Positions 1 through 64,000 of a DNA stretch of 64,000 nt are shown here, one piece after another. The DNA comes from Candidatus Gottesmanbacteria bacterium (GTDB lineage Bacteria; Patescibacteriota; Microgenomatia; UBA10105; UBA927): positions 34,865 through 98,864 of the forward strand of contig OY969569.1 of the NCBI GenBank assembly GCA_963701185.1. The letters run 5' to 3'. The translations under genes were made by a program, and so were the position numbers. Under the pieces are notes generated by a model. It did no database searches. It worked only from the letters and a program-made list of their open reading frames with translations, and was not told the DNA's origin. Numbering within the stretch: position 1 is the stretch's first letter; every line of letters starts with the position of its first letter.

Positions 1-13
1 GCTTAGTAATAAG

Positions 14-700
14 ATGACTGCACAAGCGGCACCGTCTGCGGAATCAGAAGCAGCCCGCCCTCCGGTCACACAGGTCGTGGAGGTTGTGGTCGAAGAAGAA
101 CAACCGCCCCCAGAAGAACCGCCGGTACGCGAGCCTGCAGATGAAGTACCCCAGGAAGATTCCGTCAGGAAATCTATGGTTGAGGAGTTGTATACTCCGG
201 AGAAAAAACAAACCGTTATGCCGGAAATTTCGGTCCATAAGAAGCCTATTACGTCATTATTCGTGTGGGCAATTGTGACGATTCTTGTTGCAATCGCGAC
301 CGGCGGGATTTTATTTGCCGCAGCAAAGAAAACGTCTCCGCTGAAGTTATTTGCACGTCCGACTCCCACCCCGACCGCCACACCCACTCCAACTCCCACC
401 CCGACACCGGTTGCGATTGACAAAACGGCGTTTGAAATAAAAGTATTAAACGGCGGCGGTACGCCCGGAGCCGCGGGAAAAATGAAAACCTTTTTGGAAG
501 AGAAGGGGTATACAGTAGCGAGTACCGGGAATACGGAAGAATATACGTTTACGACAACGGAAATTCACGGGAAAGACACGATGAAAGATGCCATTGCAAA
601 TCTTGAAACGGACCTGAAAGATACGTATACATTAGGCACCGTTGCCGCTGATCTCACTGCAAGCTCCTCCGTTGACGTTGAAGTGATCGTCGGGAAATAA
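14..700 (+). CDS. Membrane-anchored protein with a Pro/Thr linker and a C-terminal LytR_C-like domain
   Basis: One TM helix (LFVWAIVTILVAIATGGILFAAA), a PTPTPT linker, then the FEIKVLNGGGTPGAAGKMKTFLEEKGY motif typical of the LytR/CpsA/Psr C-terminal domain. Confidence 0.5.
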   Translation: MTAQAAPSAESEAARPPVTQVVEVVVEEEQPPPEEPPVREPADEVPQEDSVRKSMVEELYTPEKKQTVMPEISVHKKPITSLFVWAIVTILVAIATGGILFAAAKKTSPLKLFARPTPTPTATPTPTPTPTPVAIDKTAFEIKVLNGGGTPGAAGKMKTFLEEKGYTVASTGNTEEYTFTTTEIHGKDTMKDAIANLETDLKDTYTLGTVAADLTASSSVDVEVIVGK

Positions 701-707
701 TTTCTTC

Positions 708-1451
708 ATGAAGTATAAAGCCCTCTTTCTCGATCTTGACGGTACGACGGTCGTTCATGGTATCGAAAATCTTCCGTCTGCACACGTTACACAGGCCATT
801 AAAGCGGCGCATAGCAAAATTCATATATGTTTGGCTACCGGACGCCCCCTGTATGTCGCTCAATCAATTTTAGACCACTTGAATCTGTCCGGCCCGTGCG
901 TTTTGTCAGGCGGGACGCAAATCTACGATCCAGTGAAAAAGACGATGATCATGGAATTTGCGTTGAAAAAACGGGCTATCAACAGTATTTATGCATATTG
1001 CAGGAAGAATAAAATAGAAGTAAACATTTTTGACGGGAAAGAAGATATATCCTTTCACGGAGAGTTTAAAAAAAAGAATATATTAAGTTTTTATATTCCT
1101 AAAATCAATCCGCAGGTAGTAGATGAAATTATCAAAGATCTACAGCAGATTCCGGATGTAAATATTTTTAAAATACCTTCCTGGACCCCGGGGTTTATGA
1201 GTATTGATATCATGGCAAGTGGGGCCTCGAAACTCCACGGAATCGTTGAAGTGGCAAAAAGACTTAATATTCAAACACATGAAATGATCGGTGTGGGGGA
1301 CGGGTATAATGATTTTCCGCTCCTGATGGCCTGCGGGCTCAAAATTGCCATGGGAAATGCCGTGCCGGAGCTCAAAGCCATTGCCGATTTTGTTGCGCCG
1401 TCCGTTGAAGAAGACGGCGTAGCAACGATAATAGAAAAATTTATAGTATGA
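708..1451 (+). CDS. HAD-superfamily hydrolase, Cof-like (HAD-IIB)
   Basis: N-terminal FLDLDGTTV HAD motif I; C-terminal GDGYNDFPLL...MGNA motif typical of Cof-type phosphatases. Confidence 0.75.
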   Translation: MKYKALFLDLDGTTVVHGIENLPSAHVTQAIKAAHSKIHICLATGRPLYVAQSILDHLNLSGPCVLSGGTQIYDPVKKTMIMEFALKKRAINSIYAYCRKNKIEVNIFDGKEDISFHGEFKKKNILSFYIPKINPQVVDEIIKDLQQIPDVNIFKIPSWTPGFMSIDIMASGASKLHGIVEVAKRLNIQTHEMIGVGDGYNDFPLLMACGLKIAMGNAVPELKAIADFVAPSVEEDGVATIIEKFIV

Positions 1452-2539
1452 AATACTACATTGTTACATTTGGCTGTGCCGCCAATGAGGCGGATAGCGA
1501 AAGAATCGCTTCGTATTATCAGTCGCGGGGTTTTATACAAGCAAAATCAATTGAGGATGCCGACGATGTGGTTATTAACACGTGCATGATCAGGGAAAAA
1601 GCATCGCACCGGGTATATGGTCTTATTCATAATTTGGAAAAAACAAAACAAAAAATCATACTGACCGGTTGCATGGTCGGGATGGCGGTTCGGGAAAAAT
1701 CCGGGAAGATGATGGAACAATTGAAGAAAAAACTACCGGACGTTGACGAATTTTTACCGATTGAAGAAGTAGGATTTGAGTATGCGCCGATTCGGACGGA
1801 TTCAAAACATGCGCTGGTTCCCATCACAAACGGGTGTAATAATTTTTGTACCTACTGTGTTGTTCCCTTTACGAGAGGGAGAGAAGTAAGCCGTCCGTTT
1901 GAGGATATCGTACGGGAATGTCAAGGATTTACACGCGTGACGCTCATCGGTCAAAACGTTAATTCCTACGGATCGGACTTAAAAATAAAAAATATAAAAC
2001 CCGTATACGTCAAACACCTCGGGAGACTCCGGATTCCGACATTGTTCCCGGCACTCCTTGAAGAAGTCAGCAAAATCAAAGGATTAAAGAACATAGACTT
2101 CATTTCCAGCAATCCCTGGGATTTTTCCGATGAGCTTATTGACGTAATTGCACAGAACAATAATATTTCCCGGCACATCCATTTGCCGCTGCAGTCCGGA
2201 GATAACACGATGCTCAAACGCATGAACCGGTGGTATACGAGGGAAGAATATTTAACATTGGTTGCGAAATTACGAAAGCATATTCCCGGGGTTACGATTT
2301 CTACGGATATCATCGTAGGATTTTGTGGTGAGACAAAAACACAATTTAACAATACCGTGAGTTTAGTCCGCGATGTCGGGTTTTCAAAGGCCTATGTTGC
2401 CATGTATTCCGACAGACCAATGACCGCGGCACACAAAGCATACAAAGACAATGTTCCCTACGCGGAAAAAAAGAGGCGGTGGGCAATTCTTGAGGAGCTT
2501 ATCAATAAAACAAATTTACGAAACGGGACCTATGCATAA
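1448..2539 (+). CDS. miaB: Radical-SAM methylthiotransferase (MiaB/RimO family), TRAM-less
   Basis: UPF0004 N-domain (IVTFGCAANEADSE); radical SAM CNNFCTYCVVP motif; ATGA start overlap with the upstream gene; ends without a TRAM domain. Confidence 0.8.
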   Translation: MKYYIVTFGCAANEADSERIASYYQSRGFIQAKSIEDADDVVINTCMIREKASHRVYGLIHNLEKTKQKIILTGCMVGMAVREKSGKMMEQLKKKLPDVDEFLPIEEVGFEYAPIRTDSKHALVPITNGCNNFCTYCVVPFTRGREVSRPFEDIVRECQGFTRVTLIGQNVNSYGSDLKIKNIKPVYVKHLGRLRIPTLFPALLEEVSKIKGLKNIDFISSNPWDFSDELIDVIAQNNNISRHIHLPLQSGDNTMLKRMNRWYTREEYLTLVAKLRKHIPGVTISTDIIVGFCGETKTQFNNTVSLVRDVGFSKAYVAMYSDRPMTAAHKAYKDNVPYAEKKRRWAILEELINKTNLRNGTYA

Positions 2540-3284
2540 ACTTCTGGTAATCTGCGGACCGACGGCAACAGGGAAAACAGCGTTAGCCGCGGCACTTGCC
2601 AAAAAATTCAACGGCGAACTGATTTCCGCCGATTCCCGGCAGGTGTATCGGGGTAATGATCTGGAAACTAATAAAGAGAGGCCGGATGTTCCCATCTGGT
2701 TATATGACGTCGTAGACCCGGGAGAAGAATTCAGCGTAGCACATTGGTTGAAGTTAGCCCGGGTTGCTATTGGTGATATCCTCAGACGCGGAGAGTTACC
2801 GATAGTTGTGGGTGGCAGCGGGTTGTATATTCATGCATTAATACATCCGTTTGAAACCGTGGATATACCTCCGGATGAAAATTTCCGTAAACGGAACTTA
2901 ACACTTCAGGAATTACAGCATATGACACTGCGGGGAAGTATGAATGATTCTGATTGGAATAATCCTCGCCGGCTGATTCGAAAAATAGAAATAGCAAAAT
3001 CAACAGTAAAAAAGAATATTCCTCAGCCGTATGATGTTCTGATTATCGGATTAATGGCTCCGCTTCCGGTTTTGTACAAGCGAATTGACGATCATGTACA
3101 GGAGCGCATTCGTGCAGGCATGAACAAAGAGAACGTTATAAACGAACATGCGATAGCCAGGAAGCAACTAACATGGTTTAAGAAACAGAAAGAGATTCAC
3201 TGGTTTGATGTGACGGATACGGCATTTCCGGATAACGTGACTGCGCTCGTGGGAGCATGGTATACTACTGGTAGTTATGTTTAG
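2532..3284 (+). CDS. miaA: tRNA dimethylallyltransferase
   Basis: P-loop GPTATGKTALAAALA, ISADSRQVYRG and the following MiaA-like body; internal ATG at 2532 chosen over ORF start 2451, which would overlap miaB. Confidence 0.85.
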   Translation: MHKLLVICGPTATGKTALAAALAKKFNGELISADSRQVYRGNDLETNKERPDVPIWLYDVVDPGEEFSVAHWLKLARVAIGDILRRGELPIVVGGSGLYIHALIHPFETVDIPPDENFRKRNLTLQELQHMTLRGSMNDSDWNNPRRLIRKIEIAKSTVKKNIPQPYDVLIIGLMAPLPVLYKRIDDHVQERIRAGMNKENVINEHAIARKQLTWFKKQKEIHWFDVTDTAFPDNVTALVGAWYTTGSYV

Positions 3285-4251
3285 GAAGCTTGAGATTTCC
3301 CTCCAAACCGTGCTTCTCACACTCGCGATTCTGGCCGGCACGTGGCTGGTTATAGAGATTCGGGATATCATCTACCTTGTATTTATTTCGTTTCTCCTGA
3401 TGACCGCGATTCATCCGATTGTTCTTAGTCTTGAAAAACTTCGGCTGCCTCGGGCGGTAAGCATTATTCTTGTGTATGTCGTGATATTAGGATTCTTAGG
3501 TGTCTCTATAGCAGGTTCGATTCCGGCGATTGTCGTTCAATCGACGAAGCTTGCGCAATTATTACCGGATCTTATCGTTCGGCTATTGCCGTATTGGAAT
3601 ATCGATTTAACGACCATATCAAAACAAATTGCACCGCTGGGTGAAAACGTGGTCAAAGTCACCGTCGGGATATTTACAAATATTGTCACGACATTAACGG
3701 TACTTATCTTTACGTTTTACTTTTTGCTCGAACGGCGGCACGCAGAAGTAATCCTTACTGATCTTTTCGGCAACTCAATAGGCAAACAAATAACAGACAT
3801 ACTTCGTCGTATAGAATATCGGCTTGGGGCATGGGTACGCGGCGAATTACTCCTTATGTCATTCGTCGGTATTATGACCTATATTGGCCTCGTGCTTCTT
3901 AAAGTAGAATTTGCATTACCGCTTGCGATTCTTGCTGCGCTTCTCGAGATTATCCCGATGATCGGGCCGATTATATCAGGAATTCCGGCAGTACTCGTGG
4001 GCTTGGGGACGTCCCCGATTTTAGCGTTGAGCGTCGCGGCGCTCTATTTTGTGACCCAGCAGTTTGAAAATAATGTTTTTGTTCCGTTGGTCATGAAAAA
4101 AAGCGTAGGTCTTTCTCCGTTAGTTTCCATACTTGCCCTTATGATCGGAGGTAAACTTGCGGGTATTATCGGGGCGGCGTTGGCTGTGCCGGTACTGTTG
4201 GTCTGTCAGGTGTTGATACGATATTTTACAAAAAATCCCTCTTCTACATAA
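3277..4251 (+). CDS. AI-2E family transporter (UPF0118/PerM-like membrane protein)
   Basis: Multi-TM protein with the conserved LLEIIPMIGPIISGIPAVLVGL motif of the AI-2E family. Confidence 0.75.
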   Translation: MFRKLEISLQTVLLTLAILAGTWLVIEIRDIIYLVFISFLLMTAIHPIVLSLEKLRLPRAVSIILVYVVILGFLGVSIAGSIPAIVVQSTKLAQLLPDLIVRLLPYWNIDLTTISKQIAPLGENVVKVTVGIFTNIVTTLTVLIFTFYFLLERRHAEVILTDLFGNSIGKQITDILRRIEYRLGAWVRGELLLMSFVGIMTYIGLVLLKVEFALPLAILAALLEIIPMIGPIISGIPAVLVGLGTSPILALSVAALYFVTQQFENNVFVPLVMKKSVGLSPLVSILALMIGGKLAGIIGAALAVPVLLVCQVLIRYFTKNPSST

Positions 4252-4257
4252 GAGGGA
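4236..4257. terminator. Bidirectional Rho-independent terminator (ends rnpB on the minus strand, overlaps the stop of the AI-2E gene)
   Basis: Stem TCCCTCTT / AAGAGGGA with a 6-nt loop; six T on the minus strand (A run 4230-4235 on plus) and a T-rich tail on plus. Confidence 0.6.
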
Positions 4258-4261
4258 TCCT

Positions 4262-4603
4262 TTGTGTACCCGGGAATCTCATAAGCCAGGTTCTGTTTCA
4301 AAATCCTCATTTCTCTAATGCCCGCACACTTCGGTCCTTTGGAATGTGTCATCAAGCGGACCTGTCGTCGGTTACAGCGGGTGGGATTGTCACGTTTCAC
4401 CCATCTCCCATAGCCGTCAGGCTACAGGGAAATGATCGTCTCTGCGACTCTCTCATCCTGTCAGTTCAGGAATCGTTCCCAGCATCTTTCGATGTCAGGA
4501 CACCAGCGGTTGCCCGTCTCCGTTTACGCGGAGTCCCCTCACATTCTGCTGTCTGGACTTTCCTCTCCGATTGGATCGGAGCGAGAATTCGGATTCCAAG
4601 GTA
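4262..4603 (-). ncRNA. rnpB: RNase P RNA, bacterial type A (ends approximate)
   Basis: Minus-strand reading contains GAGGAAAGUCCAGAC (P4 5' strand), GGGUGAAACGUGAC...CCCACC and ACAGAACCUGGCUUAUGAG, matching the universal RNase P RNA conserved regions; no credible ORF in the region; flanked by a promoter and a terminator. Confidence 0.85.
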
Positions 4604-4610
4604 CATATAT

Positions 4611-4619
4611 ATTATACCA
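4611..4619 (-). promoter_or_regulatory. Extended -10 promoter (TGgTATAAT) for rnpB
   Basis: Minus strand reads tttttgTGgTATAATatatatgtacc a few nt upstream of the predicted rnpB 5' end. Confidence 0.5.
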
Positions 4620-4621
4620 CA

Positions 4622-4647
4622 AAAACCCCGCCATGCGACGGGGTTTT
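4622..4647 (-). terminator. Rho-independent terminator after the small zinc-ribbon gene
   Basis: AAAACCCCG-ccatgcga-CGGGGTTTT hairpin; T run follows on the minus strand. Confidence 0.65.
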
Positions 4648-4676
4648 GTTTAGACAGAAATTTCTTTCCAAAAAAT

Positions 4677-4820
4677 TTACGCTGCACCGATTTTATACAT
4701 TCCGGTACCGCAGACTGGACATTTCCCTTTCATTGCGGGTTTGCCATTTTTCATGGTCACTTTAACAGCCTTAGGATCGTCGCGCTTTGCGCGGCATTTT
4801 ACACAGTACATGCTTGCCAT
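4677..4820 (-). CDS. Small zinc-ribbon protein (47 aa, DUF5679-like), absent from the ORF track
   Basis: Translation MASMYCVKCRAKRDDPKAVKVTMKNGKPAMKGKCPVCGTGMYKIGAA has two CxxC pairs; GGAGG Shine-Dalgarno 12 nt upstream; terminator downstream. Confidence 0.65.
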   Translation of the reverse strand: MASMYCVKCRAKRDDPKAVKVTMKNGKPAMKGKCPVCGTGMYKIGAA

Positions 4821-4871
4821 ATTCTTGTTTCACCTCCTTTCACCCCACGAAGCTTTACGCGAAGTGGGGCT

Positions 4872-5117
4872 TCATCGTTTTAACAAATAGATAATTATCT
4901 CGGTCATTATTGCCAAGCCTGAGAGAATAAATGTTTTGGATAAATCCCGTTTGATTGCGGTGATTTCTGATGATTGCTGCGGAATGGAGGTTTGAACAGG
5001 AGATACGGATTCTTTTTTCAGTTGGAAACGGAATGTAGGGGAGGTGACAGACTGCTCTGTGTGCACTCTTCTGCGGAGGTCTGCGAGGATTTTTTCTTTT
5101 TTTGATTTTTTAGGCAT
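4872..5117 (-). CDS. Hypothetical small basic protein
   Basis: 81-aa ORF (MPKKSKKEKILADLRRR...) in tandem with the zinc-ribbon gene; no recognisable domain. Confidence 0.3.
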   Translation of the reverse strand: MPKKSKKEKILADLRRRVHTEQSVTSPTFRFQLKKESVSPVQTSIPQQSSEITAIKRDLSKTFILSGLAIMTEIIIYLLKR

Positions 5118-5221
5118 ACCTAGCCTCGTGCGGAGAGCGTAGCACGATCACTGTAGCCTTGTCAACCCGCGGCAAGCTTATTGACATAAAAGCAATAAGA
5201 ATCGTAGTATAATGAATACCG

Positions 5222-5710
5222 ATGGTGTTCACTCCGGATACAGTTTCGTGGATTATTTTTTTTGTCGCCATAGCGTGGGGGGTAGGACTGTCGGTTGTGG
5301 TACTGCGTATGGTGCGGCATTACAATACGCTCACCGGGGCAACCGGTAAAACAGGGTTAAAGGATGTTCTTGAGGAGATATTGCAGACGCAGAAAGGTTT
5401 GCAAAGTCAAACAAAAGATTTATATAAAGCACTGGACGATGTCCGAAAAGACGGACGGCTCCACATCCAGCGCGTCGGAATGGTCCGATTTAATCCGTTT
5501 TCCGACACGGGCGGAAGCCAGAGTTTTACTCTCTGTCTTTTGGACGGACACGATAACGGGTTAGTGATGACTTCACTCTATGCCAGGACGGGTCATCGGT
5601 GGTATATTAAAGAGGTGAGATCAGGAAAAGGCAAAGAGCTCGTTCTGTCGAAAGAAGAACAGACAGCAGTACAAAAAGCAAAACCGTTTGAAGGAATGAT
5701 ACATGAATAA
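5222..5710 (+). CDS. Membrane-anchored protein, DUF4446-like
   Basis: N-terminal TM, then RFNPFSDTGGSQSF..LLDGHDNGLVMTSLYAR; resembles the DUF4446 family; TATAAT at about 5204-5209 upstream. Confidence 0.4.
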   Translation: MVFTPDTVSWIIFFVAIAWGVGLSVVVLRMVRHYNTLTGATGKTGLKDVLEEILQTQKGLQSQTKDLYKALDDVRKDGRLHIQRVGMVRFNPFSDTGGSQSFTLCLLDGHDNGLVMTSLYARTGHRWYIKEVRSGKGKELVLSKEEQTAVQKAKPFEGMIHE

Positions 5711-6878
5711 ACAGCAATTTTTGGTTACCGGCCTTATCGGGCTCGCAATCTATTTGATAGCGAGCGGGCTATCGTATGGCGCGTTTACATATATCGGGAA
5801 AACGTCAGGCGGCACTTCGGTTTCTCCGACGGCGACGACAGGAAGCTCCCAACAACATTTTATTATAGACCCTTCCATCCCGCGGACCCAAGCATGTCCA
5901 TTAAACGGTAAGCTCTATACGAAACAGGAAGAGGCTGTTTGGCAAAAGAGACGACCGCTGGCTGTCATGATTGAAAACCATGCAGAATCGCGGCCGCAAT
6001 CGGGATTGTCACTTGCCGATGTCGTGTATGAGGCAGTAGCGGAGGGTGGCATTACGCGGTTTATGGGCGTATTTTATTGCGGTATTGCAGCCGGGTCGGT
6101 TAATGTAGCGCCGGTGCGAAGCGCCCGAACATACTTTTTACCCTGGGTTTTGGAATATGACGCATTATATAATCACGTCGGCGGAGCCGGGGTGTGCAGT
6201 GACCCGACCGTGGATGAGCGCGCCAAAGCTCTGTGTCAGATCGACCAGTACAATATTAAGGATATGGATCAGTTCGGCATTTCGTTCCCGACATGCTACC
6301 GGAACCCCGACCGGCTTGATCATCCGGTAGCGACAGAACACACCATGGTGTGTGTGACGGATAAACTGGAAGCACTTGCCGCTACCCGCGGCTGGACCAA
6401 TGTTGACGCAAGCGGCGTTGCCTGGGATAAGAATTTCGTTTCATGGAAGTTTAAAGACGATGCACCGGCAGGAGACCGTGGCGCGTCATTCAGCGCAACG
6501 TTCACCGCCTGGAAGGGATATGCGGATTATACCGTGAAGTGGGTCTATGATCCGGCAGGGAACAGTTACAAACGGTTTACCGGCGGCGCACCGCACATGG
6601 ATTTGGAAACAAAAGAGCAGTTGACGGCAAAAGATATTGTTGTTTTATTTGCAGTAGAAACCGGGCCGGTTGACGATCATTTGCATCTGTTATACGGCAA
6701 TACCGGAAGCGGGACAGGCATGCTCTATCAGGACGGGAAAACGATTAAAATTACCTGGCAGAAGAACACCCGCACATCCCGGACGAAATTTTTTGACACA
6801 AACGGAAAGGAAATAAGCTTTAATCGCGGCCAAATCTGGATAGAAATGCTGCCGACTGGCACGCCGATAACATATTGA
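5703..6878 (+). CDS. DUF3048 (YerB-like) lipoprotein/secreted protein
   Basis: N-terminal TM or signal, then RPLAVMIENHAESRPQSGLSLADVVYEAVAEGGITRFMGVF typical of the DUF3048 N-domain plus a C-domain. Confidence 0.55.
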   Translation: MNKQQFLVTGLIGLAIYLIASGLSYGAFTYIGKTSGGTSVSPTATTGSSQQHFIIDPSIPRTQACPLNGKLYTKQEEAVWQKRRPLAVMIENHAESRPQSGLSLADVVYEAVAEGGITRFMGVFYCGIAAGSVNVAPVRSARTYFLPWVLEYDALYNHVGGAGVCSDPTVDERAKALCQIDQYNIKDMDQFGISFPTCYRNPDRLDHPVATEHTMVCVTDKLEALAATRGWTNVDASGVAWDKNFVSWKFKDDAPAGDRGASFSATFTAWKGYADYTVKWVYDPAGNSYKRFTGGAPHMDLETKEQLTAKDIVVLFAVETGPVDDHLHLLYGNTGSGTGMLYQDGKTIKITWQKNTRTSRTKFFDTNGKEISFNRGQIWIEMLPTGTPITY

Positions 6879-6910
6879 AGTTCTGCCTTTCTGCCCCATG
6901 AAGGAGTGGT

Positions 6911-7492
6911 ATGATTTTAGAAGATATTATTATTTCCAGAGTTAGGGTAAAAATTCTCACGTTATTTTTTACCCACCCCGGTACAATTTTTCATGTCCGT
7001 GATATGGTCCGGAAAGTCGGCGAGGAGATCAATGCGGTACGCCGCGAACTTTCTCACATGGAGAAAGCCGGCATGGTTACGAAGGAACAGCGGGCAAACC
7101 GGTTGTTTTATTCCTTCCGCAAGGATTATCCGTTGTATTATGATCTCCTGGAACTCGTCGCAAAGACGTCGGGGCTCGGCTGGGATCTTATCAAACAGCG
7201 CGCCAAACTGGGGCGTATCAAGTTTGCCATGCTTTCGGGACGGTATCTGCGGGGTTTGCCTAAAAAATCATCAACGGATGTGGATCTCTTAGTTGTGGGC
7301 AGCGTGGTATTGCCGGAACTTTCCCAGATGGTAAAAGCGGAAGAGGTCCGTCGGGAGCGGGAAATCAATTACACCGTGATGACGGAAGAAGAATTCGTAT
7401 TCCGTAAGCGCCGCCGCGATCCGTTTGCCCTGTCAATTTTAGAAGGATCACGTAGTATGATCATAGGAGACGAAGAAGAATTAGTAAGCTAA
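6911..7492 (+). CDS. Putative transcriptional regulator (winged HTH plus nucleotidyltransferase-like C-domain)
   Basis: N-terminal wHTH-like segment (HVRDMVRKVGEEINAVRRELSHMEKAGMV); C-terminal VDLLVVGS motif suggests a nucleotidyltransferase fold. Confidence 0.35.
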   Translation: MILEDIIISRVRVKILTLFFTHPGTIFHVRDMVRKVGEEINAVRRELSHMEKAGMVTKEQRANRLFYSFRKDYPLYYDLLELVAKTSGLGWDLIKQRAKLGRIKFAMLSGRYLRGLPKKSSTDVDLLVVGSVVLPELSQMVKAEEVRREREINYTVMTEEEFVFRKRRRDPFALSILEGSRSMIIGDEEELVS

Positions 7493-7497
7493 CTTCT

Positions 7498-8775
7498 ATG
7501 TTGAAAGATCCCCGCCGCGTATTCATAATTATTCTTTTCCTAACCCTTCTTGCGGGCTATATCGATCTGCCGGATGCATATCGCCCGGGTTTTCAGATCG
7601 GTTCCTTTAAAAAACAATTTACGACGAAGTTCGGATTGGATCTCTCGGGGGGCACGCAGCTGGTTTTGGATGCAAATATGAAAGATATCGGAGGCGCAGA
7701 CAGGGCTTCAGCACTCGAGTCCGCAAAACAAGTGATCGAGCGCAGGGTCAACTTTTTCGGCGTCACGGAGCCGGTTGTTCAGACCGCCACGAGCCAGAAT
7801 AGTTATCGTATTATTGTGGAGCTTCCCGGGATCTCGGATGTTAATCAGGCGATCTCACTTATCGGGGCTACGGCGCAATTGGAATTCCGGGAGATCGTTG
7901 ATCCGACTGCCACCCAAAGTGCAACATTGGCAACAGGTATTACCGGCAAAGACCTGAAACGTGCACAGGTTACCTTTGATACGACGAGCGGATCGCCGCA
8001 GGTTGCGATAGAATTCAACTCGGAAGGCGCGAAGAAGTTTGCAGAAGTCACGAAACGACTGGTGGGCAAACCTCTTGCCATATTTTTAGATAACGTACCG
8101 ATTACATCTCCGGTCGTCAAACAGGAAATCACGGACGGACAAGCTGTCATAAACGGCCAATTTACCCAGGATCAGGCAAAAGCGCTTGCCTTGCAGCTCA
8201 ATGCCGGAGCCCTGCCGGTTCCCGTAACGGTCGTGCAGAAAGAAACCGTGGGAGCGACACTGGGGGCGTCATCGGTTACCAAAAGCATTACCGCCGGCGT
8301 CGTGGGACTCACGATCGTTGCCCTGTTTATGGTTGCCCAATACGGCTGGTTGGGACTGTTTGCCGATATGGCTTTGGTGGTATACGGCATTCTGACGTTT
8401 GCGGTTTTCCGTTGGATCCCCATCACCCTCACGCTTCCCGGTATTGCGGGTTTCATATTGTCCATGGGCATGGCCGTTGACAGCAACATCCTTATTTTTG
8501 AACGGTTTAAGGAAGAAAAACGTGCGGGGCGTCCGTGGAAAGTTGCCATGGAGATGGGATTCGGGAAAGCATGGGACAGTATCCGCGATGCAAACTTTAC
8601 CACGCTCATCACGTGTGCGATTCTCTATAATCCCGGAAACTGGCAGTTTTTACCAAGCTCCGGCATGGTCCGGGGATTTGCCGTCACGTTATTCATCGGG
8701 GTGTTAGCAAGCCTATTTACCGGTATTGTCGTCACACGGACATTTATTCGGGTGCTCTATAAAGAACATGATTAA
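7498..8775 (+). CDS. secD: Protein translocase subunit SecD
   Basis: GLDLSGGTQLVL motif, periplasmic domain, then 6 TM with the conserved SecD C-terminus. Confidence 0.9.
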   Translation: MLKDPRRVFIIILFLTLLAGYIDLPDAYRPGFQIGSFKKQFTTKFGLDLSGGTQLVLDANMKDIGGADRASALESAKQVIERRVNFFGVTEPVVQTATSQNSYRIIVELPGISDVNQAISLIGATAQLEFREIVDPTATQSATLATGITGKDLKRAQVTFDTTSGSPQVAIEFNSEGAKKFAEVTKRLVGKPLAIFLDNVPITSPVVKQEITDGQAVINGQFTQDQAKALALQLNAGALPVPVTVVQKETVGATLGASSVTKSITAGVVGLTIVALFMVAQYGWLGLFADMALVVYGILTFAVFRWIPITLTLPGIAGFILSMGMAVDSNILIFERFKEEKRAGRPWKVAMEMGFGKAWDSIRDANFTTLITCAILYNPGNWQFLPSSGMVRGFAVTLFIGVLASLFTGIVVTRTFIRVLYKEHD

Positions 8776-9568
8776 ATTTTCTAAATACATCTGGCTCTAT
8801 ATACTTATTTCCGGACTTGTCCTTGTACCGGGTGCGTATTCGCTTATCCGCTATGGCCTGCGGCCATCTATCGATTTTACCGGCGGAACACTTATCGAAG
8901 TCAAAAGTAACGTTATTCCATCCGGTGCCAGTGTTCAGAAAACAGGGAGCGATACGTACCTTGTCCGGTTGCAGGACGAAACGGCTTCAATTTCGGGTCA
9001 AATTCTGCGGAAAGAAACCGTGGGGCCTGTGTTGGGGGCAGAGCTTTTGAATAAAACAATTACCGCCGCGCTTATTGCGATGTTTGCCATCCTTGCCTAC
9101 GTTGCCTACGCATTTAAAAATATTAAATTCGGGATATCAGCAGTTATTGCCCTTATCCATGATCTTTTAGTCGTTATCGGATTATTTTCTTTATTCGGCC
9201 ATTGGTGGGGGGTTGAGGTGGATACGCTTTTTGTCACGGCGTTTTTGACAACCATGAGTTTCTCCGTGCACGATACGATTGTGGTGTTTGACAGGATCCG
9301 GGAAATGCTTAAGCGCGGAGAACGGCTGCCGTTTAACGAGTTGTGCGATAAAGCGATGACGGAAACCATCGGCCGGTCCACCGCAAATTCATTTACGATT
9401 ATTTTTATGTTACTGGCGCTTGCGCTCTTAGGCGGGGATACCATCAGGTGGTTCGTCATCGCGCTTCTCATCGGCACCGTCTCCGGCACCTATTCCTCTC
9501 CCTTCGTGGCAACCCCCGTTTTAATTTTGTGGGACAGATGGGAGAAGAGAAGAAAGTCTGGTAAGTAA
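8768..9568 (+). CDS. secF: Protein translocase subunit SecF
   Basis: IDFTGGTLIEV motif and SecF TM core; ATG at 8768 overlaps the secD stop by 8 nt. Confidence 0.9.
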   Translation: MIKFSKYIWLYILISGLVLVPGAYSLIRYGLRPSIDFTGGTLIEVKSNVIPSGASVQKTGSDTYLVRLQDETASISGQILRKETVGPVLGAELLNKTITAALIAMFAILAYVAYAFKNIKFGISAVIALIHDLLVVIGLFSLFGHWWGVEVDTLFVTAFLTTMSFSVHDTIVVFDRIREMLKRGERLPFNELCDKAMTETIGRSTANSFTIIFMLLALALLGGDTIRWFVIALLIGTVSGTYSSPFVATPVLILWDRWEKRRKSGK

Positions 9569-10852
9569 AGCTTCCCGCTCGTTTTTAAGTTTTCCGGATT
9601 CGACTTCGGCGAATAGGTCATTCAGCGTTTTTCCGATAACCGGACCGGGTTTGACGTTGAGGGATTTCATAACGTCATGACCGTCGATTTTGAGGTCGGC
9701 AACGGTGAAGGGTTGTTTTTGGACTTCCTCGAGCCGTTTCTTAAAGAGTTCCATGCGCCACGATGTTTCCGCCGCCCCGCCGCCTAAACGGTCGCCGGTC
9801 CGCAGCGCCAGCATGTCGGCAAGATTTTCTTTTCCTACATGCCGGATAAAGCGCCGGAGGGCGGAATCCGTTTGCCGCTCATCAACCGTAAACTGGTGCC
9901 ACCGGATAAGCGTAAGAATACGCTCCGTATCTTTATTGGAAAATCGCAAACGCATAAGAATATTTTTTGCAAGTTTTGTGCCAACCATTTCGTGATTATA
10001 AAACGTAATAATAGTATTAATATTTTTTACGGTTTTCACCTTGCCAATGTCGTGGAGTAAGGTAGCCAGGCGAACGATGGGATCTTTGGATGGGCAGAGC
10101 TTCATTGCCATGACGCTGTGGGTGCCCACGTCGTAGATATGATGCCGCGCCGGACTTTTTTGCCCGATTGCGAATGCCGCGTCAAGTTCCGGAATAATGA
10201 TTTTTAATAACCCCGTTTGTTTGAGAAGCAGGATTCCGTCGGCGGCAAACGGGGAGGCAAGGATCCGCAACAGCTCATCGTGCACGCGTTCGGCGGAAAT
10301 ATCCGTGATAAGTTTCGCGTTGGTTTTAATGGCCGCAAGCGTTGCCGGCTCGATCATGAAGCCCAACTCCGACGCAATACGGACGGCCCGCATCTCACGG
10401 AGCGCATCTTCCTCAATTCTTTTGTTCGGCTCTCCCACGGCGCGGATAATTTTATTTTTCAAATCCTCCTGCCCGTGATACGGATCCACGAATTTTTTTC
10501 CGTCGTAGGCGATTGCATTGATCGTAAAATCCCGGCGCGAAAGATCCTCTTCAAGCGTTTTGCCCCAGTGAATGACGTCCGGGTGCCGGTGGTCCTTGTA
10601 TCCTTTTTCACTCCGGTACGTCGTTACTTCATACACATCCTCCGGTTGTTTTATCCCGACGGTCCCGAACTGGTTATCATAGAAACTATCAGGAAACAGT
10701 TTGAGGATCTCTTCCGGTGTCGCATTGGTCGTAAAATCCCACCCGTGTGTCGGACGGTTCATAAGAATATCCCGTACACTCCCTCCGACCGCATACGCTT
10801 CAAACCCGGCTTTTTTCAAGGTGTCAATAATTGATTGTGGGAATCCAGTCAT
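9521..10852 (-). CDS. cca: CCA tRNA nucleotidyltransferase with an HD domain
   Basis: GGSVRDILMNRPTHGWDFTT polymerase-beta head; HD motif LHDIGKVKT; internal start MTGFPQS (10852) preferred over 10888. Confidence 0.85.
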   Translation of the reverse strand: MTGFPQSIIDTLKKAGFEAYAVGGSVRDILMNRPTHGWDFTTNATPEEILKLFPDSFYDNQFGTVGIKQPEDVYEVTTYRSEKGYKDHRHPDVIHWGKTLEEDLSRRDFTINAIAYDGKKFVDPYHGQEDLKNKIIRAVGEPNKRIEEDALREMRAVRIASELGFMIEPATLAAIKTNAKLITDISAERVHDELLRILASPFAADGILLLKQTGLLKIIIPELDAAFAIGQKSPARHHIYDVGTHSVMAMKLCPSKDPIVRLATLLHDIGKVKTVKNINTIITFYNHEMVGTKLAKNILMRLRFSNKDTERILTLIRWHQFTVDERQTDSALRRFIRHVGKENLADMLALRTGDRLGGGAAETSWRMELFKKRLEEVQKQPFTVADLKIDGHDVMKSLNVKPGPVIGKTLNDLFAEVESGKLKNEREALLTRLSSLLPSVPQN

Positions 10853-10870
10853 ACTGCTATTATATCCTTT

Positions 10871-12460
10871 ATGAAGAAGAAGTGGCACATTTTGAGTACA
10901 TACAATGACGATATTACCGGAATTTTATTAAAAAATCGCAGTGTTGATGATACATTTCTTCATCCGAAAGATCCGGGCGAGTTTACTGCAAAAGACGTCG
11001 GCATTGACCCCGCGTCACTAAAAAAAGCCATCACAAGAATCCATAAAGCCGTCAAAGATAAAGAATCCATTGTCGTGTATGCGGATTACGACGCGGACGG
11101 CATTACGGCAGGCGCCATCATGTGGGAGACGATTCATGCGATGGGAGGGGTAGTCATGCCATACATTCCCCACAGAGTAGAGGAGGGATACGGATTATCT
11201 GTCAAAGGAATTGATGCAGTGCGGCAGCAGTTTGACCCAACGCTTATTATCACCGTCGATCACGGGATAACCGCGCATGAGAAAGTTGCCTATGCAAAAT
11301 CATTAGGAATTGATGTCATCGTGACAGATCATCATGTAAAGCCGGATAAATTGCCTGATTGCATCATCGTTCATACGACAAGCCTTTGTGGCGCCGGGGT
11401 GTCATGGTTTGTGGCTTCGGCATTGTCAGGCGGGAATGACAAATTAGAATTAGCTGCCATCGGAACAATCGCTGATCTGGTGCCCTTAGTCGGCCCGAAT
11501 CGATCCATCGTAAAGTATGGTATTGATCAATTACGGAAAACAAAGCGTGTGGGTCTTACAGCATTAATAAAAGACGCAGGTGTCGTACCGGAAGATATCT
11601 CTACGTATACGGTTTCCCATATGATTGCACCCAGACTAAACGCCATGGGCCGGCTGGTACATGCCATGGATGCACTACGGCTTTTGTGTACACACAGCAA
11701 AGATAAAGCAGGATTGTTGGCGCAAAAACTCGGGTTAACCAATCGGGAACGCCAGCAGCTTACTATTAATACGACCTCCCATGCCCTACGAGGACTCTCC
11801 TTGAAGACCCATAATAAACTTATTTTTATTTCTCACGAAACATATAATCCCGGCGTTATCGGACTTGTGGCCGGGAAATTGGTTGAGGAATATTATCGGC
11901 CGGCGATTGTGATTTCGCAGGGACCGGAAATATCCAAAGGATCGGCGCGCTCCATCGCGGGATTTAATATTATTGAAACAATCAAACGGTTCAGTGATTT
12001 ATTGGTGGACGCCGGCGGCCACCCGATGGCGGCAGGCTTTACGATAAAGACGAAAAACGTTGATGTGTTGAAATCAAAAATGGAAGCATACGTGGAAAAA
12101 AACCTTAAAGATGAACTCCTGACGCGGGAACTGCGCATTGACATGGAACTTCCGCTGACCGCGGTACGTAAAGAGCTTTGGCAGGACCTCCGTGATTTCG
12201 AACCGTTCGGGTTCGGCAGTCCCGAGCCGGTGTTTGCCGCACGCGGCGTGATTGTTGAGGACGTACGGTTGGTCGGTGCTGACGGTAAACATCTCAAACT
12301 GCGCGTATCGTCGTTTGATGCCATAGCATTCAATATGGGACATATGTCCGCCAAATTGAAAAAAGGAACTAGTATCGACATTGCCTACACCGTCGATATG
12401 AACGTCTGGAACGGAAGAAAAAGTCTCCAATTGAAGCTGCGGGATATCATGGTACAATAA
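10871..12460 (+). CDS. recJ: Single-stranded-DNA-specific exonuclease RecJ (DHH/DHHA1)
   Basis: DHH motifs VVYADYDADGIT, ITVDHG and VTDHH; DHHA1 GGHPMAAG. Confidence 0.85.
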   Translation: MKKKWHILSTYNDDITGILLKNRSVDDTFLHPKDPGEFTAKDVGIDPASLKKAITRIHKAVKDKESIVVYADYDADGITAGAIMWETIHAMGGVVMPYIPHRVEEGYGLSVKGIDAVRQQFDPTLIITVDHGITAHEKVAYAKSLGIDVIVTDHHVKPDKLPDCIIVHTTSLCGAGVSWFVASALSGGNDKLELAAIGTIADLVPLVGPNRSIVKYGIDQLRKTKRVGLTALIKDAGVVPEDISTYTVSHMIAPRLNAMGRLVHAMDALRLLCTHSKDKAGLLAQKLGLTNRERQQLTINTTSHALRGLSLKTHNKLIFISHETYNPGVIGLVAGKLVEEYYRPAIVISQGPEISKGSARSIAGFNIIETIKRFSDLLVDAGGHPMAAGFTIKTKNVDVLKSKMEAYVEKNLKDELLTRELRIDMELPLTAVRKELWQDLRDFEPFGFGSPEPVFAARGVIVEDVRLVGADGKHLKLRVSSFDAIAFNMGHMSAKLKKGTSIDIAYTVDMNVWNGRKSLQLKLRDIMVQ

Positions 12461-12469
12461 GCTATAGAT

Positions 12470-13846
12470 ATGAGAACGTTATCCTCTGATACTGTTGGCA
12501 AAATCGGTAAAGAAGTAAAACTTCAGGGGTGGGTGAATGCCAGGCGCGATCACGGGAAGATCATGTTTTTGGATCTGCGGGACCGCGGCGGGTTGGTACA
12601 GTTAGTAGGCACTCCCGTTGATGCCGGACCCGAGGATGTTATTGAAGTGACCGGCATGGTAAAAAATCGGCCGGAGGCGATGATTAATCCGAAAATAAGC
12701 TCCGGAACCGTTGAGGTAGAAATTATAAAACTGGTTATTTTAGCGAAAGCAAAAGAGCTTCCGTTTCCCATCGATACTGATGGCTACGAGATTAATGAAG
12801 AGATCCGTTCAAAATACCGCTACCTTGATCTTCGCCGCCCGCGTATGGCAAAAAACATGCGTATGCGCTCGATCGTTGTCGCGTATATCCGGAATTTTTT
12901 GCTCGGGCAGGATTTTGTCGAAATAGAGACGCCGATATTAACCAAAACCACGCCCGAAGGCGCCAGGGATTTCCTCGTGCCCTCCCGCCTCCAGCCGGGG
13001 AAATTTTATGCACTGCCGCAGTCCCCGCAACAGTATAAGCAGCTTCTCATGGTCGCGGGATTTGAACGGTATTTTCAGATAGCGCGGTGTTTCCGCGATG
13101 AGGATCCGCGCCGCGACCGTGCATACGGGGAATTTACGCAATTGGATCTTGAGATGTCCTTTGTAACACAGGAAGATATTCTCCGGCTTACGGAAGAATT
13201 GTTTTCCTCTCTTGTTGCAAAAATATTTCCTCAAAAACATATCACCCAGTCGCCGTGGCCGAGACTCGCGCACGCAGACGTTATGAAAAAATACGGCACG
13301 GACAAGCCGGATTTACGCAAAGATAAGAATGATCCGGATGAACTGGCCTTCAGCTGGACTCTCGATTTTCCGTTGTTTACCCAGCAATCGGACAAAGATT
13401 TCTTTTTCGGATCGGGCAAAGCGAAATTTGCCCCATCGCATCACATGTTTACCGCTCCGCACCCTGATGATGTGGCGCTTTTGGATACAAATCCCATGAA
13501 AGTCAGGGGGCTGCAGCATGATTTAGTTCTCAACGGCTTTGAAGTCGGGGGAGGAAGTATCCGTATTCACGAGGCAAAGATTCAGGAAAAAGTATTTGAC
13601 CTCATCGGATTTACCGATGCTCAAAAAAAGGATTTTTCCCACATGCTCACCGCGTTTACCTACGGCGTGCCGCCGCACGGGGGGATTGCGCCCGGTATTG
13701 ACCGGTTTATGATGACCGTATTGGGAGAGCCCAGTGTCCGGGAGGTTATGGCGTACCCCACATCCGCTTCCGGCCAAATCAGTGTCATGGATGCCCCCAG
13801 TGCGGCATCGAAAGAGCAATTGAAAGAATTAGGCATTAAGGTGTAA
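12470..13846 (+). CDS. aspS: Aspartate--tRNA ligase, compact type lacking the GAD domain
   Basis: N-terminal OB fold, class II motif 2 FRDED..R..EFTQLD, motif 3 GGGSIRIHE; 458 aa. Confidence 0.85.
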   Translation: MRTLSSDTVGKIGKEVKLQGWVNARRDHGKIMFLDLRDRGGLVQLVGTPVDAGPEDVIEVTGMVKNRPEAMINPKISSGTVEVEIIKLVILAKAKELPFPIDTDGYEINEEIRSKYRYLDLRRPRMAKNMRMRSIVVAYIRNFLLGQDFVEIETPILTKTTPEGARDFLVPSRLQPGKFYALPQSPQQYKQLLMVAGFERYFQIARCFRDEDPRRDRAYGEFTQLDLEMSFVTQEDILRLTEELFSSLVAKIFPQKHITQSPWPRLAHADVMKKYGTDKPDLRKDKNDPDELAFSWTLDFPLFTQQSDKDFFFGSGKAKFAPSHHMFTAPHPDDVALLDTNPMKVRGLQHDLVLNGFEVGGGSIRIHEAKIQEKVFDLIGFTDAQKKDFSHMLTAFTYGVPPHGGIAPGIDRFMMTVLGEPSVREVMAYPTSASGQISVMDAPSAASKEQLKELGIKV

Positions 13847-13850
13847 TCAC

Positions 13851-14810
13851 ATGGCGAAGAAAAAAACTGATAAACACCCGTGGTGGCGAGTCTCATGGGG
13901 GAATATTTTATTTTTGATTATTTTGGGCGTGTTTGTGGTGTTATCGCCGGGACAAAATATATATCTCATGTCCAGAAGATCGGAAGAACGCCTCCTGCCG
14001 CCCTGGCCGATCCCGGTTCCTACTCCCGCCCCTTACCCGGTGAATAGTACAGGCGTATATCCCGGACCGGAAATTACTGCAACCGGTGTGGTTGTACTGG
14101 ATATGGATTCGGGTGTATTCCTGTATAAACGGAATGAAAATACAGAGCTATCTCCCGCATCTACGACAAAACTGCTCACCGCTCTTATAGTTCTTGATAA
14201 CTTCAATCTGGACGATGTGGTGACGGTAAAAGAAATGAATATAGACGGACAGTCGATGGGATTGGTTCCAGGGGAAAGAATGACAGTAGAAAATCTCCTG
14301 TATGGCACTCTTATTTATTCAGGCAATGATGCTGCCTGGACGCTCGCTGAGTATTATCCGGGTGGGGAGCCGAAATTCGTGGAAGCCATGAATGCTAAAG
14401 CGAGGGAGCTGCATCTGACGCACAGTACATTTACCAATCCCGTGGGGTATGACGACCCGAATCATAAAATGACACCGGTAGATCTGGCCTTCTTAGGGGA
14501 AGCGGCGCTCAATAACAAAACAATTGCTAAAATGGTCGCCATACCGGAGATTACCATTTCCGACGTTTCCCACACGTATTTCCACCAGTTAAAAAACGTG
14601 AATGAACTGTTAGGGAAAATTCCGGGCGTCGGCGGCATCAAGACCGGCTGGACGGAAGGAGCGGGGGAAAATCTCATTACCATGGTGGAGCGGAGCGGTC
14701 ACAAACTTATCATCGTCACCCTTCATAGTCAGGACCGTTTCGGCGACACATCCAAGCTTATCGATTGGATCTTCGGGAACTATCAGTGGAACCTACTGAA
14801 CCCAGGATGA
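13851..14810 (+). CDS. D-alanyl-D-alanine carboxypeptidase (S11, PBP5-like)
   Basis: SxxK (ASTTKLLT), SGN (YSGNDAA) and KTG (IKTGWT) motifs; N-terminal TM. Confidence 0.8.
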   Translation: MAKKKTDKHPWWRVSWGNILFLIILGVFVVLSPGQNIYLMSRRSEERLLPPWPIPVPTPAPYPVNSTGVYPGPEITATGVVVLDMDSGVFLYKRNENTELSPASTTKLLTALIVLDNFNLDDVVTVKEMNIDGQSMGLVPGERMTVENLLYGTLIYSGNDAAWTLAEYYPGGEPKFVEAMNAKARELHLTHSTFTNPVGYDDPNHKMTPVDLAFLGEAALNNKTIAKMVAIPEITISDVSHTYFHQLKNVNELLGKIPGVGGIKTGWTEGAGENLITMVERSGHKLIIVTLHSQDRFGDTSKLIDWIFGNYQWNLLNPG

Positions 14811-15845
14811 AGAAACCGCAGGGACGTAGGCACGGAATCCGTTATCCCCGTCAAAGACAAAAATAGGTTGCAGGTATGTTTGTGGGTCGAATGAATCGTA
14901 GTATGCGAGATAGATATTCCGGACAACCGCAACTGTCCCGTTTGTCGGGTACCGTACAATATATCCTTTGCCGCTTTGCAGTTCTTCCCAGGCCTGTTCA
15001 CTGGTTTTTAACGCATATGTTGCTGTCGTCTGGTAGTCAATCGGCCAGAATGTATAGGCAAACTGAATAATCCTTTTTTTTGCATCGGGTGAGCCGCTGA
15101 AGATGATGGATACGGGAGCCTGATCCGCAAAGGGCGTCAGTACAGGCGTATTTCCGATCGGCTTCCGGAAAAAATCTATCCGTTCGGCATCTGCCTGGGA
15201 AAGGCTGGTGGTGCCGACCAGTTGCGTCCCGTTAAGCTTCAGGAAGAGTATTTCATTGGTTCCCCCTGCGAGATCTTCGGGATACAGGGTATGTGACGCG
15301 AGTAAATTAAGTGCCTCCGTGGTGCCGGTTTCCGGCAAGGGGAGGTTTTTCCCGGCAAACACCGATGGATCCTGGTCGAATGCATACCGGATGATAAAAT
15401 TATTGGATACGATATCGTATCGTAATCTTCGGAGCGGCAGTTCGGCATCATTAAAGCGGTAGATATTTTTGTTTTCCTGCACCGGAGTAGGATCAAAATT
15501 GAATCCTTTTGCAAAATCCTGTGCCTTGTTGAGTCCAAGAAGGTTTGGGGCGGTTTTGGGCATAAAATAGACGGTCGCAGAGGGAGATGCCTTGGGGACC
15601 GTGCCTTCGATGGTTTGCAACTGAAATGTCAGCTTGGCCGACGGGGTTGCCTGCAGGGGAAATACCAGGACCGGCAGTTTATCGAATACGTGATTGGGCG
15701 GCGGAGCTTTCGGGGGAAAAATAAGTAAGAAAACGGAAATGAAAATACTCCAGAAAATACGTATGAGGATGTAAGCGACGACAGCGATAATTGTCCAATT
15801 AATCGTGCGGCGTGCAAAATATGCAGTTTGAGTGAGTGATGCCAT
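14793..15845 (-). CDS. Hypothetical membrane-anchored extracellular protein
   Basis: Start placed at the internal Met (MASLTQTAYFARRTINWTIIAVVAYIL, TM) because the longer ORF would overlap divergent gltX; no recognised domain. Confidence 0.4.
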   Translation of the reverse strand: MASLTQTAYFARRTINWTIIAVVAYILIRIFWSIFISVFLLIFPPKAPPPNHVFDKLPVLVFPLQATPSAKLTFQLQTIEGTVPKASPSATVYFMPKTAPNLLGLNKAQDFAKGFNFDPTPVQENKNIYRFNDAELPLRRLRYDIVSNNFIIRYAFDQDPSVFAGKNLPLPETGTTEALNLLASHTLYPEDLAGGTNEILFLKLNGTQLVGTTSLSQADAERIDFFRKPIGNTPVLTPFADQAPVSIIFSGSPDAKKRIIQFAYTFWPIDYQTTATYALKTSEQAWEELQSGKGYIVRYPTNGTVAVVRNIYLAYYDSFDPQTYLQPIFVFDGDNGFRAYVPAVSSSWVQ

Positions 15846-15887
15846 GGCTAGTTCAGTATACGGTTCAATCGTGGTAGAATCAACAGT

Positions 15888-17204
15888 ATGAGTGCAGTGA
15901 GAACCCGTATTGCTCCGTCTCCCACCGGCCAGAATCTTCACATCGGCAATGCGTACACGGCTCTCATAAACTACGTATTTGCCAAACAAAATGGCGGGGA
16001 TTTTATTATCCGTATAGAAGATACAGACAGGACACGGCTTGTGCAAGGATCCGAGGCCCGGATACTCGCGTCACTCCGCTGGCTTGGTATTCCTCACGAT
16101 GAGGGTCCGGACATCGGCGGTCCGTATGCTCCGTACCGCCAGTCCGAACGGCTTGATATCTATACAAAATATGCAGAAGAGCTGGTAGTCGCAGGCCATG
16201 CGTATTACTGCTATTGCACACCCGAGAGACTTGAAGAAATGCGTAAAAATCAGGAATCAAAACATTTGCCCCCGATGTACGACGGATTGTGTAAACATAT
16301 AAAAGGGAAACGCGCAGGGAAGCACGTAATCCGTATGAACGTACCGGATGAGGGGACGACAATATTTCATGACGTCATACGCGGCGATATTTCATTTGAG
16401 AACAAACTGATTGACGACCAGGTGATCCTCAAATCCGATGGCTACCCGACGTATCATCTGGGTGTGGTTGTTGATGACCATATCATGAAGATTACGCACA
16501 TTATCCGCGGTGAAGAGTGGATTTCTTCAACACCGAAACATATACTTCTCTATAAATTTTTCGGGTGGGATGTGCCGCAGATTGCGCACGTATCGGTCCT
16601 GCGCAACCCCGACCGCAGTAAACTGTCCAAACGGAAAAATCCCGTCTGGGTGTCCGATTACAAAGCAAAAGGATTTGTGCCCGATGCGATCAAAAATTAC
16701 CTGGCGACCATGGCATGGAGTTATCCCGGCGGGCAGGACATCTTTTCCGTTGACGACATGATCAGGAAATTCCGGCTTGAGGATATTCAGACAACTGCCC
16801 CGATTTTTGATGTGGAGAAACTGAAATGGATGAACGGAAAGTATTTAAAAGAATCCCAGATTAACGAATTTTATAACAATACATATCCGGAAGAAAAAGT
16901 GAAGCAAATTTGGCCTTTGGTCAAAGAACGGATGAAAGTATTAACGGAATTTGAGACGCTTGCCGGATTCTTTTTCGAGAGACCTCAAAGGCACGACGTC
17001 CGACCCGAACTTCGTACTGCGTTGGAATCCTGTGAGTGGACTCATGATGCAATGGAAAAGGCAATAAGAAAAATTGCCGGAAAAAATGTCAAAGAGGTAT
17101 TTATGGAACTGCGCGTCGCAGTTACCGGTAAAACCGTGGGCCCGCCGCTTTTGGAATCGATGGAAATCCTCGGAAAAGAAGAAACGCTCGCGCGGATTAC
17201 ATAA
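15888..17204 (+). CDS. gltX: Glutamate--tRNA ligase (short form)
   Basis: HIGH motif PSPTGQNLHIGNA, IRIEDTDRTR, KMSKS variant KLSKR; 438 aa. Confidence 0.85.
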   Translation: MSAVRTRIAPSPTGQNLHIGNAYTALINYVFAKQNGGDFIIRIEDTDRTRLVQGSEARILASLRWLGIPHDEGPDIGGPYAPYRQSERLDIYTKYAEELVVAGHAYYCYCTPERLEEMRKNQESKHLPPMYDGLCKHIKGKRAGKHVIRMNVPDEGTTIFHDVIRGDISFENKLIDDQVILKSDGYPTYHLGVVVDDHIMKITHIIRGEEWISSTPKHILLYKFFGWDVPQIAHVSVLRNPDRSKLSKRKNPVWVSDYKAKGFVPDAIKNYLATMAWSYPGGQDIFSVDDMIRKFRLEDIQTTAPIFDVEKLKWMNGKYLKESQINEFYNNTYPEEKVKQIWPLVKERMKVLTEFETLAGFFFERPQRHDVRPELRTALESCEWTHDAMEKAIRKIAGKNVKEVFMELRVAVTGKTVGPPLLESMEILGKEETLARIT

Positions 17205-17517
17205 TTTCTTCTACTTTCATAAATTCAATCGCAGGTTCTTCATAGGGATGGACTTTCTTTATCGCCGTTTTTACTTCTTTTACTTTATTTTCCGGGCAAA
17301 TTATTTCAATTTTTACTTCTTGAACCTGCGAAAGGGTTCCAACTTTACCGATCGTGGGATGTGCGCCTTCTTCGCTTTTCCACTGGCTTACGCATTTTAT
17401 GATTGATGCGCAATGAGAATAATTGCCCAGGATTCCCGCGCCTGCGCCAGATGCAGCGTTAATGATTTTGTCGATTATTTTTGGATTATCCGGACAAAAT
17501 ATATAGAGTTTATACAT
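17197..17517 (-). CDS. Small CutA/PII-like fold protein (Nif3-related, COG3323-like)
   Basis: AASGAGAGILGNYSHCAS and HPYEEP motifs; translationally coupled downstream of era. Confidence 0.35.
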   Translation of the reverse strand: MYKLYIFCPDNPKIIDKIINAASGAGAGILGNYSHCASIIKCVSQWKSEEGAHPTIGKVGTLSQVQEVKIEIICPENKVKEVKTAIKKVHPYEEPAIEFMKVEEIM

Positions 17518-18370
17518 ATTCCATCCAGTGGGGGTCGGTGACGACCGTCAGCTCCAGGAAGATTTTCTTTTCCGTTGCGGTTTCCAATTCTTTTCGTGCC
17601 GCCTGGCTTATTTCCTTGATCATCGCCCCTGCATGCCCGATGATCATGGCTTTATACCGGTCGGCAGATGTCACGATTTTTGCTTTGATGTAAACCGTTC
17701 CGTTATCCCGCTCGATGACTTCATCAACTGTTGACGCCAGCGTGTAGGGCACTTCATCGCGCAAAAACAAAAATGCTTTTTCCCGGATGATTTCGGCAAT
17801 AAATAATTTACTGTCCATGTTCAGGGCCGGCTGGGCAAGCGTCGTCCTGTCAACAAGTTCTTTTCCTTCAGGAAGAAGGTCAAACAGAGTTGTCAGAAGA
17901 ATATTCGTATTCTTGTGGGCAAGAGCGGAGAGCATGATGACTGTCGTAAACTCATCTTCCAGAAATTTATACTGCACGATATGCGTGGGCGTATGGATAT
18001 CTGTCTTGTTGATGACGAGAATTTTCGGCCCGTTGAATTTACGGACAATACCCAGCGCCTTGTTTTCTTCGGTATCCCGTTCCCTGGTATGGTCCACCAT
18101 GTATACGACGACATCCACTCCGCGGTCCAATGCCCCTTCCGTCCGCTGGTTGATGCGTTTGGATAGCGTATCGGGTGTCCTGCCGAATATTCCGGGAGTA
18201 TCGACGAAAATAATCTGGCCGCGGTCATCCTCGTAGACCGCCTGGATGTTAAACCGCGTGGTTTGCGGTTTGGGGCTGGTAATAGATACCTTGTGTCCCA
18301 AAAGGGTATTCAGGAGAGTGGATTTGCCGACATTCGGCCGGCCGATTAAAGCGACAACACCGGATTTCAT
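17510..18370 (-). CDS. era: GTPase Era
   Basis: G1 GRPNVGKST, G3 DTPG, G4 NKTD; C-terminal KH domain. Confidence 0.9.
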   Translation of the reverse strand: MKSGVVALIGRPNVGKSTLLNTLLGHKVSITSPKPQTTRFNIQAVYEDDRGQIIFVDTPGIFGRTPDTLSKRINQRTEGALDRGVDVVVYMVDHTRERDTEENKALGIVRKFNGPKILVINKTDIHTPTHIVQYKFLEDEFTTVIMLSALAHKNTNILLTTLFDLLPEGKELVDRTTLAQPALNMDSKLFIAEIIREKAFLFLRDEVPYTLASTVDEVIERDNGTVYIKAKIVTSADRYKAMIIGHAGAMIKEISQAARKELETATEKKIFLELTVVTDPHWMEYV

Positions 18371-18399
18371 GCTTGTATTGTACTATAATCAGCCGATGT

Positions 18400-19149
18400 A
18401 TGGATGGTAAGAAGATCCGGAAGTTCCGCGCCATGATATTTCGCTGGTGGAAAACACACAGCCGCGATCTCCCGTGGCGCCGTACGCACGACCCCTATAA
18501 GATCCTTATTTCGGAGGTTATGCTGCAGCAAACTCAAGTGTCGCGGGTATTACCAAAATACAAGGAGTTTTTAAAAAAATTTCCTTCTTTGTCAGAGCTA
18601 CAGAAATCGTCAACGGCAGATGTTCTCAAAGCGTGGCGGGGCATGGGATATAATCGTAGGGCACTATATCTTAAAAAAATACGTACTATACCATCAACAG
18701 AAAAAGAACTTATGACACTGCCAGGAATAGGGAAATATACGGCACGCGCAATTCTCGTGTTTGCGTTTAAAAAAGATATTGCGGCGGTTGATACAAATAT
18801 CCGGCAGATTATTACACATTTCTTTTTTGATGATAAAGAGCAAAAAGAAAAAGTTATTCAGGAGGTCGCGGATAAACTTTTACCAAAGGGAAAATCCTGG
18901 GAATGGCACCAGGCGCTGATGGACTTTGGCGCGCTTGAATTGCCGAAATTAAACATAAAAAAAATTATCAAAAAACCCAGTATTCCGTTTAAACAATCCA
19001 ACCGGTACATCAGGGGGAAAATTATGAACATGCTGCGGGAAGGGAAAATAACGGAACCGCAGGGATTTACAAAGGTGATTGACGGTTTAGTAAAAGACGG
19101 ATTAGTTGAAAGGAAAAACGGGAAGATTCAATTACCCGACGGATACTAG
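18400..19149 (+). CDS. HhH-GPD DNA glycosylase (MutY/Nth family, lacks the Fe-S Cys cluster)
   Basis: WWKTHSRDLPWRRTHDPYKILISEVMLQQTQVSRV matches the MutY/EndoIII N-terminus; HhH LPGIGKYTA; no C-x6-C-x2-C-x5-C; TATAAT at 18384-18389 a few nt upstream. Confidence 0.7.
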   Translation: MDGKKIRKFRAMIFRWWKTHSRDLPWRRTHDPYKILISEVMLQQTQVSRVLPKYKEFLKKFPSLSELQKSSTADVLKAWRGMGYNRRALYLKKIRTIPSTEKELMTLPGIGKYTARAILVFAFKKDIAAVDTNIRQIITHFFFDDKEQKEKVIQEVADKLLPKGKSWEWHQALMDFGALELPKLNIKKIIKKPSIPFKQSNRYIRGKIMNMLREGKITEPQGFTKVIDGLVKDGLVERKNGKIQLPDGY

Positions 19150-19581
19150 GGTATATTTTTTTATTCCTTTTGGCGTTATGACTTCCACCGTATCACCTGC
19201 TTTTTTCCCGACAACCGCACGGCCCAAGGGAGATTGCGGTGAGATGGTCTTTTTTGTTGGATCCGATTCAAATCCTCCGACAACAGTATATTCAAATTCT
19301 TGTGTTCCGTCCGTAAGTTTTACCCGCGTGGGTGTAATTATTTTAGCGAGCTTAATGAGCCGCTCCACGCGGTGGATACGGGAATCCAAAAATGAAAGTT
19401 GCTGCCGGGATGCCTTGTAATATCCGTTTTCCGACAAATCGCCCATAGCACGGGATTCCGAGAGATTCTTAACAGCTTCCGGACGTGCCGCCAGAAATTT
19501 CTTCCTGTCGTCCAGCAATTTTTGGTAGCCTTCGGCAGTTACAGGAATTTGAGGTTCCCGTTTACGCAGCAATTTTTTCAT
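19132..19581 (-). CDS. greA: Transcription elongation factor GreA (copy 1)
   Basis: N-terminal coiled coil with acidic tip (GDLSENGYYKA) and FKBP-like C-domain. Confidence 0.85.
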   Translation of the reverse strand: MKKLLRKREPQIPVTAEGYQKLLDDRKKFLAARPEAVKNLSESRAMGDLSENGYYKASRQQLSFLDSRIHRVERLIKLAKIITPTRVKLTDGTQEFEYTVVGGFESDPTKKTISPQSPLGRAVVGKKAGDTVEVITPKGIKKYTLVSVG

Positions 19582-20531
19582 ACAAGACTGACGATTGTTT
19601 TTTTTAGTGTTTCTATACTTTTCTCATCGTAGACAGAACAGGTGAACACGTGTTTCGTACTAAACATTCTTTTTACTTCGTTAATTCGTTCAGGATCCGC
19701 AAGATCGGTTTTGGTTAATACGATATATTCCGGCTTTGCGAGCAGCAGAGGATTAAATTGCTTAAATTCTTCTCTGATAGTTGTATATGCTCCCATCGGA
19801 TCTTCATGGTTGACGTCGATGCAGTGCAGGAGTATTTTCGTTTTCTCTATATGTTTGAGGAAATCAATTCCCAGGCCTTTACCGCGGGACGCCCCTTCGA
19901 TCAGCCCGGGGATATCGGCAATAGGGTGCGTGCCCAACATGCCGACTGTCGGGTCCAGCGTGGTAAAGGGGTAGGCGGCAACTGCGGGACGGGCATTGGT
20001 TAATACGGTTAATAAGCTGCTTTTTCCGGCGTTAGGAAGCCCGATGAGCCCTATTTCCGCAATCAAACGCAGTTCCAGTAAAAGTTCCCGTTCCTGTCCG
20101 GGTTCACCTTTCTCGGCATGTTTCGGGGTTTGGTTGACGGAACTTTTGAAATTGACGTTTCCGCGTCCTCCGCGTCCGCCCTGGGCCGCAAGCACTGGTT
20201 TGCCAATCTCGGTAATTTCTATGGATGCTTTTGTCGCCATATCGGTCACTTTGGTGCCGATGGGGATAAGGACAGATACGTCCTCGGCTTTCCGTCCGTT
20301 CTTTTTTTGTTTGGCACCGTCCCCCCCCCGTTTGGCAATAATGGTTTTGGTATACCGGAATTGCCGCAGGTCGTTGACGTCCGTGGATCCGACAAAGAAG
20401 ATGTTTCCGCCCGCGCCGCCGTTGCCGCCGTCCGGGCCGCCTTTCCGTGTCTGGCCGTTCTGTAGCAGCGACGCCGATCCTGCGCCTCCGCTTCCGGCCT
20501 TAATCTTGAGAGTGATGTTATCAACCAACAT
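19578..20531 (-). CDS. obg: GTPase Obg (no C-terminal TGS domain)
   Basis: Gly-rich Obg fold (GGAGSASLLQNG...GGNGGAGGNIFF) followed by a GTPase domain. Confidence 0.9.
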   Translation of the reverse strand: MLVDNITLKIKAGSGGAGSASLLQNGQTRKGGPDGGNGGAGGNIFFVGSTDVNDLRQFRYTKTIIAKRGGDGAKQKKNGRKAEDVSVLIPIGTKVTDMATKASIEITEIGKPVLAAQGGRGGRGNVNFKSSVNQTPKHAEKGEPGQERELLLELRLIAEIGLIGLPNAGKSSLLTVLTNARPAVAAYPFTTLDPTVGMLGTHPIADIPGLIEGASRGKGLGIDFLKHIEKTKILLHCIDVNHEDPMGAYTTIREEFKQFNPLLLAKPEYIVLTKTDLADPERINEVKRMFSTKHVFTCSVYDEKSIETLKKTIVSLV

Positions 20532-20588
20532 GCCTGTATTGTAGCACGGTTAGAGTTTGAGGCTGTATTTGGAGTATAATATGGCTAT

Positions 20589-20659
20589 TGCGGGATCGTA
20601 TAATGGTAGTACGCATCCCTCTGGAGGATGTTATCTTGGTTCGAATCCAAGTCCCGCAG
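20589..20659 (+). tRNA. tRNA-Gln (anticodon CUG), CCA not encoded
   Basis: Hand-folded cloverleaf: acceptor UGCGGGA/UCCCGCA, 3-bp D-stem with GG in the loop, anticodon stem CAUCC/GGAUG with loop CUCUGGA (U33, CUG), T-arm CUUGG-UUCGAAU-CCAAG, discriminator G and U1:A72 as in bacterial tRNA-Gln; TATAAT at 20575-20580. Confidence 0.8.
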
Positions 20660-20661
20660 CA
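20645..20661 (+). repeat. 17-bp direct repeat, copy 1 (3' end of tRNA-Gln), putative att core
   Basis: ATCCAAGTCCCGCAGCA; identical second copy at 20809-20825. Confidence 0.7.
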
Positions 20662-20808
20662 TGTTCCGGAAAACTCACCTTGTGGGTTTGCCGAAACATA
20701 GTGGATTATGGGTGAGAACCAACTTTTGGTTCGGGAATGAGAAGTCATTATCGCAACAACGATTGCGATAATAGACGGATCATTCATGGAGCCTGAAGGG
20801 CGAACATC

Positions 20809-20825
20809 ATCCAAGTCCCGCAGCA
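20809..20825 (+). repeat. 17-bp direct repeat, copy 2 (partial tRNA 3'-end duplicate, attR-like)
   Basis: Perfect ATCCAAGTCCCGCAGCA without an upstream tRNA body; immediately precedes the AT-rich gene block. Confidence 0.7.
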
Positions 20826-20852
20826 AAGTCGGAAGAAGAATCAATAATTCGT

Positions 20853-21704
20853 ATGAAAAAATATATAGTCTTAGATTCAAATAATATAGTTTGTTTTTTT
20901 GAGGGTGGATTTTCACTTGCTCAACAAAAGGGGGTGTTTTCTGCTCCAGAAGAAATAATTGTTTTAGAGCATTTATTAACAGTATTAGATAAAAATAAAG
21001 TTAGTTTAATTCTTCCAGAAGTAGTTATTTTGGAATGCGAGCGAATTAAGGAAGAAAAAAAGGAAGATTTAAGCAAACTTTATGCTATTGCCTTAAAAGG
21101 CGTCGATGATGCAAGTATTCCAAATAAAACGATTGCTGCTCACTCAAGAGGAGAAATTAAAAAAACAATGGAGGATCTTTGTGAAGAAGAAAAAGATAAA
21201 ATAGAAATTGCTTGGTCACTATTTAAAAAAATTATCAACAATAAAAATACACACGTAATTGAATTGAATGGAAGTATTTTATTAAGTGCTTATAAAAGAG
21301 GTTTGATGGGTAAAAAACCTTTTGTAATGAGACATTCAAATAGTAAAGATCCAGATTTTAATAATAAGCCCTTACATGATATTCAACCGGATTGTATTCT
21401 TGTAGAGAGCGTGAAGTTTTTTTTGGCGGATAAAAAAGATTATGAGCTTTATTTAGGTACAAATGATAATAACTTTTTTACTTCTAATGAAAAGAAAATT
21501 ATTGATCCAAATATACAAAGAGAACTTATGGTGAAAAAAGCTTATTTAACACTTTCAGATCTACTAAATAAAGTTTTAGGAATAAAAATACCAATAAGGC
21601 AAAAAATTGATAAAGAACAAAACTTAAATGCGTTTCCGTTAATTTCAAAAAGTGCGACAGTTGAAAGTAAAGGCGAAGACGACCCTTTAATTGTTAAAGG
21701 TTAA
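20853..21704 (+). CDS. PIN-like domain protein (AT-rich island)
   Basis: N-terminus MKKYIVLDSNNIV resembles the PIN VLDTNVLI signature with its catalytic Asp; about 30% GC versus about 50% in flanks. Confidence 0.45.
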   Translation: MKKYIVLDSNNIVCFFEGGFSLAQQKGVFSAPEEIIVLEHLLTVLDKNKVSLILPEVVILECERIKEEKKEDLSKLYAIALKGVDDASIPNKTIAAHSRGEIKKTMEDLCEEEKDKIEIAWSLFKKIINNKNTHVIELNGSILLSAYKRGLMGKKPFVMRHSNSKDPDFNNKPLHDIQPDCILVESVKFFLADKKDYELYLGTNDNNFFTSNEKKIIDPNIQRELMVKKAYLTLSDLLNKVLGIKIPIRQKIDKEQNLNAFPLISKSATVESKGEDDPLIVKG

Positions 21705-21730
21705 GTGATTATCTAAAATTAATATCATAT

Positions 21731-22006
21731 ATGAACACTTTTTTAATATCATTTGAAATATTTGCCCCATCTCTCCCAGTGCAAGAGGGAATACTTATTA
21801 ATGCAATAAAATCTTTCGGTTCTTGGGCCAGGCCAACATCAAAAATATGGTTAATTAAAACCTATTTGACAAGGGAACAGGTTATGGGCAATTTGAGGTC
21901 CCAAGCAGGACCGAACGACAGTATACTTGTGATGTTAGTAAGTAATGATTGGATTGCAATTAATTTGCCAAATGACGTTATCAATTGGATGAAATCAGGA
22001 CTATAA
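21731..22006 (+). CDS. Hypothetical protein (AT-rich island)
   Basis: 91-aa ORF, no recognised domain; same strand and composition as the PIN-like gene. Confidence 0.3.
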   Translation: MNTFLISFEIFAPSLPVQEGILINAIKSFGSWARPTSKIWLIKTYLTREQVMGNLRSQAGPNDSILVMLVSNDWIAINLPNDVINWMKSGL

Positions 22007-22041
22007 CGATCATAAGGTCCGCAATCGGCCCACTCAGCAGA

Positions 22042-22260
22042 ATGAAACTCGGGAAATATCAGCATTCGAAAACGGGAAGATATTATCAAGTCCTTGGTGT
22101 AGCAAAACACTCCGAAACACTTGAAGAATTTGTGGTGTATAAAGCGTTATACGATAACCCCAAAGGGAAGCTGTGGATACGGCCGTTGAGCATGTTTTTG
22201 GAAAAGGTCTTAATAAAAGGGAAGAAAGTACCGCGTTTCAAGTTTGTGAAAATGGTATAG
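22042..22260 (+). CDS. DUF1653 family protein
   Basis: MKLGKYQHSKTGRYYQVLGVAKHSETLEEFVVYKALYDNPKGKLWIRPLSMF matches the DUF1653 pattern; start may instead be 21985. Confidence 0.55.
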   Translation: MKLGKYQHSKTGRYYQVLGVAKHSETLEEFVVYKALYDNPKGKLWIRPLSMFLEKVLIKGKKVPRFKFVKMV

Positions 22261-22290
22261 TATATGTATATGGCGAAAGGAGAAAAAAAT

Positions 22291-22497
22291 ATGAAAGATA
22301 TGAAAGATTGTTGCGGTGGGAAGAAAATGACGCCGGCCGTCGGCGGGGGAGCGGTGTATGGATTGGGATGTATCGGGGCGGCGGTGTATTTTATCCAGCA
22401 CGCGGCGAATTTTGGTGACGGAATATTCGGAGTCCTCAAAGCAGTCGTTTGGCCGGCACTGCTTATCTACAAAGTGCTTGGACTGCTAAACATATAA
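22291..22497 (+). CDS. Small hydrophobic membrane protein
   Basis: AGGAG 8 nt upstream; MKDMKDCCGGKKMTPAVGGGAVYGLGCIGAAVYFI... Gly-rich TM. Confidence 0.4.
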   Translation: MKDMKDCCGGKKMTPAVGGGAVYGLGCIGAAVYFIQHAANFGDGIFGVLKAVVWPALLIYKVLGLLNI

Positions 22498-22516
22498 CGT
22501 TCCCTCTATTTGCGTG

Positions 22517-22546
22517 TTGCAAGGCGGACGTATGTTTAGGTAGAAT
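22517..22546 (+). promoter_or_regulatory. Sigma70-like promoter (TTGCAA, 18 nt, TAGAAT) giving a near-leaderless ldh/mdh transcript
   Basis: The -10 ends 9 nt before the ATG at 22556; no Shine-Dalgarno. Confidence 0.4.
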
Positions 22547-22555
22547 GCTGTAAAG

Positions 22556-23488
22556 ATGCATGTAGCAATTATCGGAACAGGAAGAGTGGGACAAACCCTC
22601 GCATACACTCTTATTCATGAACCATATATACGTGAGCTGTCGCTGTCCGACATTATTCCGAATGTGACCTGCGCGCTTGCAGAAGAACTCAGACATGCTT
22701 GTGTCGGCACCGGAATACCTATAAAAATCAACGCGTACGAAGACAACCGAAAGATACGGAATGCGGACATTATTATCATTAGTGCCGGTATGCCGCGCTC
22801 TCCGCACATGCAAAGCAGAAATGACTTGACTCACGCAAACGCGCGGATTATTAAATCCATAGCATTAGAGATCGCAGGACAGAACAGGAATGCTACATAT
22901 GTCATGATTACGAACCCCGTTGACGCCATGGCCACGCTATTTACTACGTATTCACGTGCGAAATTTGTCATAAGCACCGGCACGAGCCTGGATACGCTCC
23001 GGTTTAAATCGGAAATAGCAAAATATCTCAACGTTCCCGTTCATAACGTTGAAGGATTTGTTGCCGGAGAACACGGGGAAAGGGCAGTATTTTTATGGTC
23101 GACCGTAAAAGTTTGTCATCTGCCGCTCCCGACGTATTTAAGACAAAAAAAGAAACGGATTCAAAAAGAGAAAATCGAGGATTCCGTTCGCGAGATATCG
23201 AAAATGATTATCCGCGACCTCGGCGGGACCAAATTCGGTCCTGCATCGGCGTTTCGGCAAATTGTTTCCGCGTTGGCGCTACACAACAACGACATAATAA
23301 GTATAGCTACACTGCAGTTACATCGGGATATACCCAAAGCCATTCACACGAGTATCCCGATGCGGATGGGCAAGAAGCTTCGCCATTTTCCGGATCATAC
23401 ATTTACCGAGCAGGAACGGCAGGGCTTAACAGCGGCCGCACGGTCTATTTGGGAAACGTATCAGGAGGCGTTACGCGCTGTGGAATAA
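22556..23488 (+). CDS. L-lactate/malate dehydrogenase family protein
   Basis: Rossmann IIGTGRVG, ITNPVDAM, GEHGE; substrate not assignable by eye (Arg near the Q/R specificity position hints at malate dehydrogenase). Confidence 0.8.
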   Translation: MHVAIIGTGRVGQTLAYTLIHEPYIRELSLSDIIPNVTCALAEELRHACVGTGIPIKINAYEDNRKIRNADIIIISAGMPRSPHMQSRNDLTHANARIIKSIALEIAGQNRNATYVMITNPVDAMATLFTTYSRAKFVISTGTSLDTLRFKSEIAKYLNVPVHNVEGFVAGEHGERAVFLWSTVKVCHLPLPTYLRQKKKRIQKEKIEDSVREISKMIIRDLGGTKFGPASAFRQIVSALALHNNDIISIATLQLHRDIPKAIHTSIPMRMGKKLRHFPDHTFTEQERQGLTAAARSIWETYQEALRAVE

Positions 23489-23521
23489 CGCAAATTGGGT
23501 TGTATACTATTGTCTAATATC

Positions 23522-24196
23522 ATGAAAAAGAACTGGGTGATGGGTCGTGCGAGTATTTTGTTCCTCACGCTTTTTGTCTTTCGCGTTCCTGTATTTGCCC
23601 AAACGGCAACGCCGACACTGACTCCGACGGGATGCTGGGATCCTGCGCCCGGCGGGTCAGTAGAATTGAAAACTGCGTCGCCCTCCGGCGAACACGACAT
23701 CGCGCTTACCTGGACTTCGGCGCTGGACCCTGTTTCCTACTATCTTCTTTCCTACGGCATGGAATCGGGAAAATATATATACGGCAATCCGAATATGGGC
23801 GGGCAGGGGACCACGTCGTATACCGTCGGCGGATTAACAAAAGGAAAAACCTATTATTTCGCCGTCCGGGCGGGGAACGGCTGTACCCCGGGTACGTTTT
23901 CCAACGAACTTTCAGCGGTTGCGGGAGAAACTCCTACCCCTACGCCTCAGCCAGAGGCTGATCGTCCTCTGGACGACACGCCTACCCCCACCCCGGAGCC
24001 TCCGGCTCCGACTGCGACTCCCACGCCTGTGCCGCAGGTGCTTGCGGCGGAAACATCTTCGACCCCCGGATCGAACTCAGTCATCGGCTACATCATGCTC
24101 GGGGCAACTGCATTCGGGATTCTTCTTGTACTTGTTAGTGGTTTCCTCTTGCTGCGGATGAAGAAGGCTTCCTCCAGCGCTTCCAATTTGCATTGA
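23522..24196 (+). CDS. Secreted fibronectin-III-like domain protein with a PT-rich linker and C-terminal TM anchor
   Basis: Signal peptide, FN3-like segment (YYLLSYGMESGKYIYG...TYYFAVRAGNG), TPTPTPQPE..TPTPTPEPPAPTATPTP, C-terminal TM. Confidence 0.55.
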   Translation: MKKNWVMGRASILFLTLFVFRVPVFAQTATPTLTPTGCWDPAPGGSVELKTASPSGEHDIALTWTSALDPVSYYLLSYGMESGKYIYGNPNMGGQGTTSYTVGGLTKGKTYYFAVRAGNGCTPGTFSNELSAVAGETPTPTPQPEADRPLDDTPTPTPEPPAPTATPTPVPQVLAAETSSTPGSNSVIGYIMLGATAFGILLVLVSGFLLLRMKKASSSASNLH

Positions 24197-24659
24197 CATA
24201 TCCCAGGGTTACGATATCGTCGAATATGTCAAACAAATAATGTGTGAGCATTGCGCCGAATAGGATCACACCCGTTTTCCAGTCATAGAAGAAAGACGCA
24301 AGGGATAGAATGATGAGAAATGTCACGAAATAAAAATTGTGAGTAGCAAGATCCGTCTGATATTTGTGTCCGGTTTCCAGAAATTTTGTCAGTATCCGCC
24401 ACTCACGGCCCTTGAAGAAATCTTTAACCTGTTGGGAGTATGTATCTTTTCTGCCGTAGAAAAAAAAGTAGAAAAAATGATCGAGGTCCGGCAGAAGCGA
24501 TCCGACAACGGCAACCGTGATCCAGCGCATGTTAAACTGCTGCCAGATTTCCCTCAGATACCACGCCCACATGAGGCCCAGAAGCACGTGGTAAAATTCG
24601 TGCCTGGCATGCCACATAATAAATCCGAGTCCTTTGAGACGGGCTACCGATCGCCGCAT
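24135..24659 (-). CDS. Membrane-bound metal-dependent hydrolase-like protein (DUF457-like)
   Basis: Multi-TM, HxxxxG and LPDLDH motifs; converges on and overlaps the FN3-like gene by 62 bp. Confidence 0.35.
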   Translation of the reverse strand: MRRSVARLKGLGFIMWHARHEFYHVLLGLMWAWYLREIWQQFNMRWITVAVVGSLLPDLDHFFYFFFYGRKDTYSQQVKDFFKGREWRILTKFLETGHKYQTDLATHNFYFVTFLIILSLASFFYDWKTGVILFGAMLTHYLFDIFDDIVTLGYVNANWKRWRKPSSSAARGNH

Positions 24660-24668
24660 AGCATTATC

Positions 24669-25535
24669 CTACTCCAGCGATGGGTTGGAGGCAAGAGAAA
24701 CTCCTAAATATGCAATGCTTGCATAGACAAAACCCAGGAATACGTCAACGACATAATGTTCCCCGAGATACACCACGGCAAACCACACGCCGGCAACATA
24801 GGGGAGCGCGAGGATGGAAAAACCGCGGATTTTTTTCAGCAGAAATATAAAGATAAGCCACGGGTATGCGGCGTGAAGGGACGGGACTGCCGCCACAAGA
24901 TTCGCTCCGAAAAACCGGTAGACGGACGGGACATCAATTGGGTGGGCAAACGATATCATGACCATGTCCATAATTTTCTTCAGCGGCGGGATATACCCGT
25001 CATTACTTGCCATCCACGGCGGCATGGCGGGGAAGATGATGAACGTAAAAAATGCCATGTAGGAAAGGATGAGAAACGCTGCGGTAAATTCCTTAAAAAT
25101 TTTTCTGTCGGATATCCAGAAAACAAACGCAACAACCATCGGGATGATGAAATGAGATATGTAGAGTATCACGGCCATGTAGTCGTACCAATGGAGCGTG
25201 ATGCCGTCAAAGAGCGCGCCCTGGAGTTTGATAGTCGGCAGGAATCCGAACAAAAGCTCATCCGCCCGTATCATCGGCCAGATATGTACGTATTTTGTGA
25301 GAAACGGTACGATACCGCGCAAATATTCGTACCCGAATAAAAGTAAGAGGACCGGTATCCAGTCCCGCAGAAATTGTTTCGTCCGGCCGATGAATATCGT
25401 GGCAAGTATCGCAAATGCGAAAAACTGGTCCGGAGACAGCCACGCGCGGTGCCAGATCATATAGCTACTGACCGCAAGAATATAGACAATCGGGATACTA
25501 TACATCAGTTTGTTGTAAAACTGCGATTTGTTCAT
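24669..25535 (-). CDS. PAP2-superfamily membrane protein
   Basis: Multi-TM with VPSLHAAYP (PSGH-like) and GEHYVVDV (HxxxD) acid-phosphatase motifs. Confidence 0.55.
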   Translation of the reverse strand: MNKSQFYNKLMYSIPIVYILAVSSYMIWHRAWLSPDQFFAFAILATIFIGRTKQFLRDWIPVLLLLFGYEYLRGIVPFLTKYVHIWPMIRADELLFGFLPTIKLQGALFDGITLHWYDYMAVILYISHFIIPMVVAFVFWISDRKIFKEFTAAFLILSYMAFFTFIIFPAMPPWMASNDGYIPPLKKIMDMVMISFAHPIDVPSVYRFFGANLVAAVPSLHAAYPWLIFIFLLKKIRGFSILALPYVAGVWFAVVYLGEHYVVDVFLGFVYASIAYLGVSLASNPSLE

Positions 25536-25605
25536 AAACGATTGGGTTATTATATAGAGTTTATCCGATATTTCAAAGTGGACCGGTGTAGTATAATTAC
25601 ACCAT

Positions 25606-26022
25606 ATGAAAGCAGAAAATTTTTCACTTCACGATCAAAATAATACCACTCATACATTAAAACAGTATCAGGGAAGTTGGGTGGTCCTGTATTTTTATCC
25701 TAAAGACGATACGCCGGGCTGTACGATCGAGGCATGCACGTTCCGCGACTCGCTTGCAGAGCTTCAAAAACGCGGCGTAGTCATCTTGGGTGTGTCCAAG
25801 GATTCCGTGGCGTCCCACAAAAAGTTTGCCGAAAAATATCATCTGAATTTTCCGATATTAAGCGACGAATCAAAGGAAGTAATTAAGGCGTATGATGCAC
25901 AGGGGCCGCTCGGCACGCGGCGCATGACCTATCTTATTGATCCGAAAGGTGAAATAACAAAGGTCTATAAGAATGTCAATCCCACCATCCACGCGGGAGA
26001 GATACTCCGGGATCTGCAATAA
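25606..26022 (+). CDS. bcp: Peroxiredoxin Bcp (AhpC/TSA family)
   Basis: PKDDTPGCTIEACTFRD peroxidatic/resolving Cys motif; thioredoxin fold. Confidence 0.85.
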   Translation: MKAENFSLHDQNNTTHTLKQYQGSWVVLYFYPKDDTPGCTIEACTFRDSLAELQKRGVVILGVSKDSVASHKKFAEKYHLNFPILSDESKEVIKAYDAQGPLGTRRMTYLIDPKGEITKVYKNVNPTIHAGEILRDLQ

Positions 26023-26048
26023 CTGATGTATAATAAATATTCTTCAGT

Positions 26049-26850
26049 ATGAATGACACGATTATATCCGTTTCGCATCTAACGAAAAACTATAATGATT
26101 TTACGGCGGTTAACGATATTTCATTTTCCGTTGCAAAAGGGGAAATTGTCGCGTTTTTAGGGCCAAACGGAGCCGGAAAGACAACGACGATTAAAATGCT
26201 TACCACCTTGCTTGCCCCCACCACAGGATCGGTGCATCTGAGCGGCAGAGATGTCATTACGCATCAGGAAGACGCGCGGCGGACGTTCGGGATCGTATTC
26301 CAGGATCCGAGTCTGGATGACGAGCTTACCGCATGGGAGAATCTGGAATTCCACGGCGTCCTGTACAACGTCGCCAAACAACTGCGGCGGACAAGGATTG
26401 AGGAGCTCATGAAGTTTGTGGAATTGTGGGACCGGAAAAACGCATTGGTCAAGACGTTTTCCGGCGGCATGAAAAGGAGACTCGAAATTGCACGCGGGCT
26501 TCTGCATCATCCCGAGAATATTTTTTCTTGATGAGCCGACCATCGGCCTGGACCCGCAAACGAGAAATCACATGTGGAACTACGTCATTAATTTAAATAA
26601 AAAAGAACAGATTACCATATTTTTTACCACCCACTATATCGAAGAGGCGGAAAAAGTTGCGGCGCGCATTATCGTCATCGACCACGGAAAGATCGTGGCA
26701 AGCGGGACGCCCGACGAGCTCAAAAAGAAAACAAAAACAACAACGCTGGAAGAAGCGTTCCTTAAATATACAGGTCATGCCATCCGGGACGAGTCCGCCT
26801 CATCGGCGGATATGCTGCGGGCTCATCGAAGAATGTGGAGGAGAGGATGA
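26049..26850 (+). pseudogene. ABC transporter ATP-binding protein interrupted by a +1 frameshift in a T6 run
   Basis: ORFs 26049-26531 and 26488-26850 encode Walker A (GPNGAGKTT) plus signature (FSGGMKRRLE) and then Walker B (IFFLDEPTIGLD) plus H-loop; removing one T at 26521-26526 restores HHPENIFLDEPT. Confidence 0.8.
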
Positions 26851-27593
26851 ATACAATATATATACTTTGGTTACGACAGTTAAAACGGTATTTCCGCAGC
26901 CGTTCCCGGATCATCGGGTCTTTGGGTCAGCCGATTCTATTTCTTGTTGCCTTGGGGTTCGGACTCGGGCCGGTTTTTCAGAAAGCCGGACAGGGCAACT
27001 ATATCCAGTTCCTCGTGCCGGGGATTGTCGCCATGAGCGTCCTTTTCACTGCCGTATTTTCCGGTATAGAAATTATCTGGGATCGACAGTTTGGTTTTCT
27101 TAAGGAAACGTTGGTTGCTCCCGTATCCCGGTTTGAAATTATGATCGGCAGGACGCTGGGAGGGGCGACCGTTGCCATGATTCAGGGGGTCATCGTGTTT
27201 GCACTTTCATTTTTTGTCGGATTCCGCCCGACGGGCTGGGGGGAAATAGGGCTCGCATTCGTTTTTATGGCGCTTACCGCGATGCTGTTTACGGCACTGG
27301 GGACGGCGATTGCGTCGGTATTGGAGGATATGCAGGGGTTTCAGCTCATTATGAACTTTCTTATCATGCCGCTTTTTTTCCTCTCCGGCGCTCTGTTTCC
27401 TCTGGATAATTTGCCCGGGGTACTCAGGATTGTTGTTGCCGTAGATCCGTTATCCTACGGGGTAGACGGCATGCGCGGGGCGCTGGAAGGCGTGTCCCAT
27501 TTCGGGCTCGGCACGGATTTCGGGGTACTTGCCGTTATGACGCTCGTCATTCTTGCCATCGGGAGCTATCTGTTTTCGAAAATTCAATTGTAA
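26835..27593 (+). CDS. ABC-2 type transporter permease
   Basis: Six TM with the ABC-2 pattern; downstream of the ATPase. Confidence 0.75.
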   Translation: MEERMNTIYILWLRQLKRYFRSRSRIIGSLGQPILFLVALGFGLGPVFQKAGQGNYIQFLVPGIVAMSVLFTAVFSGIEIIWDRQFGFLKETLVAPVSRFEIMIGRTLGGATVAMIQGVIVFALSFFVGFRPTGWGEIGLAFVFMALTAMLFTALGTAIASVLEDMQGFQLIMNFLIMPLFFLSGALFPLDNLPGVLRIVVAVDPLSYGVDGMRGALEGVSHFGLGTDFGVLAVMTLVILAIGSYLFSKIQL

Positions 27594-28134
27594 CGTGAAA
27601 CAATATTTGTTAGTTGTTGCTATACTTATCGTAGGACTTCTCTATGTCGTCCGGCCGTATTTTTTTCAAAAAAAATCTGTGCCCGTTGCCGAGAGTATGA
27701 AACTCACAAGTCCTGCATTTGAAAATTATCAAAAGATCCCCGCTCTTTTTACCTGTGACGGCACGAAGAGACACCCGCCGCTTTCGGTATCCGGCGTTCC
27801 CGCAGGGGCAAAATCACTGGCGATCATTGTGGATGACCCCGACGCTCCATCGGGGATATTTACTCACTGGGTTATTTGGAATATCGATCCGTTAACAAAA
27901 GAAATTGCGGAAGGGTCTGTGCCGGAGAAATCGCAGGAGGGGACTAATTCATCAGGTGAAACAGGCTATACGCCGCCGTGTCCTCCCTCCGGTCAGCACA
28001 GGTATTTTTTTACGCTGTATGCCCTGGACGCGAAGCTGGGATTGGACGGGAAAGCGATGAAGGCGGATGTGGAGAAATCCATAGCCGGCCACGTGATGGC
28101 GCAGTCCCTTCTGGTAGGCGTGTATGGTCGGTAG
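27553..28134 (+). CDS. YbhB/YbcL-family PEBP protein with an N-terminal signal anchor
   Basis: DDPDAPSG..THWVIWNI and GYTPPCPPSGQHRYFFTLYALD motifs; alternative starts GTG 27596 or ATG 27697. Confidence 0.75.
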   Translation: MPSGAICFRKFNCNVKQYLLVVAILIVGLLYVVRPYFFQKKSVPVAESMKLTSPAFENYQKIPALFTCDGTKRHPPLSVSGVPAGAKSLAIIVDDPDAPSGIFTHWVIWNIDPLTKEIAEGSVPEKSQEGTNSSGETGYTPPCPPSGQHRYFFTLYALDAKLGLDGKAMKADVEKSIAGHVMAQSLLVGVYGR

Positions 28135-28155
28135 GATTGTGGTACTATTGCACTC

Positions 28156-28866
28156 ATGAAACGCTTACTTCTGGTTTTTGCCCATCCGGGTGATGAATGT
28201 GTAAGCTGCGGCGGAACCGTTGCAAAATATACGGCCGCAGGGTGGAAAGCAGATCTTCTCTGCGCAACGAACGGAACGGAAGCTGTGAGAAGTGAACTGC
28301 AGAAAGCCGGCATTGCCCTCGGTATCAACTCGATTACGTTTTTGGGATACCAGGAGGGAACACTATCGGCCATTCCGCCGGGAGAACTGGAAGATACCGT
28401 GTACAAAAAAATGGAAGAATTGGTGCCGGACGCCGTTGTTACCATGGATACGACGGGGATCAATAACGATCCCGATCATGTGAGAATGTGTTTTGTGGCG
28501 ACCTACGCATTCCAGAAATATGCGGCGTGGATTGAAGAACGTCTGAAGGATCAGGAACAGTCCGCTCAAATGTTTCCCAAACTGTATTATGCGTGTCTGC
28601 CCGAGTCCGTCGCGGACTATTTAAAGAAAAAGAAAACTCTGCTGGCAGAATCGTTCGGCAAGCCCTGGCAGGGGACAGCAGATAAAAATATTACCACGGT
28701 GATAAATATTATGAAGTCCGCTGCTGATAAAAAGAAAGCGCTGACATGGATCTCATCGGACATGCAATTCCAGCCGCTTTTACACCAGGAATATTTTTAC
28801 CTGCGGATGCAGGGCACCACGGAAGTTTTTATGGGGAAAAATGACCATGTCGCTAACCATCTCTAA
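28156..28866 (+). CDS. PIG-L family deacetylase (LmbE-like)
   Basis: VFAHPGDEC (AHPDDE) metal-binding motif and the LmbE fold pattern. Confidence 0.75.
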   Translation: MKRLLLVFAHPGDECVSCGGTVAKYTAAGWKADLLCATNGTEAVRSELQKAGIALGINSITFLGYQEGTLSAIPPGELEDTVYKKMEELVPDAVVTMDTTGINNDPDHVRMCFVATYAFQKYAAWIEERLKDQEQSAQMFPKLYYACLPESVADYLKKKKTLLAESFGKPWQGTADKNITTVINIMKSAADKKKALTWISSDMQFQPLLHQEYFYLRMQGTTEVFMGKNDHVANHL

Positions 28867-29614
28867 TCTTCACGTATCGATAGAAAAGAAAGAAATCCTA
28901 CGAGGACTCTCCTTGAAGGTACGCGCCGGGGAAGTTCATGCGGTGATGGGACCAAACGGAAGCGGAAAATCAACACTCGCGTATGCGCTGCTCGGCTACC
29001 CGGCGTACAAAGTACTACGTTCTAAGTCCAAAATACTAATTGATAAAAAAAATATTATTGGTTTGTCAACGGAGGAGAGAGCGAAAGCGGGTTTATTTCT
29101 TGCACTGCAGTCGCCTGTTTCAGTATCCGGAGTGACGGTAGTGAATTTGCTGCGGACCGCATACGGAGACAGACAAGACAGCACCCACAATCCGCTGTTA
29201 TCACGCCGGTATGTTGGTTCGATGCCGATCGCGGAGTTTATGGCTCTGATAAAAAAGTATGCGGCGGCGCTCCATATCGATGAATCATTTCTGTCTCGCG
29301 GCGTTAATGAAGGGTTTTCCGGAGGTGAGAAGAAAAAGATGGAAATGCTTCAGGCGCTTGTCCTTGCTCCGAAATTTACGGTTTTTGATGAAATAGATAC
29401 GGGCCTGGATGTCGATGCGCTGAAGCTTGTGGCGCGGGGGATACGTATGCTTGTGAAAAAGGGGGTAGGAGTAATGATCATCACCCATTACCGGCGGATT
29501 TTGAAATATATAAAACCGGATGTTGTTCATGTTTTAGTTGACGGAAAGATAGTGAAAACCGGGAAAGCGCGTCTTGCTACGTACATAGAGGAAAAGGGAT
29601 ATGGTGGTTTTTAA
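28841..29614 (+). CDS. sufC: Fe-S cluster assembly ATPase SufC
   Basis: Walker [10 protein letters not shown], signature FSGGEKKK, Walker [11 protein letters not shown]-loop ITHY; about 35-aa insertion after Walker A. Confidence 0.85.
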
Positions 29615-30941
29615 ATCCAAACGGGGCCTCGACGAAAACATTGTCCGGTCCATCAGCCGGCACAAACGCGAACCGAAATGGATGCTCGAATATCGTCTGC
29701 GCGCGCTGAAGATTTTCCAACATGCGCCGCTTCCGGCATGGGGCGGGGATCTGACGACTATCAATTTTGATAATATTTTTTATTACCTTAAGCCGACGGA
29801 AAAAATAGTAAACTCCTGGAATGATCTCCCAAGAGAAATACGCAACGCCTACGATAAAATCGGTATCCCCGAAGCGGAGAAAAATTTTCTTGCCGGTGTT
29901 TCGGCACAGTATGAATCGGAAGTCGTCTATAAAAGCATCAATCAGATGCTTGAAAAAAAGGGCGTGGTGTTTCTGGATATGGACTCGGGTTTGCGTGAAT
30001 ATCCGGATCTTGTGAAGGAATATTTCGGGTCAGTGGTGCCGGCAAGAGATAATAAATTTTCAGCACTCAACAGTGCCGTATGGAGCGGCGGATCATTTTT
30101 GTATATCCCCAAAGGAGTACGGGTTGAACTTCCGCTTCAGGCGTACTTCCGCATCAACGCCGCAAATATGGGTCAGTTTGAACGGACGCTCATTATTGCC
30201 GATGAAGGAAGTTTCGTGCATTACGTGGAAGGCTGTACAGCCCCGATTTATACGACGGATTCCTTGCACGCAGCCGTTGTGGAAATATTCGTAAAAAAAG
30301 GCGCACGGGTCCGGTATAGTACGATTCAAAACTGGAGTACGAATGTGTATAACCTTGTGACCAAGCGGGCACGGGCGGAAGAAGAAGCTGTCATGGAATG
30401 GGTAGACGGAAATCTCGGCAGTAAGCTGACGATGAAATATCCGAGCGTCGTTCTTGCAGGCAGGAAGGCGCGCGGAGATCTTCTTTCCATTGCTTATGCC
30501 GGTCCCGGCCAGCATCAGGATGCCGGGGGAAAAATGATTCATATTGCTTCCGAAACATCCTCGCGGATTATTTCCAAATCCGTCAGCCGCGGCGGGGGAC
30601 GGACATCATACCGCGGACTGGTTGCGGTCGCCCGCGGTGTAACAGGAGTCAAAAGTAAGTCAGTGTGCGACGCTTTGATTTTGGATGCAGACTCCAGAAG
30701 CGACACGTATCCGGACATGAAAATACAGGGGATTAACGCGCAGGTAGAACATGAAGCCACGGTATCCAAAATCGGAGACGAGCAGCTGTTTTATTTACAA
30801 AGCCGCGGGATCAGCAGGGAGGCAGCGGAGTCTATGATTGTGAACGGGTTTATCGAGCCCATCGTGAAGGAACTGCCGCTTGAGTATGCCGTGGAGATGA
30901 ACAGGCTTATTGCATTACAGCTCGAAGGCTCTGTAGGGTAA
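29601..30941 (+). CDS. sufB: Fe-S cluster assembly protein SufB
   Basis: SufB-type beta-helix with conserved [12 protein letters not shown] and CDALILD segments; 446 aa. Confidence 0.85.
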
Positions 30942-30943
30942 AT

Positions 30944-31540
30944 ATGTACCAGTTTATACAAGTTCATGAAGGTGAAAATATACTCGAATTCCGTGTTCCG
31001 GCGGGTAAAACGCTTCATCTCTTCATCTATGGTTTGGTGAGCTGTAACGCCCGGTTGACCGTGAAACTTACGGGTATCGGATCACGTGCAATAATTACCG
31101 GAATACTGATAGGAAAAGATGATACTAAGCAGACCCTTCACACGATGCAAATCCACGAAGCGCCGGAGACGACGAGTGACTTGTTGGTGAAAACTGTTTT
31201 ATCCGGGAAAGCCGCGTGTGTCTATGATGGTGGCATCAGGATTGAAAAATCCGCGCAAAAGTCAGATGCATATCAGCGGAATGAAAACCTGCTGCTTTCG
31301 CCTGACGCGCATGTTGAAACAAAGCCATCGCTCGAAATTTTTGCCAACGACGTACGCTGTACGCATGGGGCGGCTTCCGGGTCCGTTGACGAAGAACAGC
31401 TCTGGTACCTTCTGTCCCGCGGCATTGCACGCGCGGATGGGGAGGCGCTTCTCGTGCGCGGGTTTATCCAAAGTGCCCTGGATCGCATTCCTGTTGGCAA
31501 ACGCGGTATAATATCCCTATGGGAACATTTATTAAAGTGA
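30944..31540 (+). CDS. sufD: Fe-S cluster assembly protein SufD (short)
   Basis: SufB/SufD C-terminal beta-helix (FANDVRCTHGAASGSVDEEQLWYLLSRGI); 198 aa. Confidence 0.7.
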   Translation: MYQFIQVHEGENILEFRVPAGKTLHLFIYGLVSCNARLTVKLTGIGSRAIITGILIGKDDTKQTLHTMQIHEAPETTSDLLVKTVLSGKAACVYDGGIRIEKSAQKSDAYQRNENLLLSPDAHVETKPSLEIFANDVRCTHGAASGSVDEEQLWYLLSRGIARADGEALLVRGFIQSALDRIPVGKRGIISLWEHLLK

Positions 31541-31830
31541 TGAGCACATCGGAATTGTCCGACGGGGAAATGAAAACCATTGTTGCAGGGGGTGTGCGTC
31601 TGATGATTGCCCATGTGGGCGGAGAATTTTTTGCGATTGATGATGCCTGTACGCATGCAGGGTGTTCCCTGGGTTCCCAGGGGAAATTAACAGGATCTAC
31701 CGTAACCTGCGGATGCCACGGCGGACAATTCGACGTGATGACAGGCGCTGTTGTTTCGCCGCCTCCTTCCAAAAGCGCGGCATCATACCGCGTTAAAGTA
31801 GAAGGGAATGATGTCCTGGTATCGGTATGA
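31540..31830 (+). CDS. Rieske [2Fe-2S] ferredoxin-like protein
   Basis: CTHAGCSLG...CGCHGGQF (CxH...CxxH); ATGA overlaps with sufD and sufS. Confidence 0.8.
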   Translation: MSTSELSDGEMKTIVAGGVRLMIAHVGGEFFAIDDACTHAGCSLGSQGKLTGSTVTCGCHGGQFDVMTGAVVSPPPSKSAASYRVKVEGNDVLVSV

Positions 31831-33005
31831 TAGACGCGGCTTCTCTTCGGAGGGATTTTCCGGTTTTGGCGCGGCGCATTCACGGTAAGCCTCTCGTGTA
31901 TCTTGATTCTACTGCGACATCTTTGAAACCCCGGTCAGTCATCGATAAAGAGAATGAATATTACACCCGCTATACCGCAAATATTTTCCGTGGTATCTAT
32001 ACCACAAGTGAGGAAGCGACGAAAGAATATGAAGATGTCCGGATAAAGGCAGCGCAGTTTATCGGTGCATCAAATTCTGATGAAATTATTTTTACGCGCA
32101 ATACCACGGAATCGATTAATCTTGTTGCGTACAGTCTCATCTGCGGGGATGAAGTTGTCGCGTCGGTCATGGAACATCACTCAAATTTTGTCCCCTGGCA
32201 GCAGCTGGGGCATCTGACTGTTTGGGATTACGAGACGGATTTGGAGAAAATTATTACGGGAAAAACAAAATTATTTGCCATCACCGCCTTGTCAAATGTC
32301 CTCGGAACCATTGTTCCGATCAAGAAAATTGTTCGAACAGTTAAAAGCCTCAATCCAAAGTGTTTGGTGCTTGTTGACGCGGCGCAGGCTGTTCCACATA
32401 TGAAGGTAGATGTTGTAGATTGGGGAGCGGATTTCGTTGCGTTTTCTTCCCATAAAATGCTGGGTCCTACCGGCGTCGGCGTCCTGTGGGGAAAATATGA
32501 ACTGCTCTCGGCCATGAAGCCGTTTGAATACGGCGGAGAGATGATTGAGGAGGTGCACATCGATAAAACCATCTTTAAAGCCCCGCCGCATAGGTTTGAG
32601 GCGGGTACGCCGCATATTGCCGGCGTCATCGGACTGGGGGCGGCGATTGATTATTTAAGAAAACTCGGTATGTCTTCGGTGCGCGCCCATGAAAAAGATA
32701 TGACGGCATATGCCTTTGATAGATTATCTTCAATCAAAGAGGTCACCATTGTAGGGCCGAAAAATCCGGCAGCGCGGGCGGGTGTTATTGCATTTACCGT
32801 CCGCGGGGTTCACCCTCATGATGTGGCACAGGTTCTGGACGAAGACAACATCTGTATCCGCGTCGGGTTTCACTGCGCCCAGCCGCTTCACGAGTATTTG
32901 GGGACAGGTCCAACCTGCCGCGCGTCATTTTACGTGTACACGACGAAAAACGACATTGATATGTTAGGAGAGGGTTTGGAAAAAGTTATTAAAATGTTTT
33001 CGTAA
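31827..33005 (+). CDS. sufS: Cysteine desulfurase SufS (class V aminotransferase)
   Basis: PLP lysine motif SSHKMLGPTGVGVLWG; C-terminal catalytic Cys loop. Confidence 0.85.
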   Translation: MIDAASLRRDFPVLARRIHGKPLVYLDSTATSLKPRSVIDKENEYYTRYTANIFRGIYTTSEEATKEYEDVRIKAAQFIGASNSDEIIFTRNTTESINLVAYSLICGDEVVASVMEHHSNFVPWQQLGHLTVWDYETDLEKIITGKTKLFAITALSNVLGTIVPIKKIVRTVKSLNPKCLVLVDAAQAVPHMKVDVVDWGADFVAFSSHKMLGPTGVGVLWGKYELLSAMKPFEYGGEMIEEVHIDKTIFKAPPHRFEAGTPHIAGVIGLGAAIDYLRKLGMSSVRAHEKDMTAYAFDRLSSIKEVTIVGPKNPAARAGVIAFTVRGVHPHDVAQVLDEDNICIRVGFHCAQPLHEYLGTGPTCRASFYVYTTKNDIDMLGEGLEKVIKMFS

Positions 33006-33006
33006 T

Positions 33007-33378
33007 ATGGACATGTACCGCGAGATTATCCTCGACCACTACAAGCATCCGCGCAATTTCGGACACTTACCCCATGCAACTGCCTCGGCTCACGCATATA
33101 ACGCCACATGTGGAGATAAAATCATTATGGAAATAAAGATTGATAATTCGAAGATCAGTGATATCCGTTTTTCGGGTACAGGGTGTGCCATCAGTCAGGC
33201 CGCCGCGTCGATGTTGACGGAAAAGGTGAAAGGGATGAAGAAAACCGAGGTGATGAAACTGGGCGCGAAAAATATTATTGATATGCTCGGTACAACCCTG
33301 ACGCCGTCGCGCATAAAATGTGCGACATTGCCCCTGGAAGTCCTTCAGAAAGTAGTTATAAAAAAAGCTATAGCATAG
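33007..33378 (+). CDS. sufU: SufU/IscU-type scaffold or sulfur-transfer protein
   Basis: HYKHPRNFG, NATCGDKI and FSGTGCAISQAAAS conserved Cys motifs. Confidence 0.85.
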   Translation: MDMYREIILDHYKHPRNFGHLPHATASAHAYNATCGDKIIMEIKIDNSKISDIRFSGTGCAISQAAASMLTEKVKGMKKTEVMKLGAKNIIDMLGTTLTPSRIKCATLPLEVLQKVVIKKAIA

Positions 33379-33442
33379 TTTATAACTACTTCAATGATTG
33401 ATACGATTGAAAGTTGAAGTTTTCTTTAGTATAGTATTCATT

Positions 33443-33697
33443 ATGGATAGCAATGATCCTAAGGTAATAAGAAAAATTCGTAAACTCACAATGCGCATTG
33501 ATCGGAATCTCTGCATCGGTGCGGCTACCTGTGTGGCAATTGCCCCCAAAGCATGGACATTGGATAACGAGGCAAAGGCAATTATTTTAGATACGGCGGA
33601 ACAGGAATCGGACGCGACTCTTATCGAAGCTGCCAAGGGATGCCCGGTGTTGGCGATTTTCATCACCGACGACACCGGTAAACAAATTTTCCCGTAA
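33443..33697 (+). CDS. Small ferredoxin ([4Fe-4S]-type)
   Basis: IDRNLCIGAATCVAIAP....GCP Cys pattern; follows the suf block. Confidence 0.6.
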   Translation: MDSNDPKVIRKIRKLTMRIDRNLCIGAATCVAIAPKAWTLDNEAKAIILDTAEQESDATLIEAAKGCPVLAIFITDDTGKQIFP

Positions 33698-33727
33698 ATC
33701 TTTCAGTAAATGTGATACCATGATTTT

Positions 33728-35407
33728 ATGGATTCAGTGACATGGAAAATCGGGGGAGAGGCGGGGTTCGGGATCATGGCTTCAGGCACCATGCTTGCCA
33801 AGACGTTTTCCCGTGCCGGATATCACGTCTTAGCAACCAACGAATATCCCTCCCGGATACGGGGCGGGCACAATCTCGTCACCGTCCGCATCGCAATAAA
33901 AAAGTTTGAGGCAATGAGCCGCGACCTTCATATATTGGTTGCATTAAACCGTGAAACCATTGATCTTCATAAACAGGAATTGAGTGAACAGACAATCGTC
34001 CTGTTTGATCCGAAAGACGGAGAATATAGTTCAGGCATTCCCGTGCCGTTCTCGGAGATCGTGACAAAACTCGGCGGGGAACCCGTGATGCGCAACACCG
34101 TTGCCATCGGGGCGAGCGTTGCTCTTTTGGGCAGTCCGTTTGCCAATCTGGAAGCGGTTATTACCGACCAGTTTAAGAAAAAAGGCGCTGATGTTGTGAA
34201 ACACAACGTGGAAATCGCACGGGCGGGATACGACGCGGTGCAGGAAAAATCCATGGTGCTGGCGCCGGCAGAAAAAAAAGAAGACCAGTTGGTCATTAAT
34301 GCGAGTGAAGCAATCGGCATCGGAGCAGTGCGGGCGGGTCTGAAATTTGCGGCAATATACCCCATGACGCCCATCAATGCGCTTATTACCTTTTTGGCGG
34401 ACCACGCCAAAAGCGCGAATATCGTCTATAAGCAGCCGGAAGATGAAATAGCAGGCATCAATATGGCAATCGGCGCGTCCTTATGCGGCGTTCGCAGTAT
34501 GGTGGCCACCAGCGGCGGCGGGTTTGCCCTCATGGTGGAAGGATTATCCTGGGCGGGTATGATAGAAGCGCCGTTGGTTATCGATCTTGGTATGCGTCCC
34601 GGTCCCTCTACAGGAATGCCGACATGGAGCGAGCAGGGGGAATTGCAGTTTGCCATTCATGCAGGGCACGGAGAATTTCCGCGGATTATACTCGCGCCGG
34701 CGGATGCGGCGGATGCATATACACTCACGATCGATGCGTTTAATTTGGCGGACCGCTATCAGGTGCCGGTATTTTTATTAACCGACAAATATATCAATGA
34801 AAGCCAGTGGTGTGTGCCCAAATCCGTCATGTCCGGCGATGTTGTTGTCGACCGCGGAAAACTACTGAAAGAAGCGGTAAGTGATTCTTTTAAGCGATAC
34901 GATCTTGCCGTTCCCGACGGTGTATCGCCCCGAAGCGTTCCCGGCCAGAAAGGCGGCTTTTATATTGCCAATTCCTATGAGCATGATGAAACCGGTCACG
35001 TGACGGACCAACTCCAAATGCGCATCGCGATGGCCGCCAAGCGCATGAAAAAATTTGAGGCAATGAAAAAAGATATGAAAGCGCCGTCAGTATACGGCGA
35101 CCCAGAAGCGGAAATCACGTTTGTGACGTGGGGCAGCACCCGCGGCCCGGTACTGGAGGCAATGAAATTACTTAATAAAAAATCGCGGCTTGTTCATTTT
35201 TCATGGATATACCCGTTCCCTGTTGAGGAAACGATGAAAGTCTTATCGCCGGCGACACGTATTATTGACGTTGAGCAGAATGCCACAGGACAGCTGGCAT
35301 CGCTTATCCGGGAGCATACCGGCATCCTTATGAAAGAAAAATTACTGAAAAATGACGGGAGAATCTGGTATCCGGAGGAGATTGCGGAATATGTCAATAA
35401 CGGCTGA
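33728..35407 (+). CDS. korA: 2-oxoacid:ferredoxin oxidoreductase, alpha subunit (fused gamma-alpha)
   Basis: N-terminal gamma domain (GGEAGFGIMASGTMLAKT..GYHV), alpha domain with GIGAVRAGLKFAAIYPMTP. Confidence 0.8.
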   Translation: MDSVTWKIGGEAGFGIMASGTMLAKTFSRAGYHVLATNEYPSRIRGGHNLVTVRIAIKKFEAMSRDLHILVALNRETIDLHKQELSEQTIVLFDPKDGEYSSGIPVPFSEIVTKLGGEPVMRNTVAIGASVALLGSPFANLEAVITDQFKKKGADVVKHNVEIARAGYDAVQEKSMVLAPAEKKEDQLVINASEAIGIGAVRAGLKFAAIYPMTPINALITFLADHAKSANIVYKQPEDEIAGINMAIGASLCGVRSMVATSGGGFALMVEGLSWAGMIEAPLVIDLGMRPGPSTGMPTWSEQGELQFAIHAGHGEFPRIILAPADAADAYTLTIDAFNLADRYQVPVFLLTDKYINESQWCVPKSVMSGDVVVDRGKLLKEAVSDSFKRYDLAVPDGVSPRSVPGQKGGFYIANSYEHDETGHVTDQLQMRIAMAAKRMKKFEAMKKDMKAPSVYGDPEAEITFVTWGSTRGPVLEAMKLLNKKSRLVHFSWIYPFPVEETMKVLSPATRIIDVEQNATGQLASLIREHTGILMKEKLLKNDGRIWYPEEIAEYVNNG

Positions 35408-36215
35408 TTCATTCAAAACAAATTTTCTGCCGACGTGGTGCCCCGGATGCGGAGACTTCGGCATCTGGATGTCTCTTAAAAACGCACTCGTTACCCTTGG
35501 GATCGGCACGGATGACGGCGTGGTGGTATACGGCGTGGGGTGCCACGGCAATATGTATGACTGGATGAAAATGTATGGAGTGGCCGCGCTCCATGGGAGG
35601 ACCCTGCCGGTGGCGCAGGGGTTGAAACTTGCCAACCATAAACTTCCGGTTATTGTCGTTTCCGGGGACGGAGACGGGTTGGGGGAGGGAGGCAACCATT
35701 TTCTGCACGCGGCCAAGAGGAATCCCGATATCACGGTTCTCATTCACGACAATCAAGTCTACGGTCTCACGACCGGCCAGGCATCGCCGACGGCAAAGCC
35801 GGGATTCAAAACAAAATCCACGCCCGAGGGAGTTGTCGATGAGCCGGTTAATCCGCTGGCTCTGGCCATAACTGCAGGCGCGACGTTTGTGGCTCGCGGA
35901 TTTGCCGGGGACACGCCGGGATTAACCTCTCTGATTGTTGCCGCGGTACAACACAAAGGGTTCGCCGTTATTGATATTCTTCAGCCCTGCGTGACGTTTG
36001 ACAAAATTCATACGTACCAATGGTATCGGCCGCGGTTATATAAAATTGAGACACCTGACAATAAAATAAAAGCGTTGGAATTGGCAATGGAATGGGGAGA
36101 TAAAATCCCCGTCGGTATTTTGTATAAAGAAGATAAACCAACCAGCGAAGACCACGAACCCGTCATTGGCGACCAAACAATAGACCTTCAGGCTCTTCTC
36201 GGCGAATTTATATAA
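35391..36215 (+). CDS. korB: 2-oxoacid:ferredoxin oxidoreductase, beta subunit (TPP-binding)
   Basis: WCPGCGDFG N-terminus and TPP motif GDGDGLGEGGNHFLHAAKRN. Confidence 0.8.
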   Translation: MSITADSFKTNFLPTWCPGCGDFGIWMSLKNALVTLGIGTDDGVVVYGVGCHGNMYDWMKMYGVAALHGRTLPVAQGLKLANHKLPVIVVSGDGDGLGEGGNHFLHAAKRNPDITVLIHDNQVYGLTTGQASPTAKPGFKTKSTPEGVVDEPVNPLALAITAGATFVARGFAGDTPGLTSLIVAAVQHKGFAVIDILQPCVTFDKIHTYQWYRPRLYKIETPDNKIKALELAMEWGDKIPVGILYKEDKPTSEDHEPVIGDQTIDLQALLGEFI

Positions 36216-36230
36216 TGTGATCTTGTCCTC

Positions 36231-36259
36231 TTGACGTGGGTGTTAGCAGTTGTTATACT
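36231..36259 (+). promoter_or_regulatory. Sigma70-like promoter for lon (TTGACG, 17 nt, TATACT)
   Basis: Near-consensus hexamers with 17-bp spacing; AAGGA RBS before the ATG at 36282. Confidence 0.55.
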
Positions 36260-36281
36260 CGAGTGCTAGAGAAGGATAAAA

Positions 36282-38657
36282 ATGGAAGAACTACTCAATC
36301 CATCAGAAATGGTATTACCCGTTGTTCCGATCCGCGACGGCATCGTGTTTCCGGGTACGGAAATGATATTAACCTTCGGTAGACAGCGGAGTGTTTCGGC
36401 GATAGAAGCCGGCCAAACGTCGGCCAAGCGCGTCATTCTCGTCATGCAGCGGAATCCCAACATCAATGACCCCACGCCATCGGATCTGTACAACATCGCC
36501 ACGGTCGGAGAGATTGTCCAGATGATGAAAAATGAGGGGGAAATCAATGCGCTGGTACGCGGAATATCCAAAGTTGAAATTCTCTCGTACGAAGCGGTGG
36601 AGCCGTTCTTTGTTGCACGCGCGCTCACCCTGACGGACACCATAGAAGAGGACGAAGAGACGAAAGCACTTTTTAACCATCTTACCAACGAACTCCGTCA
36701 GGCCGTGAAGCTCGGGAAGACCATGGATTTTCTCACGTTCATGAATATCATGTCGGGCGTTTCGCCGCAGGTACTTTCCCATCAGGTCGCCGGGGTTCTC
36801 GATATCAAACCGGATGAGCGCGAGGAACTCCTCGAGATGGTGTCCGTTAAAAACCGTCTGGAAAAAGAAATCACCTATCTGTCCCGCGAAGTGAAGATTC
36901 TCGAGTTGGAAAAGAAAATAGCCAATAAAACGCAGGAAAAATTCGATAAAAACGTCCGCGAACAGGTGTTGCGCGAGCGCATGAAGACGATAGAAAAAGA
37001 ACTCGGCGAAGACGACGGAAACAAGGAATATAAAGAACTTGCCGAAAAAATCAAAAAATCAGGGATGCCCGCCGACGTTCGTGCGAAAGCGGAGAAGGAA
37101 CTAGCCCGTCTTATCCAGATGTCTCAGTATAATCCGGAATCTTCATATGTCCGGGCATATCTTGACTGGCTGGTTGAACTTCCCTGGAATGTCGCGAGCC
37201 CCAATAACGTGGTTATTGCCGATGCGGAAGCAATTCTTAATAAAGATCACTACGGGCTCAAGAAAATAAAAGAAAGAATTCTTGAATATTTAGCTGTTAT
37301 GAAACTTCGGAGTGAAAAAATTGTCAAAGAAACTGCCGTACATACATCTAAATCCGCCCCGACGATTCTCTGTTTTGTGGGTCCGCCCGGAGTGGGGAAA
37401 ACCTCAATCGGCAAGTCCATTGCACGCAGTCTGGGCCGGAAATTCGTAAAAATGTCCCTCGGAGGCATCCGGGATGAAGCGGAAATCCGCGGACACCGGA
37501 GAACCTATGTGGGGGCTTTGCCTGGCCGCATTATTCAGGGCATCAAGCAGGCCGGAACGAAGAATCCCGTATTTATGTTGGACGAAATAGATAAAGTGGG
37601 GACAGATTTCCGCGGCGATCCGTCGGCGGCACTCCTTGAGGCGTTGGATCCGGAACAGAATTACTCATTCTCCGATCATTACCTTGAGGTACCGTTTGAT
37701 TTGTCCGATGTCTTTTTCATCACAACGTGCAATGTGTTGGACACCATTCCGCCGGCACTGCGCGACCGCCTGGAGGTCATCCATTTCCCGGGATATACGG
37801 AGGATGAGAAATTCCATATCGGCCGTGATTTCCTTTTTGAGAAAGAGCGGGAAATCCATGGCGTGCCCGATGGGAGCGTCATGCTTACAGACGAAGCAAT
37901 AGTTGAGATTATCCGCCGGTATACGCGCGAGGCGGGAGTCCGCAATCTTGAGCGCGAAGTGGCGACCATTTTCAGAAAAGTCGCCAAAAAGATTGCAGAC
38001 GTCGCGGGCAAGCGGCCGGCGTTTACGATCACGCCTCATGTCCTTCATGAATATTTGGGACCGACAAAGTTTACGTCTATGCTGGCCGAGAAAAAAGATG
38101 AGGTGGGGATGGCAACGGGGCTCGCCTGGACCGAGGCCGGCGGCGACATTTTGTTTATCGAAGTTGCCCTCATGCCCGGCCGCGGAACGCTTACCTTAAC
38201 CGGACAGCTGGGAGATGTCATGAAAGAGTCCGGGCAGGCCGCCATGTCATATGTGCGCAGCCGCTGGAAACTATTGGGTCTGCCGGAAAAGTTTTTCCAG
38301 AAAATAGATGTCCATGTGCATGTGCCGGAAGGGGCAGTGCCCAAAGATGGGCCATCGGCGGGAGCCGCGATTGCCACGGCGATTGTGTCAGCACTCATCA
38401 AAATTCCTACGCACAGGACAGTCGCCATGACCGGGGAAATTACCCTGCGGGGACGCGTCCTTGAAATCGGCGGCGTGAAAGAAAAAGTGATTGCGGCACA
38501 TCGGGCGGGAATCTCAACCGTCATTTTGCCGAAAAATAATAAAAAAGATCTCGAGGATATTCCCAAAAGCGTTTCGACTGACCTCAAGTTTTACTTTGTG
38601 GAACACATGGATGAGGTCCTTACCCTCGCACTCACCCGTCACTTCATAAAATCGTAG
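36282..38657 (+). CDS. lon: ATP-dependent Lon protease
   Basis: LON N-domain, AAA+ GPPGVGKTS, catalytic PKDGPSAG Ser-Lys dyad region. Confidence 0.95.
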
Positions 38658-39547
38658 ACAATTTTTGAGATATGTGCTTCCAACTTTGACGCAGTCATTG
38701 CGTCTCCCGCGTCACTCGTGAGTATACCGATGTAATAGGCCGTATTGCCGTGATTGACGATGCCGACGTCGTGAACCTCGCCTGTCTCCCCGTCGCCGGT
38801 TTTATGATAGACCGTTGCGTCTTTTGGCAGATCTGCAGGTATCCGGTTTTCAAAATCGCTGTCGCGCATAAACCCGAGCATTTCAGCGGTAGCGGCGGGA
38901 TTGGCGACATTGTTGCCGTACATTTTCCGAAGCAGCAGCTCCATATCTTTATTTGACGTCTTGTTGTTGGCCATGTCCGTTTGCGTCAGGCCCCAGTTGT
39001 TGATGATAGATTGCACTTTCGGTAATCCGACCACGTAGTTGCCCAGCAAAAACGCCGCCGTATTGTCGCTTTTCTGCATCATGAGCCGTACCAGGGTTTT
39101 TACCGTGTAGGTCGTACCCGGCGGGTCATAGCGGATACTGCCGGTTCCGTAATCCTGAATATCTTCCTGCTGCAGGGTAATGACCCGATCAAAGTTTACG
39201 TTTCCGTTTTGCGCCTCATTATAAAGGACGGCCATGATCGGCAGTTTATTGAGGGAGGCGGCGGTGAACATTTCCGATTCATTGATGCCCATGGAAAAGT
39301 TACTTCGGTAATCGACAATATACACGGAATAATTTTTGAACGTGTTGCCGATTGCGGACCGGATCTGTTTCTTAAGATCCTCCGGGCTTTTGCGTACCGA
39401 GAAAATGCCCAGCACTGTGGTGTATGCATCGTTCGGCAGGGGTGATACGGACGGGCGGGATTTTTCTTTCGTCAATACGTACAGTCCCGTGGCAACAAGA
39501 AGACACAGCGATAATAAAAGAATATATGGACGCCGCATAAAATGCAT
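38639..39547 (-). CDS. Class A beta-lactamase-like serine hydrolase
   Basis: Signal peptide; SxxK (AASLNK), SDN and KTG (YHKTGDG) motifs. Confidence 0.7.
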
Positions 39548-39576
39548 TATAATACATACAGTGAGGGGGTGATGCT

Positions 39577-39846
39577 ATGAAAAAAATACATCCGCATGAT
39601 GTTGGTTTTATACTCGGAGCGACTGTGTCCATTATGCATATCGTATGGTCACTCGCCGTCTTTGTCGGTCTGGCAAACTGGTATCTGGATTTTATCTTTT
39701 CCCTGCATTTTTTAAGTAATCCTTTTGTGGTCCAGTCGTTTGACTGGGGAAAAGCGATTATGCTCTGGGTCATCACATTTGTCGTAGGGTATCTCGTGGG
39801 ATGGATATTCGGTGTGATGTGGAACGTGATGCTTAAGAAGAAATGA
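39577..39846 (+). CDS. Small membrane protein, hypothetical
   Basis: GAGGGGG RBS; two or three predicted TM helices. Confidence 0.4.
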   Translation: MKKIHPHDVGFILGATVSIMHIVWSLAVFVGLANWYLDFIFSLHFLSNPFVVQSFDWGKAIMLWVITFVVGYLVGWIFGVMWNVMLKKK

Positions 39847-40301
39847 AGAAACGGAATATTCGGCAGTTGTTGCTTTCGATTATTGCATGTCAGGCGGCAG
39901 GATTAATCGGGTTGCTGTTTACGGCCGGTGCCCTTCCGGTGTGGTATGCGGGCCTTATCAAACCTGCGTATAATCCGCCGGGCTGGGTGTTCGGACCCGT
40001 ATGGACCGCCCTTTATATTCTGATGGGGATCTCCCTGTATCTGGTCCGCAGTAACAGGGCGGCCGTGAAGCTCTTTCTTATTCATCTCGCTGTCAATGCG
40101 GGCTGGTCCGTTGTCTTTTTCGGACTCCATTCGATTTTAGGAGGCATGGTGACGCTTATGATTCTCTGGGGGTTTATTATTTTTCTTATCCGCGAATTTT
40201 ATCCGATACACCGCACAGCCGCGTATCTTTTGATCCCGTATTTTGTTTGGGTGTCATGTGCCGGCATCCTCAATTTCTCGATCCTTCTTCTTAATCAATG
40301 A
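39843..40301 (+). CDS. tspO: TspO/MBR family tryptophan-rich sensory protein
   Basis: Five TM with Trp-rich conserved segments (LIKPAYNPPGWVFGPVWTALYILMG). Confidence 0.8.
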   Translation: MKKRNIRQLLLSIIACQAAGLIGLLFTAGALPVWYAGLIKPAYNPPGWVFGPVWTALYILMGISLYLVRSNRAAVKLFLIHLAVNAGWSVVFFGLHSILGGMVTLMILWGFIIFLIREFYPIHRTAAYLLIPYFVWVSCAGILNFSILLLNQ

Positions 40302-40884
40302 CTTTGACAGTGAGGTTGGTGCCGTTGATTGCAAATGCAAATTGTACCGGCTTGTCAAAGGTGTTGGTGATATAGAGATTTTGCTGCGCGTTTGCGTCAT
40401 GGGTAGCGGGGTTATAAAAAATAGACACTCCGTATTCTTTCGGCACTTCCGGAATATTGGCAAAGTCATGATTGGTCGGTGCGAGTGTCCCAAGACCTGC
40501 GTCTTTGGCTGCCCAATAGATGAGGGATGCCAGATGGCATACGCCGTCGCCCGTCAAGTATCCGTCGGATTTGAACCCATCCGTATAGTTAAAGTGGGCA
40601 CGCATGGTCGCCGCAACTTTCCCTTCAAACTGCGGCAGTACGTCCTCGTGGAAGGCAAACACCTCTCCGGGGTTTAACGTAAAGCTATAGGATTTTTGGT
40701 TCATGAGGTCCAGCGTATGCAGGATGTTATACCGGAATATATCATTGACCCACGGGTCGGGATAGCGGTCGCGCAGAGAGAATGTACGCTCACTACGCAC
40801 GCTTTGGGTAGCCAGCAAATAGTCGCCGGCAACTGTTTTGGTGGTCGTGATAGCATAGATCGCGAGAGCCAATAGTGTGTTCAT
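40291..40884 (-). CDS. VanW-like domain protein
   Basis: Signal or TM, then GYLTGDGVCHLASLIYWAAKDAGL resembling the VanW GGGVCQ core. Confidence 0.5.
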   Translation of the reverse strand: MNTLLALAIYAITTTKTVAGDYLLATQSVRSERTFSLRDRYPDPWVNDIFRYNILHTLDLMNQKSYSFTLNPGEVFAFHEDVLPQFEGKVAATMRAHFNYTDGFKSDGYLTGDGVCHLASLIYWAAKDAGLGTLAPTNHDFANIPEVPKEYGVSIFYNPATHDANAQQNLYITNTFDKPVQFAFAINGTNLTVKVID

Positions 40885-40919
40885 AGAAGCATCTAGTATA
40901 GCACACTATAAGCTACTTT

Positions 40920-41123
40920 TCAACTCCGGAGGTGCTTAAAATATTCAACCTGCCGCAGGCGGATGAGGGCTTCGGCACGGGTTTTGTATGGGCCGCCGAG
41001 AGAGTGGCGGGTTGTCTCCGATAGGACGTAGTACCCTGCTTTACGTTTGACGATCATACGTATGCTTTTTGACAGTGGCCAGAAGTTTTCTCTTGGTTTT
41101 ATTGGCGCGGTCAAGGATGGCAA
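40920..41123 (-). CDS. Hypothetical small basic protein (start may be the internal Met at 41057)
   Basis: KRKAGYYVLSETTRHSLGGPYKTRAEALIRLRQVEYFK; no confident family assignment. Confidence 0.3.
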   Translation of the reverse strand: MPSLTAPIKPRENFWPLSKSIRMIVKRKAGYYVLSETTRHSLGGPYKTRAEALIRLRQVEYFKHLRS

Positions 41124-41364
41124 GTTCGATATTGACCGCTGAATTATCCTTGAGGTACTGCATGAGTTTCATGTCATGGGGTGCCGCATGGAATTTCTTT
41201 AAAAAATCTTCGTGCTTTTCGCGGGGTAAGTACGTTAATATCACGTCCAATATTTCGTTCTGCAGGGTTTGATCCACAAGGTCAAGTAATTTTGGGTCAC
41301 TGCCGGCAACCGCAATAATTTCTTCAATGATGATCAGATGGTCGTAAAAAAGTTTTCCTTTCAT
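41041..41364 (-). CDS. Hypothetical protein
   Basis: 107-aa ORF in tandem with neighbours; no recognised domain. Confidence 0.3.
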   Translation of the reverse strand: MKGKLFYDHLIIIEEIIAVAGSDPKLLDLVDQTLQNEILDVILTYLPREKHEDFLKKFHAAPHDMKLMQYLKDNSAVNIELAILDRANKTKRKLLATVKKHTYDRQT

Positions 41365-42239
41365 GGCGTTCCTACCTTTACATTATATTCCACCGGACCC
41401 AGCGGTATCTCGTTATTCGGATCATTGACAAAAAACAGCAGAACCGGCCCTTTCTGCATATGGACATTGAGGCCTAAATACGCCATGACTTCAGGGCTTC
41501 CACCGAAGTGTTTTCCGGTAAAGTCCGCTGGCCCCGAATCGGCCACATCCGCGACAACCGTTTTGCCGTTTACGGGATTAATCACTAATACTTTCCGGTA
41601 TTTATACCAGTCCCGCAGGTAATTCAGGCGCGTTTGCCAGTCCGGCAGGTACAGCGTTTGGACCGCAACATACCATTTTTCTTTCTCGATAATATCCTGG
41701 GTGAGCTCATCCGCTGAATTGGCAAAATATCCCCACGCGCCTTTTCCGGGGGCCATATTTTCAACGACGTCGCCCGGATACCGCATAAGATGCTGTTCCG
41801 CTCCGATGAGGCCGTAACTGCGGTTCAGGCGTTCGCCCGCGAGTGTTGCAGACGCATCAATACCCCAGATGGTTTTTATTTCATTTGCAACAGCCTCTTC
41901 CTGGGCCGCAGTGAGAGATATGACGTCTTTGGGCAGAAGTGCTGCAAGTTGGTTTTTTAATTCGCTGCGCAGTTGATCGGCGGTGAGTGCCGCGATTTGG
42001 TGGAAAGGGGTGGACAACACCTGCTGGGTAAGCGGCTGGGCAAATAACATCGCCCCGGTCAACCCTACGGACGCGGCGACCTTGGCCGCATGCTGGCGTA
42101 TTTGGCCCGGCGTCATCCCGTGCTTTTGGAAAAACGTGACGGCATGAGGGTGCCGCAGGCGCAGTTTCTTTTCGCTGATTTCAGCCTGTTTCTGTAGTCC
42201 GAGGTAGAGCTTGCTGGTGTTGAGGGTTCCTTTGTACAT
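41361..42239 (-). CDS. RlpA-like double-psi beta-barrel (DPBB) domain protein, membrane-anchored
   Basis: C-terminal KVLVINPVNGKTVVADVADSGPADFTGKHFGGSPEVMAYLGL fits the RlpA/3D-type DPBB; N-terminal TM. Confidence 0.5.
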   Translation of the reverse strand: MYKGTLNTSKLYLGLQKQAEISEKKLRLRHPHAVTFFQKHGMTPGQIRQHAAKVAASVGLTGAMLFAQPLTQQVLSTPFHQIAALTADQLRSELKNQLAALLPKDVISLTAAQEEAVANEIKTIWGIDASATLAGERLNRSYGLIGAEQHLMRYPGDVVENMAPGKGAWGYFANSADELTQDIIEKEKWYVAVQTLYLPDWQTRLNYLRDWYKYRKVLVINPVNGKTVVADVADSGPADFTGKHFGGSPEVMAYLGLNVHMQKGPVLLFFVNDPNNEIPLGPVEYNVKVGTP

Positions 42240-42279
42240 CTTGTATCAGTATAGTATAGTACGTGAGAAGGGGGAATCT

Positions 42280-42738
42280 ATGAACGGAAAAACAACACTT
42301 CTTGTTATTATTCTCATCCTTTTGGGAATCGGCGGCGGGTATTATCTGGGAGCAAATTATAAATTGACGCTGCAGCCGCAAAACGCCGCAACGACAACGG
42401 CTCCCACACCTACAGATACACCGGTAGTCGCGGCAGATGAAACAGCCGTTCTTATTGCTGCTGTCAAAACAGGGTTGGTTGCCGAGCATGGTCAAACTGC
42501 GGCAAATATGACGGTAACCGTGTCTAAAATTGCCGGTAACTTCGCCCAGGGAGGCGCCATAGATCCGGGATCCGTCGGCGGAGGAATGTGGTTTGCCGCA
42601 AAAGTCGGGAGCGTCTGGAAGCTTGCCTGGGACGGCAACGGGACAATTTCGTGTACGAGTATTAATCCCTATAATTTCCCGGTCTCGATGATCCCTGAAT
42701 GTTGGAACGACGCGACGCAGAAAATAGTGACGCGGTAA
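42280..42738 (+). CDS. Hypothetical membrane-anchored protein with a PT linker
   Basis: GGGGGAATCT RBS; TM, then TTTAPTPTDTPVV. Confidence 0.4.
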   Translation: MNGKTTLLVIILILLGIGGGYYLGANYKLTLQPQNAATTTAPTPTDTPVVAADETAVLIAAVKTGLVAEHGQTAANMTVTVSKIAGNFAQGGAIDPGSVGGGMWFAAKVGSVWKLAWDGNGTISCTSINPYNFPVSMIPECWNDATQKIVTR

Positions 42739-42747
42739 AAATATTGT

Positions 42748-43080
42748 ATGGAACCCACATGTCCGCAGTGTCATGCAGTAGTCCGGTCCACGGATTTTTT
42801 CTGCTACAACTGCGGAAAGAGCCTGAAAGCCAAACCGTTATCCACAAGTCTTACGACGGAAATCATGTATTACGCCGGCAGTCTGCTGTTACCGCCGCTG
42901 GGATTCTGGTGGGGCTGGAAGTATCTCAAACAACCGGACGCAGCAAGCAAGCGTATCGGAATCATTTCGATCGTACTCACGGCAATATCGTTTATCGTTA
43001 CTTCAATCTGGATAGTGCAGTACATCAATGCACTTAATGCCGCCCTCGGCGGCCAACTCAACGGCATGCAGGGATTTTAG
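42748..43080 (+). CDS. Zinc-ribbon-containing membrane protein, hypothetical
   Basis: N-terminal CPQC...CYNC zinc ribbon followed by two TM helices. Confidence 0.45.
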   Translation: MEPTCPQCHAVVRSTDFFCYNCGKSLKAKPLSTSLTTEIMYYAGSLLLPPLGFWWGWKYLKQPDAASKRIGIISIVLTAISFIVTSIWIVQYINALNAALGGQLNGMQGF

Positions 43081-43329
43081 ATCGGGAGGGTTTCCTGACC
43101 GGAAGAAAGAATAACTTTTTTTGCCTCTTTTTTCGTTTTCCGCTCGGCCCGCACCATTTTTTCAATCGAAAATTCCAGAAGATCGGTTTTGAGGATGACA
43201 AATACGCCCGTCCCGCCTGCCGGGATTTTTTTTGGCTTTGAGTTTTTTGGCTAATATCCAACGGCGGATGGTTCCGGGGTGCTTTTTGAGAAACTGGGCA
43301 GCTTCCGAAACAGTCAGTATTTCATTCAC
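43077..43329 (-). pseudogene. HTH_17 (excisionase/AlpA-like) DNA-binding protein, frameshifted in an A8/T8 run
   Basis: Minus-strand frames give MNEILTVSEAAQFLKKHPGTIRRWILAKKLKAKK and, in another frame, GGTGVFVILKTDLLEFSIEKMV...; removing one base from the T8 run at 43226-43233 joins them into an 84-aa HTH protein. GTG start. Confidence 0.6.
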
Positions 43330-43357
43330 TGCCCGGCTAGTATACCATAGGAGTGCA

Positions 43358-45013
43358 ATGAAAAAAGTTTTTATTTTCCTCCTTTCCCTTTTTGTTTTCG
43401 TGTTCCCGCGCGCTGCGTACGCCTCTGGCGTAGAGCATATTCAAAGTTACGACACGAATGTTGTCATCCAAAAAGACGGGATAATACAGGTTAAAGAGCG
43501 CATCGAATATTTTTTTGATTCCCCGCGGCACGGCATATTCAGAAATATCCCCCTCATAAAAACAAATGACAGCGGCAAAAAATATGAAATGATTCTTTCT
43601 GATATATCGGTGACCGACGACAAAGGGGCGGGCTATTCGTTTACCCAAGTCAGGGAAGGGGATACGGAAGTACTTAAGATAGGCGATGCGGACAAAACCA
43701 TTTCAGGAACGCATTGGTACGTGATTTCATATACGGTTTCCGGCGCGCTCACGTATTTTCCCGGTCATGATGAGCTGTATTGGAATGCGGTCGGTAATCA
43801 GTGGCAGGTGCCAATTGGGAACGCAACAACCACGGTGACACTCCCGCAGGCGGTTGCCCGTGCTGATCTGAATGCCAAATGCGATGTGTGCAGTATGTTT
43901 TTTACGGATACGTCGGTTACGTTTACCGCAACGAGACCGCTTCAGCCGTATGAAGGCATGACCATTGCTGTCGGGTTTCCCAAAGGCATGGTCGCGGTTT
44001 TGGAGCCCAAAGAAGTTGTCCCGTTTTTTTCTACGATAGCAGGAAAAATGACGCTTGTTCTGTTGGCTCTTGCAGCCCTTTTCTGGTATCTGGTTGCTCC
44101 CTTTTTGGTTATCCGAAAATGGTGGAAGTATGGCCGCGATCCGAAACCCGCAATGGGCGAGGTTTCGGCGTGGTTTTCGCCCCCGAAAACGAAAAAATTG
44201 CGCGACCTCACACCCGCGGAAACGGGGACGCTCGTTGACGAAATCGCAAACCTGCGGGATATCTATTCGACCATCGTTGATCTTGCCCGCCGCGGCTTTA
44301 TGAAAATAATTGAAAATAAAAAAGGAGACTATTCGTTTGAGAAGCAAAAGGATTGGGATAAAGATAAAACGCTTCAGCCGTTTGAGCTTGTGTTGTTACG
44401 TGCGATTTTTGAGGGAAAGGACCGCGTCAAGCTCAAAGACCTGGATCTGCACGAAATGTTTGAAACCGTCAAAAAGAAAATCTATGAGTCAATGGTTACC
44501 GGCGGATTTTTCCCGGAGGATCCGCAGAAAATCCGTACGAAATATTACATCCTGGCAGGGTTCGCGTTTATCACCGGAAACATGATCCTGTGCATCGTCG
44601 CGGCGGTTTTCGGCACGCTCATGCCCAGAAAAACGCTGTTTGGTGCCGAACAGGCGGCCGTGGGTAGATCACTCAAGAATTTTTTGGTAAGCCAGGACAA
44701 ACAGCTCGCGTTCCAGGCGAAAAACCAGATGATGTTTGAAAAACTCCTGCCGTATGCCATTGCATTCGGCGTTGAGAAAATCTGGGCCGCGCGGTTTGCC
44801 GATTTAGGTCTTAAACAGCCCACGTGGTACGTATCTGGGTCCGGCACCGCGTTTAATACCGTTATTTTTGCCAACAATCTCGGTCGTGCGGCTGCAGTCT
44901 CGTTTGCCTCGTCTATCACCTCGAAATCCTCGTCCGGCTTTTCCTCCGGTTTCTCCGGCGGGGGCGGTTTCTCCGGCGGCGGAGGAGGGGGAGGCGGCGG
45001 CGGAAGCTGGTAA
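43358..45013 (+). CDS. DUF2207 family membrane protein
   Basis: Signal peptide, conserved DUF2207 N-domain, two TM, Gly-rich C-terminus (SSGFSGGGGFSGGGGGGGGGGSW); AGGAG RBS. Confidence 0.6.
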   Translation: MKKVFIFLLSLFVFVFPRAAYASGVEHIQSYDTNVVIQKDGIIQVKERIEYFFDSPRHGIFRNIPLIKTNDSGKKYEMILSDISVTDDKGAGYSFTQVREGDTEVLKIGDADKTISGTHWYVISYTVSGALTYFPGHDELYWNAVGNQWQVPIGNATTTVTLPQAVARADLNAKCDVCSMFFTDTSVTFTATRPLQPYEGMTIAVGFPKGMVAVLEPKEVVPFFSTIAGKMTLVLLALAALFWYLVAPFLVIRKWWKYGRDPKPAMGEVSAWFSPPKTKKLRDLTPAETGTLVDEIANLRDIYSTIVDLARRGFMKIIENKKGDYSFEKQKDWDKDKTLQPFELVLLRAIFEGKDRVKLKDLDLHEMFETVKKKIYESMVTGGFFPEDPQKIRTKYYILAGFAFITGNMILCIVAAVFGTLMPRKTLFGAEQAAVGRSLKNFLVSQDKQLAFQAKNQMMFEKLLPYAIAFGVEKIWAARFADLGLKQPTWYVSGSGTAFNTVIFANNLGRAAAVSFASSITSKSSSGFSSGFSGGGGFSGGGGGGGGGGSW

Positions 45014-45020
45014 ATCTGGA

Positions 45021-45072
45021 TTTTGCAACATCTTGCAACATTTTGCAACATCTTGCAACATTGTGCAATATG
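45021..45072 (+). repeat. Tandem 10-bp repeats (TTGCAACATY x4 plus a degenerate fifth) upstream of fic
   Basis: ttTTGCAACATCTTGCAACATTTTGCAACATCTTGCAACATTGTGCAATATG; the last TTGCAA lies 17 nt before TAGATT, which ends 7 nt before the fic ATG. Confidence 0.8.
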
Positions 45073-45087
45073 CGGTAGATTGAAGAC

Positions 45088-46083
45088 ATGAAGTTTCCTC
45101 CGGTATACACGTACACTCCCGAAATAAAGCAATTACTCTATGATCTGGACGTTTTGAGAGCAGGTTATGAACTTCATCCTGTACCGGCTCTCTCGGTCGT
45201 CAATCTCCGACGCGCCTCGCTTCTTAAGAGCTCGCTTTATAGCGCGCGCATAGAAGGAAACCCTCTGGATGTTGGAGATGTAGATGATGTCCGTCCGAGT
45301 GATACTGATATTCATAAAATTGAAGTTGGGAATTTGGTTTCTGCATATGAGCAATTATCAGATATCATCGGGCAGAATGTGACACTTGATACACTCAAAA
45401 AGCTGCATGCCGTTGTGCTTCGGAATATTTCGGCAGACGCCGGTTATTTGCGTACGGAAGAATCTGCAATATATAACCAGGCAGGTACTGTTGTTTATCT
45501 CACACCTGCACCGCAAAACATTCGGACACTTTTAGACGCGCTGTGTGTTTATGTGAATGCTGCAAAAGATGCTGTTCCTGTCGCTTCGGGATTGACGCAT
45601 ATCTGGTTTGAGAAGATCCATCCGTTTTTGGACGGCAACGGCAGAGTCGGAAGATTACTGTCTGCCTATATCCTCAAAAAAGGCGGATACGACTTTAGCG
45701 GACTGGTCCCGTTTGAACAGTATCTGGATGAGCACCGCGATGACTATTATCATTTTTTGGGGCAGGATAGACAGGATGTGACTAGTTTTATAGAATTTTA
45801 TCTTACTGCACTTCTTTCGCAGGCAAAAATATCGCTTAAAATCGCATACGAGTTCGACGAGTCCGGTAAACCTGACACATATGCACAGTTAATGCCCCGC
45901 AGGGCAGAAATTATGAGACTCATCGAAGATCACAAGATTGTGACGTTTGATTTTCTTGCCCGAAGATTCCGGGCAGTAGCAGTCCGCACGCTTCACAATG
46001 ATCTCTCTCAACTTACCAAAGCCGGGTTGGTACAAAAAATGGGTTCCACACGGGGAGTGTGCTACACGGTAAAAGAAAAATGA
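45088..46083 (+). CDS. fic: Fic family protein (class II, with N-terminal inhibitory motif)
   Basis: Fic motif HPFLDGNGRVGR; [ST]xxxE[GN] inhibitory motif SARIEGN upstream; C-terminal wHTH-like tail. Confidence 0.85.
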   Translation: MKFPPVYTYTPEIKQLLYDLDVLRAGYELHPVPALSVVNLRRASLLKSSLYSARIEGNPLDVGDVDDVRPSDTDIHKIEVGNLVSAYEQLSDIIGQNVTLDTLKKLHAVVLRNISADAGYLRTEESAIYNQAGTVVYLTPAPQNIRTLLDALCVYVNAAKDAVPVASGLTHIWFEKIHPFLDGNGRVGRLLSAYILKKGGYDFSGLVPFEQYLDEHRDDYYHFLGQDRQDVTSFIEFYLTALLSQAKISLKIAYEFDESGKPDTYAQLMPRRAEIMRLIEDHKIVTFDFLARRFRAVAVRTLHNDLSQLTKAGLVQKMGSTRGVCYTVKEK

Positions 46084-46296
46084 GAAAATTCCCGTCTATA
46101 CTATTTATATATGGCCTACGAAGAGGGCAAAATAAGCATTGCGTTGTTTTGGATAGAGAAGTACCGGAGGTACAGGATCCGGTTCCTACGCTACAAGGGA
46201 GGTTTTATTTACAGCAAGTATTATTACCTGCCCTGGTGGATGGGAATTTTCTATAACCCCAAACCATCCCAAAAAGACTGAAATTCCGGCCGGGAT

Positions 46297-46968
46297 TTAT
46301 TTGCACGTCTCCGATTTTGTAAATCCCGCGGCCCGCGCCTCCGCTTCCGTACAAAACCACTCGTCGCCCTGAAATTTGAGAATTAAAACTCTGCCATAGC
46401 CCCAGCATTGAGGCAGGAAATAAATCTTTTCTCTTTGATTTGTATCATTATTGCCCTTAATTGTGCATGAAGGATTGGGAGGATCAGCTTGGGAACATTC
46501 AGAGCTGTAAATCCCGACATGGTTTTCCCGTGCGTACGTATTGGCCGCATCCATCCGTGTTTTTTGGCTTCCTCCTTCATTTCCGTATTCCCCAAATCCC
46601 GCGCGTACCATAACTTCATTAATGAGCACTCCGTTTTCATATACCAGGCTCATCACGCGGCGCCCGTACCGGTCAACCTCCGGCTCCCGCAGTTGTACCC
46701 GCTTGCCGAGGATAAGGGTGGATAGCGCCTGTTTTGCCTCTTTTCCATAGCAGTACGTGATGTCCGGCGCGTTGATGCCGTAAAGCCGGATCGGCTGGTG
46801 GTTTTCGATGATGAACGTATCCCCGTCAACAACCTCGATAACCTTTTCCCCTTTAAAGTACGGCAGGTTTCCTGCCGCCAGCGCCCCTCCGCCTATAGTT
46901 GCCGCCCCCAATGCCGCCACCAGCAACTTTTTCCATCTTGGAATTGTCCGTTTCTTTTTCCTCCTCAT
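46297..46968 (-). CDS. Thermonuclease (SNase-like) family protein
   Basis: Signal or TM, then VVDGDTF..RLYGINAP staphylococcal-nuclease motifs; Cys-rich C-terminal tail. Confidence 0.7.
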   Translation of the reverse strand: MRRKKKRTIPRWKKLLVAALGAATIGGGALAAGNLPYFKGEKVIEVVDGDTFIIENHQPIRLYGINAPDITYCYGKEAKQALSTLILGKRVQLREPEVDRYGRRVMSLVYENGVLINEVMVRAGFGEYGNEGGSQKTRMDAANTYARENHVGIYSSECSQADPPNPSCTIKGNNDTNQREKIYFLPQCWGYGRVLILKFQGDEWFCTEAEARAAGFTKSETCK

Positions 46969-47128
46969 ATCTCAAGTATATATATCCATCTTACGCCGAT
47001 TTGCAACTTTTTTCGATAGAATTTGTTGTCAAAACGGCTTAGATGGGTAGATACCCGGAACAATTCCGATTGTGAAGGGTATATCCTCAGGTTTGAAAAG
47101 TGTTTTTCGCAATTGAGGGATTCTAAGC

Positions 47129-48091
47129 CTAAGAGGTTTTAGAGCTATACAATTTAAAAAACGCTTCATTCATTTCCTCTTCTTTCCAACCCACTTGTCG
47201 TAATTTAACTTTTAAATCTGCCCATTTTTCTCCTACCGAAATATGGGCGGATATATATTTCATTAATTCTGGATTTGGTTGATAGTGAGATTGTTCCTGT
47301 TGAATAGGGTTGATACTTTGAGGAGAAGTTTGTATTACAGAGTCTTTTGATAATGGGATTTGTTTTCTGAGCCATGACGAAGCCACATCGACCCAATTAG
47401 GATTATTTTGACTATTAGAATTTAATGATCGGCCCAAATTTTCTTGTTCGACTTCCAGTAGTTTAATTAAATAATTTCTTCCGCATAATTGAACATTTGT
47501 ATCGTAGGCGACCTTCCGTGCAAAGCTCGTAAAATTACTATTAGTAAAAATTAGCGCATGGTCACAATGATGTACCGTTTTTCCTGTAAAGACTTCTTGT
47601 ACGGCACGCTCGTTAACATTGCCTTGCCAGCATTTTGCTTGGATCGCTGTACGTCTTCCATCTTTTATTATGATTAGATCTACACCTAGATCACCAGATT
47701 TACCAGTATGTTCAACTTGATAGCCTAAATTTTTATATAAAACCACTAACCGATTCTCAAACTCCGGTCCACTCATCTTATCGATATCAAATATTCCTGT
47801 TTTCGATAACTTATCACGCTGGTACTCTCTATAAATTAGGCGTAATACATATATTACGACGATGAGGATAATCAGAGGTAGGAGAGATGTAATGAGAGAT
47901 ACGACGCTAGCCGATCCACCAAATGCTGCAAGCAGAACAAAACCTACAAGAAGCATGGCAAGACCATTCTCGAGTGAATACTTTGAATTACGCTTATATC
48001 TACCTTGTCTAAACCAATTTTTACCGGAACCAAAGCCAAAATTGCCTAAACTATAGCCTCCAAATCCATAATTATTCCGTCTATAACTCAT
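47129..48091 (-). CDS. Membrane-anchored restriction endonuclease, Mrr_cat-like PD-(D/E)xK
   Basis: Gly-rich N-terminus, two TM, then GPEFENRLVVLYKNLGY..GDLGVDLII..AIQAKCW typical of the Mrr catalytic domain; AT-rich. Confidence 0.65.
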   Translation of the reverse strand: MSYRRNNYGFGGYSLGNFGFGSGKNWFRQGRYKRNSKYSLENGLAMLLVGFVLLAAFGGSASVVSLITSLLPLIILIVVIYVLRLIYREYQRDKLSKTGIFDIDKMSGPEFENRLVVLYKNLGYQVEHTGKSGDLGVDLIIIKDGRRTAIQAKCWQGNVNERAVQEVFTGKTVHHCDHALIFTNSNFTSFARKVAYDTNVQLCGRNYLIKLLEVEQENLGRSLNSNSQNNPNWVDVASSWLRKQIPLSKDSVIQTSPQSINPIQQEQSHYQPNPELMKYISAHISVGEKWADLKVKLRQVGWKEEEMNEAFFKLYSSKTS

Positions 48092-48132
48092 ATCTTAGGT
48101 ATAACACTTCAAGCGAATATATCAAAACATCG

Positions 48133-48159
48133 ACTCGCGAGTGTGAGGGGAGTATAATT
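48133..48159 (+). promoter_or_regulatory. Perfect 10-bp palindrome (ACTCGCGAGT) next to a TATAAT -10, putative operator/promoter of the RM gene
   Basis: Palindrome at 48133-48142; TATAAT at 48154-48159; ATG at 48172, so a very short leader. Confidence 0.45.
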
Positions 48160-48171
48160 TGAGTTGCTTCT

Positions 48172-51100
48172 ATGCAAAATATTTTTGACGACTATATTCA
48201 ATCAATTTCCTCTAAATTTTCCCATGAAGAAACTAGTGAAATGGGATACCGCACCGATTTTGAGATCTTAATCAAGGGGATTTTTGAATCAATTAACGTT
48301 AAGCGGATAGATCACGATGCGAAAGCTCAACAAGGGAATAAGCCGGATTTTGTTGTGCTCAATCACGACGTACCAATTCTTTATATCGAAGCAAAAGATA
48401 TTGGCGTATCTTTAGATAAAGTTGAGAAGTCTGAACAGATGAGCAGGTATTACGGATACGCAAATTTAATTCTTACGGATTACGTAGAGTTTCGTTTCTA
48501 TAGAAACGGTCAACGTTATGAAGATCCCATAAAGGTAGCAAATTATAAATTAAAAAATCGAACAATTACTCCTATTCCGGAAAATTATGAACATGCTTCA
48601 AAAACACTACTCGACTTCACGCAATCACATAAAGAGCCTATACGATCTGGTAAACATCTTTCAAAAATTATGGGTGGTAAAGCTCAAAGGATACGGGATA
48701 ATGTTCGATATTTTCTTTCTAGCGAGTCAGAAAAAAATGCTGAATTAGTGCGTGTTTATGAAACTATTAAAAAACTTCTGGTTCATGATCTTACACCAGA
48801 CACCTTTGCCGATATGTACGCGCAGACTCTCGTCTATGGTCTTTTTATCGCACGTTATTATGATGACTCACCAGATAATTTTACTCGTCAGGAAGCACGC
48901 GATCTTATACCGACGTCCAACCCACTTCTTAGACATTTTTTTGACCATATAGTGGGGCCAGATTTTGATAAACGGCTTGAGTATATCGTAAATGAGTTGT
49001 GTGAAGTTTTTTCTCACGCCAATATTCCAGAGCTAATGAGGGAATATTTCAAGGTTGATCTGTGGGGTAAGACGCATACGGGTCCGGATCCAGTCATTCA
49101 TTTTTATGAAGATTTTTTGAAAGAGTATGATGATGACCTGCGTAAAAAGATGGGTGCTTACTATACGCCATTACCAGTTGTGCAGTTTATTGTGCGCTCC
49201 GTTGATTATTTGCTAGAAAAAGAGTTCGGTCTTGCGGCTGGTTTAGCCGACACGTCTAAGACGGCATCTGGTGTTCACCGTGTTCAAATTCTTGATCCAG
49301 CCGTTGGGACAGGGACGTTTATAAGCGACGTTATAGGGAAAATCTATGCGCGGATATTGAAAGGTAGACAAGAAGGGCGTTGGCCAACATATGTGCACCA
49401 TGATTTACTTCCGCGTTTGCATGGTTTTGAACTGATGATGGCGCCGTATACGATAGCACATTTAAAACTGGGTATAGCTTTTAAACAAACCGGTTTTAAA
49501 TATTTCAATCGTCGTCTCGGTATTTACCTTACAAATTCTCTAGAAGGAGGACCTATACAGGGGGAAATGTTTACAGGCTTCGGTTTTGCAGAAAGCATTG
49601 CTGAAGAGGCAAAAGAAGCTTCAAAGATAAAAAATGAAAAGCCAATAATGGTTGTTGTTGGTAATCCGCCCTACAGCATTAGTTCCTCTAATAAAGGAGA
49701 GTGGATTTTAAATCTTATTAAGGACTATAAGAAAAATTTGCACGAACGGAAAATTAACCTTGACGACGATTATATAAAATTTATTCGTTTTGCCGAGCAT
49801 TTCGTAGAGAAGAACGGAAGCGGTGTCGTGGCGATGATTACCAATAATTCATTCGTTGATGGTATTACTCACCGTCAGATGAGAAAGCATCTACTCGAAA
49901 CATTTGACGATATTTATATACTTAACCTTCATGGCAGTTCTAAGAAAAAAGAAATAGCCCCCGATGGTGGTAAAGACGAGAATGTTTTTGACATTCAGCA
50001 AGGTGTTGCTATATCGATGTTTGTGCGTAAAGAAAAAGAGAAGAAAGGTCTTGGAATAGTTCACTACTCTGAAATTTATGGAAAGAGAGATGATAAATTC
50101 AAGGCCCTTGATGAAAGTAATTTACAAAAGATTAATTGGAAAAGTCTTGATTATTCAGAGCCGTATTATTTCTTTGCGCCAAAGGATTTCAGCGCAAATG
50201 AAGAATATAAGAAAGGATTTAAATTGGCCGATCTTTTTATGAACTACAATACTGGCATACAAACCAAAAGAGATAATTTGACTATCCAATTCGATGAAAG
50301 AAGTATTGAACAGGCAAAAGACGATCTAATTAATTTAGATGACAAAGCTCTTAGATTAAAGTATCGGCTTCCTGCTGATGGGAGGGATTGGACAATAGAA
50401 TCAGCTCGTAAAGATCTTATTAAAAATGACCCAGTAGTAGAGCGCATTCTTTATAGGCCCTTCGATACAAGATATACTTTATATACAGGTAAAACTAAAG
50501 GTTTTCTTGCTTATCCAAGGTCTGAAACATCAAGACACTTAATTGGTAAAGAAAATATCTCCCTCATTACTCTTCGATTAAATGGAGAAAATGAAAAATT
50601 TGTAATTCTGCAGACAAAATATTTAATAGAAAAAGGGTCTCTTGCCTCAGGAAATTATTCCTTTTTTCCTTTATATTTATACGAAGATGGTGGATTAAAA
50701 ATAACAAATCTCAAAAAAGAAATTATCGACGAGATAGAAAAAATCGTTGGAAAAGTTTCTCCGGAAGACATTTTTGATTACATTTACGCCGTTCTTCATT
50801 CGCCAAGATATCGAGAAAAATACAAGGAATTTCTAAAAATAGATTTTCCGCGTGTGCAGTATCCGAAAAACGTCGAAAGTTTCAAAAAACTCGTTTCCTT
50901 CGGAGCAGAGTTGCGCTCACTTCACCTTCTCGAATCACCGAAAGTAAACCAATTAATCACGACTTATCCTGTGGCCGGATCAGACATGATTGAAAAGTTA
51001 ACTTATAAAGACGGCAAGGTGTTTATCAATAAAGACCAGTATTTTGGCGATGTTCCAGGATTAGCATGGAATTTCTACATCGGCGGCTATCAGCCTGCAC

Positions 51101-51231
51101 AAAAGTGGCTTAAAGATCGCAAGAATAGAGTTCTAACTAACGCAGACATTGAACACTATCAGAAAATGATTGTTGCGTTGGCGGAGACGGGAAGAATTAT
51201 GAAGAAAATAGATCTAATTGCACAATTTTGA
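48172..51231 (+). CDS. Type IIG (MmeI-like) restriction-modification enzyme, fused endonuclease and N6-adenine methyltransferase
   Basis: N-terminal PD-(D/E)xK-like D..KPDFVV..IEAKDIG resembling MmeI; methyltransferase motif I (LDPAVGTGTF) and motif IV VGNPPYS; long C-terminal target-recognition region; 1019 aa. Confidence 0.8.
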   Translation: MQNIFDDYIQSISSKFSHEETSEMGYRTDFEILIKGIFESINVKRIDHDAKAQQGNKPDFVVLNHDVPILYIEAKDIGVSLDKVEKSEQMSRYYGYANLILTDYVEFRFYRNGQRYEDPIKVANYKLKNRTITPIPENYEHASKTLLDFTQSHKEPIRSGKHLSKIMGGKAQRIRDNVRYFLSSESEKNAELVRVYETIKKLLVHDLTPDTFADMYAQTLVYGLFIARYYDDSPDNFTRQEARDLIPTSNPLLRHFFDHIVGPDFDKRLEYIVNELCEVFSHANIPELMREYFKVDLWGKTHTGPDPVIHFYEDFLKEYDDDLRKKMGAYYTPLPVVQFIVRSVDYLLEKEFGLAAGLADTSKTASGVHRVQILDPAVGTGTFISDVIGKIYARILKGRQEGRWPTYVHHDLLPRLHGFELMMAPYTIAHLKLGIAFKQTGFKYFNRRLGIYLTNSLEGGPIQGEMFTGFGFAESIAEEAKEASKIKNEKPIMVVVGNPPYSISSSNKGEWILNLIKDYKKNLHERKINLDDDYIKFIRFAEHFVEKNGSGVVAMITNNSFVDGITHRQMRKHLLETFDDIYILNLHGSSKKKEIAPDGGKDENVFDIQQGVAISMFVRKEKEKKGLGIVHYSEIYGKRDDKFKALDESNLQKINWKSLDYSEPYYFFAPKDFSANEEYKKGFKLADLFMNYNTGIQTKRDNLTIQFDERSIEQAKDDLINLDDKALRLKYRLPADGRDWTIESARKDLIKNDPVVERILYRPFDTRYTLYTGKTKGFLAYPRSETSRHLIGKENISLITLRLNGENEKFVILQTKYLIEKGSLASGNYSFFPLYLYEDGGLKITNLKKEIIDEIEKIVGKVSPEDIFDYIYAVLHSPRYREKYKEFLKIDFPRVQYPKNVESFKKLVSFGAELRSLHLLESPKVNQLITTYPVAGSDMIEKLTYKDGKVFINKDQYFGDVPGLAWNFYIGGYQPAQKWLKDRKNRVLTNADIEHYQKMIVALAETGRIMKKIDLIAQF

Positions 51232-51252
51232 GTATTAAAAATAGGAAGTAAA

Positions 51253-51462
51253 ATGATTAGACAACCGGTTACATCATCAGATTTAGCAAGTGTTGGATAC
51301 GATAATGAAGGAAAGATTCTTGAGATAGAATTTAATTCTGGTCAGGTCTATCAATATTTTGCTGTTCCAGAATATATTTATGAGGGCTTGATGAACGCGA
51401 CTTCTCATGGAAAGTATTTTAATCAGGAGATAAAAGATAACTATCAATTTCAAAAACTTTAA
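51253..51462 (+). CDS. KTSC domain protein
   Basis: [49 protein letters not shown] matches the KTSC domain pattern. Confidence 0.6.
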
Positions 51463-51463
51463 A

Positions 51464-53086
51464 ATGAGGATAAGAACAGTTGTAATAAAGAATTATAAAT
51501 GCATAGGTCCTGATCAAATCACAATTGATTTTTCTGAAAATATTGTTGTTTTAATTGGTGAAAACAACGTGGGAAAATCGGCAATTTTAGGCGCGTTAGA
51601 TTATTTTTTCTCCGGAATTAAAACATTGCCACCTGAGCATTTTTATAACAAGCAGAACGATTTTGAGCATGCGATTACAATCACGATTACCTTTTGCGAT
51701 TTGACTCCTGGAGACAAAGCGCATCAAGCTGTTAGTCCCTATATAACGACCCAAGGAAGCGAAAAGCTATGGATATTAAGGAAAGTCTATTACTACGATG
51801 CCGATGGTAAATCTAATTGCGATCACATAGCTATTGTTAACGGTGAAGAGAAAAGAAATCCGGCAGGATTAACTCAAAATCCAAACGATTTATTTACGGA
51901 GGAGAAGATGCAAAAAATATTTATTGAAGCCGTAAAGGACGTTAAAGAAGTGGTCGACGGCGGGCCAAAAACCCCGTTTAATCAAATATTTAATTTAATT
52001 TTAAGAGAAGATTTAGAACAAACCCCACAATACGCAACACTTTTGTCAGCATTAACAGCCTATGGGCAATTATTCCAAGGAGCTACGCAATTAACTAAAA
52101 TAAAGGATTTGGAAACGTCTATAACACAAAAGTTATCACGAACAATAATTGCGACAAGTAAGATTAAGGCAGAGTCTCCAAAAGCTGATAAATTACTTCC
52201 GATACCAAAGTTGACAACGAATGACGGTAGAATAATTGATGTTGATCCGTCCGAACAAGGACATGGTTTACAAAGATCAATAATATTTGCGTTGCTTGAA
52301 ATGTTAGCAGAAACAAATAGCCCGATAGACAAAGATGTTGGGCCTAATAACTTATTACTTATTGAAGAACCAGAAATATATATGCATCCCCAAATGGAAC
52401 GAAAAATCGCAGATACTCTATATGAGATTGCATCATCCGGAAAGGCTCAGGTAATATGTACGACACATTCTCCGATTTTTATTAGAATTGCGGATAAACA
52501 CAAAGCTATGGTTAGATTAGTAAGAAATGATGATGTTTTGAAGGCCATTCAAAGAAGTGATGTTTTTTCTGGGGATGACAGAGAGGAAAAAAGAAAGCAA
52601 TTAAGGATGATTACTAATTTTGACCCCACCGTTAACGAAATATTTTTTGCTAAAAGAATTGTTTTAGTAGAGGGTGATACAGAAGTAGCGGTATTTAGGG
52701 AGGCTGCAGAATTATTGAATTATTTTGAATCAGAAGTGAATAAACATAAAAAAAGAGATACAACATTTGTAAATTGCAGAGGCAAATGGACGATTAATTT
52801 ATTCCAAGAAGTGTTGAATCATTTTGATATTGATTATGTTGTTATTCATGATAAGGATGGTGAGGCTCTTGATGAGGGCGCAAATGGGAAGATTTTAACT
52901 TTGTTGAGCAATATTGAGGATAGACGTAGGTATTTTGATGATAAAATTGAAACAGTAATTGGGATAAGAGATGTTGGAAGCGAGAAACCAATTAGGGCTC
53001 TTGAACGAATTAATCAACTTCATGATGAGGGTGGTTTAGAACATGCGTTTGGAAGTTTTATAAAATTCGCATATGATATAGTTTAG
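51464..53086 (+). CDS. OLD-family ATP-dependent endonuclease (AAA_15/21 ATPase plus TOPRIM)
   Basis: Walker A GENNVGKS, ICTTHSP H-loop-like segment, C-terminal TOPRIM (RIVLVEGDTE ... HDKDGE, DxD). Confidence 0.75.
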   Translation: MRIRTVVIKNYKCIGPDQITIDFSENIVVLIGENNVGKSAILGALDYFFSGIKTLPPEHFYNKQNDFEHAITITITFCDLTPGDKAHQAVSPYITTQGSEKLWILRKVYYYDADGKSNCDHIAIVNGEEKRNPAGLTQNPNDLFTEEKMQKIFIEAVKDVKEVVDGGPKTPFNQIFNLILREDLEQTPQYATLLSALTAYGQLFQGATQLTKIKDLETSITQKLSRTIIATSKIKAESPKADKLLPIPKLTTNDGRIIDVDPSEQGHGLQRSIIFALLEMLAETNSPIDKDVGPNNLLLIEEPEIYMHPQMERKIADTLYEIASSGKAQVICTTHSPIFIRIADKHKAMVRLVRNDDVLKAIQRSDVFSGDDREEKRKQLRMITNFDPTVNEIFFAKRIVLVEGDTEVAVFREAAELLNYFESEVNKHKKRDTTFVNCRGKWTINLFQEVLNHFDIDYVVIHDKDGEALDEGANGKILTLLSNIEDRRRYFDDKIETVIGIRDVGSEKPIRALERINQLHDEGGLEHAFGSFIKFAYDIV

Positions 53087-53090
53087 TCGC

Positions 53091-53849
53091 ATGTCTCAAT
53101 ACTACAATCCCCATCGCGTAAAGAATAAGTATGAGGAGGGTGCAACTGAGTTGTTCAGGCTCAGCCGGTCGAAGGTGGATCTGTTTATCAACTGCCCGAG
53201 GTGCTTTTATCTGGACCGCAAGCTTGGGGTGGGGCAGCCGCCGGGGTATCCGTTTTCGCTTAATTCAGCCGTTGATAAGCTCTTGAAGAAAGAATTTGAT
53301 ATCCACCGGGCGAAGGGGACGCGGCATCCCTTGATGGAGCATTACGGCATTGATGCGATACCGCTTGCGCATGAAAAGATGAATGAGTGGCGCGATGCGC
53401 TGCGCGGGGGGATTACGTTTCAGATTGAAGGATCGAACGTAGTCGTGACCGGAGGAGTTGATGACGTGTGGTTGGCGCCTAACGGAGAGTATTATATCGT
53501 CGATTACAAAGCGACGTCCAAGGATGCGGAGGTCACGCTGGATGCTGACTGGCAAATAGGCTACAAGCGGCAGATGGAAATATACCAGTGGCTGTTCCGG
53601 AAGAACGGATTTCGGGTGTCCGATACCGGATATTTTGTGTATTGCAACGGGAATACCGACAAGAAGGCGTTTGACGGGAAATTGGAGTTTGATATCAAAA
53701 TTATTCCCTACGTTGGCGACGATTCGTGGGTTGCGGGAACGATCCATGATGCGATTAAATGCTTGCAAAGCGAGCACTTACCTGCGTCGGGGGCGGATTG
53801 TGATTATTGCAAATACAGGAAAGCGGTACGGCCGTTTGAAACTGCCTAA
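53091..53849 (+). CDS. Cas4/RecB-like PD-(D/E)xK nuclease with Fe-S cysteines
   Basis: N-terminal CPRC, core VDDVW...IVDYKAT (D..D/E-x-K), C-terminal C-x12-C-x2-C (CLQSEH..ADCDYC); GC about 52%, unlike its AT-rich neighbours. Confidence 0.6.
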   Translation: MSQYYNPHRVKNKYEEGATELFRLSRSKVDLFINCPRCFYLDRKLGVGQPPGYPFSLNSAVDKLLKKEFDIHRAKGTRHPLMEHYGIDAIPLAHEKMNEWRDALRGGITFQIEGSNVVVTGGVDDVWLAPNGEYYIVDYKATSKDAEVTLDADWQIGYKRQMEIYQWLFRKNGFRVSDTGYFVYCNGNTDKKAFDGKLEFDIKIIPYVGDDSWVAGTIHDAIKCLQSEHLPASGADCDYCKYRKAVRPFETA

Positions 53850-53883
53850 CCTATCTCTATATTTTTATCCGCATTTTGGTATC

Positions 53884-54516
53884 ATGTTGGTAATGCTCGT
53901 ATTTATTGATGATTCAGGAGATCCCGGATTTAAACTCGATAGAGGTTCCAGCCCCGTCTTTGTTATTTCCCTCACCATTATTGATGATAATTTGGAAGCA
54001 GAAAAAACATCGGTTGCGATAAAAGAGTTGCGCCGGAAATTGAAAGTACATGATGCATATGAGTTTAAGTTTAATAATTGCCATAAACGTTTCAAGAATG
54101 CATTTTTTTCTGCAGTATTACCGTTTATCTTTCGTGTCCGGGCGATAGTGGTAAAAAAATCCGTCATACGAAGTACGCATCTGCAAACTCATAAAGAAAA
54201 TTTTTATAACTATATTGTGATGCAGGTATTGAAACATAGTGTTGGTTCCGTCAAATCAGCGAGGTTAAAGTTTGATAAACGCGGTGAAAAAGCGCTTCGT
54301 AACGAGTTGCGGGTGTATTTGAGTTCAGAACTTGATAATAAACATAAGAATGTATTTACCGACTTCAAATTTGTTGATTCAAAACAAAACACACTTATTC
54401 AACTTGCGGATATGATAGCAGGTGCAATATTTGCGGCGTATTCGCGAAAAGACTCATCCTATGTTAATAAATTGCGGAAAGCGAAAAAGATTGAGGATAT
54501 TTGGGAGTTTCGATAA
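53884..54516 (+). CDS. DUF3800 family protein
   Basis: MLVMLVFIDDSGDPG N-terminus and QLADMIAGA motif characteristic of DUF3800. Confidence 0.6.
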   Translation: MLVMLVFIDDSGDPGFKLDRGSSPVFVISLTIIDDNLEAEKTSVAIKELRRKLKVHDAYEFKFNNCHKRFKNAFFSAVLPFIFRVRAIVVKKSVIRSTHLQTHKENFYNYIVMQVLKHSVGSVKSARLKFDKRGEKALRNELRVYLSSELDNKHKNVFTDFKFVDSKQNTLIQLADMIAGAIFAAYSRKDSSYVNKLRKAKKIEDIWEFR

Positions 54517-54681
54517 AAAAATCGACCCTCATTCCTATCCAAACGTTAGTTTGGAACGCGCACCATACGGTGACAATTCGGAATAAGGGTCTTTGTATAT
54601 GTAGTATAGCACGATTGTTACGACGTATCCACTTTGGGTTATTGTAACAATATATCTGTATACTTGACACAAGTTTGGGGA

Positions 54682-55119
54682 TTAATAGATAAATGGAATA
54701 AGGCGGCGGGTGCGGGATTTGTACTCCGAATAGCCTTTGAATTTAACAGGAAGGAGTTGTTCTTCGACTGATATTTTCTTCAGCAGTACCACGGTTTCAA
54801 GAAGAAATATTGTGAACCGCACCCACGTAAAGGAATCCAACACCAGCGCCCCAAAACCGAAAATGAGTGCCGTGTACATGGGATTGCGGATGAAGCGGTA
54901 GGGGCCGGTTGAGAGAAGATGAGCATTGCGGGCCGGTTCGGGGTCAACGCGGAACGTGCTTTTCCTCAGCATCGTCGTCACCGCCCATGCGCCCAGGGCG
55001 ATGGCCAGAAGTTCGATACCCAGAAGATAAATGTTTTTTGCCACAAGCGGGCCGGAGATAAGGAAAAGGAGAATGAATAATTTTTGTAAAAATACAAGTA
55101 ACGATGACTTATATTTCAT
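54682..55119 (-). CDS. Isoprenylcysteine carboxyl methyltransferase (ICMT/PEMT) family membrane protein
   Basis: Multi-TM; GPYRFIRNPMYTALIF (RHPxY-like) motif. Confidence 0.7.
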   Translation of the reverse strand: MKYKSSLLVFLQKLFILLFLISGPLVAKNIYLLGIELLAIALGAWAVTTMLRKSTFRVDPEPARNAHLLSTGPYRFIRNPMYTALIFGFGALVLDSFTWVRFTIFLLETVVLLKKISVEEQLLPVKFKGYSEYKSRTRRLIPFIY

Positions 55120-55154
55120 CCTACACTAAGGATACCACGTTCGTGTACACTGAT

Positions 55155-55385
55155 AGTATGGAAAATCAGATAACGATTGCGGTGTGGGTGATCGCAATCC
55201 TCGTAAGTTTCGTTCCCATGCCCCTGATGTATAAAATCATCGGGATTATCGCTTGTATCATCCTGATCGCGTGGATGACGTATATGGCGCACCGGAATAA
55301 CCGTTTGTCCGCGTTGTCGCTCGTTATTAACCTCCTTATCATCGGCTGGGATCTGGCCGTCGTCTACATGGCGCTGACCCGGTAA
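55155..55385 (+). CDS. Small membrane protein, hypothetical
   Basis: Two TM helices; start uncertain (ORF begins 55104). Confidence 0.35.
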   Translation, partial: SMENQITIAVWVIAILVSFVPMPLMYKIIGIIACIILIAWMTYMAHRNNRLSALSLVINLLIIGWDLAVVYMALTR

Positions 55386-55439
55386 GCCGGACGCCGATAT
55401 CCGATTATTTACACGGAATAGACCGGCGGATATAATGAA

Positions 55440-55856
55440 ATGACAATGGCCATGCAACCTGCGCCTGTAAAAAAGATACTTATCGTCGAGGATGACAAGT
55501 ATCTGCGTGATTTGTACATCGAAATTCTTGAAGATGAAGGATTTTTTGTAGAAAACGCCGCAGACGGCGAAGAAGGGTATAAAAAAATCTTTCATGGCGG
55601 ATACGACCTGGTGCTTCTGGACCTCATGCTCCCCAAGATGGACGGATTGACGATACTGCAGAAGATTCAGAAGGAAACGCTGCCGATACAACCGAACAAA
55701 ATGATTGTTGTCCTTTCCAATCTCGGACAGGAGACAACAGTTGCCAAAGCCATCGCTCTCGGTGCGCGGGCATACATGATTAAAAGCGACTATTCACCAA
55801 ATCAGGTTATTTACAAGATCAAGAAATACCTTGCATCAGTCCCAGCGGCAGAGTAA
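55440..55856 (+). CDS. Single-domain response regulator (CheY-like receiver)
   Basis: KKILIVEDD, phospho-acceptor LLDLMLP, conserved Lys region; no output domain. Confidence 0.8.
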   Translation: MTMAMQPAPVKKILIVEDDKYLRDLYIEILEDEGFFVENAADGEEGYKKIFHGGYDLVLLDLMLPKMDGLTILQKIQKETLPIQPNKMIVVLSNLGQETTVAKAIALGARAYMIKSDYSPNQVIYKIKKYLASVPAAE

Positions 55857-57084
55857 ACGCAAATGTGGTGCCAAACCCAGGTTCACTTTTAACGAGTGCA
55901 ACATCTCCCCGCATAAGTTGAGCCAATTTTTTGGATATATAAAGGCCCAAACCGGTGCTCTTCGTCGGAACCAGCGGGTGAGTTTCCTTGATTTGCCCGA
56001 AGCGTTTGAACAGTAAGCCCTGCGATTCCCGTGATATGCCGCTGCCGGTATCCGTTATTGTCGTCGCGAAGGTTGAGCCCGTGATTGCATGCGTTATGGT
56101 CACTCCGCCACGAATCGTATACTTCAGGCCATTCCCAATCAGATTCGATAACACTTCTGCCGCCTTTGTACGATCCGCAACCACCATACGCTCGGAAATA
56201 TTTATTTCGTGATGAACATACAGATTACGTTCGCGGGCCAAGAGCGCAAGATTGTCAATGACCTCGTCGGTAAGGGTGACAATATCAAACTTCTCGGCTT
56301 TTATTTCTAGCCTGCCCTGATCAATCCGTGAAATGTCTAGGAACTCATTGACGAGTCGTACCAGATGCTCCGATGTTTCATCGGTCCTTCGCAAGTGTTC
56401 TATAATTTTTTCCCGCGGCAAGATCTCAAATTTCTCCAAAAGAAGCGATACAGTCATCCGGATAATGGTAAGCGGTGTACGCAGTTCGTGGGCCGCGGCA
56501 GAAAAGAATGCCTGTTCTTCTCTCACCCGGGCCGCCTGTTTACTGTTGTCCTCGAACATAAATATAACAGCTGCGACCATCTGACCCGTCATGAGGGGTA
56601 GTATTGTACCGCTCACGGGGAATGCCCCGCGCTGGCTGACCAACTCACTATTGTCAGGCAAATGCTGTGTTTTTCCGGCAAAGGCTGCTTCAAACAATGC
56701 ATAATTATCCGCCTCACCCGCTGCGCGAATATGAAACACCTCTTTGTACGACATCCCCACCTCGGTAGCAAAATCCAGGAATTTTTTTGCCTGTTCATTC
56801 ATGAGTCTCACAACACGGTTCTGATCTATAATGATCACGGCACGGTCCATCTGGGTAATAACGAGACCGGCGTATTTTTCGTACTCGCTGGCGCCCTGCA
56901 CGGTTTTGAATTTTTCAGCCTCTAACCCTGCCTGTGTTTTAGCTGCGGCAAGATCGCGTTTCAAGCTTTTGATTTGGTTTTCATACTGTTTCTTTTTACG
57001 GTGCTGCAAGAACAGTATTATTCCCACTGAGGCAAGCGCAAAAAATAGAAAAATACCCAGAATATAGAGAAGGATGAAGGACAT
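55819..57084 (-). CDS. Sensor histidine kinase
   Basis: N-terminal TM, H-box AAHELRTPLT, HATPase_c with GTGLGLYISKKL G2 box; converges on and overlaps the response regulator by 38 bp. Confidence 0.85.
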   Translation of the reverse strand: MSFILLYILGIFLFFALASVGIILFLQHRKKKQYENQIKSLKRDLAAAKTQAGLEAEKFKTVQGASEYEKYAGLVITQMDRAVIIIDQNRVVRLMNEQAKKFLDFATEVGMSYKEVFHIRAAGEADNYALFEAAFAGKTQHLPDNSELVSQRGAFPVSGTILPLMTGQMVAAVIFMFEDNSKQAARVREEQAFFSAAAHELRTPLTIIRMTVSLLLEKFEILPREKIIEHLRRTDETSEHLVRLVNEFLDISRIDQGRLEIKAEKFDIVTLTDEVIDNLALLARERNLYVHHEINISERMVVADRTKAAEVLSNLIGNGLKYTIRGGVTITHAITGSTFATTITDTGSGISRESQGLLFKRFGQIKETHPLVPTKSTGLGLYISKKLAQLMRGDVALVKSEPGFGTTFAFTLPLGLMQGIS

Positions 57085-57186
57085 AGTACCGCGTAAGGGA
57101 GTCGGACCCTTGTTGATAGATTGAGAATCTACCGTACTAACCGTTATACGAACGCGGCGACTGAAGCTAATTTTACCAGCTTAGTC

Positions 57187-57215
57187 TTGACATAGCAACA
57201 CAAATAGGGTACAAT
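57187..57215 (+). promoter_or_regulatory. Sigma70-like promoter (TTGACA, 17 nt, TACAAT) upstream of greA copy 2
   Basis: Consensus -35 with exact 17-bp spacer. Confidence 0.55.
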
Positions 57216-57235
57216 TTTTTAGTATTTATTAACCG

Positions 57236-57273
57236 CTCCCTAGATCCTATCCGACCGTAGGGAGGTTTTTTTT
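57236..57273 (+). promoter_or_regulatory. Leader hairpin plus T8 (terminator-like) between the promoter and the greA-2 ATG
   Basis: CTCCCTA-15 nt-TAGGGAG stem followed by TTTTTTTT; the 3' arm overlaps a strong SD-like AGGGAGG that sits 20 nt from the ATG. Confidence 0.4.
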
Positions 57274-57285
57274 GATTAGAGATTT

Positions 57286-57753
57286 ATGGAACCAAACGGT
57301 AAAGTTCTCCTGACAAAAGAAGGTTTGCAGGAGCTTAAAAAAGAATATTCCGAACTGACCACGGTAAAGCGGCCCGTTGCGGTGCAGCGCCTTTCCGATG
57401 CCCGCGAGCTCGGAGATCTGTCCGAAAACAGCGAATATGCGGCAGCCAAACAGGATTTATCATTCATTGACGGACGGATTCTGGAACTTGAGGAAATTAT
57501 CCACGGCGCCAAACTTATTTCCGGAAACCACACGAAAAGCATGGTGGACGTGGGATGTAAAGTCATCCTGCATGTTGACGGTAAAAAAGAAGAGTTTATG
57601 CTGGTCGGCGAATGGGAAGCAGATCCTAAAGAGAAGAAAATCTCCCACGAGTCACCGCTCGGGAAGGCTCTCATGGGTAAAAAAGTCGGAGACCGCGTGG
57701 AAGTAGAGGCCCCGGCAGGTAAAATTCTCTACAAAATCCTCGGTATTGAGTAA
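57286..57753 (+). CDS. greA: Transcription elongation factor GreA (copy 2)
   Basis: GreA N-terminal coiled coil (GDLSENSEYAAAKQ) and C-terminal FKBP-like domain; 155 aa. Confidence 0.85.
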   Translation: MEPNGKVLLTKEGLQELKKEYSELTTVKRPVAVQRLSDARELGDLSENSEYAAAKQDLSFIDGRILELEEIIHGAKLISGNHTKSMVDVGCKVILHVDGKKEEFMLVGEWEADPKEKKISHESPLGKALMGKKVGDRVEVEAPAGKILYKILGIE

Positions 57754-57770
57754 CATGGTAGAATAAAACC

Positions 57771-59861
57771 ATGGCTACGATTGATGACCTCAGGAAGATG
57801 CGGCTCACCAAACTTGCGAAGCTGAAAAAGCTCGGCGCGGATCCGTACCCCGGGACGATCACACGAAAACAGACGATTGCAAAGGCACGGTCTCTCCAGG
57901 GACGCGATGTTGCGGTGGCAGGACGTGTGATGGGGATGCGCGGCCACGGGAAAATTGGATTTTGGGATATTACCGACGGGACGGGAAAAATCCAGATCTT
58001 CTATAAATCCGATAAAATTTCTGATTTAATCGATCTCGGAGATTTTGTAGCCGTTCAGGGGGCTGTTGATAAAACCAAAGTCGGTGAAGTCACGGTATTT
58101 GCAAAAAATTTCCAGATTATTTCAAAAGCCGTCCGGCCGCTTCCGGGCGAATGGAGCGGCCTCAAGGATATTGAAGAGCGCTACCGCCAGCGGTACGTGG
58201 ATCTGATCGTCAACCCCGAGGTCCGCGATATATTTCTCACGCGCAGCCGCGTCGTGACGTTTTTGCGTGCGTTTTTGGACAGCGACGGATTTATTGAAGT
58301 GGATACGCCCGTGTTGCAGCCGATTTACGGAGGGGCGCAGGCCAAACCGTTTGTCACCCATCACAACGCACTGGATGTGGACCTGTATCTTCGGATTTCC
58401 GATGAGTTGTATCTCAAACGGCTTATTGTCGGCGGGTTTGACCGCGTGTATGAGATCGGCCGTGATTTCCGCAACGAAGGAATCGACCGGGCACACAACC
58501 CGGAGTTTACGATGCTCGAGTTCTACTGGGCCTATGCCGATTACGAAGACCTCATGAAATATACGGAGACGATGATTTCAAGCCTGGTGAAGGAACTGAA
58601 GGGATCGTATAAGGTGATGTTTCAGGGAACGGAACTGAATTTTGCAGCGCCCTGGCCGCGCACGTCCTACCGCGATGTCGTCCTCCAGTATTCCGGCATC
58701 GATATCAACGAATCTGATGATGAGAAAAAATTACTGGCGGCGGTGAAAGCGAAAAAAATTAAACTGGATTTGACCGGCGTTGTCGGGTACGGGGCACTCT
58801 TAGATACATTATATAAGGCAACGGCGCGGCCGCATTTAACCGGCCCCATGTATTTAACCGACCGGCCGACCGCATTTGTCGCTCTTGCCAAACGGCTTCC
58901 CAAAGATCCTACCAAAACCGCATCGTTCCAGCTGTTGGTCGCCGGCAAGGAAATGCTCAACGCATATAACGAACTCAACGATCCGGAAGATCAGGCGGCC
59001 CGTTGGCATGAGTCGGAAAAACTCGGGGCGAAAGGACAAACCGAACATGAAGCGTTTGACGAGGATTACATCCGTGCACTTGAATACGGCATGCCGCCGA
59101 CTGCCGGCTGGGGATTGGGTATCGACCGCCTCGTTTCCATCCTCACTGACCAGCCGAATATCAAGGACGTCATTTTATTCCCGACACTCCGGCCGGAAGC
59201 GGATACGCATTCCGGACAACCTGAAAAACTCGTAAAAAATGAACCTGATGGAAAAAAACAGAGTATTGGCATGACATACAAAAACGCAGTTGTATTAATG
59301 AATGAATATATAAAAGAGCCAACAAATAAACTGCATTTGTATGAATCTGAGGCAATCATGCGGGCGCTTGCCCGTCACTTTCATGAAGATGAGGAGCAGT
59401 GGGGAATTATCGGATTATTGCATGATATAGACTGGGAACTTACAAAAGCAAACACAAAGCAACACTGTATTACATGTGTCGACATATTAAAAAACCACGG
59501 AGCGACAAATTATCTAATTGAAACAATACAGTCCCATGGATATGGACAAGGTTTTGGTGACGAATATTATGGTCCATCGGAATTTAAAGGGAAAATACGT
59601 ACGAGCCGGGTGCAGCATGCCTTGGCTGCGGCGGAAACATTGACGGGGTTAATCATTGCATCAACACTAGTCCAGCCGGATAGAAAATTATTAAGCCTGA
59701 AGCCGGAGTCATTAAAAAAGAAATTCAACAATAAAAAATTTGCCGCAAATTGCCGGAGGGAAATAATTCTTGAGTGTGAGCAAATTGGATTACCCATCGA
59801 TGAGTTTCTGTCACTGGGACTCAAAGCTCTTCAAGGAATCCACCAAAAACTCGGTTTATAA
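57771..59861 (+). CDS. lysS: Lysine--tRNA ligase (class II) fused to a C-terminal HD-domain phosphohydrolase
   Basis: Residues about 1-490 are canonical LysRS (OB fold, motif 2 FRNEG, motif 3 GLGIDRL); residues about 500-696 contain H..HD (ARHFHED...GLLHDIDWE), resembling YqeK/HD-type hydrolases. Confidence 0.85.
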   Translation: MATIDDLRKMRLTKLAKLKKLGADPYPGTITRKQTIAKARSLQGRDVAVAGRVMGMRGHGKIGFWDITDGTGKIQIFYKSDKISDLIDLGDFVAVQGAVDKTKVGEVTVFAKNFQIISKAVRPLPGEWSGLKDIEERYRQRYVDLIVNPEVRDIFLTRSRVVTFLRAFLDSDGFIEVDTPVLQPIYGGAQAKPFVTHHNALDVDLYLRISDELYLKRLIVGGFDRVYEIGRDFRNEGIDRAHNPEFTMLEFYWAYADYEDLMKYTETMISSLVKELKGSYKVMFQGTELNFAAPWPRTSYRDVVLQYSGIDINESDDEKKLLAAVKAKKIKLDLTGVVGYGALLDTLYKATARPHLTGPMYLTDRPTAFVALAKRLPKDPTKTASFQLLVAGKEMLNAYNELNDPEDQAARWHESEKLGAKGQTEHEAFDEDYIRALEYGMPPTAGWGLGIDRLVSILTDQPNIKDVILFPTLRPEADTHSGQPEKLVKNEPDGKKQSIGMTYKNAVVLMNEYIKEPTNKLHLYESEAIMRALARHFHEDEEQWGIIGLLHDIDWELTKANTKQHCITCVDILKNHGATNYLIETIQSHGYGQGFGDEYYGPSEFKGKIRTSRVQHALAAAETLTGLIIASTLVQPDRKLLSLKPESLKKKFNNKKFAANCRREIILECEQIGLPIDEFLSLGLKALQGIHQKLGL

Positions 59862-59870
59862 TTTACTAAC

Positions 59871-59886
59871 AATGAATCGATTCATT
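59871..59886 (+). promoter_or_regulatory. 16-bp perfect palindrome (AATGAATCGATTCATT) between lysS and rdgB
   Basis: Embedded in a roughly 30-bp imperfect palindrome; no T tract, so more operator-like than terminator. Confidence 0.3.
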
Positions 59887-59903
59887 AGTAGTAAATATTC
59901 CAT

Positions 59904-60527
59904 ATGAATACATTGTTAATTGCCACGACCAATCCCGGAAAGCTCGGGGAAATAAAAGAATTTTTATCGGATTTATCCGTGACGCTCGTCGGACTTTCTG
60001 ATGTGGGTATTACCGACTCGCCGGAGGAGACGGGAATCAGTTTTGAAGAGAACGCCATTTTGAAAGCAAAATTTTATGCGGAAAAATCCAACCTGCCCAC
60101 GCTGGCTGACGACGGGGGCTTGGAAATTGACGCGTTAAACGGCGAGCCAGGGGTCAAATCGCACCGCTGGATCCATGATGACCGCGAGGACACGGACGAA
60201 GAGCTTATCCGATACACGCTGGACCGCATGAAGGATATTATTGATGTCAACCGCGGGGCGCAGCTGCGGCTGGTATTAGCTCTGGTTATTCCCGGAGGGG
60301 AAGTCTTTACATCGGAGGAGAAAATCCGCGGCATTATTCCGCAGGAGGCATCCAAAAACCGCTGGAAGGGGTTTCCGTACCGGTCTCTCCTGTATTTGCC
60401 GGAAATCAAAAAATATTACAATCATGACGAATTGACCGTAACCGAGACGGAAACGTATAATCATAGGAAGAAGGCGCTGGAGATATTAAAGCCTATTTTG
60501 AAGCTGAAATTGACGGAGCAGGCATAA
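59904..60527 (+). CDS. rdgB: dITP/XTP pyrophosphatase (Ham1/RdgB family)
   Basis: IATTNPGKLGE N-terminus and the Ham1 fold pattern. Confidence 0.8.
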   Translation: MNTLLIATTNPGKLGEIKEFLSDLSVTLVGLSDVGITDSPEETGISFEENAILKAKFYAEKSNLPTLADDGGLEIDALNGEPGVKSHRWIHDDREDTDEELIRYTLDRMKDIIDVNRGAQLRLVLALVIPGGEVFTSEEKIRGIIPQEASKNRWKGFPYRSLLYLPEIKKYYNHDELTVTETETYNHRKKALEILKPILKLKLTEQA

Positions 60528-60739
60528 TTTAGTAGAATAAACATATTAACAAGTAAATAAAGGCGTTCTATGCCGAACTTTCCCTCGGCAGAGCTGCTTC
60601 TCGAAAACGGGCTAACGACTCGGTGAAGAGGAGACGGGTATTCCCGTTACAGATGGAGCATGAGTCCCGCGCTGCGGGAGAAGAAAAGTGGCACCACGAG
60701 ACACCTCGTCTTTTCATTAAGAAAAGGAGGTGTTTTTTT

Positions 60740-61378
60740 ATGGCAAAAATATATTTAATCAGGCACGGAGAATCCCTGGCAAATACCATGGGGATCTACC
60801 AGGGCCAGACATATGACACTAAGTTATCGCCGCTCGGAGTCCGGCAGGCTGATGCTGTTGGCCATAGACTTAAGCACGAAACTGTAAAACGTGTCATTAC
60901 GAGCCCTCTGACGCGTACACGGCAAACCGCGCGCGCGGTTGTCCAATTTCATCCTGTTGCCGCACATATTCACCGGCAGATTATGGAAACGAACCATGGA
61001 GATTGGGAAGGTAAACGTATTTCGGACATAAAACGCCGTTGGCCGGCTATATACAGGACATGGACAACAACACCGTCACAGGTACGGTTTCCGAACGGTG
61101 AAACATTTGACGATTTACAGAGGCGGGTTTGGGGCTGGTGGCTGGCAACAACTCCGGATTTCACCGTGCCGACCGTTATTGTTACACACGACAATATTAT
61201 CCGTATTATTCTTGCCGGCGTTTTGGGTATGCACGCTGACAGAATATGGAGTATTGAACTTCAGCCTGCAGGGATAACGATCGTTGATGTTACAAAAAGA
61301 AAAACGACGGTATTGGCTATAAACGATACCGGCCATTTGCGTGGTTTGGAGGCCAACCTTGCAAAGCACGCGCTTTAG
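60740..61378 (+). CDS. Histidine phosphatase (phosphoglycerate-mutase-like) family protein
   Basis: LIRHGES catalytic His motif; strong AAGGAGG RBS before the ATG at 60740; the longer ORF from 60623 lacks an RBS. Confidence 0.75.
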   Translation: MAKIYLIRHGESLANTMGIYQGQTYDTKLSPLGVRQADAVGHRLKHETVKRVITSPLTRTRQTARAVVQFHPVAAHIHRQIMETNHGDWEGKRISDIKRRWPAIYRTWTTTPSQVRFPNGETFDDLQRRVWGWWLATTPDFTVPTVIVTHDNIIRIILAGVLGMHADRIWSIELQPAGITIVDVTKRKTTVLAINDTGHLRGLEANLAKHAL

Positions 61379-61393
61379 CCGTATCCTAAACAT

Positions 61394-62626
61394 ATGTTAG
61401 ACATAAAATTTATCAGGGACAATCTGGAAATCTGTAAAACCGCGGCGAAGAATAAAAACCGCGATGTGGACTGGGATGGGCTTTTGACCCTTGATGATAA
61501 GCGGCGCGAGCTTATCGGCACGTCGGAAAAACTGCGTGCCCAAAGGAATACATTAACCCGCGAGGATGCTGCGCGCGGAAAATCCATCAAGCAGGAGCTG
61601 AAAACGATAGAAGAAGAATTACGAGGCGTTGAAGAAAAGTTCGGGCTCCTCATGCTCACCGTTCCCAATATTCCGGACAAAAGCGTACCGGTCGGTAAGG
61701 ACGCATCGGGCAACGTTGAAGTGAAAAAATGGGGCAAGGTGCAGAAGTTTACGTTCGAGGCAAAAGATCACATTGAACTTGCAAAATCTTTGGATCTTAT
61801 TGATTTTGAGCGGGGAGCAAAAGTCGGTGGGTCGCGCGCGTATTTCCTCAAGAATGAAGCGGCACAGCTGGAGTTTGCCGTCCTTTTTTATACCTTCAAT
61901 AAACTCGTTAAAAAAGGATATACGCCCATGATCGCACCCAGCCTGGTCCGTGATTTTACCCTTTTTGGCAACGGGCAGTTCCCGTGGGGCAGGGAAGAGG
62001 TCTATCATTTGGAAAAAGATGATCTGTATCTTGCCGGCACCGCGGAAGTACCTATGACCGCGTATTTTGCCAATGAAGTGCTGGATGAGAAAGATTTACC
62101 GAAGAAATTTGTGGCATTTTCGCCGTGTTTCCGCAAGGAAGCGGGAAGCTACGGGAAAGATACGAGAGGGGTCTATCGGCTACATCAATTTAACAAAGTT
62201 GAACAAGTAATTATTTCAACGAACGATATGAACAATTCCTTTACTCTTCATGAGGAGTTGTTGGCGAACGCAGAGGAAATTTTGCAGGATCTCAAGCTGC
62301 CGTACCGGGTACTTTTGATGTGCACCGGCGACATGGGTGAGCCGCAAGTGAAGAAGTATGATATTGAGACATGGATGCCGGGGCGAAAATCGTATGGGGA
62401 AACAATGTCCAATTCGGTGATGGGAGATTTTCAGGCCAGAAGGCTCAAAATCCGGTATAAGGCTAAAGACGGGACAATGCTGTTTGCCCATACGCTCAAC
62501 AATACCGCCATCGCCTCGCCGAGAATTCTCATCGCAATACTGGAGAATTATCAGCAAAAGGATGGATCGATTTTGATACCGGAAGTACTTCAATCATATA
62601 TCGGGAAAACGGTAATTGAAAAATGA
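61394..62626 (+). CDS. serS: Serine--tRNA ligase
   Basis: N-terminal coiled-coil arm, class II motifs (FRKEAGS, GETMSNS..). Confidence 0.9.
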   Translation: MLDIKFIRDNLEICKTAAKNKNRDVDWDGLLTLDDKRRELIGTSEKLRAQRNTLTREDAARGKSIKQELKTIEEELRGVEEKFGLLMLTVPNIPDKSVPVGKDASGNVEVKKWGKVQKFTFEAKDHIELAKSLDLIDFERGAKVGGSRAYFLKNEAAQLEFAVLFYTFNKLVKKGYTPMIAPSLVRDFTLFGNGQFPWGREEVYHLEKDDLYLAGTAEVPMTAYFANEVLDEKDLPKKFVAFSPCFRKEAGSYGKDTRGVYRLHQFNKVEQVIISTNDMNNSFTLHEELLANAEEILQDLKLPYRVLLMCTGDMGEPQVKKYDIETWMPGRKSYGETMSNSVMGDFQARRLKIRYKAKDGTMLFAHTLNNTAIASPRILIAILENYQQKDGSILIPEVLQSYIGKTVIEK

Positions 62627-63270
62627 GCCTTATTTCCTACATAGTTCCCCGGGCCGTTGCGCGGTATTCAAGCCCCTTTAACCGGGATATCCGTGTGTTG
62701 GAAGAAAAAGGGAAATACAAGATTCTGGTGAACGGGTCGCGTCAGTCCGGAGAATATGTGCAGAAGCTCTGGCAGCATGCGTTTTGCGAATTCGGCATCA
62801 TTCCGTCGCCGGACATACGGAAAATCCTTGTTCTCGGGGTGGCAGGCGGCACGGTTATCCACCTGACCAGCGAAATCTATCCTGACGCGGTGATCGACGG
62901 TGTCGACATTGACGAAAAGATGATAGGTATAGGGAAAAAATATTTCGGACTTGACCGTATTCGGGGATTACGATTGATAGTTTCGGACGCGAAAGCGTTT
63001 CTGGCAAAGGCAGTGCGCAAGCGTGAGCATTGGGACATGATTCTCGTTGATACACATGTCGGGTCCGAAGTGCCGGAATTCGTCAACAATGATCGGTTTC
63101 TGACAGACCTGCGCCGGACGCTCTCTCCCAGGGGGATAGCGATTGTGAATTATCTTCGCGAACTCAAATATCAGGAACTGTCGGAACAACTCAGGAAAAA
63201 ACTTAAAAAAATATTCAGGAACATAAGCGAAACGGATATCTACTTCAATAGGTTTTTTATGGTAAAATAA
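62623..63270 (+). CDS. Spermidine-synthase-like class I SAM-dependent methyltransferase-fold protein
   Basis: [34 protein letters not shown] Rossmann-like segment typical of spermidine/spermine synthase-like proteins. Confidence 0.55.
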
Positions 63271-63274
63271 GCCG

Positions 63275-64000
63275 ATGTTAAAGTTCCTGGGAAAATTTCT
63301 TGACAGCAACGAAAAAGAAATTACACGCCTCAGAAAAACGGTCGACGCCATTACTTCATTGGAACCTACGATCAAAAAACTGAAGGATACGGATTTTGCA
63401 AAAAAAACCGCGGAGTTTAGGCAGCGGTTGGAGCATGGGGTCCCGCTGGACGAGATGCTTCCCGAAGCGTTTGCCCTGGTACGGGAAGCGGCCCTCCGCA
63501 CGATAGGCCAGCGGCATTTTGACGTTCAGCTGATGGCCGCCGCTACCCTTCACAACGGGAAAGTCGCAGAGCAAAAGACGGGAGAGGGGAAAACGCTTTC
63601 CGCCATCCCTGCACTGTATCTTAATGCGCTTGCCGGACAGGGAACGCACCTTGTGACGGTTAACGATTACCTCGCGCGCCGTGACGCCGGCTGGATGGGC
63701 CCGATTTTTCACCTCCTTGGTATGAGGACGGCGGCAATGATCAGTGAACAGTCATTTCTCTATGATCCGGAGCATGAAGATACAACTGCGACAGACGGAC
63801 GATTGAAACATTTAAAACCGATTACGAGGAAACAGGCATACGAAGCGGATATAACGTATGGCATCAACAGCGAATTCGGATTCGATTATCTGCGGGACAA
63901 TATGGTGTCGGACATTTCCCAGGTCGTTCAGCGGGGCAATTACCACTATGCGGTCGTGGACGAGGTGGACTCGGTCCTGATTGATGAGGCTCGGACGCCT
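63275..64000 (+). CDS. secA: Protein translocase ATPase SecA (N-terminal part; runs off the window)
   Basis: [16 protein letters not shown]...[24 protein letters not shown] (Walker A) ...[10 protein letters not shown] canonical SecA N-terminus; not in the ORF track because no stop lies within the window. Confidence 0.9.

Follow-up and report, generated by a model that had tools for sequence, protein, structure and literature searches.

A KTSC-partnered OLD gene beside a conserved Cas4-like nuclease in a Candidatus Gottesmanbacteria genome

In the stretch of DNA analysed here, 64,000 nucleotides long and referred to as the window, a gene for an OLD-family ATPase with a TOPRIM nuclease domain ends just before a gene for a Cas4-like nuclease begins. 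The first-pass annotation took the two for a candidate two-gene defence module, and the question raised by the locus is whether they indeed belong together as a system or just meet at this site. The answer given below is based on domain content, motif integrity, conservation patterns, base composition and gene-order statistics. The best explanation, considered here a rather probable one, is that of a Class-1-like OLD cassette with a KTSC partner, placed at a defence hotspot that adjoins a housekeeping nuclease, the point of contact being a junction of foreign and native DNA and not a seam within a co-inherited system.

Layout and base composition of the locus

The features of the segment around the two genes are as follows:

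47129..48091, minus strand: Mrr-like restriction endonuclease, type IV-like, carrying a membrane segment at the N-terminus (Pfam Mrr_cat 1.5e-24; GC 0.37)
48172..51231, plus strand: Type IIG / Type ISP restriction-modification enzyme, single-chain, 1019 aa (PADLOC REase_MTase_IIG 4.7e-278; GC 0.37)
51253..51462, plus strand: KTSC-domain protein, 69 aa (Pfam KTSC 9.9e-27; GC 0.32)
51464..53086, plus strand: OLD-family ABC-ATPase and TOPRIM nuclease, 540 aa (Pfam, PADLOC and motifs; GC 0.35)
53091..53849, plus strand: Cas4-like PD-(D/E)xK nuclease, hereafter nuclease A, 252 aa (Pfam PDDEXK_1; GC 0.51)
53884..54516, plus strand: DUF3800 protein, PADLOC candidate PDC-M04A (Pfam DUF3800 8.6e-18; PDC-M04A 4.7e-18; GC 0.36)
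54520..54591, minus strand: DUF3800-IX RNA motif (Rfam RF02968) that immediately follows the DUF3800 gene (66.5 bits, gathering score 36.8; E 3.9e-13)

The two reading frames and the gap of 4 nt between the OLD stop and the nuclease ATG (TCGC, 53087–53090) are as originally described. The upstream KTSC gene, absent from that description, ends with a TAA that is only 1 nt away from the ATG of OLD.

The strong contrast in GC between the two genes was likewise pointed out correctly, the OLD gene having a GC of 0.350 (GC3 0.27) vs 0.507 (GC3 0.62) for nuclease A and 0.479 for the remaining window. GC shifts abruptly where the nuclease A ORF starts and again where it stops, each time within one 63-nt block, and the composition break coincides exactly with the OLD/nuclease A junction. 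The segment from 47.0 to 53.09 kb is a low-GC foreign defence island of about 6 kb, consisting of the Mrr-like gene, the Type IIG/ISP restriction-modification (RM) gene and the KTSC–OLD cassette; the OLD gene is horizontally acquired and compositionally foreign. Of the two readings once offered for the contrast, i.e. recent module shuffling or a non-functional juxtaposition, the latter is hardly credible, the motifs being intact. The Mrr-like gene, matched in PADLOC by mREase_IV and the ZorD nuclease domain, is the distal member of the island, with the boundary near 47000, and its large neighbour additionally matches Pfam Type_ISP_C (4.4e-80), N6_Mtase and Eco57I. A sigma-70-like match (48130–48158), alone not significant, precedes the latter gene. 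On the 3′ side of nuclease A, the low-GC DUF3800 gene, for which 53884 is the earliest in-frame ATG, is a second small foreign insert. Neither an integrase nor att repeats nor a flanking tRNA that would explain targeting were found, the direct repeats flanking the island being limited to short matches at the chance level and the sole tRNA being 3 kb off.

If the genes constituted a dedicated mobile system, either the three-gene KTSC–OLD–Cas4-like or the two-gene OLD–Cas4 one, transferred as one unit, the tight spacing of 1 nt and 4 nt would suit it well, as would the lack of a terminator-like site between the genes, with the reservation that the counts of the promoter/terminator scan equalled the shuffled expectation and say nothing real on transcription units. 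The composition break located exactly between OLD and the nuclease does not suit it, and, together with the evidence presented below, makes such a system quite improbable.

Nuclease A and its 5′ flank

Nuclease A matches Pfam PDDEXK_1 (1.8e-14, 54.7 bits vs a cut-off of 22), and its catalytic D124, D138-x-K140 and Q161-x3-Y165 are invariant in alignments of 26 and 39 sequences, so that the D, (D/E)xK and QxxxY expected for a PD-(D/E)xK enzyme are all present on a RecB-like fold. Both cysteine motifs noticed originally, the CPRC (35–38) and the C224-x12-C237-x2-C240, do exist, but C224 is not invariant. Since only C35, C38, C237 and C240 are invariant in the same alignments, the conserved metal site, which may hold either Fe-S or Zn, is of the CxxC...CxxC type and not the canonical 1+3 of Cas4. 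In the iron-staple nucleases, such as AddB, Cas4, Dna2 and EXO5, the canonical arrangement is one N-terminal cysteine together with a C-terminal CxxCx5C that binds an Fe-S cluster. The AlphaFold model (pLDDT 78.8) finds its best Foldseek counterparts, with a probability of about 1.0, in the AdnAB nuclease domains, RecE, the Cas4 proteins SSO0001 and Pcal_0546, EXO5 and AddB. A profile search against the PDB retrieved 4ic1 at 8.6e-4, the single-sequence PDB search yielding only noise. Nuclease A is predicted to be a DNA end-processing exonuclease stapled by a metal cluster.

Concerning its relation to Cas4, the HMM check that had been suggested succeeded for PDDEXK_1, as it did for AAA_15, AAA_21 and OLD-like_TOPRIM in the OLD protein, but failed for Pfam Cas_Cas4, which gave no match; the model TIGR00372 scored 34 bits, below its cut-off of 65. 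A CRISPR-type Cas4 was rejected with regard to these sub-cut-off scores, no cas gene among the annotated neighbours and no repeat array detected; across the 64 kb of the window, Tandem Repeats Finder, a tool not built for CRISPR arrays, revealed nothing that looks like repeats and spacers in an array. With the solo Cas4/PDDEXK_1 proteins from the CPR, or candidate phyla radiation, and from DPANN (Hudaiberdiev et al. 2017), as well as with AddB, AdnAB and EXO5, nuclease A shares the RecB-like D...DxK...QxxxY core and the terminal cysteines, and it resembles solo Cas4 also in standing alone, without CRISPR context, and in its vertical inheritance in small-genome bacteria. It differs from solo Cas4 and the iron-staple nucleases in having cysteines arranged as 2+2 instead of 1+3, in remaining below the TIGR00372 cut-off and in its exceptionally high conservation (63–85% across the superphylum).

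A tblastn search found relatives of nuclease A, 63–85% identical, in at least 592 species genomes from Microgenomates, Parcubacteria, Saccharibacteria and WWE3, and more than 8000 protein clusters match it. The 80 species-level loci that were kept have identities of 63–80%, and identity declines with taxonomy. FtsK and T4SS genes are present downstream in two of the loci (L001 and L004), and relatives of nuclease A are present on six IMG/VR contigs. The GC of the nuclease A gene correlates with that of its distal flank (r=0.89, n=71, host range 0.31–0.61), and the genes at position +1 are mainly core ones. In the published view, CPR bacteria commonly possess a solo-Cas4 that is passed on vertically (PMC5704561). 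Nuclease A is a resident, vertically inherited and strongly conserved housekeeping-type CPR enzyme. The idea of it being cargo of conjugative elements or phages was rejected as a general explanation, since the gene GC tracks the host and the +1 genes are mostly core.

No OLD is found beside nuclease A in 75 of the 80 species-level loci, i.e. the situation named at the beginning as one speaking against the module, a stand-alone housekeeping nuclease present without OLD in relatives, has turned out to be real. In the 79 species loci with the nuclease A gene called, 76 upstream (−1) genes were obtained, and these match 91 Pfam families, among which defence functions (OLD, GmrSD, Schlafen, SNase, UvrD and Dam) stand alongside housekeeping ones (transketolase, cyclophilin, YceG and PNP), the PADLOC results for them being dominated by redundant GajA models. 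The 2 kb proximally upstream have a GC that averages 3.5 points under that of the nuclease gene. Defence genes have repeatedly landed in the 5′ flank of nuclease A. An "empty site", i.e. the flanking genes of the window beside the nuclease in other loci, which would display the insertion directly, was sought and none was seen among the fetched relatives, which are too divergent.

A similar picture is offered by nuclease B, a second conserved Cas4-like paralogue (22% identical to nuclease A, E 7e-8), with RM and toxin-antitoxin cargo upstream and L21/L27, FtsW and ParB downstream, a hotspot pattern without OLD. Both nucleases, each with 70–90% identity, are conserved far better than any defence gene in their loci. 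This difference, the nuclease GC tracking the host and the hundreds of species possessing the nuclease without OLD all argue against transfer of the genes as one dedicated system.

The KTSC–OLD cassette

The OLD protein matches Pfam AAA_15 (3.8e-38), AAA_21 (1.4e-19) and OLD-like_TOPRIM (1e-15, residues 394–465), and its best PADLOC model is "Old" (2.7e-74), the GajA models being far weaker (1e-36). The closest solved structure is the Class 1 OLD from Thermus scotoductus (6p74, 2.7e-25). The motifs GENNVGKS (32–39), VLVEGDTE (400–407) and DKD (463–465) are where they had been reported. In an alignment of 15 sequences, the window protein keeps all the invariant columns, G32, N34, G37, K38, E301-E304, T334, H335, E403, G404 and D463, and the D463-K-D465 of the TOPRIM domain is present as well; it thus possesses the Walker A, Walker B and H-loop of an ABC ATPase as well as the catalytic Glu and DxD of a TOPRIM nuclease. 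The inactivating changes in the Walker or TOPRIM motifs, which had also been thought of as evidence against the module, were not found in this alignment. One homologue is 100% identical; the others, from CPR metagenomes, are 55–73% identical and of the same length (536–543 aa). The protein is Class-1-like by sequence.

The KTSC domain has been termed an RNA-binding domain of lysyl-tRNA synthetase. The window protein scores 92.9 bits (cut-off 25) and spans positions 1–58 of the 58 in the model (PF13619), i.e. its full length; its PDB matches are 7x8c (1.2e-23) and the C-terminal arm of HerA in 8wiv (2.1e-19), and no PADLOC model matched it. The compositionally unameliorated state of the island would fit a decaying juxtaposition, with OLD or KTSC as an inactive remnant. 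Such decay is hardly credible, however, in view of the full-length ORFs, the presence of every invariant ATPase/TOPRIM residue, the KTSC score across the complete Pfam model and the constant length of the OLD relatives.

In all six loci having an OLD of at least 63% identity and a readable upstream region, the window included, a KTSC gene of about 70 aa lies directly upstream of OLD with touching stop and start (window, L089, L113, L114, L115 and L144). Their surroundings differ, covering another RM system in L113, LexA/DUF2188 in L114, an ABC exporter in L115 and a type I RM system in L144. The KTSC–OLD pair is the unit that moves, and KTSC is the steady partner of this OLD clade. The window KTSC is 58% identical to copies from Sulfitobacter and 55% to that from Rhizobium, where the SIR2-HerA operons contain a separate KTSC gene of about 70 aa overlapping the HerA stop; in the SIR2-HerA of Paenibacillus, KTSC is fused as the C-terminal arm of HerA (8wiv residues 628–695), which stabilises the hexamer (PMC11472057). 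KTSC is already known to accompany defence ATPases. With the SIR2-HerA systems the cassette shares the KTSC domain alongside a defence ATPase, this ATPase being an ABC-type OLD and not a HerA hexamer, with KTSC upstream and not downstream and with no SIR2 effector. A KTSC scan of viral contigs gave no matches, and the OLD profile scan of these contigs gave only 22 distant OLD loci, none with Cas4-like or KTSC neighbours.

Among the known OLD systems, the Class 1 members (P2 Old, Thermus scotoductus 6P74 and Vibrio cholerae Vc OLD) likewise combine ABC-ATPase and TOPRIM in one chain of about 540 aa, and the window OLD resembles them also in that neither UvrD nor a reverse transcriptase nor AriB lies next to it. 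Class 1 OLD is, however, a single gene not near other defence genes (PMC10568477), whereas the window OLD has an abutting upstream 69-aa KTSC, kept across the clade at 63% identity and above, and sits in a defence island directly before a Cas4-like nuclease. The likeness to Gabija (the Class 2 OLD GajA with the UvrD-like GajB) consists in OLD being immediately followed by a second DNA-metabolism gene, with nuclease A homologous to the nuclease domain of the AddA/AdnB-type helicase-nucleases and GajB being of their helicase type; the difference is that the partner here is a resident conserved gene and not a co-transferred one. No UvrD/PcrA/Rep-like helicase is encoded between 47 and 55 kb, the downstream gene matching PDDEXK_1 only. 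As regards Class 3 OLD/retron Eco8, there is no reverse transcriptase neighbour, the Rfam search of 46–56 kb detected only the DUF3800-IX RNA, and the window OLD scores 82.9 bits with NCBIfam retron_eff_Eco8 vs a cut-off of 250. With respect to Class 4 OLD/PARIS, the TOPRIM domain is fused, an AriB-like gene is missing and the AriA model covers residues 1–340 only. The Gabija, PARIS and retron-OLD identities were rejected, their defining partners being absent.

The OLD–nuclease adjacency

Each of the five OLD genes present in the 80 species loci occupies exactly the −1 position relative to nuclease A and shares its strand, the spacing ranging from an 8-nt overlap to a 12-nt gap (P about 5e-6 under uniform placement over the gene slots of the loci). 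These five OLDs are mutually only 26–32% identical, except for L026 and L032 (45%), and represent at least four highly divergent lineages, with the window's own clade as a fifth. The adjacency is non-random and too frequent for chance, yet it is not that of a co-inherited two-gene system. A specialised OLD-associated subclade of nuclease A was not found; the nearest relatives of the OLD-adjacent nucleases are mostly not OLD-adjacent (L026 and L032, mutually nearest, being the exception), and OLD identity shows no covariation with that of the nucleases. Seen from the OLD side, the proposed neighbourhood check gives a divided answer, since in the window clade a Cas4-like nuclease (A or B) recurs at +1 in 5 of the 12 distinct loci with readable downstream regions, while the remaining seven have other genes there, including AbiV, SNase, an S51 peptidase and a core gene. 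The two-gene module of the first-pass annotation thus fails in both co-occurrence and co-transfer, given the nuclease loci without OLD and these seven OLD-clade loci without a Cas4-like gene. The order KTSC–OLD–nuclease A does repeat in L113, and KTSC–OLD is followed by nuclease B in L114 and L144, as a dedicated system would have it, but in L115 a peptidase takes that place. A dedicated OLD+Cas4 module is largely refuted by distribution, composition and the absent co-divergence.

A looser functional link is possible because divergent OLDs stand at −1 of nuclease A and three relatives of the window OLD directly precede nuclease B. The corresponding explanation, conceivable if somewhat doubtful, is a facultative coupling, in which OLDs are selected to sit before, and to be co-expressed with, a cooperating resident nuclease whose housekeeping role persists in genomes without OLD. 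According to one version, OLD would guard the end-processing nuclease, much as P2 OLD fires when the RecBCD of a cell is compromised; according to the other, OLD would nick or cut DNA and pass it to the exonuclease in a Gabija-like manner, the nuclease half of an AddA/AdnB-type enzyme replacing the UvrD helicase half. The near-abutting, same-strand position of OLDs so divergent, the recurrence before nuclease B and the L113 locus, which keeps the gene order despite a different upstream RM system, are consistent with such cooperation, and both the UvrD helicases at −1 of nuclease A and its AdnAB/AddB-like fold fit a role in end resection; P2 OLD is, moreover, tied to the RecBCD status (PMC10568477; bioRxiv 10.64898/2026.07.10.737580). 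These points have to be weighed against the absence of OLD from 93% of the nuclease A loci, the missing subclade and co-divergence, the OLD clade having, equally, AbiV, SNase, the S51 peptidase or a core gene as its downstream neighbour, and the 22 viral OLD loci without such a nuclease. In addition, the defence by Vc OLD is reported to be independent of RecBCD perturbation (PMC12392090), and one hotspot may hold most of the defence genes in CPR genomes of about 1 Mb, inflating the association. In its full form, which is to be taken as doubtful, the proposal says that CPR OLDs of many lineages have been recruited before the conserved RecB/Cas4-like nuclease because they act jointly with this enzyme, either guarding it against phage inhibitors or feeding it nicked DNA, as a split Gabija-like system with a housekeeping partner, to which KTSC would add tRNA or oligomerisation control in this clade. 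To account for the five OLDs at −1, a pure hotspot model needs an extra assumption, e.g. that new cargo is always inserted at the edge next to the nuclease and that OLDs are always the youngest.

For the KTSC-partnered OLD cassette at a defence hotspot, the preferred explanation, a mechanism may be outlined, with the biochemical activities, the co-transcription and the role of KTSC all put conditionally. By analogy with the characterised Class 1 OLDs, the ABC-ATPase of OLD would sense aberrant or phage-derived nucleic acid and license the TOPRIM domain to cut, the target being either DNA, which Vc OLD nicks, or tRNA, as for P2 OLD, an enzyme now recognised as a tRNase; this cutting would halt either the infection or the cell itself. 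The 69-aa KTSC protein may serve as a dedicated accessory subunit of OLD, controlling its oligomerisation and activation like the KTSC-like arm of HerA, or binding RNA or tRNA. Nuclease A is probably co-transcribed, because the island abuts its start codon.

The locus is a cautionary case, showing that tight spacing and plausible domain chemistry do not equal a defence module. If the KTSC–OLD association is confirmed, the classification of OLD by gene context (Classes 1–4) would gain a KTSC-associated form, and KTSC would emerge as an accessory that defence ATPases as unrelated as HerA and OLD can reuse. Two paralogous conserved solo Cas4-like genes each mark a landing site for defence genes in CPR genomes, and the nuclease A and B genes thus offer a practical anchor for mining the defence systems of a superphylum with poorly charted immunity.

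The OLD gene and its KTSC companion

The open reading frames of the two genes, which the first-pass annotation had proposed as an OLD plus Cas4-like defence module, lie exactly where it placed them—OLD (ATPase-TOPRIM) at 51464-53086 (+, 540 aa) and the Cas4/RecB-like nuclease, here nuclease A, at 53091-53849 (+, 252 aa)—with the spacer TCGC in between. The OLD-family identity was confirmed by Pfam (AAA_15, 3.8e-38; AAA_21, 1.4e-19; OLD-like_TOPRIM, 1e-15); 'Old' was the top PADLOC model (2.7e-74), those of GajA and AriA being far behind, and the closest solved relative is the Class 1 OLD from Thermus scotoductus (6p74). The invariant ATPase and TOPRIM residues, defined by aligning the window protein with 14 relatives, are all kept (motif residues G32, N34, G37, K38, E301-E304, T334, H335, E403, G404 and D463), and no inactivating change was seen in that alignment, which makes a decayed remnant a poorly supported and exceedingly improbable reading.

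The OLD start codon (ATG) is located one nt from the stop of a small KTSC gene. The same neighbour recurs among the relatives of OLD.

OLD relatives with a readable upstream region (OLD identity; upstream gene; context)
L089: 73%; KTSC directly upstream; contig too short for wider context
L113: 71%; KTSC directly upstream; restriction-modification (RM) enzyme only 24% identical to that of the window
L114: 68%; KTSC directly upstream; LexA/DUF2188 context
L144: 68%; KTSC directly upstream; methylase-like gene beyond, cut at contig end and named without Pfam look-up
L115: 63%; KTSC directly upstream; ABC exporter context
L090, L145, L146: 64%; upstream without KTSC
L147: 61%; upstream without KTSC
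55-60% clade: 55-60%; upstream without KTSC

In all five KTSC-bearing relatives the stop and start codons overlap or abut, and, the touching pair being found in differing contexts, what moves is thus KTSC-OLD as a unit. PADLOC has no model for KTSC, almost no literature on it was found, and the arrangement was found neither in PADLOC v2 nor in the literature searched. Class 1 OLD is defined as a 'single gene' (PMC10568477), a definition that KTSC-OLD breaks; OLD and nuclease A each belong to known families.

Concerning KTSC elsewhere, its structural relatives are the free-standing protein 7x8c and residues 628-695 of HerA from the Paenibacillus SIR2-HerA system (PDB 8wiv); this stretch is the 'C-terminal arm' by which the HerA hexamer is stabilised (PMC11472057). 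In SIR2-HerA operons of Sulfitobacter and Rhizobium plasmids, a separate KTSC gene of ~70 aa (4001-4210 in both L157 and L158) overlaps the HerA stop. The domain is thus fused or split in SIR2-HerA, and in the window it is separate and stands beside OLD; its presence with both HerA and OLD therefore marks it as a recurring accessory of defence ATPases. Haloarchaeal plasmids also carry ThiF-family adenylyltransferase genes overlapped by KTSC genes, and KTSC seems to serve conflict-system enzymes in general as an accessory.

Composition of the island and its borders

The contrast in GC between the two genes, pointed out previously, is real: 0.35 for OLD (GC3 0.27) and 0.51 for nuclease A (GC3 0.62), with 0.48 for the remaining window. 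The low-GC stretch begins at ~47.0 kb and ends with the stop codon of OLD, and a further low-GC gene follows nuclease A.

Low-GC genes on both sides of nuclease A, with the adjoining RNA
47129-48091, -, Mrr-like endonuclease
48172-51231, type IIG/ISP RM enzyme, 1019 aa
51253-51462, KTSC protein, 69 aa
51464-53086, +, OLD, last gene of the low-GC stretch
53884-54516, +, DUF3800 gene, PADLOC candidate PDC-M04A
54520-54591, -, DUF3800-IX RNA (strong Rfam hit, 66.5 bits), 4 nt past the DUF3800 gene, on the opposite strand

At the start of nuclease A (53024-53153) the composition flips within one 63-nt block, GC3 being 0.19 in the last OLD block and 0.52 and 0.81 in the first two nuclease A blocks, and at its stop (53784-53943) GC3 falls back from 0.52 to 0.33. 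Foreign DNA therefore comes to within a few nt of either end of the native nuclease A, the DUF3800 gene and its RNA being a second small foreign insert, 3' of the resident gene; no repeats or integrase accounting for this were found.

Just beyond the island, genes for a Fic-domain protein (45088-46083, +) and an SNase homologue (46297-46968, -) have host-like GC; L045 and L063 have an SNase homologue as well, there as the gene directly upstream (-1) of nuclease A. The DUF2207 and Fic genes flank the sole tandem repeat detected in the 64-kb window, a short one (45020-45068, ATTTTGCAAC x ~5). The lysyl-tRNA synthetase (57771-59861, +, 696 aa), Pfam coverage of which ends at about residue 473, has an extra C-terminal part of ~220 aa with an HD-like 'HDIDWE' motif and without a KTSC domain.

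Nuclease A as a resident gene

Nuclease A matches PDDEXK_1 (Pfam, 1.8e-14) and scores below the cut-offs of the Cas4 family; D124, D138-x-K140 and Q161-x3-Y165 are invariant in homologue alignments. As to the cysteines assigned to it earlier, the CxxC pairs 35, 38 and 237, 240 proved invariant, but C224 did not. Its AlphaFold model (pLDDT 78.8) matches the nuclease domains of AdnAB and AddB, RecE, Cas4 (SSO0001, Pcal_0546) and EXO5.

The protein search gave at least 8000 matches, the best 120 of them at 77-85% identity, and a scan in which a single genome stood for each species revealed relatives in at least 592 genomes, covering Levy-, Shapiro-, Gottesman-, Woese- and Woykebacteria, WWE3, Parcubacteria lineages and Saccharibacteria. 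Nuclease A is thus no rare defence gene. Identity in the 80 loci kept (63-80%) drops with taxonomic distance, and the GC of the gene correlates with that of sequence lying beyond 3 kb from it (r=0.89; 71 species loci; hosts 0.31-0.61), so that it is a long-term resident of each genome. It fits the vertically inherited 'solo Cas4' genes over-represented in the candidate phyla radiation (CPR) (PMC5704561). Six viral-classed IMG/VR contigs (L116-L121) carry relatives at 46-62% identity, none (0/6) with an OLD neighbour.

Its upstream neighbourhood is highly variable: the 76 -1 genes, taken from the 79 species loci where nuclease A was called, matched 91 Pfam families, among them OLD (5), cyclophilin (3), transketolase, GmrSD, SNase, Schlafen/AlbA_2, UvrD-type helicases, Dam methylase and YceG, and in metagenomic contexts type III RM, UvrD or a SocA/Panacea pair is found upstream. 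The genes directly downstream (+1) are mostly core ones (Trypsin_2, FtsK, MetRS, FtsW, glycosyltransferases), and the proximal 2 kb upstream is on average 3.5 GC points lower than the gene. Nuclease A therefore behaves like a conserved core gene, the 5' flank of which gathers foreign, often defensive DNA. It should be noted that some homologues of ~317 aa (P0005, P0021, P0080) show an extra FtsK_gamma match, and that in some loci FtsK/SpoIIIE and type IV secretion genes (TrbC, TraC-like, VirB4/TraG-like) follow a few genes 3' (L001 9534-14759; L004 9505-10440), which hints at conjugative elements near the site.

Placement of OLD beside the nuclease

In the 80 species loci, a profile search of every open reading frame within up to 8 kb to either side identified exactly five full OLD genes (L012, L013, L015, L026, L032), all at -1 of nuclease A, on the same strand and from 8 nt of overlap to a 12-nt gap; most loci have other -1 genes. 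With nuclease A widespread and resident and OLD in 5/80 loci, the pairing suggested previously is not a discrete system, and a co-transferred two- or three-gene system, likewise poorly supported, is very unlikely.

A facultative functional link, the main rival, is possible, if rather doubtful. The five OLDs and that of the window share only 26-32% identity, except L026/L032 (45%), next to nucleases 70-79% identical; the OLD region has GC clearly under both nuclease A and host in 4/6 (window, L015, L026, L032), implying separate acquisitions. Sole -1 placement of at least five divergent lineages (P ~5e-6 under uniform placement among gene slots) is not naturally expected of a neutral hotspot, nor is its repetition with a paralogue: within the window OLD clade, nuclease A takes the +1 position in L113 and in the window itself, and nuclease B (~220 aa) does so in L114 (6627-7277), L095 (6649-7338) and L144 (3585-3989). 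Nuclease B, also found in L148-L156, shares with A 22% identity (E 7e-8) and the CxxC...D...DxK...QxxxY...CxxC layout. Since P2 OLD is historically tied to RecBCD status, a 'guard of end-processing nuclease' or 'nick then degrade' partnership would, by analogy, be plausible.

However, proximal entry of all new cargo with the fastest turnover of OLD could explain the placement. Nuclease B is itself a conserved CPR family (931 matches; 68-90% identity among the matches listed); elsewhere, with core (ribosomal, division) genes downstream, it follows type I and IIG RM, toxin-antitoxin and NYN cargo without OLD. In other members of the OLD clade the +1 position holds AbiV, SNase, a convergent core gene or an S51 peptidase. 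The nucleases next to OLD do not group together in a subclade, their identities show no significant co-variation with those of the OLDs (Spearman -0.36), and neither nuclease A nor KTSC accompanies the 22 distant OLD loci from viral contigs. On the 56-59% identity branch, HEPN AbiV (L093, L097, L098) and a membrane-anchored SNase (L094) are other nucleases in the slot of nuclease A.

It is thus rather probable that a horizontally acquired KTSC-OLD cassette occupies, on the side facing the nuclease, the edge of a defence island, which would have accumulated at a hotspot before the housekeeping nuclease A, the spacing being tight because of the insertion point and CPR genome compactness (of all -1 genes on the same strand, half are no more than 12 nt from nuclease A). 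Vc OLD nicks DNA (PMC12392090), and P2 OLD cuts tRNA anticodon stems, its activators being tetramer destabilisation and ssDNA hairpins (PMC12445682; bioRxiv 10.64898/2026.07.10.737580); by analogy, aberrant DNA would be detected by the OLD ATPase, which would then allow TOPRIM to cut DNA or tRNA, with KTSC perhaps modulating assembly or binding RNA. The defence hotspot adjoining two conserved solo Cas4-like paralogues in CPR, as well as the preference of OLD for the nuclease-proximal slot, merits a systematic census.
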